DNA from: Macrostomum lignano
Taxonomy: Eukaryota
Reading direction: 5' to 3'
DNA length: 64,000 nt
Assembly: GCA_002269645.1 (NCBI GenBank)
Contig: NIVC01002811.1
Coordinates: 124,001 to 188,000 of the forward strand
Under the pieces are notes generated by a model. That model worked only from the letters and a program-made list of their open reading frames with translations. It had not been told where the DNA came from and did no database searches. Shown here in pieces: positions 1 to 64,000 of this stretch. Within the stretch, counting starts at the first letter, position 1, and each line of letters begins with the position of its first letter. Both the position numbers and the translations under genes were made by a program.

Positions 1-304
1 GACTTGGCGTGCGCTTCGAGATTTCGAGTTTTTCTGCTCTTGTGAACTGTGCTTACCGGTGTTTGAGTTCGTTCCGTTCGGCTGAGTCCATCTCTGTTCG
101 GCCATCGGAACTAATTAATCTTCAGGGGGTCCAGTGAGGAAATTCCAATTCCATTTTCGGGGCTGGAAAAATGTTCCTACTTTGAAGGCGTGCGATTAAA
201 ATACACCTGTAGCAGTCAGAAGCTCAGAAGATAAATAAAGGCGCGTTTTGGAAAGATCTGAGCCACACTAAGATGCATGCGGAGATACACGAAGACACAA
301 TAAA

Positions 305-1513
305 ATATACTAAGACACATACCGAGACACACTAAGACACAGAGAGACACTAAGACACATCTGAGAGACACACTAAGACACATACTGAGAGACACTAAGG
401 CACATACTGAGACACACTAAGGCACATACTGAGACACACTAAGACACATACTGAGACACACTAAGGCACATACTGAGACACACTAAGGCACATACTGAGA
501 CACACTAAGACACATACTGAGACACAATAAGACACATACTGAGAGACACTAAGGCAGTAACTGAGACACACTAAGACACATACTGAGAGACACTAAGACG
601 CATACTGAGACACATTAAGACACATCCTGAGACAGACTAAGACACAAACTGAGACACACAAAGACACATCCTGAGACACACTAAGGCACATACTGAGACA
701 CACTAAGACACATACTGAGACACACTAAGGCACATACTGAGACACACTAAGACACATACTGAGACACACTAAGGCACATACTGAGACACACTAAGACACA
801 TACTGAGACACAATAAGACACATACTGAGAGACACTAAGGCAGTAACTGAGACACACTAAGACACATACTGAGACACACTAAGACGCATACTGAGACACA
901 TTAAGACACATCCTGAGACAGACTAAGACACAAACTGAGACACACAAAGACACATCCTGAGACACATTAAGACACATCCTGAGACACACAAAGACACATC
1001 CTGAGACACACTAAGACACATACTGAGACACACTAAGACACATACTGAGACACACTAAGACACATACTGAGACACAATAAGACACATACTGAGACACATT
1101 AAGACACATCCTGAGACACATTAAGACACATCCTGAGACACACTAAGACACATATTGAGACACATTAAGACACATCCTGAGACACACAAAGACACATCCT
1201 GAGACACACTAAGACACATACTGAGACACACTAAGACACATACTGAGACACAATAAGACACATACTGAGACACATTAAGACACATCCTGAGACACATTAA
1301 GACACATCCTGAGACACACTAAGACACATACTGAGACACATAAGACACATCCTGAGACACACTAAGACACATCCTGACACACACTAAGACACAAACTGAG
1401 ACACACTAAGACATATACTGAGACACACTAAGACACATACTGAGAGACACAAAAACACACTGAGACACACTAAGACACATACTGAGACACACTAAGACGC
1501 ATACTGAGACAGA
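305..1513. repeat. Minisatellite, about 22-bp unit CATACTGAGACACACTAAGACA (intron before the first visible KCC exon)
   Basis: Direct inspection; ends about 16 nt before the acceptor. Confidence 0.95.
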
Positions 1514-1529
1514 CACGTCCGCCCTGCAG

Positions 1530-4500
1530 GAGGAGTACACCGGCAGGCCTCGGGTGGCCTCGGTGCTCACCCAGCTCATCCAGTACCGCGCCGGCATCAA
1601 CCCGACTAGTGGAGAGGCGCACGGCGAGGAGCAGAAAGCCGCGAACCTCGGCACCATCCTGGGCGTGTTCTTTCCCTGCATTCAGAACATCTTCGGCGTG
1701 CTGCTGTTCATCAGACTCGGCTGGATTGTCGGCGTCGCTGGCGGCTTCCAGACCCTCATGATCGTGCTGGCATGCTGCACCTGCACTCTGCTGACTGCCA
1801 TCTCCATGTCCGCCATCGCCACGAATGGCCGGGTTCCAGCCGGCGGCTCCTATTTCATGATATCGCGCTCGCTCGGCCCCGAGTTCGGCTCCGCTGTTGG
1901 CGTTCTGTTCTATTTGGCCAACACAGTGGCTGCCGCTATGTACGTTGTGGGCGCGATCGAGATTGCCATCGTGAGTTGGGGGAATTGCTTTGCTGCTGGG
2001 AGGAGTACCGGGGAGACTGGCTGATAAGTAGACAGGGAAGCAGGGAGGGAGAAGGGAGGGAGAGAGGGAGACAGGAAACGAGAGGAGTAGTGAATGAGAA
2101 GTAGACTACGAGAAATCGAGTAGGAGAAGAATCGACTTCAAGTAGAGTTGAAGTAGATTGTGAGAGGTTGAGTGGAAGAAGTAGAGTAGGAGAAGTAGAG
2201 TCAGAGAAGTTGAAGAAGATAAGATAACCTCTCAGCCGCCAACTTTACGCTGTCACGCAGGGAAAGAAAGGCCCGTTATCGGCTGGCAAAAGTAGGTGGC
2301 AACCGTATTGCTGCTGCCCCAGACGCTGGTGGTGTCCACTCCAAAAATACGGACCCCGCCCCTAATAAAAGATCCTGGCTGGAAGAGAAATAGAGAGAGA
2401 GAGAGAGGGAGACAGAGAAGTAGAGAGGCAGACAGGAAGGGAGAGAAGTAGAGGGGCAGACAGGAAGGGAGAGAAGTAGAGAGACAGACAGGAAGGGAGA
2501 GAAGTAGAGAGACAGACAGGAAGGCAGAGAAGTAGAGAGGCAGACAAGAAGGGAGAGAAGTAGAGAGACAGACAGGAAGGGAGAGAAATAGAGAGACAGA
2601 CAGGAAGGGAGAGAAGTAGAGAGACAAGACAGGAATGGAGAGAAGTAGAGAGACAGACAGGAAGGCAGAGAAGTAGAGAGGCAGAAGTAGAGAAGTAGAG
2701 GGGTAGAAAACAGATGTAGGAGAGGGCCATCGCTAATTAAAAAGCCTTTTTCGAGCGTAGTTGCTAAGTAAAGGCACAAATCACGTGACTGATGTACATA
2801 TCGCCGACAACAACAACATCGCTAAACCCTGCTTCTGCAGAAGTACATTGTGCCTCAAGCGGCCCTCTTTGAAGACTTCTTCAACAACGCAAGAATCTAC
2901 GGCCTGATACTGCTGGCACTGATGGGCATCTGCGTGATGATCGGCATTCGCTTCGTGTCCAAGGTGGCGCCCATCTCGCTTGCCTGCGTGCTCATCTCAA
3001 TCCTCAGCCTGACCATCGGCTTCTTCGTGTCCAACGACAGCAGCAGCCCGAGGATGTGCGCCCTGGGCAGCCGGCTGCTGCGCACCAAAGACCTGATGGA
3101 GAATGGCACCATGCAGTGCACTAAAGACCCCAGCGGGCCGATCTACCGGCTCTACTGCCAAAACCAGACGGACTCGGAAGCCTGCCAGTATTTCATGCGC
3201 AACGAAGCGTCCGCGTTCCCCGGCATTCCCGGCATCGCCAGCGGCGTCTTCGTCAAGAACTTCTGGCCGTCGCATTACACCGACGCTGGCTACCTGTACG
3301 ACTCCAATCCGCCGGAGCTGGGCGACAAGGCCCGGGGCGAGGAGCCGTCGATGGCGGATATTAGCACCTCGCTGATCATGCTGATCGGGATCTACTTTCC
3401 CAGCGTCACGGGCATCATGGCCGGCTCCAACAGGAGCGGCGACTTGGCTAAGCCGCACATTTCCATTCCGCGGGGCACCGTAGGCGCCGTGCTGGTCACC
3501 TCTGCTGTCTGTATCCTTTGCGGAGCCTGGGTCTGAATGGAGGGTCACTCTGAATAGAGGGTCACTCTGCATGGAGGGTCACTCTGCATGGAGGGTCACT
3601 CTGAATAGAGGGTCACTCTGAACAGAGGGTCACTCTGAATAGAGGGTCACTCTGAATGAAGGGTCACTCTGAATGGAGGGTCACTCTGAATGGAGGGTCA
3701 CTCTGAATGGAGGGTCACTCTGAATGGAGGGTCACTCTGAATTGAGGGTCACTCGGATTGGAGGGTCACTCTGAATGGAGGGTCACTCTGAATGGAGGGT
3801 CACTCTGAATTGAGGGTCACTCTGAATGGAGGGTCACTCTGAATGGAGGGTCACTCTGAATGGAGGGTCACTCTGAATTGAGGGTCACTCTGAGTGGAGG
3901 GTCACTCTAAATGGAGGGTCACTCTGAATAGAGGGTCACTCTGAATACAGGGTCACTCTGAATACAGGGTCACTCTGAACAGAGGGTCACTCTAAAAAGA
4001 GGGTCACTCTGAATACAGGGTCACTCTGAACAGAGGGTCACTCTGAATAGAGGGTCACTCTGCATGGAGGGTCACTCTAAATGGAGGGTCACTCTGAATA
4101 GAGGGTCACTCTGAATAGAGGGTCACTCTGAATACAGGGTCACTCTGAACAGAGGGTCACTCTGAACAGAGGGTCACTCTGAACAGAGGGTCACTCTGCA
4201 TGGAGGGTCACTCTGAATACAGGGTCACTCTGAACAGAGGGTCACTCTGCATGGAGGGTCACTATAAATGGAGCGTCACTCTGAATGGAGCGTCACTCTG
4301 AATGGAGGGTTACTCTGAATGGAGGGCCACTCTGAACAGAGGGTCACTCTAAATGGAGGGTCACTTTGAATGGAGGGCCACAATTTGAATGGAGAGTCAC
4401 TCTGTATTGAAGAGCACTCTAAAGGCAGAGGCACTCTAAAGAACGTTTATGCTCTTTCTCTTTCGTAGGTACTTTAAAGAGAAACTATTTTCCTTGAATC

Positions 4501-7500
4501 AAAGCAACGCAATTGCGCGACAATCCCCACGCCAGACATCGCCTCAACCCTGCTATTTGCCGCTAACGTTGACGGCCGCCTTCTTCGCGACAAGTGAGTT
4601 TGAACTGTTTTTAACCGGGGCAGTTTTTCACTGTATGCAGTGCTAAGATCCGCTGTTACCCCGTGTAAAATTTCAGATTTGGCGTCAGTCTGGACGGCAA
4701 ATTGGTGGCAGCGTTGATGGCCTGGCCAACCGAGTGGCTCATTTTGATTGGCTCCTGCCTGTCCACTGTTGGAGCCGGCTTGCAGAGCCTTACTGGTGAG
4801 ATTTAGAAGGCGGAAGCGGAAGGAGAGGGCGCAAGAGGAGGGAGAGGGCGGAAGATGAAGGAGAGGGCGGACGATGAAGGAGAGGGCGGAAGATGAAGGA
4901 GAGGGCGGAAGATGAAGGAGAGGGCGGAAGATGAAGGAGAGGGCGGAAGATGAAGGAGAGGGCGGAAGAGGAGGGAGGGGCGGAAGAGGAGGGAGAGGGC
5001 GGAAGAGGAGGGAGAGGGCGGAAGAGGAGGGAGAGGGCGGAAGATGAAGGAGAGGGCGGAAGATGAAGGAGAGGGCGGAAGATGAAGGAGAGGGCGGAAG
5101 ATGAAGGAGAGGGCGGAAGATGAAGGAGAGGGCGGAAGATGAAGGAGAGGGCGGAAGATGAAGGAGAGGGCGGAAGATGAAGGAGAGGGCGGAAGATGAA
5201 GGAGAGGGCGGAAGATGAAGGAGAGGGCGGAAGATGAAGGAGAGGGCGGAAGAGGAGGGAGAGGGCGGAAGAGGAGGAGGGAGAGGGCGGAAGAGGAGGG
5301 AGAGGGCGGAAGAGGAGGGAGAGGGCGGAAGAGGAGGGAGAGGGCGGAAGAGGAAGGAGAAGGCGGAAGATGAAGGAGAGGGCGGAAGAGGAAGGAGAGA
5401 GTGGAAGAGGAGGGAGGGGCGGAAGATGAAGGAGAAGGCGGAAGAGGAGGGAGAGGGCGGAAGAGGAAGGAGAAGGCGGAAGAGGAGGGAGAGGGCGGAA
5501 GAGGAGGGAGAAGGCGGAAGAGGAGGGAGAGGGCGGAAGAGGAGGGAGAAGGCGGAAGAGGAGGGAGAGGGCGGAGGAGGAGGGAGAAGGCGGAAGAGGA
5601 GGGAGAGGGCGGAAGAGGAGGGAGAAGGCGGAAGAGGAAGGAGAAGGCGGAAGAGGAGGGAAGGCGGAAGAGGAGGGAGAAGGCGGAAGCGGAAGGAGAG
5701 GGCGCAAGAGGAGGGAGAGGGCGGAAGAGGAGGGAGAGAGCGGAAGAGGATTAGAGGGCGCAAGAGGAGGGAGAAGGCGGAAGAGGATTAGAGGGCGCAA
5801 GAGGAGGGAGTTAGAGGCGGAAGAAGAAGAGTGAATTATAGGGGAGATCTACAGGGATCGAAAATCGACAGCAAAAGCAGATCCCGCACTCTGTCGCTTG
5901 CAATCCGCATCCCAAATTTCCCGCAGGTGCTCCCCGCCTGTTCCAGGCTATCGCTGCCGACAGCGTCATTGGCTTGCTGGCGCCCTTCAAGGTCACCACC
6001 GCTCGCGGCGAGCCATTCCGAGCCCAGCTCCTCACGCTGTCGATGTGCGCCGCCGGAGTCCTGATCGCCGACATCGACGCACTGACGCCGCTGATATCCC
6101 AGTTCTTTCTCATGTGCTACGGCTTCGTCAACATGGCCACCTGTTTGAACAGCCTGCTGAGCGAGCCCAGCTGGCGGCCCAGCTTCCGGTATTACCACTG
6201 GACAACCTCAAGCCTGGGCTTCCTGTTCTGCCTGGGCCTGATGTTCATGTCCAGCTGGTACTTCGCTATCCTGGCAATGTTCATCGCTGTGGCCATCTAC
6301 TTCTACGTGCAGTGGAAGGGCGCCACCATTGAGTGGGGCGACGCCACCAACGGCCTGCAGTTGTCGGCGGCCAAGAAAGCCCTGCTGTCTGTTGACGAGA
6401 AGCCGCCTCACGCTAAGAACTGGCGGCCCCAGCTACTTGTGCTGCTGGAGGCCGGGGACAACTTGAAGCCGAAGCACGTCTGTCTGCTGGATCTTCTGTC
6501 GCAGCTGAAGGCTGGCCGCGGCCTCACCATCGTTGGCTCTGTCATCCAGGGCATGGTCTACGATCATTACGCTGACCTGGACGATGCCAAGGCCGCTCTG
6601 CGCTCCGTGATGAAGGCTAAACGGGTGAAAGGCATTGTCAAGATGATCGTTTCCCAGGATGTGGTTCAGGGAATCGAGCACCTGGTGCAGAGCGCCGGCC
6701 TAGGAGGCCTGGAGCACAACTGCGTCATGATGTCATTCCCCACCGCCTGGTCGTCTGGTGAGCACTGAATCTGGATTGCCCGATCCCCCTCCGTGCTGAC
6801 GCATTCTGTCCTCCATGTTGACGCATTCTGTCCTCCATGTTGACGCATTCTGTCCTCCATGTTGACGCATTCTGTCCTCCATGTTGACGCATTCTGTCCT
6901 CCATGTTGACGCATTCTGTCCTCCATGTTGACGCATTCTGTCCTCCGTGCTGACGCATTCTGTCCTCCGTACTGACGCATTCTGTCCTCCGTACTGAGTT
7001 GTCCTCCGTACTGACGCATTCTGTCCTCTGAGCTAACGCATTCTGTCCTCCGTGCTGACGCATTCTGTCCTCTGAGCTAACGCATTCTGTCCTCCGTGCT
7101 GACGCATTCTGTCCTCTGAGCTAACGCATTCTGTCCTCCGTGCTGACGCATTCTGTCCTCCGTACTGACGCATTCTGTCCTCCGTACTGACGCATTCTGT
7201 CCTCCGTGCTGACGCATTCTGTCCTCCGTGCTGACGCATTCTGTCCTCCATGCTGACGAATTCTGTCCTCTGTGCTGACGCATTCTGTCCTCCGTACTGA
7301 CGCATTCTGTCCTCCGTACTAACGCATTCTGTCCTCCGTGCTGACGCATTCTGTCCTCTGTACTGACGCATTCTGTCCTCCGTGCTGACGCATTCTGTCC
7401 TCCGTACTGACGCATTCTGTCCTCCGTGCTGATGCGTTCTGTCCTCCGTACTGACGCATTCTGTCTCCCGCACTGACGTTTCCTATGTTTTCATTGCTGG

Positions 7501-10500
7501 CTCTGATGACCACCCTGTCGTAAATGATAAGCTGGTTGGCTTTGCGACATTATGCCAAGCCAACAGCTGAGATCCAGTAGAGAAACTTATCTCGCACGTC
7601 AGGCGAATCTCCAAAACCTCTTCCATCCGGTTCTTCCTCGCCGCCGTAAGAAGAAATTCAATTTTGCCCGACGTTGGAGAAGAAAATACCCTGTCTTGTA
7701 GTACAAGCACTTTCTCTCTCCCTCTCTCTCTACCTCTCCTATCTCTCTTTCGTTTGAGGAGATCTCCGCCTGCCTAATCACCATGCTCCCACGAGCATTC
7801 CGAATGCAATTTCCTACCTCTGCCTCCCTCCCAGCTGTGCCGCCCAGCCCGCAGTCCCAAGCGTGGATTGGTGTCAGATTCCATTCCGCTCTGCTCCAGT
7901 CAGCTGCCATGCAGGCTCCCGTCGACTTAAAACGTGATTTAAAACGTATCAACCGTCAACTGTCCACGAATAATAACCCCTACTAAAAATCTTATTCACA
8001 GGTGACGAGGTCGGTTTTTGCTTAGCCAATATTTGTAGCGCTGCTTATGAATTTCTGTGAGCTTGAGGCAGGGTTTGTAGTCTCCCAGATCCCAATCTCT
8101 GAGTAAATTGAGCGACATTAAACGATTGACGGAGTGTTCTCTAACTGCTAGGAATAGGCTTCGGATTTAATCTGATTTTAACAATAACTCTGACTTTCGT
8201 GAATTTACTGAATTATCGCAGCGAACCGCTATGTATAGAACTCGCCTTTGCAACTACTTAAAAATTCATGGGAAGCCCATAGTTCATCCTATGTTTTTGG
8301 TGCAATTCTATTTTTTCGGAACCAAAAAAATTTTTCTCGCTACGCATACATCAAAAAGTATTTTTTTAATTCTCAATATCACATCCGCAAATGCGGTCTT
8401 TGTGTCTCAGTATGTGTCTAAGTGTGACTGTGTTAAACTGATTGTGAAAGGAATGCAAGCCAGACAGCTATGGGGTGAGGTATGAGCTGTGATCAGGTCT
8501 ACGTCTCCCTAATACGAGGTCATTCCTTGCCGACCCTTCCGTAGGGCACCATGCCGAAGCTTACGACAAGTTCATGGCTGTTATCCGGGTTAGCGCCGTC
8601 TGCGGAAAAGCCGTCCTCGTGCCCAAGAACGTCGACAACTTCCCGACGAAGTTCCCGGACCAGAAGCAGACCGGTACCATCGATCTGTGGTGGATTGTTC
8701 ACGACGGAGGACTGCTTCTTCTACTGGCTCACTTACTGAAACGCAACAAGTTCTGGAGCAAGTGTCGCCTCCGTGTGTTCACCGTGGCCCAGACTAGCGA
8801 CAACTCCGTGGAAATGCGCACCTTCATGTGCTCGTACATCAGCCAGCTGCGCATGGAGGCGGACGTCGAGGTGGTGGAACTGCAGACCGCCATTATGAGC
8901 GCCTACACCGCCAATCGAACTCTGAGCATGACGAACCGTTGCGAGGTGCTGTCCCAGACCGATTCGCAGGGACTGGCGGATCCGCAGGTGTTCGTTGACA
9001 ATCTTCGCGACATGAAGACGGCAGCCGAGACGGCGGCTGGCGGCACGACCGCCACATCAGGGCACACGAACGGCGACCTGAGTGCCGAGATGGAGAATCA
9101 GTACACCTTCAGTGCGAACGCTGCCCGCCAGGAACCAGCTCTGTGAGTGTTGAATATTGGCAGGTGACAGGTAGAAACAGCGAGAAGAGCACAGAGTTTG
9201 CGTGTCCGAGGGGAGGCTAACGAGATGGAGAGTCGCTTACTTGAGATTAGTGATATCTCGCCAGTTTAAGCAACACCATGGTCTAAAACAGAGTATAGGC
9301 GTACATCTGACCTATTTTCATGGCCAGTCGTTCTCGTGCGTTACTAATTTCTATCAGTTGGGATTCTTCAGGCCGACAGAACTAAAAGTCTTCCTCTCCC
9401 ATTCTACAAGCTGCCCTCCAGTTTTTGACAACAACCAGCCGAGTGAGTGGAACTAGGTTCAAGGGCGTCTTTTTTTCTGCTCGAGGATTGCGGAGAGGCC
9501 ACTCGGTTGGGAAAAATAAGAACTAGGTGGCGGAGCTATGGATGCTCAAAGCCCTCCCCCGCCCCAAAAATGGGACTTGCGCGCACGCGCCTCAACGCGA
9601 GAATTCAGACCCCCCTAGCTGCCTTCCCAGAGCCCGAGCCGGCGAAATTCCTTCTGCCCTCGCCCTCACCCCTCCGGCGAATCGCGTAGATGACGGCGCC
9701 CACACGTGACAGCTGGGAAAGTGGCTGGACGGCTAGGTCAGGCGAGGTAAAAATAAGAGTAGCAAGTGACAGAACAGGAAGAAAAGCGAAAGAAGAAGAC
9801 TGTGTCTATGAGGGCAAAGGCATGAAGCCTTTGGTGTAGCTAGACGAGAGGGAACATTCTTCTTTGCAGGGGAGTATTGAATGGGAATAAGTCTCTAAAC
9901 AGACTGGGGGGAGTGGGTTTTTACCTAAATTTGTAATATAGGTGAGCGCTTGCGCTTTTGGGAACACAATAGGCCTCAGATCCCAATCCTAGATCCCAAT
10001 CCCAGATTCCCAGATATTGTGTAATAAATTTAACTAGTTGGCGACCGCCCCGTTCTTCCATGGAACGGGGGCGGTTCCCGCGCGTGGCTCAGCGTACAGA
10101 CTCTGATCGCATTTCTATTCCATGTTTATTGCTCAATGCTTAATATCGGCAGCGATCAAGTATTATGAATAAATATAGTCGCACCGCCCGTGTGGGGGCT
10201 CTGAGCTTTTCCCCTTCGGCCAGTTCTGTTAAATCATGATTTGAACTATTACAGATCCCAATCCCAGATCCCAATCCCAGATCCCAATCCCAGATCCCAA
10301 TCCCAGATCCCAATCCCAGATCCCAATCCCAGATCCCAATCCCAGATCCCAATCCCAGATCCCAATCCCAGATCCCAATCCCAGATCCCAATCCCAGATC
10401 CCAATCCCAGATCCCAATCCCAGATCCCAATCCCAGATCCCAATCCCAGATCCCAATCCCAGATCCCAATCCCAGATCCCAATCCCAGATCCCAATCCCA

Positions 10501-13191
10501 GATCCCAATCCCAGATCCCAATCCCAGATCCCAATCCCAGATCCCAATCCCAGATCCCAATCCCAGATCCCAATCCCAGATCCCAATCCCAGATCCCAAT
10601 CCCAGATCCCAATCCCAGATCCCAATCCCAGATCCCAATCCCAGATCCCAATCCCAGATCCCAATCCCAGATCCCAATCCCAGATCCCAATCCCAGATCC
10701 CAATCCCAGATCCCAATCCCAGATCCCAATCCCAGATCCCAATCCCAGATCCCAATCCCAGATCCCAATCCCAGATCCCAATCCCAGCTCCTGATCCCAA
10801 TCCATGATCATACGCAACACCGGACGTGGCGAGTTTGAATTCCCAAATGCTGGCGTTACCCAAACGTCCCTCTCTGAACCTGTCCAGGCGAAGCATGTAA
10901 TTTCCTATCCAACGATCGCATTTCTCATAAAATCCCATTTGCTCCCGGTCGTGCCCATCCCCTGGGCCGCAATCAGTTCCCATCGCTGCGCGGCGAGTGC
11001 AGCCCTTTTTTTTACTCCTGCCCGGCCAAGCCTGACCTGGGATGCGGGGGGGGCTGCATGCTTGGCTGGCCGGCTGAGTGAGCATTTTCCTGTGCCGCCC
11101 CGTTACCCGGTGCTCGTTAGGCTGTCCATCTAATTAACAAAACTAATCGATTTGTTGTTCGTGACATTAAAGTTTGCAAAAAGGTGTCGCTCGTCTCTTC
11201 TAGATAAAGTTGTAGAAGGACTCTTCTAGATAAGAGAGATTCAGAAGTGTGCGGAAAGGACGTTCTCTAATTGTAAGTGTCGGTAAACTGTTTTTAACTC
11301 ACAGAGCCAAATAAAGAATCTAGCTCATGGCTGCGGGCAACGTTAGAGAGTACAGAAGAGGGAATAGAGAAGAGTGAACGGGAAAGAGAGATGAGAAGTG
11401 AGAAGAGAAATCTGAGAAGAGAAAGCTGAGAAGAGAAAGCTGAGAAGAGAGACGTTTTGAGCTGTTGTGAAGTTTCAGAGGACCCGAGGGCCGGATAGAG
11501 AGGCTTCGCGTGACGCATGTGGTTAGAAGGCACGCCAGTTAGCTCGTAGGTAGACTTAATTAAAAGCTAATCTATCACTATCCATAGTTGTAAATCACTA
11601 TCACTATCTCTTCCGATTCTGGTGGAAAATAGATCCAATTAGTGTGAGTATAAGGGTGAATCGGGTCATCTCACATTCATTTTGTTTGGATCTATAGGCT
11701 TAAACAAATAAGGGTGTAATATTACTATTATACACTGAAGATTGTACAATTTTGTACTTGCTCTAGTTAATCTGTACCAAATTTAGTTAATAAGCCGAAA
11801 ATTCATCACGTCTTACGCTTAGGAAAGATTGATCTTAGCTGACGTATTTTTTATATGCTCTGTTTAGGGGGGACCACGGTAGAGCGGTATCACATCGCTC
11901 TTTTATTCCAGAGATTAAGTCCTTAACCGTTCTGTTCTGTTAGTACAACAAAAGTCCACGAGGGCCTTACTCAGCAACACTGCTTTTGGATCGATAGTCA
12001 ACTCCAGGTGTCTGGAAATGAACCTTAGGTGAAACTCCGGAACCAAACCAACTGGAATTGACAGTCAAATTTCGATTTGCAGATTGCATTTTGGAGGCTT
12101 GTTTATCGAAAATTATAGACTCCATAGTTGAGGCTGCATGGTCTGTACTACTAATTAAAGTAGAAGGTCGCTATCACCTGATTTTATTAGAAACAACCTG
12201 GATGCCGGTATATCCCTTTCCATTTGGTGCTATGTGTTGTCGAGAGCATACAAAATCCTTCGAATGGTCAATCGTTCGCTTTTCCCCATGAAATTGGGGG
12301 AAAGAAATTAGACTAAGCTACTCTTTCTGGGTAAAGAAAGGAAAGAGTACATGCTTATACATATTTTTTCAAAGTTCAGCACATCTTTGTTGCTTTTTAA
12401 ATACGCATTTCTATTGTAACTTACTTAAAATTATTTGAGCATTTATCTACAACAATTTGCTGATGTTTCTACTAACTTGTTTCGCAAGAACAGTAGGCTA
12501 CTTAGCATTTTTATTCGGCATCGCATGCCATAGAAGATTAAGCATTCTGTTGATTTAGCTAGAAGTTTTACTTTATGGGGCTCCATTCCTGAAATCACTG
12601 GAAAAATCACTGCTTATAAAAAATGGATGGCAAATTTCGTCCGAAAATTGAACTGGCGGTTTCTCTGATGGCGATTAGAAATTCTCTCTACAGGTGCGTC
12701 TCACTCTGCTTCAGGGCGAAAGAAGAACGGAAATGTTGCGTCAACTTAATCACAGCTATGAGGGCCAAACCCTAAGGCTGAATGTACACGCCTGACGATT
12801 AGAAAGTCAGGGCCGTTGTACACCCTCTATGAGCGTGTGTACAGTACTCTCTGCACCGGACTTTTTCTTTAAAAAGCAGCGATCAACAACATGGGTTTGC
12901 AACAAAACCAATCAATCACCAGCAAGAAGCGTTGAACATTTCCATCGAATATTCCTCAGGGACACGCAGATTCTCCGCCGCATGCACAGCGCCGTGCAGC
13001 TGAACGAGGTTCTCAAGAAGAAATCGGCAGGCGCTTCTCTAGTTGTGCTCAACATGCCGGGGCCCAACGCGGTGCCGGATCCGACGCGCGACTTTCACTA
13101 CATGGAGTACCTGGAAGCCCTGACCGAGGGCCTGGAGCGGGTACTGCTGGTCCGGGGCTCCGGGCGCGAAGTTGTCACCATTTCGCAGTGA
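1530..13191 (+). CDS. SLC12A/KCC: Cation-chloride cotransporter, K-Cl cotransporter (KCC/SLC12A4-7 family), 5'-partial. Exons 1530-1970, 2841-3510, 4536-4593, 4677-4795, 5927-6757, 8545-9142, 12960-13191
   Basis: Translated exons give KCC motifs: [121 protein letters not shown]-stop. All junctions are GT..AG with compatible phases (0,1,2,1,1,2). Confidence 0.95.
2388..2700. repeat. Purine-rich 28-bp minisatellite GAGAGAAGTAGAGAGACAGACAGGAAGG (KCC intron)
   Basis: Direct inspection. Confidence 0.9.
3511..4535 (+). other. U12-type (minor spliceosome) GT-AG intron in KCC
   Basis: 5' site GTATCCTTT; branch-like TTTTCCTTGAAT about 40 nt before the AG; no polypyrimidine tract; frame joins V-Y(T|AC)-IASTLLF. 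Confidence 0.8.
3534..4430. repeat. 17-bp minisatellite TGGAGGGTCACTCTGAA inside the U12 intron
   Basis: Direct inspection. Confidence 0.95.
4805..5825. repeat. Purine-rich 19-bp minisatellite GAGGGCGGAAGATGAAGGA (KCC intron)
   Basis: Direct inspection; explains the spurious low-complexity ORFs at 4474-5800. Confidence 0.95.
6790..7478. repeat. 22-bp minisatellite CTGACGCATTCTGTCCTCCGTG (KCC intron)
   Basis: Direct inspection. Confidence 0.95.
10253..10800. repeat. Near-perfect 13-bp satellite (AGATCCCAATCCC)n, about 41 copies (KCC intron)
   Basis: Direct inspection. Confidence 0.97.
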
Positions 13192-13279
13192 GCGAGTTGA
13201 GCTGAGTTGTGCGGACTGTGAAGACAGCTAAGACGGACTTTTAGGGCTTGAACAGAGGGTTGACTTCAAGGGTTAATAC

Positions 13280-13788
13280 CAAAGAGTATTGAGGTCGCCT
13301 GGTATAGAGTGCCAATAAGGATGAAAATCTGAAGCCGATTTTTAGAATCCACCCACCCCCTCCGGTTACCAAGCTTTTTAGTCTATGGCACAAGTTGTGG
13401 CTAGAATGGTGTACAAAGCCGATGCTTAAGATTAATACGGATGCATCAGAAACGCAGTTATTGCAATTAGCTACCGCGCACTTTAGGGGCATGGCTGCTG
13501 TTGTTCAGACGTAAGGACTATATGGCATGGCTGTTACGGAGTTGTGTATCGACGACGGCAGCTGAGTCTGGTGACTGAGTGATGTTGTCTTGCTTATTTG
13601 ATGCATGCATTTTCTAAGTGTGAAATGTCTTATATTTCTGAGCATCGGCTTTGTACACCATTCTAGCCACAACTTGTGTCATAGACTAAACAGCTTGGTG
13701 ACTGGAGGGGGTGGGTGGATTCTAAAAATCGGCTTCAGATTTTCATAATTGATTGGCGCTCTATACTGGGCGACCTCAATACTATTTG
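13280..13788. mobile_element. hAT-type MITE, 509 bp, long TIRs
   Basis: Ends CAAAGAGTATTGAGGTCGCC..GGCGACCTCAATACTATTTG; inverted arms extend about 160 bp; 8-bp TSD GTTAATAC at 13272-13279 and 13789-13796. Confidence 0.85.
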
Positions 13789-14790
13789 GTTAATACAGTA
13801 TTGCATGGCATTACTAAAGGATTGGGGATTGCAATCGCATGATGAGTGCGTCAAAACAGAGCTGGAAAGATAGGCAGGATTTTCGTGTTTTTTGTGCGAG
13901 CATTTTTGTTTTACCATGCAATTTTTCTGGCAAGTTGTCGATCTACCAGCAGTCCGTTTGTTATTATCGATGCTGTAATTTGGCTACAAGTGAAGTATAC
14001 AACATGCTCAAGGTTTCAACATGCAAAATCTGTGAACCTCTCTACCGTACTGTTTTTGTTAAAGTATCCTCTGTAAAGTAGAAATGGAAAACCCAGTTAT
14101 TTTATGGCATTGTACTACAAAAACATTCAGCTCAATTCGGCAGATCAGTTTAGTTGGAGTACGTATAAGTATTAGCAATAATTTCGCTGACGTTTTGAAA
14201 AAGAGCTAGTGTAAGTCTTTGGTGAAATTATCAATGAGAGGTACTGTGTTCTAATTAACATAGCTTTTTAGCGATGTCCTCTACAGGTGTTGAACATCAT
14301 CTGTATGTACATTGGAACCCGTCATCTTCTGTACATTCTATCTTCACGTCAGCAATGAGATATTCGTTATTTGTTGTTGCGCGTCCCTTGCATGCCGCTT
14401 CCTGCGCAGAGTTCTGTTCATGCCCGATAGATATTTTTTGACGAAAATCTCATTTTCTCTCTTTTTTACTCGAAAGGCAGGCAGGAAAGATGATTTTACC
14501 TGGCCAAGAGGCTAGGAAAGTCATCATTGGCTTTGAAATTGAAAAGAGCGCAGTTGTTTGAGCTGCGTTGAAGTGAATTTTTAAAAGAGAGATTAGGAGA
14601 GTTCTCTGGTTCACAGCATAGCTGCATATTAGTGCTCCTGCTGTGTGTTTTACTTTCCTTTGTTTTTAATTATATTACCAACCTGTTGGTGACTTTTTTA
14701 CCAAAGCAGCTGACGACGTCTGCGCGCCATGCCCATATGAGACAACCTGAGAAGCATTCGTTAGACCCAAATTAGCCAAATTCGTAAGTT

Positions 14791-15095
14791 CAGGGGTCGA
14801 CAGACTTCGGCCCGCAGGCCATATGCTGCCCTCGAAGCCTCTCTATCCCGCCCTCGGGTCCTTCGAAACTTCACAATAGCAATCCGGCCTGCTCAGGGTT
14901 TGTGTGTCTCTTCTCAGCTGTCTTCTCTTCTCTCTTCTCTCCTCTTCTCTTCCCTCTTCCCTCTCCCCTCTCTCCTCTCTTCTCATGTCTCATCTTTTAT
15001 TCCCTCTCCTTTCCACTCTCATCTGGCCCGCAGCCATTTGCTGCATGGACTCTCTATCTCTGGCCCTTGAGGTAAAAAAAGTTTGCCGATCCCTG
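14791..15095. mobile_element. hAT-like MITE; partial inverted copy at about 11325-11540
   Basis: Termini CAGGGGTCGACAGACTTCGGCCCGC and GTTTGCCGATCCCTG are typical hAT/Charlie TIRs; no matching TSD seen; interior is homologous to the reverse complement of 11325-11540. Confidence 0.65.
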
Positions 15096-16313
15096 CTACA
15101 CAGTTTATCAACTGTTTCTATGGTCCCATAATTTTCGTCTTCGCCCGCTCTTTATTTGAGCCAAACTTTTAACATTTTCGGCGTTTTTTTTAAAATTCGA
15201 CTCCATCTTTTTAAAACAATGACTTTGCGGATCGCACCCGAGCGTTTGGCAACAATGGATAAATAATCAGCGGTCCCAGTGCGTGGCAACGGTTGTCACG
15301 TGCTGCGATCGCTGATTCTTTGCATTGTTTTTCTGTTTGACGATCCTAAAAACAATGCATTGTTTGTAGTAATGCATTGTTCTGCATAAAAAATGCGAAT
15401 AATGATCGTCAAATTGCTAAACAATGGGCTCTATCTAGCCTCCAGTTCTGGTTGTGTGGTTGTAGCCACCTGAGAATGTCTATGGCCCAAAATACATTTG
15501 ATTTAGTGCAAAGTCAGCCAGGCGGGCACGGGTATAGCATGGACAAATGCCGGTTTTAGATAAATAAGACCATTTTTAGTACGAGTATACGGAATGCTCC
15601 TGAGATGCTGTCTGGATTAGTGGATATCCAAGAGATTTTCCCCAAAACCAACGTTAAAGCTAGATCGCGTTTTGTTTTACTTTTTGCTTCATGTTTTTTT
15701 GGTCTGGTGCAGCGGCACCAGTACTACTTAGCTTTTCTGTTTGTTTGAGTTTTGTTAGAACATGTCGTTTAATGGTTTATTTTAATTTTGCGTCGAAAAT
15801 TTGTTTACTTTTGTCCTGTGATTCCGAAAATGTTTGTACAGTGCAATGACCACTTGGTTTTGAGCGATTTATTAAGCGTAATACGTGCGCCACAGTATCT
15901 GCAGCCGATGTTGTTCTCCCGGAACTTTCGGAGCTCCAACTCGGTGCACCGTTTTGCGGTTGCGGTGAGCGTGTGCAAAAATAGACGACATACTTGCGCG
16001 TACTATTATACATTGTAGCACTCGTAACAGCCCTTAGCTATACTATTTTGTTATATTGCACAATACACAGAAACGAAAAATGATCGGATTTTTTTGTTTT
16101 AATAAATTGCAATTGGACTGTTGTCTAATTCTTATAAAGTTTCGCTGTGCAATTATTGAGCTTTTGTGAGTTTTATAACAATTTAAAAGTTCTGCATCTC
16201 ATAGATTGTTGTAGCGCGTACCTATACATTTGTAGTAGCAGCGAGAACGTGTGTCTGCTAGTGCACAGACAATCGCACAATTATCCACAATCGACGAATT
16301 GCAGTGCTAATGC

Positions 16314-16791
16314 CAGTGTTGGGCACAGGTCCGATACTCCGATACTCCGATAGTATCGCCGATACCATTTGAGTATCGGAGTATCGGACCTCGTTGCTTT
16401 TTTTCTCAGTATCGGACATTGGTATCGCCGATACATTTTCTTAAGTCTGATACATGTAAATCCGATACATAAATAATAATAAATATAATGAAAATTTATA
16501 ACAATATTTTGCCCATTTAATCTTCTTCTCTAATCAGCCACGTCTCGCTAGAGTCTTTAGTGTCTAAAAATTAAGTAGCTAAGAGCTTTTTCTTCATTTT
16601 TGGCTTGATAGATGCAGAAAAGTGAGAAAACGCGAAAAAATGATGTATCGGACTATAAGTATCGGAATAAAGTATCGCGCGATACTCAAATTTTGGTATC
16701 GGACCAACAAATATCGCCGATAGCTTTAGAGTATCGGTATCGGAGTATCGCTTTAAAACGATACTTTTTTAAAGTATCGCGCCCAACACTG
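16314..16791. mobile_element. hAT-type MITE, 478 bp
   Basis: TIR CAGTGTTGGGC..GCCCAACACTG; 8-bp TSD GCTAATGC at 16306-16313 and 16792-16799; many subterminal CCGATAC/GTATCGG motifs. Confidence 0.9.
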
Positions 16792-17437
16792 GCTAATGCA
16801 AATCATGGGATAAGTTAGAATTGTGATCTCCCATTGGAGTTGAGAGTTGAGTTTCATCCATACTAAAAGAGGTGTTAATTTAAGTTATTATTTTTTACTT
16901 TAAAAATCATTCAAATCAATAAGAAGAATATACATGTACAGTACTCGTACATCGAAGCATACATGTGTTGTATGATTTACACAGTAATATATGGAATTTT
17001 CACCGCTAAGGCAGAAAAAAACAAAAACACGGCGACTTTCTATAAAGAGAAGGAGTGTAGTGTAGTGTGGCCGCGGTGGCCAATTAGAATGAGCGAGCCT
17101 CAAAGTTAGCAAACGATTTCTAGACTGAAGACTGAACATGGGTGGGAGTGAAACACCAAACTTCAGCGACGCGCTATAGCGGGCAGAGAGAGGCAGAGAA
17201 ACGTATGTACTTTTAGAATTGTGCGCAGTTGCACGACTTGAGGCACGTTCACTGAAAGCTGAATTGGAAAGAAAAACGAATCTATGAGATTTACTTATAA
17301 CATCTGTACTCAATGCATCTTTCCATTCGTAGTTGAAGCAAGTATAATCTAAGGCCGATCAAATAGTAGCCATACAAAATCGTAGTGTAGAAGCGTATAA
17401 TCCGAATTTAAGGAAAATTCTAAGTCCGAGTTTACAC

Positions 17438-18134
17438 CAAGGACGACTTAAGTAGAAGGACGGGAAACCTCGTTTCTTAGAAAAGTTTTGAAGGCACTTT
17501 TTCCCGAAAAAATACACTACGGAGATAGGAAGTTTTCATTTTTTCAGCACAAAAATTGTTATTGCGTTTGATAGGAGGCAGATCCAGTGTTCATCTTTTG
17601 ATATGTTGTGCCTTTTTTATTGCTCTATCGATATTTATAAAGCTTTTCGTTCAGAAAATTAGGATTCTATGTTAATTTTTTATTCTACGTATATTTTCGC
17701 GTGTCTTGTGCTTGAAATACATTAGAATGCCACGGCTCGGCTCTTTAGCTTCATGAGTCTTTTTTATCATTCTTACCCGACTGTGTAGCAAATATTTGTA
17801 ACAGAGATGATAAAATAGGTTCATAAAACCAAATATTGGAGCTGTGTCATGCATTTTTGTGATTTTTAGATACAGGAAATATACGTAGAATAAAAAATTA
17901 ACATAGAATCCTAATTTTCTGAACGAAAACTTTTATAAATATCGATAGAGCAATAAAAAAGGCACAACATATCAAAAGATGAACACTGGTTCTGTTTCCT
18001 ATCAAACGCAATAACAATTTTTGTGCTGAAAAATGAAAGCTTCCTATCTCCGTAGTGTATTTTTTCGGGAAAAAGTGCCTTCAAAACTTTTCTAAGAAAC
18101 GAGGTTTCCCGTCCTTCTACTTAAGTCGTCCTTG
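17438..18134. mobile_element. Fold-back hAT-type MITE, copy 1 (697 bp, nearly fully palindromic)
   Basis: Ends CAAGGACGACTTAAGTAG..CTACTTAAGTCGTCCTTG; TSD GTTTACAC at 17430-17437 and 18135-18142. Confidence 0.92.
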
Positions 18135-21100
18135 GTTTACACACGAAGCTGTGCAAGACTTATAAACGCATTAAATTATTATTTATCATTAATATAGTCT
18201 TATCGACTTTTTTATAGATTTAAAAGTTGCATAAAGTTAGTTTTATAATGTCTTTTGGCGCGAATTCGGATTTGAATTAACTTTTGACTTCTAAAGATTA
18301 TAAACTGTCAGAATATTGCTCGTCGACTTCACGATGATGAAGAAATTATAATTAATCTAGAACGTTGGAAAATTAGAACTTGCTTGTTTTAAAGTTGTAA
18401 ATGTCAGTGTCTATGTATATTAAGTATTTAAGTAAAAGCAGGCACAAAATCGACTATACAGCTTTTTATTTATTAGATGTAATTTTCTAGCAAAGAGCAA
18501 ATGTTTAGCTAGAGCTGGCTGGTTTGAGTTTTGAACACTGTCTTTATCTAAATAAAATATAAAGGGGTTTAATTAAAAACTCGGAGTTCTACTAATGCCA
18601 ATGGCCTGATCGTTTGAGCCTGACAAACTAAAACTAAAAGTCATTAGACAAAACCTATTGCTACTAAGTAGGATGGAGTACTTTATATATCAATTATCAA
18701 TCAAGCCTATCCATACCATACCATGTCCATAGCCTAGCCCTAGGGTTTATAAATCCTATAGTTCATAGAGTTTGTAACATTTAGGTCTGTTCAGTTTGTA
18801 AATCCTACCTAGGGTATAGGATTTTATTATATTATGCTTAGGGGGCCATCTGGGTGGCCCACCTCATGACCAAAGGTGACACTCCTTTCTCTCCTGCATC
18901 CTTTCGCCGCAAAAGTCCCGCCAACCCCCCCCCCACACATCTCAGCAGCAGCCGACTTTCCTCGCGGGGCTTTGAACTGCTCCTCCTAATAATTAAAAAA
19001 TTGCAAAATAGCAATATATCATATATGGCCAATGTAAATGTCCGCGGCTAAGGGGCATAGCCAGGAATTTTCTATGGAGGATACACCAAGATAAAAGTGC
19101 TATGGTAGTCACATGGTAGCATGTATAGCAACAAAAGGCAACAAAAAAGTTTTGGTCAAGCTCTTTGGGGGATATATCCCCCCTACCATACTCTAGATCA
19201 TGTAGTATATGCCCAAAAATTTGGGTGTGTATTCAGTGTATTGGCCTTGCATACCAAAATTAGGCATGCACAGTTGGCGTACATCACTCCTAAGAAAATA
19301 GTATGCGTGCATACCTGGTGTGCATTTAATAGAATCACGCACAAAAGTTATTGTAAAGTAGAAAAAAAAATAAAAAAAAGTATTTTTTAGCAAAAGATTT
19401 CCAGTTTTTTAGCTTGCAAAAAGCATTTAAACAAATCTTTGTATGTATCAATTCTTTGCTATACACAAAAATATCACTAAAAAAGCATAAAAATCAACAA
19501 AATTATCTGCTAATAAGGGTCAATAAGGCAATTGAAAAAATGTAATTTATTGTTGCAACACTGGCATATTTTTGGGAATGGGGTGCACTAATTTTTGTGG
19601 TGTGCATTTGTAATTAATCCATTTTTGTTTAGGCATGCACCTAGCATGATCTAGACTATGGCCCCTCTATCCTATAGTCTGGATCATGCTGGGTGCATGC
19701 CCAAACAAAAATTGAAAAATTTAAATAAGAAAATGATTTTATAACTTGGGTCACATCTTGTTAATTTCATCTTGTAATCATATGGGTGATTACAAATTAT
19801 ATTAGAAGGAATATATCACAAAATTGAATAGATTAGTATGGTCCCAAATTTGCAGTTTGATTGTGTTCATTCTATGGAAACAGAATCCTAGTCTATGTCA
19901 AACAATATGTCTCTATCAACAATCTGCAGGGTTGAGAACAAAAATTATTCATTATGATAAGCTTTTGCACCCTCTCACTTTTGTCTTAACAATCTACTAT
20001 TAATATAAAAGATATATCTATTTCACTTGGTGGATCATGAAACAAAAGTGAGGGGGAATAGAAGTAGATACAAATAGTAAATGTCCCTTTCTTGCTTCTG
20101 CGGAATGTCTAAAATTTTAGAATACAATTTTTTCAATAATTCTTTAAATGCAACTTTTACTATTAATATAATTTTGTAATTTGAAACCAATAAAGCTCTT
20201 TTAGTTTTATCTTATAATCACCTATAAATAATTTCACCATTTAAAATAAATGTAAAGCATTCTTTTTTATAGCCTATGCTAGAGTGCCTTTTTTAATCTT
20301 TTTAATGGGGATTGTAAAATGAAACTTGACTTGCTTAGGGATTATAAAATAAAAGAAAGCCTTTTTGTCTTACTCTTAATATATACCTGATCTAATGTCA
20401 CAAAAAATTACCAGACCTTATTTGTACACTAGAACTACAAAAATGTTTCATTAAAACAATGTTTCCACTGTGTCATGTCTACCAAGATATATGCTAATGT
20501 ATGCTAAAAAATGGCAAGTATCCTTGTTGTATGCCAAGAAATCCTAGTATACATGTTGCTATCCAAACTTAAACTATAGCTGATGGCTCTTAGCTTATAA
20601 TTCATTTTTTTCAACTTTATGTCTAGGCCTAGTCAGGCTATGCTAGCCAATGAAAATTTTTTTTATAAAATTTGTGTGGAAAGCATTTTTATATAAAATA
20701 TGATGCCTATACTCAATTTTTTGTGCAAATTAAATATATATACAACTTGAAGTTGCTTTGGTCTTGCTTTTTGTTTTCTTATTTATAATGACTGATATTT
20801 TTTGTTTTTAGCAATAAAAAATAATGGCCTATATATGTATATAGACCTAAATATATATTTTATGCTATAATAAAATATTTTACTGTCTATAAATATAATT
20901 ATTTAAGCAGGTTATTGCTTTGCTTCTTCTAGACTAAGCTATACTATATCACCTTGTTTTTAGCATAGCCATATCAAAAAGTCAAAGACTATCTAAAGTT
21001 TTTATGGATTTTATAAAAAAAATTATTAAGTAAAATAAAAAGACTTATATAAGTATAAAATTTAAAGAGAATTTTTATTCCCTTAGCTAAAAACTATATG

Positions 21101-23292
21101 GAATATATGGTCATGGTAGATAAATTGCATTTTATTGCATTTATTTCATTTTTTCATTATTTCATTTATTGCATTTTAACCTAGAATATACCAAGAAAAT
21201 TAAATTGAGTTTTTTGTCCTATAGCTCAAAAAATACATTTTCAATAAGGCCACTATAACAATAGAACTTTAAGGTTTCATGTTAGAAATAACAACTAAAA
21301 TAGCATTTTTTCAAAACCTACAGAATAATTTGACTTAAAAATCAAGTTGAACATATTGTCTTTAACAATATTTCATATGTTCAAATATATCAATTTCTTA
21401 GAACACATTCTATTATTGCACTAGTAATCTACTCAATCAAGACTAGATATAAAGTGCACAGGTACCCAATAAACAGCCTTGGCAATAGCTAGTATAAAAA
21501 TCTGTATTGCTTAAGTCCCTAACCCTAGCTAGTATAATCTCTATTGCTTAAGTCCCTAGGGTTAGGGACTTAACAGTTAACTTTATAAAGGCTTTTTCAT
21601 GCACGCTCTTTCATAAGGCCGAAACTTCACTTTGCCAAAAAAATCATTTTAGCAGCATCCTTACTATGGTCAAAAGGGGATGCTAATGAAAATAGAACTG
21701 CAAGCAAGCAGTGACGATTTCACTGCACCAGTTTCTTTATTTTGACCTAAGTGTTACTGCTACAAAAGTAGCAGGGAGGGATCTAAGGGATCACGATGGT
21801 CACTCAGTTTTTTGTATGGAATATTTTTGATATTCCTTACTTCATTTGGGGTTAACTTTGATTTCTATTATACGTCAGATAGACTTTTAAGTTGTAGAGT
21901 GCTCGCATGTTGTTGTAAGGCTCCTTTGAAGGCATGCAGATTTTCTTGGATTCTGATTAATAGAATATGCATGGCTTTTAGTCTCTAATTCTTTGGCTTC
22001 TGTGAACTTTTCTGTTGTAGTCTTAGACTTTATATTTTAAAAACACTTTTGGTGTAATTACGAGTAGCTTCTAAATTTAGTTGGACATCTACAAATGTAT
22101 TTGGTAATTTTTGTTTGTTTTATACGAGCAACTTGGCTTGTCAAATTTTGTCTCAGGTTTGTTCCACTTAGACAGAATTTGTAAATGGGAGAATCTCATC
22201 AAACTCTGGTGGATTTCATACCCAAATAATTACCTTTCACTCATTGGTCAAATAACGTCAAAGCTAGCCAACCACTGGCCTCCCACTTTTGCAAGATTAC
22301 ATTATAGCTGCAGAGATGACATCACAAGGTCGAAGTTTAATGCCTCTTCGACAAAGATAACTAGATAAAGACAAACTCAACATTTAAGTGATTTTTTTAG
22401 TAAAAGCATAGTTTTCAACATATACGCAAGCAAGACGATTGAAGACATATTCACATTTCATTTCTAAAGACAAATTCCAAAGAGGGTAGACTTTTTCAAA
22501 GAGATCTTCGATCATCAAAGACTTTTGGAGATGTCTTGGAGTGTATTTAAACTGAAATTAATATTGTATGTAACAGTAATAATTTTTAGTTTCATGATAC
22601 CTGTATTTAGTAATTTAGTAGTTAGAATTTAATAGTTCGTATTTTGTATTTTTGAATCGCTATGAGTCGTTCTGAGTCACTGATTCCCCATTACGCGATA
22701 GAGTCAGGCCCCCTTAGAATAGTCCGCCCCATTTCCGTGGCAACTTTTGTCTGCTGCAGAAGCCCTATTCAGAGATAATCAGGAATAGTACTGCTCGGGC
22801 ACTGAAATGCTAATGTCTTCTAGCTTCTATGTTCATGTCTTCTATGTTTTCTAAATGCCTTCTAAATCTTCTAAGCAGTTCAATACTTAGATGATATTAA
22901 GCAGATATGCACAGGTCACGAATATTTGGTGACAATGACAAGATAAAAATCACTTAGACTAAGAAACAAGCAATGCCGCTAACATACACAAATGCAACAA
23001 AACAGAAACTACAACATATAGCAAGAGTGTGAAAAATAGGCACATAGAGACTCAGCACAGAAAACCTAGACAGTGACCGTCGAACAAAACGATCGTATGT
23101 GACTGCGTACCAAGCAAAATGCTGGCATTGGAATGCTGGCACAAGAAAACTTGTAAAACTTCTCCAAAGGCCTGCAAATTTGATGCAAATATTGTCAAAG
23201 TCAAAATGTTACTATTACAAAGTAATAAAAATCCCAAGTGCTTGTTGCAGAACCAGCTGTTATCTAACAGGTCTGTTTGGTATAAATAATAG

Positions 23293-23328
<36 letters not shown>

Positions 23329-23559
23329 ATGCACCTGCGTAGTGCTAGTGCAATACAGATGCATTTCCAAAACACGCACAAAATAGGCCACTGATTGCTT
23401 CTTTTGTGCACCTCGCTCACCTTTAATGCCTACACAGGTACATAACTTTTCCAATGGGGATTAGTAGTAAAAAATTAACTGGGAGTTACATACTCGTATA
23501 TTGCAGGCACAGATTGAACATAGAAAAGGCTTTATTTACGTCTGTACTAACCGCTGCTA

Positions 23560-24771
23560 TCCCCTTCCTGATTCTGGCAAACTACGAAAGTAAAAATTTC
23601 CTATACTGATGAGTTCCAATGACTTTCAAATACTGAGGGATAAGGTCCAAAAAGGCAGGAAAAGTTTTGAATAGTAAGAAAAAGCACAGTCTGACATGAT
23701 CAGTGTCTCACTCTCATAGCAAAGAACTTTCGCAAGTTGAAACGAGTTGCAGCTTTTTGGCGCTCAAGGTGACAAATACGAGCGTATGCCTAGCCAAAGA
23801 ACAGCATGCACCAGCTCAATGTGCTCATGTGGAAGAAGCAGCATGCACATTAGAAGTTTGGCGTAGCTCCGAATGTCAGCATTGCGGCACAAGTCAGTCC
23901 ACAGGCCCAGCTTCTTCAGCTTTGCTAGAATTGCCTGCGTGAAGTGAAACCAACAACCGTTTGCAGTTGCACTTGGGAATGCCTTGGTAAGGGAGTCCCG
24001 CAGAGCAGCTTCAAAGTCAGTCGTTATATTTAATGGCTCGAAAGCTGGGCACAGTTCCTGGATTTTTGTCCAAACCAGGTGGTAGGTGGCCTTGGACTTG
24101 CCATTCAGGAGTGAAAAGAAGCACGGAAAAAGTAGCCTTGCTTACGCACTCCAATTGTTACTGTTAGTAACTGGTAGAAAATGCACGGCACTATGTGAAA
24201 TGTACCATCAGCAAAGATGGTGTCAGCATGTTCAAGCTCTCGCAGCAGGTCAGGGTGCGCGAAAAAAATAGCAGCATTTTGTCCAGTGTGACTGCTGCCT
24301 TGATACACTTTCTTACCATCAATGCCACAGCATTAAAGGTTTAGATCGCCAGCCTCGAGGAGTTCTATGGCCTCCTCAATTGAAGTAGGAATGTGAGGCT
24401 AGATAGCACGTGTCTTGCCACATGCGAAGCTCCACTTGTGGAAAGGCAATATCATGCCCACCCACATTGCCACTTAAAATCTCATCAAACACTGAACGCA
24501 GGCGCTTCGCAGGCTGCTCCATAGCTGCACTATTCAGACTGCATTTCAGCTTCATAACATGCACTTCACTGTCTGCAACTGGATCATGATTGTGCTGCCC
24601 ATTCAGAATTAGATCTTCACCTTGACCTCTCACTGTCACTTTTGTTGCACAAGTACAATTTTGACATATGAAATATTTTGTTTCATTGTGTGTCCTTCTG
24701 CAGGAGTAAAGAATGTTCTGATAGAGCAGAAGGCTTGATCCTCGCTTGCCTTCAATCAACTCCAAGGCCAT
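23560..24771 (-). pseudogene. Degraded Mutator/MULE transposase with N-terminal FLYWCH-like zinc finger
   Basis: GKRGSSLLLYQNILY..C..C..HNH (FLYWCH-like); IFADGTFHIVPCIFYQLLTV; near 23900-24040 TTDFEAALRDSLTKAFPSATANGCWFHFTQAI. Reading frame is broken. Confidence 0.85.
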
Positions 24772-25439
24772 TGTTTAAAGCTATTTCTGCGTTTCCAAAT
24801 ATCAATGTGAAAGTGATGCACTGAAAAAAGGCAGGATGATATTTAACAAAACTTAGTAAAGGCTTAAACTGTGAATTACATAACAATAGGTGGCAGGCCC
24901 ACTACTTCATCATATTATGCTAGCTAGCTTTTATATTTATTTTTCTTTTTATTTTTGAAAGCATACCATGATAATTGTCCAAGTAAAATGACCAAGTAAA
25001 ACAAAAGAAAAAATGAAAATAAGAAAAGCAAATATGGAAACAAGAAAGGGGCCATGGCCATGAAATACACATGCTGGCTTCTATGAGACAAAGGTTTAGG
25101 CAATTTGGAATTAAAGTCTGGATTTGCTAAAGAAGCTTATTTTCAGATAGTTCCAGCTAGCTCAGACAGAGTGCTTGGCAATGGCGACAGAAGTGTACTT
25201 GGCAAGCTTTTTAACAAAATGGGACCATTAGAGTAAATTTATGGTATGTAGGCCCCCTATTGACTAAAAAGAATATTTTGCCTTTGAGGCAAAAGTGGAT
25301 AAAAGAGACAAGTTCAATGATATTGGGGCACGGACGTTGACTAATCTTATCTTATAAAGAGATACAAGACCACTAGGGCCTAACATGTGATATGGTGGAC
25401 TTGGCTGATGATTTGATTAAATCATCACGACATCAGAAC

Positions 25440-25718
25440 CCTGATTGCAGCGCATGGGCATTTTGGCGGACGGCGTCCGGCGCGGATCTAATACGGCGCG
25501 GCGCGGCGCATACGGTGCGCAGCGATTAGTACGGCGCGGCGCGGAACTAATTAGATGCCGAGGCTTTTAAGCTTGATAAGAGAGTCATAGTTACTCCTGC
25601 CGTTTACCCAAAACTGCGTTAATTTTGCTTTAGGGTTTCTTTCACAGGTAAGTCATTTCACAGCGTGGCGCAGGTTGTGTAGGCGTCTGGCGTACTTAAG
25701 CCATGCGCTGCAATAGGG
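25440..25718. mobile_element. 279-bp non-autonomous DNA transposon (hAT-like) carrying a 28S rRNA fragment
   Basis: Imperfect TIR CCTGATTGCAGCGCATGG / CCCTATTGCAGCGCATGG; 8-bp TSD ATCAGAAC at 25432-25439 and 25719-25726. Confidence 0.8.
25546..25609 (-). pseudogene. 28S rRNA fragment (H69-H71 region, R2 target site), copy 1; not an rRNA gene
   Basis: Reverse complement GGGTAAACGGCAGGAGTAACTATGACTCTCTTA-TCAAGCTT-AAAAGCCTCGGCATCTAATTAGT versus the conserved eukaryotic 28S GGGTAAACGGCGGGAGTAACTATGACTCTCTTA-AGGTAGCC-AAATGCCTCGTCATCTAATTAGT (recalled). Confidence 0.85.
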
Positions 25719-26039
25719 ATCAGAACAAAGACTGCAAAAATTTAAATGCCCCTCTGAATCCATTTTTTTGAGTGTGGGTCCAGAAATCACTGTTTCTAAT
25801 TGAAAATTAAGATAATAAAATCTCATCAGCCAAATATGATGCCATAAAATCAAAGACCTACGACAAAAATAAAATGAATGAAAAATAAAAACTACAAATA
25901 CAAATTATATCTAGTAAAAACTAGCAGGTTAAGGTACCAAACAGTTGTCCAAACAAGCACTTTTTGTGCTGTTTGACAACCTGCAAGAAGTAGATAGATG
26001 ATGCTGGTAGAGTCGCTCGCTTGGCGAGAAGAATAAATA

Positions 26040-27300
26040 GAAAGCTTAATATCAACATTTGAATATGATTGCAATTTATAACAACTTCAATGCGTTTCGC
26101 ACGAAATGGTGCATCGTCAAGATTTTATTAGAACGATTTGAGAAAGTGAGATTGAAAACGATTGATTAAATATTGGTTTTTGCAACGTACACAGGTAAGG
26201 AGGGTAAGATTGAAAACAATTGATAACAACTTGGCTTAAACAACACACATAACATAAGTAGGCAGGAGATCGAAAATTAAACCAAATGTACACAATTCTT
26301 GTTCAGTGGTCAAAAGGCAGAATCAGAGGCGGTAGCTTAAGTAATTGAACGTCAAGTTAAGTGCACACAGCGTACACGACTGTGTCACTCACTGTTCAGA
26401 AAACGCGGAGAACGTGACCTGCACCACTATGTTGTAATTGGGTGTTGAGATTCGGGGTCTGAGCTTTTATGTGCAGAGCCTCGAGAATTCTAAGTTTGGC
26501 GTCAGTATGGCTTTGGTCAATGATTTTAAAGTGTTCTTCTGGTTTGCAGTCATTGCAGTTAGTGCATTCAAGGAGGTGAGTTTGTATAGCAGATGGTTTG
26601 AGCCAGTGTTCCCTGATCCTCGTGTGTAGGTGTCTTTTGGTTTTCCCCACGTAGGAGACGCTCTGGTCCACAGAGCAGTTAAATTGATAGACAACACCTG
26701 CACGCAGAGTACAAGGAACACGCGACTTTAATCTGCTAACAAAGTTCCCAATCTTGTTCGTGTGGAAGACGACCCGAATGTTACGATTGAAAGAGGCAAA
26801 GAATAACCTACGCATTCTGTTTTTAAAGGCTAGAGATGGAGGTCCGAGGAAGGGGAGATGCAGAATGGGTTCAAATTCTTCAGTGGTAACAGATTGCTCA
26901 GGTTTTTGTTTGGTGATTTTGTCCGAGATGAACTTGTTGATGATTTTTTGAACCAGAAAACGGGGTAGTCATTTTGATGGAACAGTCTGGTGAGGAACTG
27001 CACCTCCCGGTCAAAGTTGATCCAGGTGTTACAGGTAGTGAAAGCTCTATGGAGCAAACACCTCACGAGCCTAGTTTTCCATTGTCTGGGGCAAGTGGCT
27101 TGGAAGTTGAGAATGAGATTGGTAAAGCTTTGCTTACGGAAGACTTTTGTGGAGAGGGTTTCCTTACTGTAGTCAATGTCAATGTCCAGGAAGGGGAGTC
27201 TTTGGTCAACAGCATGTTCAACCGTGAATTTTATGTTCTTATGAGTGGAATTGAGAGCGTGGAGGAACTGATCAATTTGATTTGATTTTCGCAACTGGAC
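26040..27300 (-). mobile_element. 5'-truncated Penelope-like retroelement: RT C-terminus/thumb plus GIY-YIG endonuclease, frameshifted
   Basis: ALNSTHKNIKFTVEH..LPFLDI..VFRK..LLHRAF..LFHQNDYP (Penelope RT/thumb); GVVYQFNC..YVGKTKRHLHTRIREH..LRILEALHIK..PNLNTQ (GIY-YIG). The YxDD motif is absent (truncated). Confidence 0.9.
26088..26125 (-). ncRNA. Candidate degenerate minimal hammerhead ribozyme in the Penelope 3' repeat
   Basis: Minus strand reads CTTGACGAT-GCAC-CATTTC-GTGC-GAAACGCATT: a variant core plus stem II plus GAAA, with a near-palindromic ACGC(A/G)T stem III. Confidence 0.4.
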
Positions 27301-27974
27301 ATCGCTGCAGTCGCAGCAGTCGAGAAGATATTAAAATAATCGGCTAAATCTGACATGGCCCGGCAGGTGTGTCCGCATGGCATTCGGAAAAGTATTTTAA
27401 GTTACGTAGTATGAGTAAAGACTAAGAGCTAAGAAGAAGCAGGGAGCTTGAAATCATGAATGCATGTGCCCTGCCTCAGCTCTGTCTTTTGTGTGCACAA
27501 AGACAGTTTTAGACTCTGCAGTTACGATGACTAACTGGAAATTCAACGTACATTTGTACTGTTTTTAGTATCAAAAATACAATGTACAATAGCATGTGAT
27601 TTTTCATATGCCTCATATTCTCTCTCCACTCTTCCCCATTTTTTACATTGCTCGCTCATACCCTTCCGTCTAGCCGCTAGCGGGAACGAGCCCTAGCAGG
27701 CCTGGTCTGTTGTCTGTTATTGGTTAATGTTTTTTGGCTAAGAGGCTGCTAAAAATTTTTTTTCGGCAAAGTGAAGTTTCGGCCTAATGAAGTTTCGGCC
27801 TTACGAAAGAGCGTGCTAGTCATTTCGGCAAAGTGAAGTTTCGGCCTAGTGAAAGAGGCAGCTAAAATTATTTTTCGGCAAAGTGAAGTTTCGGCCTAAT
27901 GAAGTTTCGGCGTTGTGAAGGAAGATGCTTTTGGCAAAGTGAAATTTCGGCCTAGTGAAACCCCCCCCCCCGTG

Positions 27975-28320
27975 TTATAGGGGAGTGTTATAAGCCAAAT
28001 TGTGCATGTGGTGCAGAGAGCATCTGCCAAAATCAACAAGGCTAGTAGGCTAGTGAATGATCCATGGTTCTTCAGGCACACAGCAGCCCCACTCTTTGCA
28101 CCATGCATCACATTGTAGTTTTCTCTCATGACAGCCAGGTAGTTAACCTTTGAAACTGCTTCAGCCAGGTGTTTGGCCATAGCAGAAGTTATATTTGGCA
28201 AAGCAATGTACATCGTATGTATGTTAAACGAATCCCCTGGTAGATAGTGCACAACATTGCCTAGGTATTTCACTCCATTGTTTGTCTCATCCAGATGCAG
28301 TTGTGCATACATGCGCAAGC
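27975..28320 (-). pseudogene. hAT transposase fragment (catalytic region)
   Basis: LHLDETNNGVKYLGNVVHY resembles the first catalytic D (LDETTD); RENYNVMHGAKSGAAVCLK resembles DNASVMxGxKSGVxxxLK. Confidence 0.6.
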
Positions 28321-28418
28321 GCAACCCCCCTGATTTACACTGGCCATGCGACAATTTTTTTGACCAAAAATGTGACTTACCTGCGAAAGAAACCCTAAAG
28401 CAAAATTAACGCAGATTT

Positions 28419-28489
28419 GGGTAAACGGCAGGAGTAACTATGACTGTCTTATCATTTAATAATATTAAATGCCTCGGCATCTAATTAGT
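28419..28489 (+). pseudogene. 28S rRNA fragment (R2 target site), copy 2; not an rRNA gene
   Basis: GGGTAAACGGCAGGAGTAACTATGACTGTCTTA-TCATTTAATAATATT-AAATGCCTCGGCATCTAATTAGT; shares about 46 bp of non-rDNA flank with copy 1. Confidence 0.85.
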
Positions 28490-29536
28490 ACTACGTCCGT
28501 ATTCTTTGGGGTGGCATTTTTGCGACTTACCCCTGGTCCACCACAATTTACGGTGGCCAGATCGGCCAGCAGTTGCGCATATATGCAGTTGTGTATCACT
28601 CTGTCTCTCACTTTGGCAAAAGCTTCCATTAGCAGATATGCTTTGCTTTGTTCACAGCGTATCCAGCTTATACAGATATGAGGGAAAGATAAAGGATTAG
28701 CATAGTATAGCAAAGTGCCAAAGTGTTATTAGATCGCGCAGTTTGCTAGCTTGACTGCTGCTAATTTGTTGAATTAGTTCCATAATTCTCTATTATCTCG
28801 CCGTGGTATTTCGGTCATCCCATTTGCATCTCTAAGCTACAGTCAATCCCTAGCTACTCTCTATGCCTCTTAGGGCATTCTGAATATTGCATGGCGCTGA
28901 GGGCTCTTACAATATACTCGGCTATTTTAACTGGATTATCAGAGCTGCCAGCGTTTGTACTTTCGAATACTACATCCGCATCAACCCTTCCCAGGGCCTT
29001 TCTAGACCCTTGGAGTGTCTCCGCATTTTCAATGGTTTTATCATCAACTGGCTTTGTTTTTTTAATATTGATTTTCTATTTCCATGGCATCAGAATGCTG
29101 GTTGCGGTTTTTCAAATTGAAAACCGAAAATCAATTTTTATCAGCGCTTCCTTGAATCTGTGTCATCACGGAGGCAAACCTTTGGCATAAAAGAATTAAA
29201 CGTGATAAAAAAGAATGCAATTTTGTGTTTTTTTCTGGCTAATAGCCTTGGCAGAGATGTAATTGTTGTCTAGCCAAGTCTACTTGTAGTGAAAGCAGGT
29301 GACTGGGAAGAACCTGTACCTACTAGACAGAGACCCTAATCATTGCCCTAGAAGAAACTAGTAACAAAGTACCGTGACGACGGCGCACCTGAACACGCGG
29401 CTTACTTGCCTGGAAGCTTCCCAGGAGTCCTGCCCGTACCCCTCATCGATGCGGTCTGTAATTCTCAGTTTGTCTCGAGTCAATGCTAGGACTGAGCCGA
29501 GCTCACCTGCAAGTGTTAAACGATCTTGGAGCAAAT

Positions 29537-29836
29537 ATAATAATAATAATTGATTGCGCCTACCCTACTGGCCAGATGTGCAACCGACAGCTCAGCCGCA
29601 GCTATTGCGCGGTGCATCTGAAGGCTGCGTTACGGCTGTTCAGTCCAAGGACTGGGGGGTCGCCACACAGCCTCAATTATTACCCCAGCTAATGCTGGCA
29701 CCCACTTGGGTGAACTGAAGCAATGCAGAGTTGAGTGTCTTGCTCAAGGACACAAATTGTTCCGAGTAGGTCGAGAATCGAACCCCCGACCTTTCAGTCG
29801 TGAGTACGACGCTCTAACCACTAGGCTACAACCCCC
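29537..29836 (-). mobile_element. tRNA-derived SINE with CORE/V-SINE-like central domain and (ATT)n tail, about 100 bp upstream of the MEK ATG
   Basis: A box TAGCCTAGTGG; B box GGTTCGATTCTC; central TGTGTCCTTGAGCAAGACACTCAAC; tail ATTATTATTATT. Confidence 0.8.
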
Positions 29837-29939
29837 TAGATATCAACCCTCTATAGTGCACATTAAAGCACGAACACTATCAGTAACATTTGAGGTAACG
29901 GGTAACTTGCCTACACATTGCAGCCACTGCCAGCAAAGC

Positions 29940-32900
29940 ATGGAAGGAGCCGGTCGTAAAAACCTAATGAATTTGACAATCCCAACATCAAGCGCAGGTG
30001 GTGGAAGCGGTGGCGGCGGCGGCGGCGGCAGCGGCAGTGACTCCGAGCAGAAAAGCGCCACAGGCGTAGTCGATGTGCAACGAGTGATGAAGAAGATGGA
30101 CGAGCAGGGCGAAGAGCTGGACGAGAGCCAGCGACAGAAGCTTGTAGAGTTTGTGCGCCGCAAGCACACTATTGGCGAACTGAAGAATGACGACTTTGCC
30201 GATATTGTTGAGCTTGGCTGCGGCTCTTCCGGTGTTGTACAGCGAGTGTTGCACAAGCCGACTAAACAGGTGATGGCTAGGAAGCTGATCCACCTGGAGA
30301 TTAAGCCGTCTGTGCGCACTCAGATTATTCGCGAGTTGGAGGTTAGTTCTGGCTGATCAATTTTTCATCTCCATAGTCGTATTGAGACATTTATTATGTT
30401 GAAGTCTATTAAAAATGTTTTATGATTTGTTTGGAATCACCCTGAACTCACTTAAAATCACCCTAAAGTACTCCCTCGGAATCACCCTGAACTCATGCAG
30501 ATCACACTGAACTCCCTCAGAATCACCCTGAACTCACTGAGAATCACCCTAAACTCATTCAGAATCATCATGAACTACTTCAGAATCACCCTGAACTCAC
30601 TGAGAATCACCCTGAACTCACTGAGAATCACCCTGAACTCACTGAGAATCACCCTGAACTCACTGAGAATCACCCTGAACTCACTGAGAATCACCCTGAA
30701 CTCACTGAGAATCACCCTGAACTCACTGAGAATCACCCTGAACTCCCTCAGAATCACCCTGAACTCACTGAGAATCACCCTGAACTCCCTCAGAATCACC
30801 CTGAACTCACTGAGAATCAACCCTGAACTCACTGAGAATCACCCTGAACTCCCTCAGAATCATCCTGAACTCCCTCAGAACCACCCTGAGCTCACTCAAA
30901 ATCACTCTGAACTCCCTCAAAATTACCCTGAACTCACTGAGAATCAACCCTGAACTCACTGAGAATCACCCTGAACTCACTGAGAATCACCCTGAACTCA
31001 CTCAGAATCACCCTGAACTCCCTCTGAATCACCCTGAACTCCCTCAGAATCATCCTGAACTCCCTCAGAACCACCCTGAACTCACTCAAAATCACCCTGA
31101 ACTCACTCAAAATCAACCCTGAACTCACTCAGAATCACCCTGAACTCACTGAGAATCACCCTGAACTCACTCAGAATCACCCTGAACTCACTCAGAATCA
31201 CCCTGAACTCACTGAGAATCACCCCGAACTTCCCTCAGAGTTGCCTTAAACTCGAACTCCACAATCCTCATGCACTCTCAGCTAATATAATAATTGAACC
31301 GTCTGCCAGGTGCTGCACTCGTGCAACAGCCCGTACATTGTGGGCTATTTCGGCGCATTCTTTGTCGACTCGTCGGCCACAATCAGCATCTGCATGGAGT
31401 ACATGAACGCTGGCTCGCTCGACTTGGTGTTGAAGCAGGCCGGCCGGCTGCCCGAGCCTATCGTGTCTAAGATCACCTTCTCTGTGCTTCGGGGCCTCAT
31501 CTACCTTCGGCAGAATATCAACTGCCTGCATCGGTGAGTTTCGGAGTTTTGTCATCCTGACCCACTGGGTCAACATGAACTCTAATCCTGACCCACGTGC
31601 TGACCCGTTGAGTCAATAAGGATTCCGCTTACTGACCCGCAACCCTGACCCACTGGGTCAACAGGGATTCTGCCTACTGACCCGCAACCCTGACCCACTG
31701 GGTCAACAGAGATTCCGCATACTGACCCGCAACCCTGACCCACAGGGTCAACAGGGATTCCGCATACTGACCCGCAACCCTGACCCACTGGGTCAACAGG
31801 GATTCTGCCTACTGACCCGCAACCCTGACCCACTGGGTCAGCAGGGATTCCGCATACTGACCCGCAACCCTGACCCACTGGATCAACAGGGATTCTGCCT
31901 ACTGACCCGCAACCCTGACCCACTGGGTCAGCAGGGATTCCGCATACTGACCCGCAACCCTGACCCACTGGGTCAGCAGGGATTCCGCCTACTGACCCGC
32001 AACCCTGACCCACTGGGTCAGCAGGGATTCCGAATACCGACCCGCAACCCTGACCCACTGGGTCAGCAGGGATTCCGAATACCGACCCGCAACCCTGACC
32101 CACTGGGTCAACAGGGATTCCGCCTACTGACCCGCAACCCTGACCCACTGGGTCAGCAGGGATTCCGCCTACTGACCCGCAACCCTGACCCACTGGGTCA
32201 GCAGGGATTCCGCATACTGACCCGCAAGTCTCTCCCTCAACCCGCAGCGACGTAAAGCCGTCAAACATTCTCGTCAACCTGGAGGGCGAGTGCAAACTGT
32301 GCGACTTCGGCGTCTCCGGCCAGCTGATTGACAGCATGGCCAACAGCTTCGTGGGCACCCGGTCCTACATGGCCCCGGAGAGGCTCAATGGCGAAGAGTA
32401 CTCAATCCTGTCCGACATCTGGTCGATGGGACTCAGCCTGATCGAGCTGGCCACGGGCCGGTACCCGATCCCGCAGCCGGACAGCCGGGATTACACCAAC
32501 ATATTCAGCAGCGACAGGCAGCAGAACCTGCGCGAGCACATGGAAGCGGCCAAGACTGGCAAACGGCTGAGATGTGAGCTCACGATTTCAGTAAATCTGT
32601 AAACTGTAATATCTGTAATATTTGTAGTTTTTGTAAACTATTATCAAATATCCAATGCTCGAAATCTTAAAAAAACGATTTTATGATCTGTTTGGAATCG
32701 CCCTGAAATGCCTCAGAATCGCCCTGAACTCCCTCAGGATCGCCCTGAACTCCCTCAGGATCGCCCTGAACTTCCTCAGAATCACCCTGAAATGCCTCAG
32801 AATCGCCCTGAAATGCCTCAGAATCCCCCTGAAATGCCACAGAATCGCCCTGAACTCCCTCAGGATCGCCCTGAACTCCCTCAGGATCGCCCTGAACTCC

Positions 32901-33383
32901 CTCAGGATCGCCCTGAACTTCCTCAGAATCACCCTGAACTTCCTCGGAGTCGCCCTAAACTCCCTCATAATGACCCTAAACTTTGTAAACTGTCTTCACC
33001 TTATAATTATAGCTGTTACTAAAAGTAGGCTGAAGCGGACATCAACCCAATTCCTACAAATGTCCGCAGGCATGGAGGCTCCCCAGAACGGGCCGAAGCA
33101 GATGGCCATATTCGAGCTGCTATCCTACATTGTCTACCAGCAGCCGCCCAAGCTGCCCAGCTTTGCCTTCAGCGAAGAATTCTGCGACTTCGTCGACTGC
33201 TGCCTGCGCAAGAATCCCAAAGAACGCGTCGGCTTAGAGAGCCTGATGCGTCACGATTTCCCTAAAAAGTACGAAGAGGAACCGGAAGTCAGTCTGGGCA
33301 AATACCTGGGCGCTATATTAGACCACGGGCATCCGGTGCTGGGCGCCTCGTCTAGCAGCTCCTCTTTGGCTAATCCGCAGTGA
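29940..33383 (+). CDS. MAP2K1/2: Dual-specificity MAP kinase kinase MEK1/2 (Dsor1-like). Exons 29940-30341, 31310-31533, 32248-32573, 33070-33383
   Basis: N-terminal basic/hydrophobic D-site (RKNLMNLTI), [69 protein letters not shown]. Splice phases (0,2,1) are consistent. Confidence 0.96.
30436..31240. repeat. 21-bp minisatellite AATCACCCTGAACTCACTGAG (MEK intron 1)
   Basis: Direct inspection. Confidence 0.95.
31555..32226. repeat. 45-bp minisatellite with internal hairpin TGACCCA-C-TGGGTCA (MEK intron 2)
   Basis: Direct inspection; the 15-aa periodicity of the spurious ORF matches 45 bp. Confidence 0.95.
32696..32965. repeat. 21-bp minisatellite AATCGCCCTGAACTCCCTCAG (MEK intron 3), same family as intron 1
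   Basis: Direct inspection. Confidence 0.93.
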
Positions 33384-33556
33384 GGATATTGGCACTGATA
33401 TTACCCAATTGGCAGGTACTAATTTGTGTCCTCATCAGCTCTAATGCCTCATTAGCCGCTTTGCGTTGCGACATCCGTCCTCTGTCTCGTCCCGGGATTT
33501 CGCTATATTGGCTGATTGCACTCTAGCATATATAAATAATGTTGTGAAGTCTATAT

Positions 33557-33562
33557 AATAAA
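33557..33562 (+). promoter_or_regulatory. Candidate polyadenylation signal of MEK
   Basis: AATAAA 174 nt after the stop codon, before the 35-mer satellite. Confidence 0.4.
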
Positions 33563-33644
33563 AATCTTATCTTAAAATTTAAACGGATTAGTTAAACCAA
33601 TTAGTATGCTTTTATTATACTTGACTAGCCCAGACCAAGCTCTT

Positions 33645-35610
33645 TAGCCCCCGCTGTGCAGTCACCCCAGACCAATCACCAACCCCCAGCCCCCGCTGTG
33701 CAGGCACCCCAGACCAATCACCAACCCCCAGCCCCCGCTGTGCAGGCACCCCAGACCAACCCCCAGCCCCCGCTGTGCAGTCATCCCAGACCAATCACCA
33801 ACCCCCAGCCCTCGCTGTGCAGTCACCCCAGACCAACCCCCAGCCCCCGCTGTGCAGTCACCCCAGACCAACCCCCAGCCCCCGCTGTGCAGTCACCCCA
33901 GACCAACCCCCAGCCCCCGCTGTGCAGTCACCCCAGACCAATCACCAACCCCAGCCCCCGCTGTGCAGTCACCCCAGACCAACCCCCAGCCCCCGCTGTG
34001 CAGTCACCCCAGACCAACCCCCAGCCCCCGCTGTGCAGTCACCCCAGACCAATCACCAACCCCCAGCCCCCGCTGTGCAGTCATCCCAGACCAATCACCA
34101 ACCCCCAGCCCCCGCTGTGCAGTCACCCCAGACCAACCCCAGCCCCCGCTGTGCAGTCACCCCAGACCAACCCCCAGCCCCCGCTGTGCAGTCACCCCAG
34201 ACCAATCACCAACCCCCAGCCCCCGCTGTGCAGTCATCCCAGACCAATCACCAACCCCCAGCCCCCGCTGTGCAGTCACCCCAGACCAACCCCCAGCCCC
34301 CGCTGTGCAGTCACCCCAGACCAACCCCCAGCCCCCGCTGTGCAGTCACCCCAGACCAACCCCCAGCCCCCGCTGTGCAGGCACCCCGGACCAACCCCCA
34401 GCCCCCGCTGTGCAGTCACCCCAGACCAACCCCCAGCCCCCGCTGTGCAGTCACCCCAGACCAACCCCAGCCCCCGCTGTGCAGTCACCCCAGACCAACC
34501 CCAGCCCCCGCTGTGCAGGCACCCCGGACCAACCCCCAGCCCCCGCTGTGCAGTCACCCCAGACCAATCACCAACCCCAGCCCCCGCTGTGCAGGCACCC
34601 CAGACCAATCACCAACCCCCAGCCCCCGCTGTGCAGGCACCCCAGACCAACCCCCAGCCCCCGCTGTGCAGTCATCCCAGACCAATCACCAACCCCCAGC
34701 CCTCGCTGTGCAGTCACCCCAGACCAACCCCCAGCCCCCGCTGTGCAGTCACCCCAGACCAACCCCTAGCCCCCGCTGTGCAGTCACCTCAGACCAACCC
34801 CCAGCCCCCGCTGTGCAGTCACCCCAGACCAACCCCCAGCCCCCGCTGTGCAGTCACCCCAGACCAATCACCAACCCCCAGCCCCCGCTGTGCAGTCATC
34901 CCAGACCAATCACCAACCCCCAGCCCCCGCTGTGCAGTCACCCCAGACCAACCCCCAGCCCCCGCTGTGCAGTCACCCCAGACCAACCCCCAGCCCCCGC
35001 TGTGCAGTCACCCCAGACCAACCCCCAGCCCCCGCTGTGCAGGCACCCCGGACCAACCCCCAGCCCCCGCTGTGCAGTCACCCCAGACCAACCTCCAGCC
35101 CCCGCTGTGCAGTCACCCCAGACCAACCCCAGCCCCCGCTGTGCAGTCACCCCAGACCAACCCCCAGCCCCCGCTGTGCAGGCACCCCGGACCAACCCCC
35201 AGCCCCGCTGTGCAGTCACCCCAGACCAACCCCCAGCCCCCGCTGTGCAGTCACCCCAGACCAACCCCCAGCCCCCGCTGTGCAGGCACCCCGGACCAAC
35301 CCCCAGCCCCCGCTGTGCAGTCACCCCAGACCAACCCCCAGCCCCCGCTGTGCAGGCACCCCGGACCAACCCCCAGCCCCCGCTGTGCAGTCACCCCAGA
35401 CCAACCCCCAGCCCCCGCTGTGCAGTCACCCCAGACCAACCCCCAGCCCCCGCTGTGCAGTCACCCCAGACCAACCCCCAGCCCCCGCTGTGCAGTCACC
35501 TCAGACCAACCCCCAGCCCCCGCTGTGCAGGCACCCCGGACCAACCCCCAGCCCCCGCTGTGCAGGCACCCCAGACCAACCCCCCCAGCCCCCGCTGTGC
35601 AGTCACCCCA
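33645..35610. repeat. C-rich 35/42-bp minisatellite ACCAACCCCCAGCCCCCGCTGTGCAGTCACCCCAG downstream of MEK
   Basis: Direct inspection; explains the 600+ aa spurious ORFs. Confidence 0.96.
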
Positions 35611-36099
35611 GCCGGTGGCTATGAAACAAGCAAAATTAATACGCTAGTATTTTTCATCGTTCGCCTATTTTAACAGCTGACAATAATATATAATGTTTAA
35701 CTCGTCTAATGATGTTTGGTACAATCGCTTAAGTGAAGCTAGCTTTTAAACTTTTAAACCACCATCTAGTCTAGTGGCACTGTCGTTGTTTCTCTTCGTG
35801 AATATATAATTATGCTTTGATGAGTTGATTCACGCTGAATCTGCCTGCTTATTACTGACTGTCAGTTATTCCCCGTTATATGGATGACAATTGCGTGTGA
35901 TATCTGGCAATTCAGCATTGCCTCTACACTGTTTTCTGGCTTTTCCTCTAATATCTGTGTTGATAGTTTTAGATGGCACCGTTGTTGCTACTTCAAGTAG
36001 CGTACTTGCTTCTTTTGCACTGCTGTTTAACGTTAAGAATTTGATAGATTATATTTCGCAACTTTTAAATGTTGTTGATTGTTATAAACAATGCCGCAC

Positions 36100-36515
36100 A
36101 ATGTACACCCTTATCAGATCAGCAACCCCTGCCACCCACAGTGTACTCACCCTTATCAGATCAGCAACCCCTGCCGCCCACAATGTACTCACCCTTATCA
36201 GATCAGCAACCCCTGCCGCCCACAATGTACTCACCCTTATCAGATCAGCAACCCCTGCCGCCCACAATGACTCACCCTTATCAGATCAGCAACCCCTGCC
36301 GCCCACAATGTACTCACCCTTATCAGATCAGCAACCCCTGCCGCCCACAATGTACTCACCCTTATCAGATCAGCAACCCCTGCCGCCCACAGTGTACTCA
36401 CCCTTATCAGATCAGCAACCCCTGCCGCCCACAGTGTACTCACCCTTATCAGATCAGCAACCCCTGCCGCCCACAGTGTACTCACCCTTATCAGATCAGC
36501 AACCCCTTCCGCCTT
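36100..36515. repeat. 42-bp minisatellite TACTCACCCTTATCAGATCAGCAACCCCTGCCGCCCACAATG
   Basis: Direct inspection. Confidence 0.95.
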
Positions 36516-38262
36516 GGACTCACCCTCATTTATGCCAGTTATCATGCTAAAACATAGTAATATTGGGCATACTCAATTTTTTCGAAAGCGGTACCGCAAT
36601 TCTTGCCATCTAATTTTTCCAATTATTCTCATACTTATAGTCGTTTCCGCGTGCTTTATCGGCTAATTATATTTTATTGCTTACAATTACTGAGGTGTTT
36701 GAAAAAAATTAGACAAGCAACTGATCTTGAGTAGGAGCTAATTAATTGTACATGTAAGATGCAGCTGTTTTTCTGCCCCTGCATCTGCTAGAGTGCTTTT
36801 GAATTGGCTTGGTCTTCTTGCTTGCTGGCCAGATCCTTATTCGCTTAATTTAGCAAGCTCTTCTGCCCCCGGTTGTCCACCACAGTTACTAATTAATTTT
36901 GTTATGCTCTGCTTTCAAAAATCGACTAAGACAGTTCGGTCATCTGGAAAATTCGAGTATTTTTTTTCTCTTTGTTATTTTCTTTAATTATGGCCAAAAA
37001 ATACTTGTCATTTTTTGTTCTCTCAGCTACCTTCTAGCAGAGCTTCTTGAATTATTGATGCTTTGGGCTCTGCTTTGATCTAGCGAGATTTGATTGTCAT
37101 TGTTGCTTTTTAGAGTGTTGTCTGTCTGTACGTCTGTTTGCCTGCCTGTCTGTCTGTCGTACTGCTTTCGTCTCCACATGTGCATCATAATGCTTTACTG
37201 CATACTCATGCCTATAAATTATTATATTATTATTATTCTCTCTAGCAATGCAATCATTGAAGTGAATTGGCAAATATACTCGCGCCCGAGGTCGCGGTCG
37301 TGTGCCGCTTTGACCCTAGAGCTATTAACTATTAATTTGTTTTTTGCATGACTTTGAACATTGTGATTGGTTTTTTTTGTTTTTTCTCTGCTTGAGGAGC
37401 CACACAGGCAATAAGATTGCCTTGCGTTCTTGGCAGAACCATAGACTAATCCACGGGGTTTAGACCATAGAATACTAGATACACTCTGGCACAATAATAG
37501 ACTAATCCGATCGGGTTTACACCATCTAAATATACTAAATCTCTAAGGTTTGTATGTTTGTCCATAACGCTCTAGAGATTGCAATTCTTGACCGATTTTC
37601 TTCAAACTTAGAATACTAAACGTTTTCATCGACTCTCAAGCTCTATGTTTCCTACGTAAAGTCAATTGATAAATTCTCCTGGTATGAAACTATGTCCAAA
37701 CTATTTACAAGTCAAATTAAGAGATTATCATTAATATGCATGGGGGACAGGCCATATCAATGCTTTGCAAACCCCAGCTACCGTTCATCCTGTTTGCTGA
37801 AATACTCGTAATCAAACAAAATGTTCTGTTAGTAACAAACCAAACGAACTTTACTTTTAACTGAAAAAGTCAAACAAAACATTTGACATTCGGAAGTCCA
37901 TCCGCTCGTAAGGAGAAATATTGTTAATAATCTAAGTAGTGTTTTAAACTGTAAATGTCTTGCATCGAAAGCCGGCCGATCCAGCGAGTTTCCGCGTAGC
38001 TACCGCACTCTTCTACTTTCATTATTTATGATGCATTTTGCAACGTCACAGACTGCAAGTCAGCCATGCAGCCAATGGGGAGAATTCATCCCGACCTGCT
38101 CAATCCCCACGCTAATAGCTCCCCAGACCCTCTGAGCTTTGAGTACAAGCACACGTACTTATACACCTGGTCACTGCAGGCTACATATTCGCTTGTCAGG
38201 GCACGTATTTTTAGACCGGCATTGTTCACCTAGGTTGTCATCGACTCTTTCGATACACAGAA

Positions 38263-52135
<13,873 letters not shown>

Positions 52136-53998
52136 ATCTGTAGTTTTCAATTGACCGAAATCTCATATTGGAATCGAATCTGAGCTGTAATTGTGAAGTT
52201 TTATTGCTTTATAAATCATACTTGCTTTCTTATATTGATTGGGCAGTACTGTAATGGTTTTATTAATAAGAATTGAACCTTATAGTTTTTAAGCATTTCT
52301 GTTTTGGTGGTTGTGGATGTGATATTGAAAACTTATTCGATATGCACATGTACAAATCACAAATGTTCTAGAATGACATAAAGAACTTTCTGTCATTTAC
52401 AGCTCACGCATTTTAGCTTTAGAACTAACTTCGTAGTAGGCTGGTATTTTCTACTTTTGAATTATTGTACTGAAAGTAGCGCGGAAGGAAAAGTCGATAA
52501 TATCATTTTTCCTTCGTTCCTTCGTCGTCTGTTTTAATTCATTCATTTTGGCTAGCTGTTATATTCTGCACAAACGACGCATTTGTGATGAATCAATAAT
52601 AATGTCGTGCGAGTGTTTTACTATATTAATCGATCAATACCTACGCGGCATCAAATATAGAGATAAGGAAATGCAATTCAGGCGTTTTTGTAAGGCACCA
52701 ATTTATACCGCGCTTGGAAAATTGCGATCGTCTTCATGTGTTTTCTGTCGCACAGAGTCATATTTGTGAAAAAATTTTTATTAGGGATTTTGATCGATAC
52801 AATTTATGTATGCGTAATCAAAATCATGAAGATGAAAGATTTCGGTCAAGAAACAGATTCAATAATTTTTTCTACAGGAGTATATTGCCATTGGGGTCAG
52901 GGACTTACGGGAAGCTGCTTTACATTTTGCCTAGAGACAGTGATTAAGGGCTGAAGTGTATGTCACATCTCAAATACTGGCTACCAAAGTAATTATTTTT
53001 ACAATTAAAGCCTAAATGATTAATAAACCCTATGTTATATATACCCAATTTGTTCGTGTCTATCTGGATATCGACGCGTTAACTCTATTTCGGTGCATAG
53101 AGTTCACGAGTCGTAAATCGTTTAATTCTGTTATAATTTTCGTACTCAGACGATTTCAAAGAGAATATTTTCAATGAAACGGATCATGGTCTTGTCAAGC
53201 AAAATTTTTGCAACAGTCAACAGTGTATATAACATCTTAAAATTCTCTTTTTAAATACAAAACCCTTTAAAATGCTAAGAAATTGAAAGAAGCGCCTTGG
53301 AACAGTCGGAAAAATATTTTCCATAACTATAATAAAAACTTTTCAATTCATCATTTTGTGTTCAAACTTAATGCTTTCCAATTTGGCTTTTAGCTTTGCT
53401 TTGAAATTTTTAGGCCTATAGCCAACTACTAGCCTCTGTAAAAAATTCTCCTTATTGTATACAATTACAGGCTATAGGTTTGCTATTGAATAAATAATTG
53501 AAGCTAAGAATTTATAATATAAAATTTAATTACTGAAATGTTGAGATATCTATTTTTGTTTGTTCTTAGATCCATCTTCTATAAATTTAGATGATAAGAT
53601 GATAAATCTATAGTGTTTAAGTCTCTAATGTTCATTAATAATAAAAGCTTAAATGAGAGATGAATGAACTGATAGGCTCCTATTTAATTAAAATAAGTCA
53701 AAATACTAATTTGTAATTAAATTTATTTTCATACTTTGACTAAGCTTTGCCTTACCTACAGTGTCTCTAATATTAAGTTTCTAATATAAAATTATAATAA
53801 TGTTTCCAATATAAAAGTTTATCTCAAAGTTATGTTGTACAAACAATGAGAATTTCTGTACCAAATAGCATATTTTTCTGATGAGCAATGTATTATAGTA
53901 TAAAAGATGAACTGGTACCTGCCTAATAACAAAGATCCAATAATAGGTAAACTAACTCTGCCATTGCTCTTCTACATCTGAAATTGGCTCAACTGCAG

Positions 53999-55507
53999 GC
54001 TCCATCTCTGCGCCTCTCCGCCAACCTCAGCTGGTTGTTCGCCGACCGGCCTGGCATTGTTGAGCGGCTGGGCCGCGCGGCGGCTCGCGGCTTTCGCTAC
54101 GTGGAGGCGATGGACGCCGGCGGCGAGACCCCGGCCAGCCTAGCGGATGCCTGCCGGCGCGCTGGAGGACTTCAGTTCGCCCTTATCAATGCGCCGCCCT
54201 GCCGGCTGCCCAGCGGCGATCTTGGCTTAACGGCCCTTCCAGATAGGTGAAATGGAGTGGCAATTCTTAGCCTACCCCAACCCATCCTCCAATGTGCACA
54301 CGCTCTCAGTCTGCCCCTAATAACTCCACCCATCCCCCAATGTACATACGCTCTCAGTCTGCCCCTAATAACTCCACCCATCCCCCAATGTACATACGCT
54401 CTCAGTCTGCCCCTAATAACTCCACCCGTCTCCCAATGTACACACGCTCTCAGTCTGCCCCTAAGAATCCCACCCATCCTCCAATGTACATACGCTCTCA
54501 GTCTGCCCCTAAGAATCCCACCCATCCCCCAATGTACATACGCTCTCAGTCTGCCCCTAAGAATCCCACCCATCCCCCAATGTACACACGCTCTCAGTCT
54601 GCCCCTAATAACTCCACCCATCCCCAAATGTACATACGCTCTCAGTCTGTCCCTAAGAATCCCACCCATCCCCCAATGTACACACGCTCTCAGTCTGCCC
54701 CTAATAACTCCACCCATCCCCCAATGTACACACGCTCTCATTCTGCCCCTAAGAAGCCCACCCATCCCCCAATGTACACACGCTCTCAGTCTGCCCCTAA
54801 TAACTCCACCCATCCCCCAATGTACATACGCTCTCAGTCTGCCCCTAATAACTCCACCCATCCCCCAATGTGCACACGGCTACCAGCCTGCCACTACCAA
54901 CCATAATATCTTAAATCAAAAGTTCGAAATGTACTATTGTAACCAAAATTCGAACTTTCCTTCCGGCAGACGCGAAGAATTCCGCGCTGGCCTGTCCGCC
55001 GCGGCCGACCTGTGCTCGGCTCTGTCCTGTCCGACACTTCACGTCATGTCCGGCCGCACGACCGTCCGGAGTCCGGAGGTCCGCGCCGCCTACGTAGACG
55101 GTCTGCGTGAAGCTGTCCAAATTTTTGCGCCTCTCGGCGTCACCTGCGTTATCGAGCCAATTAGCAACATAGCCGATTATTACCTGAACTCGTACACCGA
55201 TGCGGTGGCCATCATTAACGACGTGCCGGGCCTTCGCCTACTGCTGGACCTGTTCCACCTGCAGATGCTGGAGGGCTCGCTTGACTCGCTGCCAGCCTAC
55301 CTGCCTCTGGCCGGTCACGTGCAAATCGCGCAGGCACCTGGTCGCCAAGAACCCGGAGCACCGGGCGATATCGACTATGGCGCGGTGTTGCGTCAGATTG
55401 GTGAGGCCGGCTACTCGGGCTGCGTCGGACTGGAGTACCGACCGAGCGACGGTGCCGAGGCCGGCATCGACTGGCTGATTGAGATGGGCTACCTGCAGCC
55501 TCATTAA
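53999..55507 (+). CDS. HYI: Hydroxypyruvate isomerase (HYI, xylose-isomerase-like TIM barrel). Exons 53999-54246 and 54970-55507; no in-frame ATG at the 5' end
   Basis: APSLRLSANLSWLF, GFRYVE, LHVMSG, VIEPIS, LLLDLFHLQMLEG, GHVQIAQAPGRQEP, GLEY. Phase-2 intron 54247-54969. Confidence 0.93.
54270..54875. repeat. 48-bp minisatellite filling the HYI intron
   Basis: Unit CCAATGTACATACGCTCTCAGTCTGCCCCTAATAACTCCACCCATCCC. Confidence 0.95.
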
Positions 55508-55599
55508 TCGCCACCCGCTGCGGCCTCTTCAAAGTTTTCCAATTTTCAATAATTATGCCACCGATATGCTTTCGGATAAGGAATTCTAATGTACTACAA

Positions 55600-56020
55600 A
55601 GCGGCACCTGGACTGGAAACAGGATTTTTAACTCGGGTAGCACCTGGACTGGAATCAGGATTTTCAACTTGGGTAGCACCTGGACTGGAATCAGGATTTT
55701 TAACTTGGGTAGCACCTGGACTGGAAACAGGATTTTCAACTTGGGTAGCACCTGGACTGGAATCAGGATTTTTAACTTGGGTAGCACCTGGACTGGAAAC
55801 AGGATTTTCAACTTGGGTAGCACCTGGACTGGAATCAGGATTTTTAACTTGGGTAGCACCTGGACTGGAAACAGGATTTTTAACTTGGGTAGCACCTGGA
55901 CTGGAAACAGGATTTTTAACTTGGGTAGCACCTGGACTGGAAAGAGGATTTTCAACTTAGGTAGCACCTGGACTGGAAAGAGGATTTTCAACTTGGGTAG
56001 CACCTGGACTGGAAACAGAA
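55600..56020. repeat. 36-bp minisatellite GCACCTGGACTGGAAACAGGATTTTTAACTTGGGTA downstream of HYI
   Basis: Direct inspection. Confidence 0.95.
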
Positions 56021-57648
56021 ATTTTAGCATTTCTAAATAACTTTCTGATTGCAATTTTGATTATCCAAACATAAAATTATTTTCAAAGCGCATCTAACTA
56101 ATTCCTTTGTGGTCCAAACAATTCTATGCTGTTTGCATTCTTCATTCACCGCGAACTGTGCTGCTCCCATTGAGACCAAACTGGCCAACCTCAAGACGCC
56201 GCTGTACACCCTGTGAGAGCGTGTGCATGAGTGTGTGCCTGAGTACAGTATTGGCACTCTTGTATGTGCTCAGGACTCAGTGGAATGGGCTGAATCGCCT
56301 CAGCGCTGGCTGTGGGACCATCTCGCCGAAGGGTGCCCGCAGCTCTCCTGCAAATATTTGTCGATAAAGACATTTTGAGGTATACTGTTTATTCTGTTAA
56401 ACTCTTTAAATAAATTTTGAATTGCTACTGAAAGTAGTATCGCATTGCAGAGAAGTATACCACGTGTTTCTATTTATAGTTCAGAATGTGCATGCCTTTC
56501 ATAATGAAGCACATACAACCTCATATGGACCGTGTGGAAGTGACTCGTTATTTGACAGTTTTTTCAGCAATAACTGGGTCAGTTTTCTTATTTGCTCAAG
56601 TTCTGGATTAGAAAACATTCAATATATTCAGTCTCAGAGGATGATTTACCAGTTTTTAATAGACACTAGTGCATGTGGCCTAGTTTGTTGTGGTCACCCA
56701 TCGTAATATTTTGATAAGTCTCTTTATGAGGCCTATGAAGGCTTCAAAAGGTATCAAGTATTCAAGTAATTTATGGATTTGATCGCATTGATCCAACTAG
56801 CTAATATTAGGCGCTAAAAATCGAGTTTAAATAGGCCTTTAAAACTTTTTTTCCCCAAAGTCTGAATTCCTCTTGACGCCAGACTTGTTTGTCCTTTTCT
56901 GAACTTACTCGGCCTCACTCTATTCCCAATTTGGAGAATTGCAGCCTTCAGAGCCCTGCCAGAGTCTGTCTCGATAATGCTACAGCCGCTTCCACTCATT
57001 CTGCTTAACGAGAAGTGGCGGCAGCTAGAGCCGCACTGGCTGAACCCTCCCCTCTCCCTCCTATCAGGTTTTATCTTTCATGGCACTTGGCCTGTCTGCA
57101 AGCGCCTCTTTGTGCGATGAGGGCGGCCAGTGAGCCTCTGTGTGACGAATCTCTGGTCTGCCATTTCAGTCAGAAGGAGATCTGAAGTCTGGAGTCTGGC
57201 ATTGCAGTTTTAGAGACATCCAAAGCATAGCTAAGGTTATGAACAACTTTGTGAAGAACGTTTAACAATAATATTAGAGCGGTTATCAATGCAAATTTGA
57301 AACGCTTTACCTTAATACTTGAGCTCAAGCTTTGTCAATAGCTTCCGTTTTGAGTAAAAAACAATCAAATTAGATTTTTGGACTCTAAATAATAATTTCA
57401 GTAGGCTTGTGGGCGGCGCCAGTTCTGCCCATTCTGCTGGCTCCTGAGCACATGCAAGAGCGCCAATACTGTACTCAGGCGCGCACTCATACACCGCTCA
57501 CACAAGGTGTACACATCGGCCTTGACTGTCTAATCGTCAGGAATGCACACGCCAATCCAGGATTTTGTTGAAGATAACCTTGATCCACGTACCCAACCTC
57601 GGTTCCGCCTCAGACTGCCGCAGCCGCTCTTCTCCTTCGATCGCCAAT

Positions 57649-58303
57649 CAAGGACGACTTAAGTAGAAGGACGGGAAACCTCGTTTCTTAGAAAGTTTTT
57701 GAAGGCACTTTTTCCCGAAAAAAATACACTGCGGAGATAGGAAATTTTCATTTTTTCAGCACAAAAATTGCTATAACTTTTGATAGGAGGCAGATCCAGT
57801 GTTGATCTTTTGATATGTTGTGCCTTTTTTATTGCTCTATCGATATTTATAAAGCTTTCCGTTCAGAAAATTAGGATTCTATGTTAATTTTTTATTCTAC
57901 GTATATTTTCATGTGTCTTGTGCTTGAAATACATTAGAATGCCACGGCTTGGCTCTTTGATTTTATGAGTCTACGAGTATTTTGTCATTCTTACCTGACT
58001 GTATAGCAAATAGTCGTAACATAGATGATAAAATAGATTCATAAAACCAAATATTAGAGCTGTGTCATGCATTTTTGTGATTTTTCTGAACGGAAAGCTT
58101 TATAAATATCGATAGAGCAATAAAAAAGGCACAACATATCAAAAGATGAACACTGGATCTGCCTCCTATCAAAAGTTATAGCAATTTTTGTGCTGAAAAA
58201 ATGAAAATTTCCTATCTCCGCAGTGTATTTTTTTCGGGAAAAAGTGCCTTCAAAAATTTTCTAAGAAACGAGGTTTCCCGTCCTTCTACTTAAGTCATCC
58301 TTG
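57649..58303. mobile_element. Fold-back hAT-type MITE, copy 2 (655 bp)
   Basis: Same family as 17438-18134; TSD TCGCCAAT at 57641-57648 and 58304-58311. Confidence 0.92.
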
Positions 58304-59399
58304 TCGCCAATTCTCTTCCTGCATATCCTCTGCTCAGTTTCCCATCGGACTCTATCAGAGCTGCAGCTCTATTGAGCAGACTCTGTTGATTCAACAAGTG
58401 ATTCAGGTCAGCTGTCAATAGAACTCAATCAATGGGATTGCATCGATTTCTATGCTTTTTTAATTACTTTTTTCTTCACTGTACGCGAACTTCATGATCG
58501 AGAGTGCAGGTTGGCCGCTATGAACAATATAAAGACACTTTAGTCAATTTTCTTAGAAATGAACAGGAGAGCAATCAGATTTTTATCGCGCATTTCTAAG
58601 GAAGCTCATTTCTAAGAAAATCGAGCGTATCGTCTTCTGCTACAGTTAGCAGCCTATTAAACTGTACACTAACCGGGACCAAATCTGCTTAACTTGAAAC
58701 TGGTCCACTCGGTTATACATGTAGTTATATTTATAGCGATTTCCGGCCGGACAACTTGAACAGTTTCGGAACTGTGAACTCTTAGACTAATCATCACATG
58801 CCCGGGCCCGTACCCGACATCTTGAGCAGTTCTCCAAGAAAATTTCCTCTGTACCAACTTGAGCAAGCGGCGGCGTAGCTGCTCAAAGGACTGCCCGAGC
58901 TGCCCGAGCAACTGGCAGAGCTGAGAACCCCGGGGTTTTAAGGGTTTCGATCGCGGGGTCTCTATATAAGCGCATCCCCTGTCGGTCTCTTCGCAACCAG
59001 CCCCAACCTTCATTCGGCTCAACAGGAGGATCCGCCTCTCCCCTCAACTCCCCGGAGACCGCCACTCCTGCATGCGTCCTCGAGGCCGACAGACTGTGGA
59101 ACGGAAGGCTTGCTGGAAATCTTCTTATTTATAAAATCCTGTCAATCATGGCTTGATTCAAAACTGGCCCGCTGCATGGGTGCTCTCGGCCGATGAGGTT
59201 AAACTGAAATCCCAGATTTTGACTTATCTAAATTTATGTCACGAATTTAAATGCTTCATTGCTTATGGAGGATCTGATCATCGGTCATGAAGAATCTGGT
59301 CATAGAGGATCTTGGTATGGAGGGTCTACACGGTCATATATGATTTTTATCACTCATGGAGAACCTGATCATGGAGGATCAGGTCATAAAAGACTTGGT

Positions 59400-59975
59400 C
59401 ATCGAGGAGCATCTGGTCATAAAGATCTGGTTATAGAGGATCTGGTCATGGAGGATCTGGTCATGGAGGATCTGGTCATAAAGATCTGGTTATAGAGGAT
59501 CTGGTCATGGAGGATCTGGTCTGGTCGTCAATCGTGGAGAATCTGGACCTAGATCATGGAGGATCTGGTCATGGAGGATCTGGTCATCGATCATGGAGGA
59601 TCTGGTCATCGATCATGGAGGATCTGGTCATCGATCATGGAGGATCTGGTCATCGATCATGGAGGATCTGGTCATCGATCATGGAGGATCTGGTCATCGA
59701 TCATGGAGGATCTGGTCATCGATCATGGAGGATCTGGTCATCGATCATGGAGGATCTGGCCATCGATCATGGAGGATCTGGCCATCGATCATGGAGGATC
59801 TAGTCATCGATCATGGAGGATCTGGTCATCGATCATGGAGGATCTGGTAATCGATCATGGAGGATCTGGTCATCGATCATGGAGGATCTGGTCATCGATC
59901 ATGGAGGATCTGGTCATCGATCATGGAGGATCTGGTCATCGATCATGGAGGATCTGCTCATGGAAGATCGGGTCA
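59400..59975. repeat. 22-bp GATC-rich minisatellite GATCATGGAGGATCTGGTCATC
   Basis: Direct inspection; degenerate units extend left to about 59260. Confidence 0.93.
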
Positions 59976-60754
59976 TAAAATATCAGATAAAAAAGGACGT
60001 CATCAGTCATCAAGGATCTTATCTTAAGGATCTCAAGGAGCTTGCTAATGTACTTTTCTCACTTATAAGCATGAAATTTTCTCTACTTCATCAGTCACTT
60101 ATCTCAGCTCATAAAACAAAGTGAACCACCAGTAAATGCAGATGCGAAATGCGAAAATCATGATAAATGATTGGAAGAAATCTTTAAAAATATATGGAAC
60201 TCTGGAGCAGAATCTGGGAGCTTCTTTTCTTTCCCAGATATCAAATTAGGTTTCAACCTCGTAAGACATGGTTATCCGTCTTGTTTGTGGGGAACATGCA
60301 GTTTAATTTGTTTGAAAAGTGCAGCACCGTTATTCATCCCTGTTTGCTACATGTTCTGCCTAATGCGCCTGCGGACATTTCCGATCTGGCCTGCCACTTA
60401 TCTGTCAGCGGGACCCTGTCCCAGAATCGATTGTCTGTCTAGCAGCTGTCTGGCGCTGTTGCTAGCCAATAGTAATGGCGCAAAATAGTGTTCTTTTCTC
60501 TCTATCGAATTTCAATCAATATTGGAAGGGTAGGAAAGTTGCGAAAAATTTCTAACTAGTAAAAAAACTGAACTAATTTTCTGGTGTCTCTGACTCTCCT
60601 CTGTAGCTAATTAGACTGAGCCAAATAGCTCTTGGGTCCTGAATATTTTTGATTCTGAGAGAGAGAGAGAGAAAATATAGATAATGTACAATCTGAGTTC
60701 ATGAAGAATGTACATGTAGTTAACAGATAGAACTGGAACGAGAGGCGGGTTTCT

Positions 60755-61300
60755 TGAGGGGCAGGGAGTGAGGTGGGTGTCTTGAGGGGTAGAGAGTGAG
60801 GTGGGTGTCTTGAGGGGTAGAGAGTGAGGTGGATGTCTTGAGGGGTAGAGAGTGAGGTGGATGTCTTGAGGGGCAGCTGTGAGGTGGGTGTCTTGAGGGG
60901 TAGAGAGTGAGATGGATGTCTTGAGGGGTAGAGAGTGAGGTGGATGTCTTGAGGGGTAGAGAGTGAGGTGGATGTCTTGAGGGGTAGGGAGTGAGGTGGA
61001 TGTCTTGAGGGGTAGAGAGTGAGGTGGATGTCTTGAGGGGTAGAGAGTGAGGTGGATGTCTTGAGGGGTAGAGAGTATGGTGGATGTCTTGAGGGGTAGA
61101 GAGTGAGGTGGATGTCTTGAGGGGCAGCTGTGAGGTGGGTGTCTTGAGGGGTAGAGAGTGAGGTGGATGTCTTGAGGGGTAGAGAGTGAGGTGGATGTCT
61201 TGAGGGGTAGCTGGTGAGGTGGGTGTCTTGAGGGGCAGGGGTGGGGTGGGTATCTTGAGGGGATGGGTGTCGAGAAGGGCAGGGAGTGGGGTGGGTGTCT
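60755..61300. repeat. 28-bp minisatellite GAGTGAGGTGGATGTCTTGAGGGGTAGA
   Basis: Direct inspection. Confidence 0.93.
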
Positions 61301-62239
61301 TGATGGGTTGGATTTAGGTGGGCATCTTGAGGGGAAATGGGTGAGGTAGGCGTCCTTAATCTCAAGGATTTTCTTATTGTCTTATTTTCTTTCCTTTTTG
61401 TCAGAAATTCACGCAGTTACGGTTCTACTTGTGCTCTCTGTATATTTTTTCATTTTTCGGCTTCGCATCTGCAAACCACAGCACCGATTTTTGGCCTTCC
61501 CAAATGGCCTAATTTCAGTCTTTTTCTTGGCCAATGCGCCAGCATGAGGATTAGGCAATTATTTTCCAACACTTCTGAAATTCGAGTGCAAGGTCTAAAA
61601 CTCCAGCTTTCTGTTATTTTTTTTACTAGAAAACTGCAGTATCAGCTGCGCTGCAATGAATCGCGGAAGATGAGGAAGATATCGCTGTTTAGTAATTGTC
61701 TTTTGCTCTGTACCGTGCACGAACGACATTTTGGCATTCTTCTGTGGAGGTCAATCCACGGTTGCCGGTGCTGTAGCACACGTGTAGTGGCGGCTATGGC
61801 GGTCTTACCAGCTTAACACCGTTCCTTGCCCAGGGCTGAGAGTGCTGCAGGGATTTGGAGAGCGGGGGAGCTAATCAAGCCTGGGGATCTGTCGACAAGC
61901 GATCCTCCTAATTCCCATTTGCCGAGCTGTTCACGACTGGCCGGGCTTGAGTGGCCGCGCGAACTGAATTAGCTGCCACTTGCAACTTGGCCAGTAACTG
62001 GTCCCTTTATTGCCTCACACTTGCTTGTTGTGGTAGTAGAGTGCGGCTTTACTATAGTGCACATGGACTACACCGACACAGAATTTCGATGGTTCATTGA
62101 TAAAATTGGCTTAAATTATGCTGTACAACATTATATTATTGCTCTATTTTATAATACCGTAGCTGGAAGTGTATTTTTTAGTATTATGGTGAGGCAGGTT
62201 ACGAAAGGAATAGGGAGCGAGTTGGGGGTCGATAGGAAC

Positions 62240-62760
62240 AGGAAGTGAGGTGGGTGTCAAGAGAGACAGGGAGTGAGGTGGGTGTCAAGAGAGACATGGA
62301 GTGAGTTGGGTGTCAAGACAGACAGGGAGTGAGGTGGGTGTCGATAGGGACAGGGAGTGAGGTGGGTGTCAAGAGAGACATGGAGTGAGTTGGGTGTCAA
62401 GACAGACAGGGAGTGAGATGGGTGTCGATAGGGACAGGGAGTGAGGTGGGTGTCAAGAGAGACATGGAGTGAGGTGGGTGTCAAGACAGACAGGGAGTGA
62501 GGTGGGTGTCAAGAGAGACATAGAGTGAGGTGGGTGTCGATAGGGACAGGGAGTGAGGTAGGTGTCGATAGGGACAGGGAGTGAGGTGGGTGTCAAGAGA
62601 GACATGGAGTGAGTTGGGTGTCGATAGGGACAGGGAGTGAGGTGGGTGTCGATAGGGACAGGGAGTGAGGTGAGTGTCAAGAGAGACATAGAGTGAGGTG
62701 GGTGTCGAGAGGGACAGGGAGTGAGGTGGGCGTCGAGAGGGACAGGAAATGAGGTGGGCT
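62240..62760. repeat. 28-bp minisatellite GAGTGAGGTGGGTGTCGATAGGGACAGG, related to 60755-61300
   Basis: Shared GAGTGAGGTGG(G/A)TGTC core. Confidence 0.92.
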
Positions 62761-63199
62761 TACATTTTTTCTTGACTTTCAATCGACAATCGCAAATTTT
62801 TGCAACGGGAGCAACAATAGTTTAGTTGCATTTGTTTTATTTTTTATTGATTGCAGCGCCGTGACAGACGTCATGGCATTTTTTACCAAGTCAAAGCTAA
62901 ATGAAAGATAAAAAGGTCAATTTCATCAGCCGCGAAGACAGTAGGAAGTGTCGAGGAGAGTGATTAGAATCATTCAGCAGATTTTAATCTCTTTACCAAT
63001 ACCCGAAGGAGTTCAACTCAGTACAAGAACGGCACAATCAGCTTAGTACAGTAAAACTTTAAAATTTGACTAATTATTGATTGTCTTTGATAGTTTGTGG
63101 AGTAAGTAGAGTGCGTCCGAGGTGTGTTTCTACCGTTTCTAGGAACATTAAAGTACCATCAATGGCAACCAGGACAAGATCCTAGGTTGCATGCTCCCA

Positions 63200-63398
63200 T
63201 GTGGTAACAAGCTACCAGGTAACAAGCTACCAGGTAACAAGCTACCAGGTAACAAGCTACCAGGTAACAAGCTACCAGGTAACAAGCTACCAGGTAACGA
63301 GCTACCAGGTAACAAGCTACCGGATAACAAGCAACAGGGTAACAAGCTACCAGGTAACAAGCTACCGGATAACAAGCAACAGGGTAACAAGCTACCAG
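63200..63398. repeat. 15-bp repeat GGTAACAAGCTACCA, 3' of the DEG/ENaC gene
   Basis: Direct inspection. Confidence 0.92.
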
Positions 63399-63502
63399 TT
63401 CTAGGTTTCAGTCGGATATTAGAAGTTAAAGTCCCTCCCAGTCCCTCAGCTGCACAATATCGCATCAGACAATGAAAAATTTTCGCAAGGCAAAAATTCG
63501 AA

Positions 63503-63813
63503 TCAGTTGGCAGTCTGCAGCAGTTGGCCATCTTGCCGGCTGCCGCTCCTGCCCAGCATTGCGGTACTCTTGGACTGAGCGCTGAGAACAGACGGCGAGG
63601 TGCACATCGAAGCGTTCATGAACAGTTCAACGTCTCTCAGGTCCGGCCGGCCGGACGAGCCGGCCAGCAGTTTGGGGATCCGCATGGGGTTGCGCTTCGA
63701 CCTGGTGAAGCTGCCGATCAGCTCGTACCAGTAGTATGACGCGCACACCATCAGCAGCTCGGCGAATTCGAACAGGGTCACTATGCTGAACCCGATCCAC
63801 AGGCCGAGGACGC
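63503..63813 (-). CDS. Last exon of a DEG/ENaC (ASIC-like) sodium channel, TM2 and C-terminus; rest of the gene lies beyond the window
   Basis: Acceptor ccccattcgcag then G-VLGLWIGFSIVTLFEFAELL, the DEG/ENaC TM2 signature GxxGLWxGxS. Stop TGA at 63503-63505. Confidence 0.85.
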
Positions 63814-64000
63814 CTGCGAATGGGGGGGGGGGTAAGTGGGGTCATTGGTTTGGGAGTGTTGTCCACTTGTATGCATCAACATTCCCTACACGTTCTTTCA
63901 GCCCCAGTGGGATTAATAGAGAGAAACTGAGGAATCTCTTATGCCAACCTAGGCCCCTAGAATATAGGGCAGAGCAGTTCGCGCCACTCTGGCGCCACGA

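What the first reader, a model, noticed from the sequence alone, without database searches (positions are those of the whole stretch)
25440..25718. A MITE carrying the 28S rRNA R2-target site with the cut site replaced
Seen: a 279-bp element with TIRs and an 8-bp TSD (ATCAGAAC) contains 64 nt matching the conserved 28S H69-H71 region. It has 33 nt with 1 mismatch and about 23 nt with 2 mismatches, but the central AGGTAGCC is replaced by TCAAGCTT. Established: R2 retrotransposons cut at TTAAGG/TAGC, I-PpoI and Pokey use the same site, and many R2 HDV-like ribozymes self-cleave in 28S up to 36 nt upstream of the junction. Seen: the homology starts at GGGTAAAC, exactly 36 nt upstream of the R2 junction. 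Inference: an R2-ribozyme-processed rDNA/R2 junction, or a cleaved and repaired target, was captured by a DNA transposon and amplified. It could act as an endonuclease-immune decoy or a source of antisense RNA to H69. A CAG/GTAAGT donor at about 25645-25653 on the antisense-rRNA strand would let the piece be exonized.
Basis: partly seen in the sequence, partly recalled or inferred. Interest (0 to 1): 0.8.

Follow-up and report, generated by a model that had tools for sequence, protein, structure and literature searches.

The report
Small transposons carrying a scarred 28S fragment
In this flatworm (Macrostomum lignano) sequence, two small cut-and-paste transposons that are otherwise unrelated carry the same ~110-base module containing a piece of 28S ribosomal RNA gene whose well-known endonuclease cut site has been replaced by short filler; it is a real and unusual transposon cargo, but nothing here shows that it has a function.

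Summary
Window 25440-25718 is a 279-bp non-coding element with an 18-nt TIR and a perfect 8-bp TSD (ATCAGAAC). On its minus strand it carries 33 nt (1 mismatch) and 23 nt (2 mismatches) of eukaryotic 28S, positions -36..-4 and +6..+28 relative to the R2 site. The 8 nt between them are replaced.

New findings:
- The host is Macrostomum lignano.
- A second 280-bp element (28306-28585, opposite strand) has its own TSD (CAGTTGTG) and carries the same module at about 96% identity. Its arms and TIRs are not alignable to the first element.
- The shared module is 110-117 nt. It consists of 46 nt of non-rRNA sequence, 28S arm A, a filler, and 28S arm B.
- The filler differs between the copies (8 nt against 15 nt). 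In copy 2 it forms a significant 9+1+9 palindrome templated on arm B, which is a break-repair signature.

The most likely reading is an rDNA-derived passenger module reshuffled among non-autonomous DNA transposons and carried passively. An origin from an R2 junction or from a cut-and-repaired target is plausible but unproven. No ribozyme or R2 sequence was found, and -36 is the extreme of the published range. The decoy, antisense and exonisation ideas have no support. Only two copies could be examined because the host genome was not searchable.

The parts
25432..25439 (.). E1 left target-site duplication ATCAGAAC
   Evidence: Identical 8-mer at 25719-25726, directly abutting the TIRs
25440..25718 (+). 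E1: 279-bp non-autonomous TIR/TSD DNA element, the finding itself
   Evidence: Stop codons in all six frames
25440..25457 (+). E1 left TIR CCTGATTGCAGCGCATGG
   Evidence: Pairs with 25701-25718. 14-nt perfect core. Score reached by 0 of 2000 shuffles
25489..25544 (+). E1 GC-rich subterminal direct repeats (TAATACGGCGCGGCGCGG, about 19-nt period)
   Evidence: the repeat finder D2/D5. TRF row 25490-25544
25546..25655 (-). Shared core module, copy 1 (110 nt); the 28S-sense strand is the minus strand
   Evidence: Aligns to 28489-28373. blastn E=1e-32, nhmmer E=1e-37
25546..25568 (-). 28S arm B (+6..+28 relative to the R2 site), 21/23 to consensus
   Evidence: Rfam LSU alignment. Coordinates
25569..25576 (-). 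Filler TCAAGCTT replacing 28S AGGTAGCC at the R2/Pokey (and I-PpoI) cut site
25577..25609 (-). 28S arm A (-36..-4), 32/33 to consensus
25610..25655 (-). 46-nt non-rRNA part of the core; on the + strand it ends in a Y-tract followed by CAG|GTAAGTCA
   Evidence: Not 28S-like (p=0.36). Conserved 44/46 in copy 2
25701..25718 (-). E1 right TIR
25719..25726 (.). E1 right TSD ATCAGAAC
28298..28305 (.). E2 left TSD CAGTTGTG
   Evidence: Identical 8-mer at 28586-28593
28306..28585 (-). E2: 280-bp TIR/TSD element carrying the same core, with TIRs CATACATGCGCAA and CATATATGCGCAA
   Evidence: TIR p=0.0085; the TIR motif occurs only at these two places in the window
28373..28489 (+). Shared core module, copy 2 (117 nt): 46-nt part 28373-28418, arm A 28419-28451, filler 28452-28466, arm B 28467-28489
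   Evidence: Weak Rfam LSU hit at 28430-28492
28453..28471 (+). Perfect 9+1+9 palindrome CATTTAATA-A-TATTAAATG spanning the filler and the first 5 nt of arm B
   Evidence: the repeat finder I16. 14 of 5000 shuffles reach this arm length
28586..28593 (.). E2 right TSD CAGTTGTG

Best explanation
E1 (25440-25718) is a genuine miniature non-autonomous cut-and-paste DNA transposon in the Macrostomum lignano genome. The 8-bp TSD points to a hAT-type or similar transposase, but the superfamily is not assigned.

Its 28S-like stretch belongs to a discrete passenger module of about 110 nt. The same module sits, with the same layout, in a second 280-bp element (E2) whose arms and TIRs are unrelated to E1's. 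The module is a chimera. It joins 46 nt of unknown origin, at 28S position -36, to a 28S piece spanning -36 to +28. In that piece the 8 nt around the R2/Pokey (and I-PpoI) cut site were lost in a break-and-repair event and replaced by short filler. The filler is partly templated on the neighbouring arm.

The most likely mechanism is modular reshuffling. Foreign DNA is copied into non-autonomous elements by template switching during repair of the double-strand gap left by excision. The source would be a dispersed rDNA-derived locus, such as a damaged 28S pseudogene or a 28S/R-element junction. The module is then carried along passively as the elements transpose.

What is shown: the element boundaries, the 28S origin of the two arms, the shared module, and the palindromic filler. 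What is inferred: the acquisition route, the source locus, and the lack of function.
For: - TIR and perfect 8-bp TSD for both elements.
- No coding capacity in either element.
- The 28S arms are far beyond chance and are placed by Rfam's LSU model at positions 2200-2314.
- Both copies share two substitutions against 28S (G to A at -25, T to G at +16) and the same breakpoints (-36, -4/+6, +28). This points to one ancestral module, not two captures from rDNA.
- Divergence between the copies is uniform at about 4% across the rRNA-derived and the non-rRNA parts (2/46, 1/33, 1/23). That is as expected if the 28S arms are under no special constraint.
- The arms and TIRs of E1 and E2 are not homologous (p=0.45 and 0.66), so the module moves between backbones.
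- The E2 filler is a significant perfect palindrome templated on arm B, as expected from snap-back synthesis in end joining.
- There is no significant RNA fold on either strand, and no ribozyme, snRNA or snoRNA match.
- Precedent: TEs with rDNA-derived modules (Pokey/mPok IGS and ITS2 repeats, SINE28, 5S SINEs, Cassandra) are attributed to modular reshuffling, especially in non-autonomous elements (PMC10946416; PMC3849761).
Against: - A passively carried passenger does not readily explain why the core is about 96% identical, with coincident ends and the same placement (long arm 106/96 nt, short arm 63/67 nt, total 279/280 bp), in two backbones whose TIRs are unalignable. That pattern could instead reflect selection on the core, or a core that is itself a discrete mobile or RNA-coding unit.
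- Only two copies were available, and they lie 2.6 kb apart.
- No source locus was seen, and the host's own 28S could not be read.
- Template switching during gap repair is drawn from established knowledge of hAT, P and Mutator-type elements. It was not demonstrated here.
Confidence: 0.5

Rival explanations
1. Origin from an R2-type junction. The module would be a captured 5' junction of an R2-like retrotransposon that had inserted outside rDNA. The 46 nt would be the ectopic flank. The element RNA would begin at 28S -36 because its HDV-like ribozyme cleaves there. The junction would carry a small 28S deletion and non-templated filler, and the element's 5' end would begin with a duplicated copy of downstream 28S sequence.
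For: - Published R2 5' junctions show exactly these ingredients: 2-7 bp 28S deletions, non-templated nucleotides, and 21-26 bp duplications of upstream or downstream 28S with 1-3 substitutions. Earwig R2 has a 22-bp duplication from downstream (PMC3774820).
- Ribozyme cleavage occurs 9-36 nt upstream.
- Sea-squirt R2 5' ends carry internalised 28S-like sequence.
- R2 occurs in flatworms, and two flatworm R2 families have lost rDNA specificity (PMC5035012).
- The 28S homology here starts sharply at -36.
Against: - No R2 5' UTR, ribozyme or reverse-transcriptase sequence adjoins the fragment. The two copies diverge immediately after arm B.
- The only flatworm R2 examined is predicted to cleave at -28, and -36 is the extreme of the range.
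- The downstream arm starts at +6, so TAGCC is missing.
- The match of a single breakpoint to one of several published positions is weak evidence.
Confidence: 0.2
2. Cut-and-repaired target. A transposon-borne intact 28S fragment (-36..+28, roughly a full R2 recognition site) would have been cleaved by an rDNA-site endonuclease such as the R2 protein. Error-prone end joining then repaired the break and destroyed the site. Only such immune copies would persist and spread.
For: - The lesion is confined to the 8 nt spanning the R2/Pokey (and I-PpoI) cleavage position, while both arms are nearly intact.
- The filler is hypervariable compared with the rest of the core: a 7-nt indel plus 2 substitutions in 5 nt, against about 4% elsewhere.
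- In E2 the filler is a significant palindrome templated on the adjacent arm. From established knowledge, templated insertions of this kind are typical of alternative end joining at double-strand breaks.
Against: - Both copies share identical deletion boundaries and the same first three (TCA) and last two (TT) filler bases. This points to one ancestral scar with later instability of an AT-rich quasi-palindrome, not to repeated independent cuts.
- No copy with an intact site was seen.
- No R2 was found in the window, and the target requirements of any host R2 endonuclease are unknown.
Confidence: 0.12
3. The core is itself a discrete small mobile or RNA-coding unit of about 115 nt, for example a chimeric retro-copy or a SINE-like or snRNA-like gene. 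It would have landed in, or been captured by, two unrelated MITE backbones independently.
For: - The ends of the shared block coincide in both backbones to within a few nt.
- Two copies in one 64-kb window hints at high genomic abundance.
- On the sense strand the unit begins ACTTACCTG, which from memory is identical to the 5' end of U1 snRNA.
Against: - No TSD, poly-A or terminal repeats flank the core inside either element (read directly).
- There is no Rfam match to U1, snoRNAs or any other family at E<=10.
- There is no significant fold.
- No recognisable Pol III A/B boxes, C/D boxes or Sm-site arrangement were seen by inspection.
Confidence: 0.1
4. The core is a functional cargo kept by selection. 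It could be a non-cleavable decoy that titrates the R2 protein, a source of RNA antisense to 28S H69-H71 or to 28S/R2 co-transcripts, or a portable splice element (Y-tract, then CAG|GTAAGT).
For: - The core is far better conserved than the arms and TIRs.
- The two arms cover most of the region that R2 proteins recognise, while the cut site is destroyed.
- A perfect donor consensus, preceded by a polypyrimidine tract and CAG, is conserved in both copies.
Against: - The rRNA-derived arms are no better conserved between the copies than the non-rRNA 46 nt.
- There is no stable structure.
- No exonised copies were found in protein databases that include the UniRef M. lignano proteome.
- No expression or binding data exist.
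- Two copies cannot demonstrate selection.
Confidence: 0.07
5. Chance resemblance or assembly artefact.
For: The Rfam score is below the gathering threshold.
Against: - The arms match 32/33 and 21/23, collinear and correctly spaced (P about 1e-18 and 3e-11).
- The same module is present twice, each time with its own perfect TSD.
Confidence: 0.01

Closest known systems
Pokey / mPok (piggyBac DNA transposon and its MITEs in Daphnia)
   Same: These are DNA transposons and derived MITEs that carry rDNA-derived internal sequence (IGS 'A' repeats and a 48-bp ITS2 piece). They are tied to exactly this 28S site, the TTAA of TCTTAAGGTAGCCAAATG (PMC3849761).
   Different: Pokey inserts into the 28S site and makes TTAA duplications. 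The elements here sit outside rDNA, make 8-bp TSDs, and carry the 28S target region itself in a disrupted form rather than spacer repeats.
SINE28 (mammalian SINE derived from 28S rRNA) and other TEs with rDNA modules (5S SINEs, Cassandra/Ajax TRIMs)
   Same: They are non-autonomous mobile elements whose body contains rRNA-gene-derived sequence, and they are explained by modular reshuffling (PMC10946416).
   Different: Those are retroelements. In the 5S cases the module supplies a Pol III promoter. Here the carrier is a TIR/TSD DNA element, and no benefit of the 64-nt 28S piece is evident.
R2 5' junction variants and R2 lineages with internalised 28S-like sequence
   Same: The layout matches: upstream 28S ending a few nt short of the site, then filler, then about 22 nt of downstream 28S with substitutions (earwig R2). 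A possible RNA 5' end lies up to 36 nt upstream (PMC3774820). 28S-like sequence also occurs inside some R2 elements (PMC5035012).
   Different: No R2 sequence or ribozyme is attached, the fragment is not in rDNA, and it is embedded in DNA transposons.
Gene-fragment-carrying non-autonomous DNA transposons (transduplication, e.g. Pack-MULEs; internal filler DNA in hAT and P derivatives)
   Same: A short TIR/TSD element with foreign internal DNA acquired at the DNA level. This comparison rests on established knowledge and was not tested here.
   Different: Such families normally share TIRs and differ in cargo. Here the cargo is shared and the TIRs differ.

Membership tests
MITE / non-autonomous class II element | Terminal inverted repeats | tested here: met
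   E1 has 18 nt with a 14-nt perfect core (0 of 2000 shuffles). E2 has 12/13 (p=0.0085)
MITE / non-autonomous class II element | Target-site duplication directly flanking the TIRs | tested here: met
   ATCAGAAC and CAGTTGTG, each 8/8
MITE / non-autonomous class II element | Small size and no coding capacity | tested here: met
   279 and 280 bp, with stops in all six frames
MITE / non-autonomous class II element | Multi-copy family sharing the same TIRs | tested here: inconclusive
   Each TIR type occurs once in the 64-kb window. The host genome was not searchable
hAT superfamily | 8-bp TSD | tested here: met
   Both elements. P, Merlin and some Mutator-like elements also give 8 bp (established knowledge)
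hAT superfamily | TSD consensus nTnnnnAn and termini 5'-YARNG (consensus recalled from memory) | tested here: not met
   The E1 TSD ATCAGAAC fits, but the E2 TSD CAGTTGTG does not. The termini CCTGA/CCCTA (E1) and CATAC/CATAT (E2) do not fit YARNG
hAT superfamily | Related autonomous element with a hAT transposase and matching TIRs | not testable with these tools
   None in the window, and the host genome was not available
TE with an rDNA-derived module | Significant similarity of internal sequence to an rRNA gene | tested here: met
   Rfam RF02543 positions 2200-2314, E=3e-4. Arms 32/33 and 21/23
R2 5'-junction-derived sequence | R2 5' UTR or HDV-like ribozyme sequence contiguous with the 28S leader | tested here: not met
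   No HDV-like or R2 Rfam hit at E<=10 in E1 or E2. The copies diverge right after arm B
R2 5'-junction-derived sequence | 28S leader begins at the host R2 ribozyme cleavage site | not testable with these tools
   The host R2 is unknown. Published range is 9-36 nt, and -28 is predicted for planarian R2
C/D-box snoRNA (antisense guide to 28S) | C (RUGAUGA) and D (CUGA) boxes bracketing a 10-21-nt guide | tested here: not met
   Only UGAUAAG and CUGC are present (inspection). Rfam snoRNA hits are noise at E about 1-7
Introner-type MITE | Splice sites placed so that the whole insertion is removed as an intron | tested here: not met
   The only donor is internal (25648), about 70 nt from the 3' end, and there is no GT at either terminus

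The most novel reading that the evidence does not exclude
The ~110-nt module is not a passive passenger. It would be a selected, portable, 'disarmed' copy of the R2 target site, exchanged among unrelated MITE backbones and present in thousands of copies. It would work by soaking up the R2 or another 28S-site endonuclease without being cut, or by producing RNA antisense to 28S/R2 co-transcripts. That would amount to a transposon-borne defence, or a transposon-versus-transposon interference device, centred on the most heavily parasitised site in animal rDNA.
Probability: 0.07. Interest if true: 0.8.

Novelty: new member of a known kind. Interest (0 to 1): 0.4.

Why it matters
Transposable elements that carry rRNA-gene pieces are known, but the catalogued cases are 5S-promoter retroelements, one 28S-derived SINE, and Pokey with spacer repeats. 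A miniature DNA transposon carrying the coding-region site that R2, Pokey and I-PpoI all attack, with that site specifically destroyed, is not in that catalogue (PMC10946416).

It is a compact natural record of a break-and-repair event at that site. If the module proves abundant, it also matters practically. It would be a source of 28S-like reads and small RNAs in a flatworm model used for stem-cell and regeneration work.

The reversed conservation pattern, with shared cargo and unrelated termini, would make a useful test case for how non-autonomous elements exchange modules.

If the core turns out to bind R2 protein or to yield antisense RNA, it would be a new kind of interaction between a DNA transposon and an rDNA retrotransposon.

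Tried and rejected
1. 28S homology extending upstream of -36. Rfam forces an alignment there, but in-register identity (13/44, p=0.36) and anchored alignments are no better than shuffles. Rejected.
2. HDV-like ribozyme, U1, snoRNA or any other Rfam family in E1 or E2. Nothing was found at E<=10 except the LSU match. My manual search for P1/P1' partners of GGGUAAA or GGCAGGA gave nothing convincing.
3. Stable RNA structure of the core on either strand. The z-scores were +1.06, +0.96, -1.51 and -0.81. Rejected.
4. E1 and E2 as diverged members of one family. The arms are not alignable.
5. A larger composite element or Penelope-related structure bounded by E1 and E2. The core is the only long inverted repeat in 23.5-30.5 kb, and each element has its own TSD.
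6. A nested insertion of the core. No TSD or terminal repeats flank the core inside either element.
7. Introner, spliced-leader RNA and C/D snoRNA readings. The motif positions do not fit.
8. More copies from public data. The scar junction gave one metagenome hit and one IMG/VR hit, both chance matches with no surrounding similarity. The non-rRNA core part is absent from IMG/VR.
9. Host contigs through exact-protein look-ups. Exact look-ups of two flanking ORFs and a homology search with the Penelope-like ORF show that M. lignano contigs are not in the indexed collections.
10. Exonised copies. A search with concatenated peptides translated from the core found none.
11. Other copies, other elements with either TIR type, or paralogous empty sites in the window. 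None were found.
12. Literature searches for MITEs with 28S fragments were swamped by papers on arachnid mites. Searches on M. lignano transposons gave nothing specific.
Full report
**What is in the sequence**

Window 25440-25718 reads as a discrete 279-bp insertion.
- It is bounded by a perfect 8-bp direct repeat, ATCAGAAC, at 25432-25439 and 25719-25726.
- Its termini, CCTGATTGCAGCGCATGG and CCCTATTGCAGCGCATGG, form an inverted repeat with a 14-nt perfect core. The alignment score was reached by 0 of 2000 shuffles.
- It has stop codons in all six frames.

On the minus strand it carries two stretches of eukaryotic large-subunit rRNA.
- Arm A is GGGTAAACGGCAGGAGTAACTATGACTCTCTTA at 25577-25609, matching 32/33.
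- Arm B is AAAAGCCTCGGCATCTAATTAGT at 25546-25568, matching 21/23.
- Between them, TCAAGCTT stands where 28S has AGGTAGCC.
- Rfam's eukaryotic LSU model finds this independently: 25539-25654(-), model positions 2200-2314, E=3e-4, below the gathering score because the match is short.
- The arms cannot be chance, with P about 1e-18 and 3e-11.
- Arm A starts 36 nt before the R2 junction TTAAGG|TAGCC, by my count.
- CAG|GTAAGT lies at 25645-25653 on the strand antisense to the rRNA-like stretch.

**Host**

[quoted passage not shown] The last exon of a hydroxypyruvate-isomerase gene at about 54.9-55.5 kb is 99% identical to UniRef A0A1I8H9T6 of that species. The window is extremely rich in minisatellites. 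No true rRNA gene is present.

**A second copy changes the picture**

A search for the rRNA-like core found a second copy at 28431-28451 on the opposite strand. It lies in its own element, E2.
- E2 spans 28306-28585 and is 280 bp.
- Its TSD is CAGTTGTG, at 28298-28305 and 28586-28593.
- Its TIRs are CATACATGCGCAA and CATATATGCGCAA.

Alignment of the two elements shows that similarity is confined to an internal block, 25546-25655(+) against 28489-28373(-).
- Apart from the filler, the block is about 96% identical.
- The flanking arms and the TIRs are not detectably homologous. Local alignment against shuffles gives p=0.45 and 0.66, while each element's own TIR is significant.
- Even so, the layout is the same in both. 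The long arm (106 and 96 nt) is on the arm-B side, the short arm (63 and 67 nt) is on the other side, and the totals are 279 and 280 bp.

This is the reverse of the usual MITE pattern, in which termini are shared and interiors differ.

**Anatomy of the shared module**

Read on the 28S-sense strand, the module has four parts in this order.
1. 46 nt, TGACTTACCTGYGAAAGAAACCCTAAAGCAAAATTAACGCAGWTTT. This part is not 28S-like. In-register identity to the LSU consensus is 13/44 (p=0.36), and an anchored alignment gives p=0.36.
2. Arm A, 28S positions -36..-4.
3. A filler.
4. Arm B, 28S positions +6..+28.

Both the similarity to 28S and the similarity between the copies stop after CTAATTAGT.

Both copies share two substitutions against 28S (G to A at -25, T to G at +16) and all the breakpoints. 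They therefore descend from a single ancestral chimera and are not two captures from rDNA.

Differences between the copies are spread evenly: 2/46 in the non-rRNA part, 1/33 in arm A and 1/23 in arm B. There is therefore no sign that the rRNA-derived arms are under special constraint.

The filler is the exception.
- It is TCAAGCTT (8 nt) in E1 and TCATTTAATAATATT (15 nt) in E2.
- In E2 it forms a perfect 9+1+9 palindrome, CATTTAATA-A-TATTAAATG, whose right arm includes the first 5 nt of arm B. Only 14 of 5000 shuffles of E2 reach that arm length.
- From established knowledge, a reverse-complement copy of the adjacent flank is the signature of snap-back, templated synthesis in end joining at a double-strand break, or of quasi-palindrome correction.
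- E1's filler contains only weak palindromes (AAGCTT, and GCTT-AA-AAGC).
- The two fillers share their first three and last two bases and identical deletion boundaries. That favours one ancestral scar that has since been unstable over two independent scars.

**What it is not**
- No Rfam family other than LSU matches either element at E<=10. That rules out a detectable HDV-like ribozyme, R2 element RNA, U1 or a credible snoRNA.
- Neither strand of the core folds better than shuffled controls.
- C/D boxes, Sm-site order, Pol III boxes and introner-type splice-site placement do not fit.
- The inverted E1...E2 pair flanks a fragment of a Penelope-like retroelement (GIY-YIG ORF at 26396-26815). However, the core is the only long inverted repeat in the neighbourhood, and each element has its own TSD. 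They are independent insertions.

**Attempts to get more copies**

The window holds no further copies of the core, no other element with either TIR type, and no paralogous empty site.

Public scans were also unproductive.
- The scar junction gave two hits, both chance matches.
- The non-rRNA part of the core is absent from IMG/VR.
- M. lignano contigs are not in the protein-indexed collections.
- A query made of peptides translated from the core found no exonised copies, although the UniRef M. lignano proteome is in that database.

All conclusions therefore rest on two copies 2.6 kb apart. If the window is a random sample, two copies in 64 kb would imply thousands genome-wide. Local clustering cannot be excluded.

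**Mechanism**

The best-supported reading is that E1 and E2 are miniature non-autonomous cut-and-paste elements whose shared interior is a passenger module of rDNA origin.
- The 8-bp TSD suggests hAT-like elements, but the termini do not fit the hAT consensus, so the superfamily is left open.
- The module would have been acquired and exchanged at the DNA level by template switching during gap repair. This route is established knowledge for hAT, P and Mutator derivatives.
- It is the route that the 2024 review of rDNA and TE interplay calls modular reshuffling (PMC10946416).
- Pokey and mPok, which carry IGS- and ITS2-derived repeats, are the nearest precedent among DNA transposons (PMC3849761).

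The lesion at the cut site and its templated filler indicate that the source sequence had suffered a break and repair at the R2/Pokey (and I-PpoI) position.

**The R2 ideas**

The literature makes an R2-junction origin plausible.
- R2 5' junctions in various animals combine 2-7 bp 28S deletions, non-templated bases and 21-26 bp duplications of upstream or downstream 28S with a few substitutions (PMC3774820).
- R2 ribozymes cleave 9-36 nt upstream.
- Some R2s carry internalised 28S-like sequence.
- Flatworms have R2, including families that no longer target rDNA.

Several points weaken it here.
- No R2 sequence or ribozyme is attached to the fragment.
- -28 is the commonest site and is the one predicted for planarian R2.
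- TAGCC is missing from the downstream arm.
- The -36 boundary is a single inherited junction. The agreement of the two copies adds nothing to it.

[quoted passage not shown] That gene could not be read here.

The Pokey paper does not mention I-PpoI.

**Function**

Nothing found here supports a function as decoy, antisense source or splice element.

The one observation that a passive-passenger model does not explain well is the strong conservation and identical placement of the core in two backbones with unrelated termini. That keeps two readings alive, each at low probability: a selected-cargo reading and a discrete-unit reading.

**Verdict**

It is best filed as a new member of the known class of TEs with rDNA-derived modules. 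Interest is moderate. It would rise sharply if genome-wide data showed selection on the core, independent scars, or R2-protein binding.

Noticed in passing
window 26396-27294 (-): A fragment of a Penelope-like retroelement lies between the two MITE-like elements. It consists of a 139-aa ORF with a GIY-YIG nuclease domain (Pfam E=1e-4) and an adjacent 154-aa ORF with RT-C-terminal-like motifs. The best database relatives are only about 44% identical.
   Followed up: partly
window 24376-24771 (-): A 131-aa ORF with a FLYWCH zinc-finger domain (Pfam E=2e-7) lies about 700 bp upstream of E1. Whether it is a host gene or transposase-derived is undetermined.
   Followed up: no
whole window, e.g. 258-1511, 3532-4404, 33678-35611, 39459-41725, 48354-49400: There is an extraordinary density of minisatellites, with periods of 13-48 bp and tens to about 140 copies each (65 TRF rows). 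They create long spurious ORFs in GC-rich stretches.
   Followed up: no
window 54280-55507 (+): The last exon of the hydroxypyruvate-isomerase gene (99% identical to M. lignano A0A1I8H9T6) is preceded, in the same open frame, by a 48-bp minisatellite of 12.5 copies that encodes a PQCTHALSLPLI-type repeat.
   Followed up: partly
window 29706-30356 (+): An ORF containing the start of a protein-kinase domain (GELKNDDF...[11 protein letters not shown]..., MAP2K-like by eye; Pfam Pkinase E=1e-3) is followed by a 21-bp minisatellite.
   Followed up: no
window 25489-25544 (+): The long arm of E1 consists of GC-rich subterminal direct repeats of about 19 nt (TAATACGGCGCGGCGCGG). Each unit begins with a TAAT/TTAG motif resembling the end of 28S arm B (CTAATTAG). 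They could be transposase-binding repeats or degenerate duplications of the 28S edge.
   Followed up: no
window 25630-25655 (+) and 28373-28398 (-): The conserved end of the core reads polypyrimidine tract, then CAG|GTAAGTCA. This juxtaposes acceptor-like and perfect donor motifs, like a recursive splice site. Its complement ACTTACCTG equals, from memory, the 5' end of U1 snRNA. E2 has a second GGTAAGTC motif in its long arm (28521-28531).
   Followed up: partly
window 27752-27970 (+): An array of 16/46-nt repeats (TTTCGGCCTAGTGAAG) ends in a poly-C run, a few hundred bp from E2. Its nature is unknown.
   Followed up: no
L001 1054-1076; L002 4925-4947: The only public matches to the 23-nt scar-junction pattern are chance hits in AT-rich sequence with no surrounding 28S or core similarity.
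   Followed up: yes
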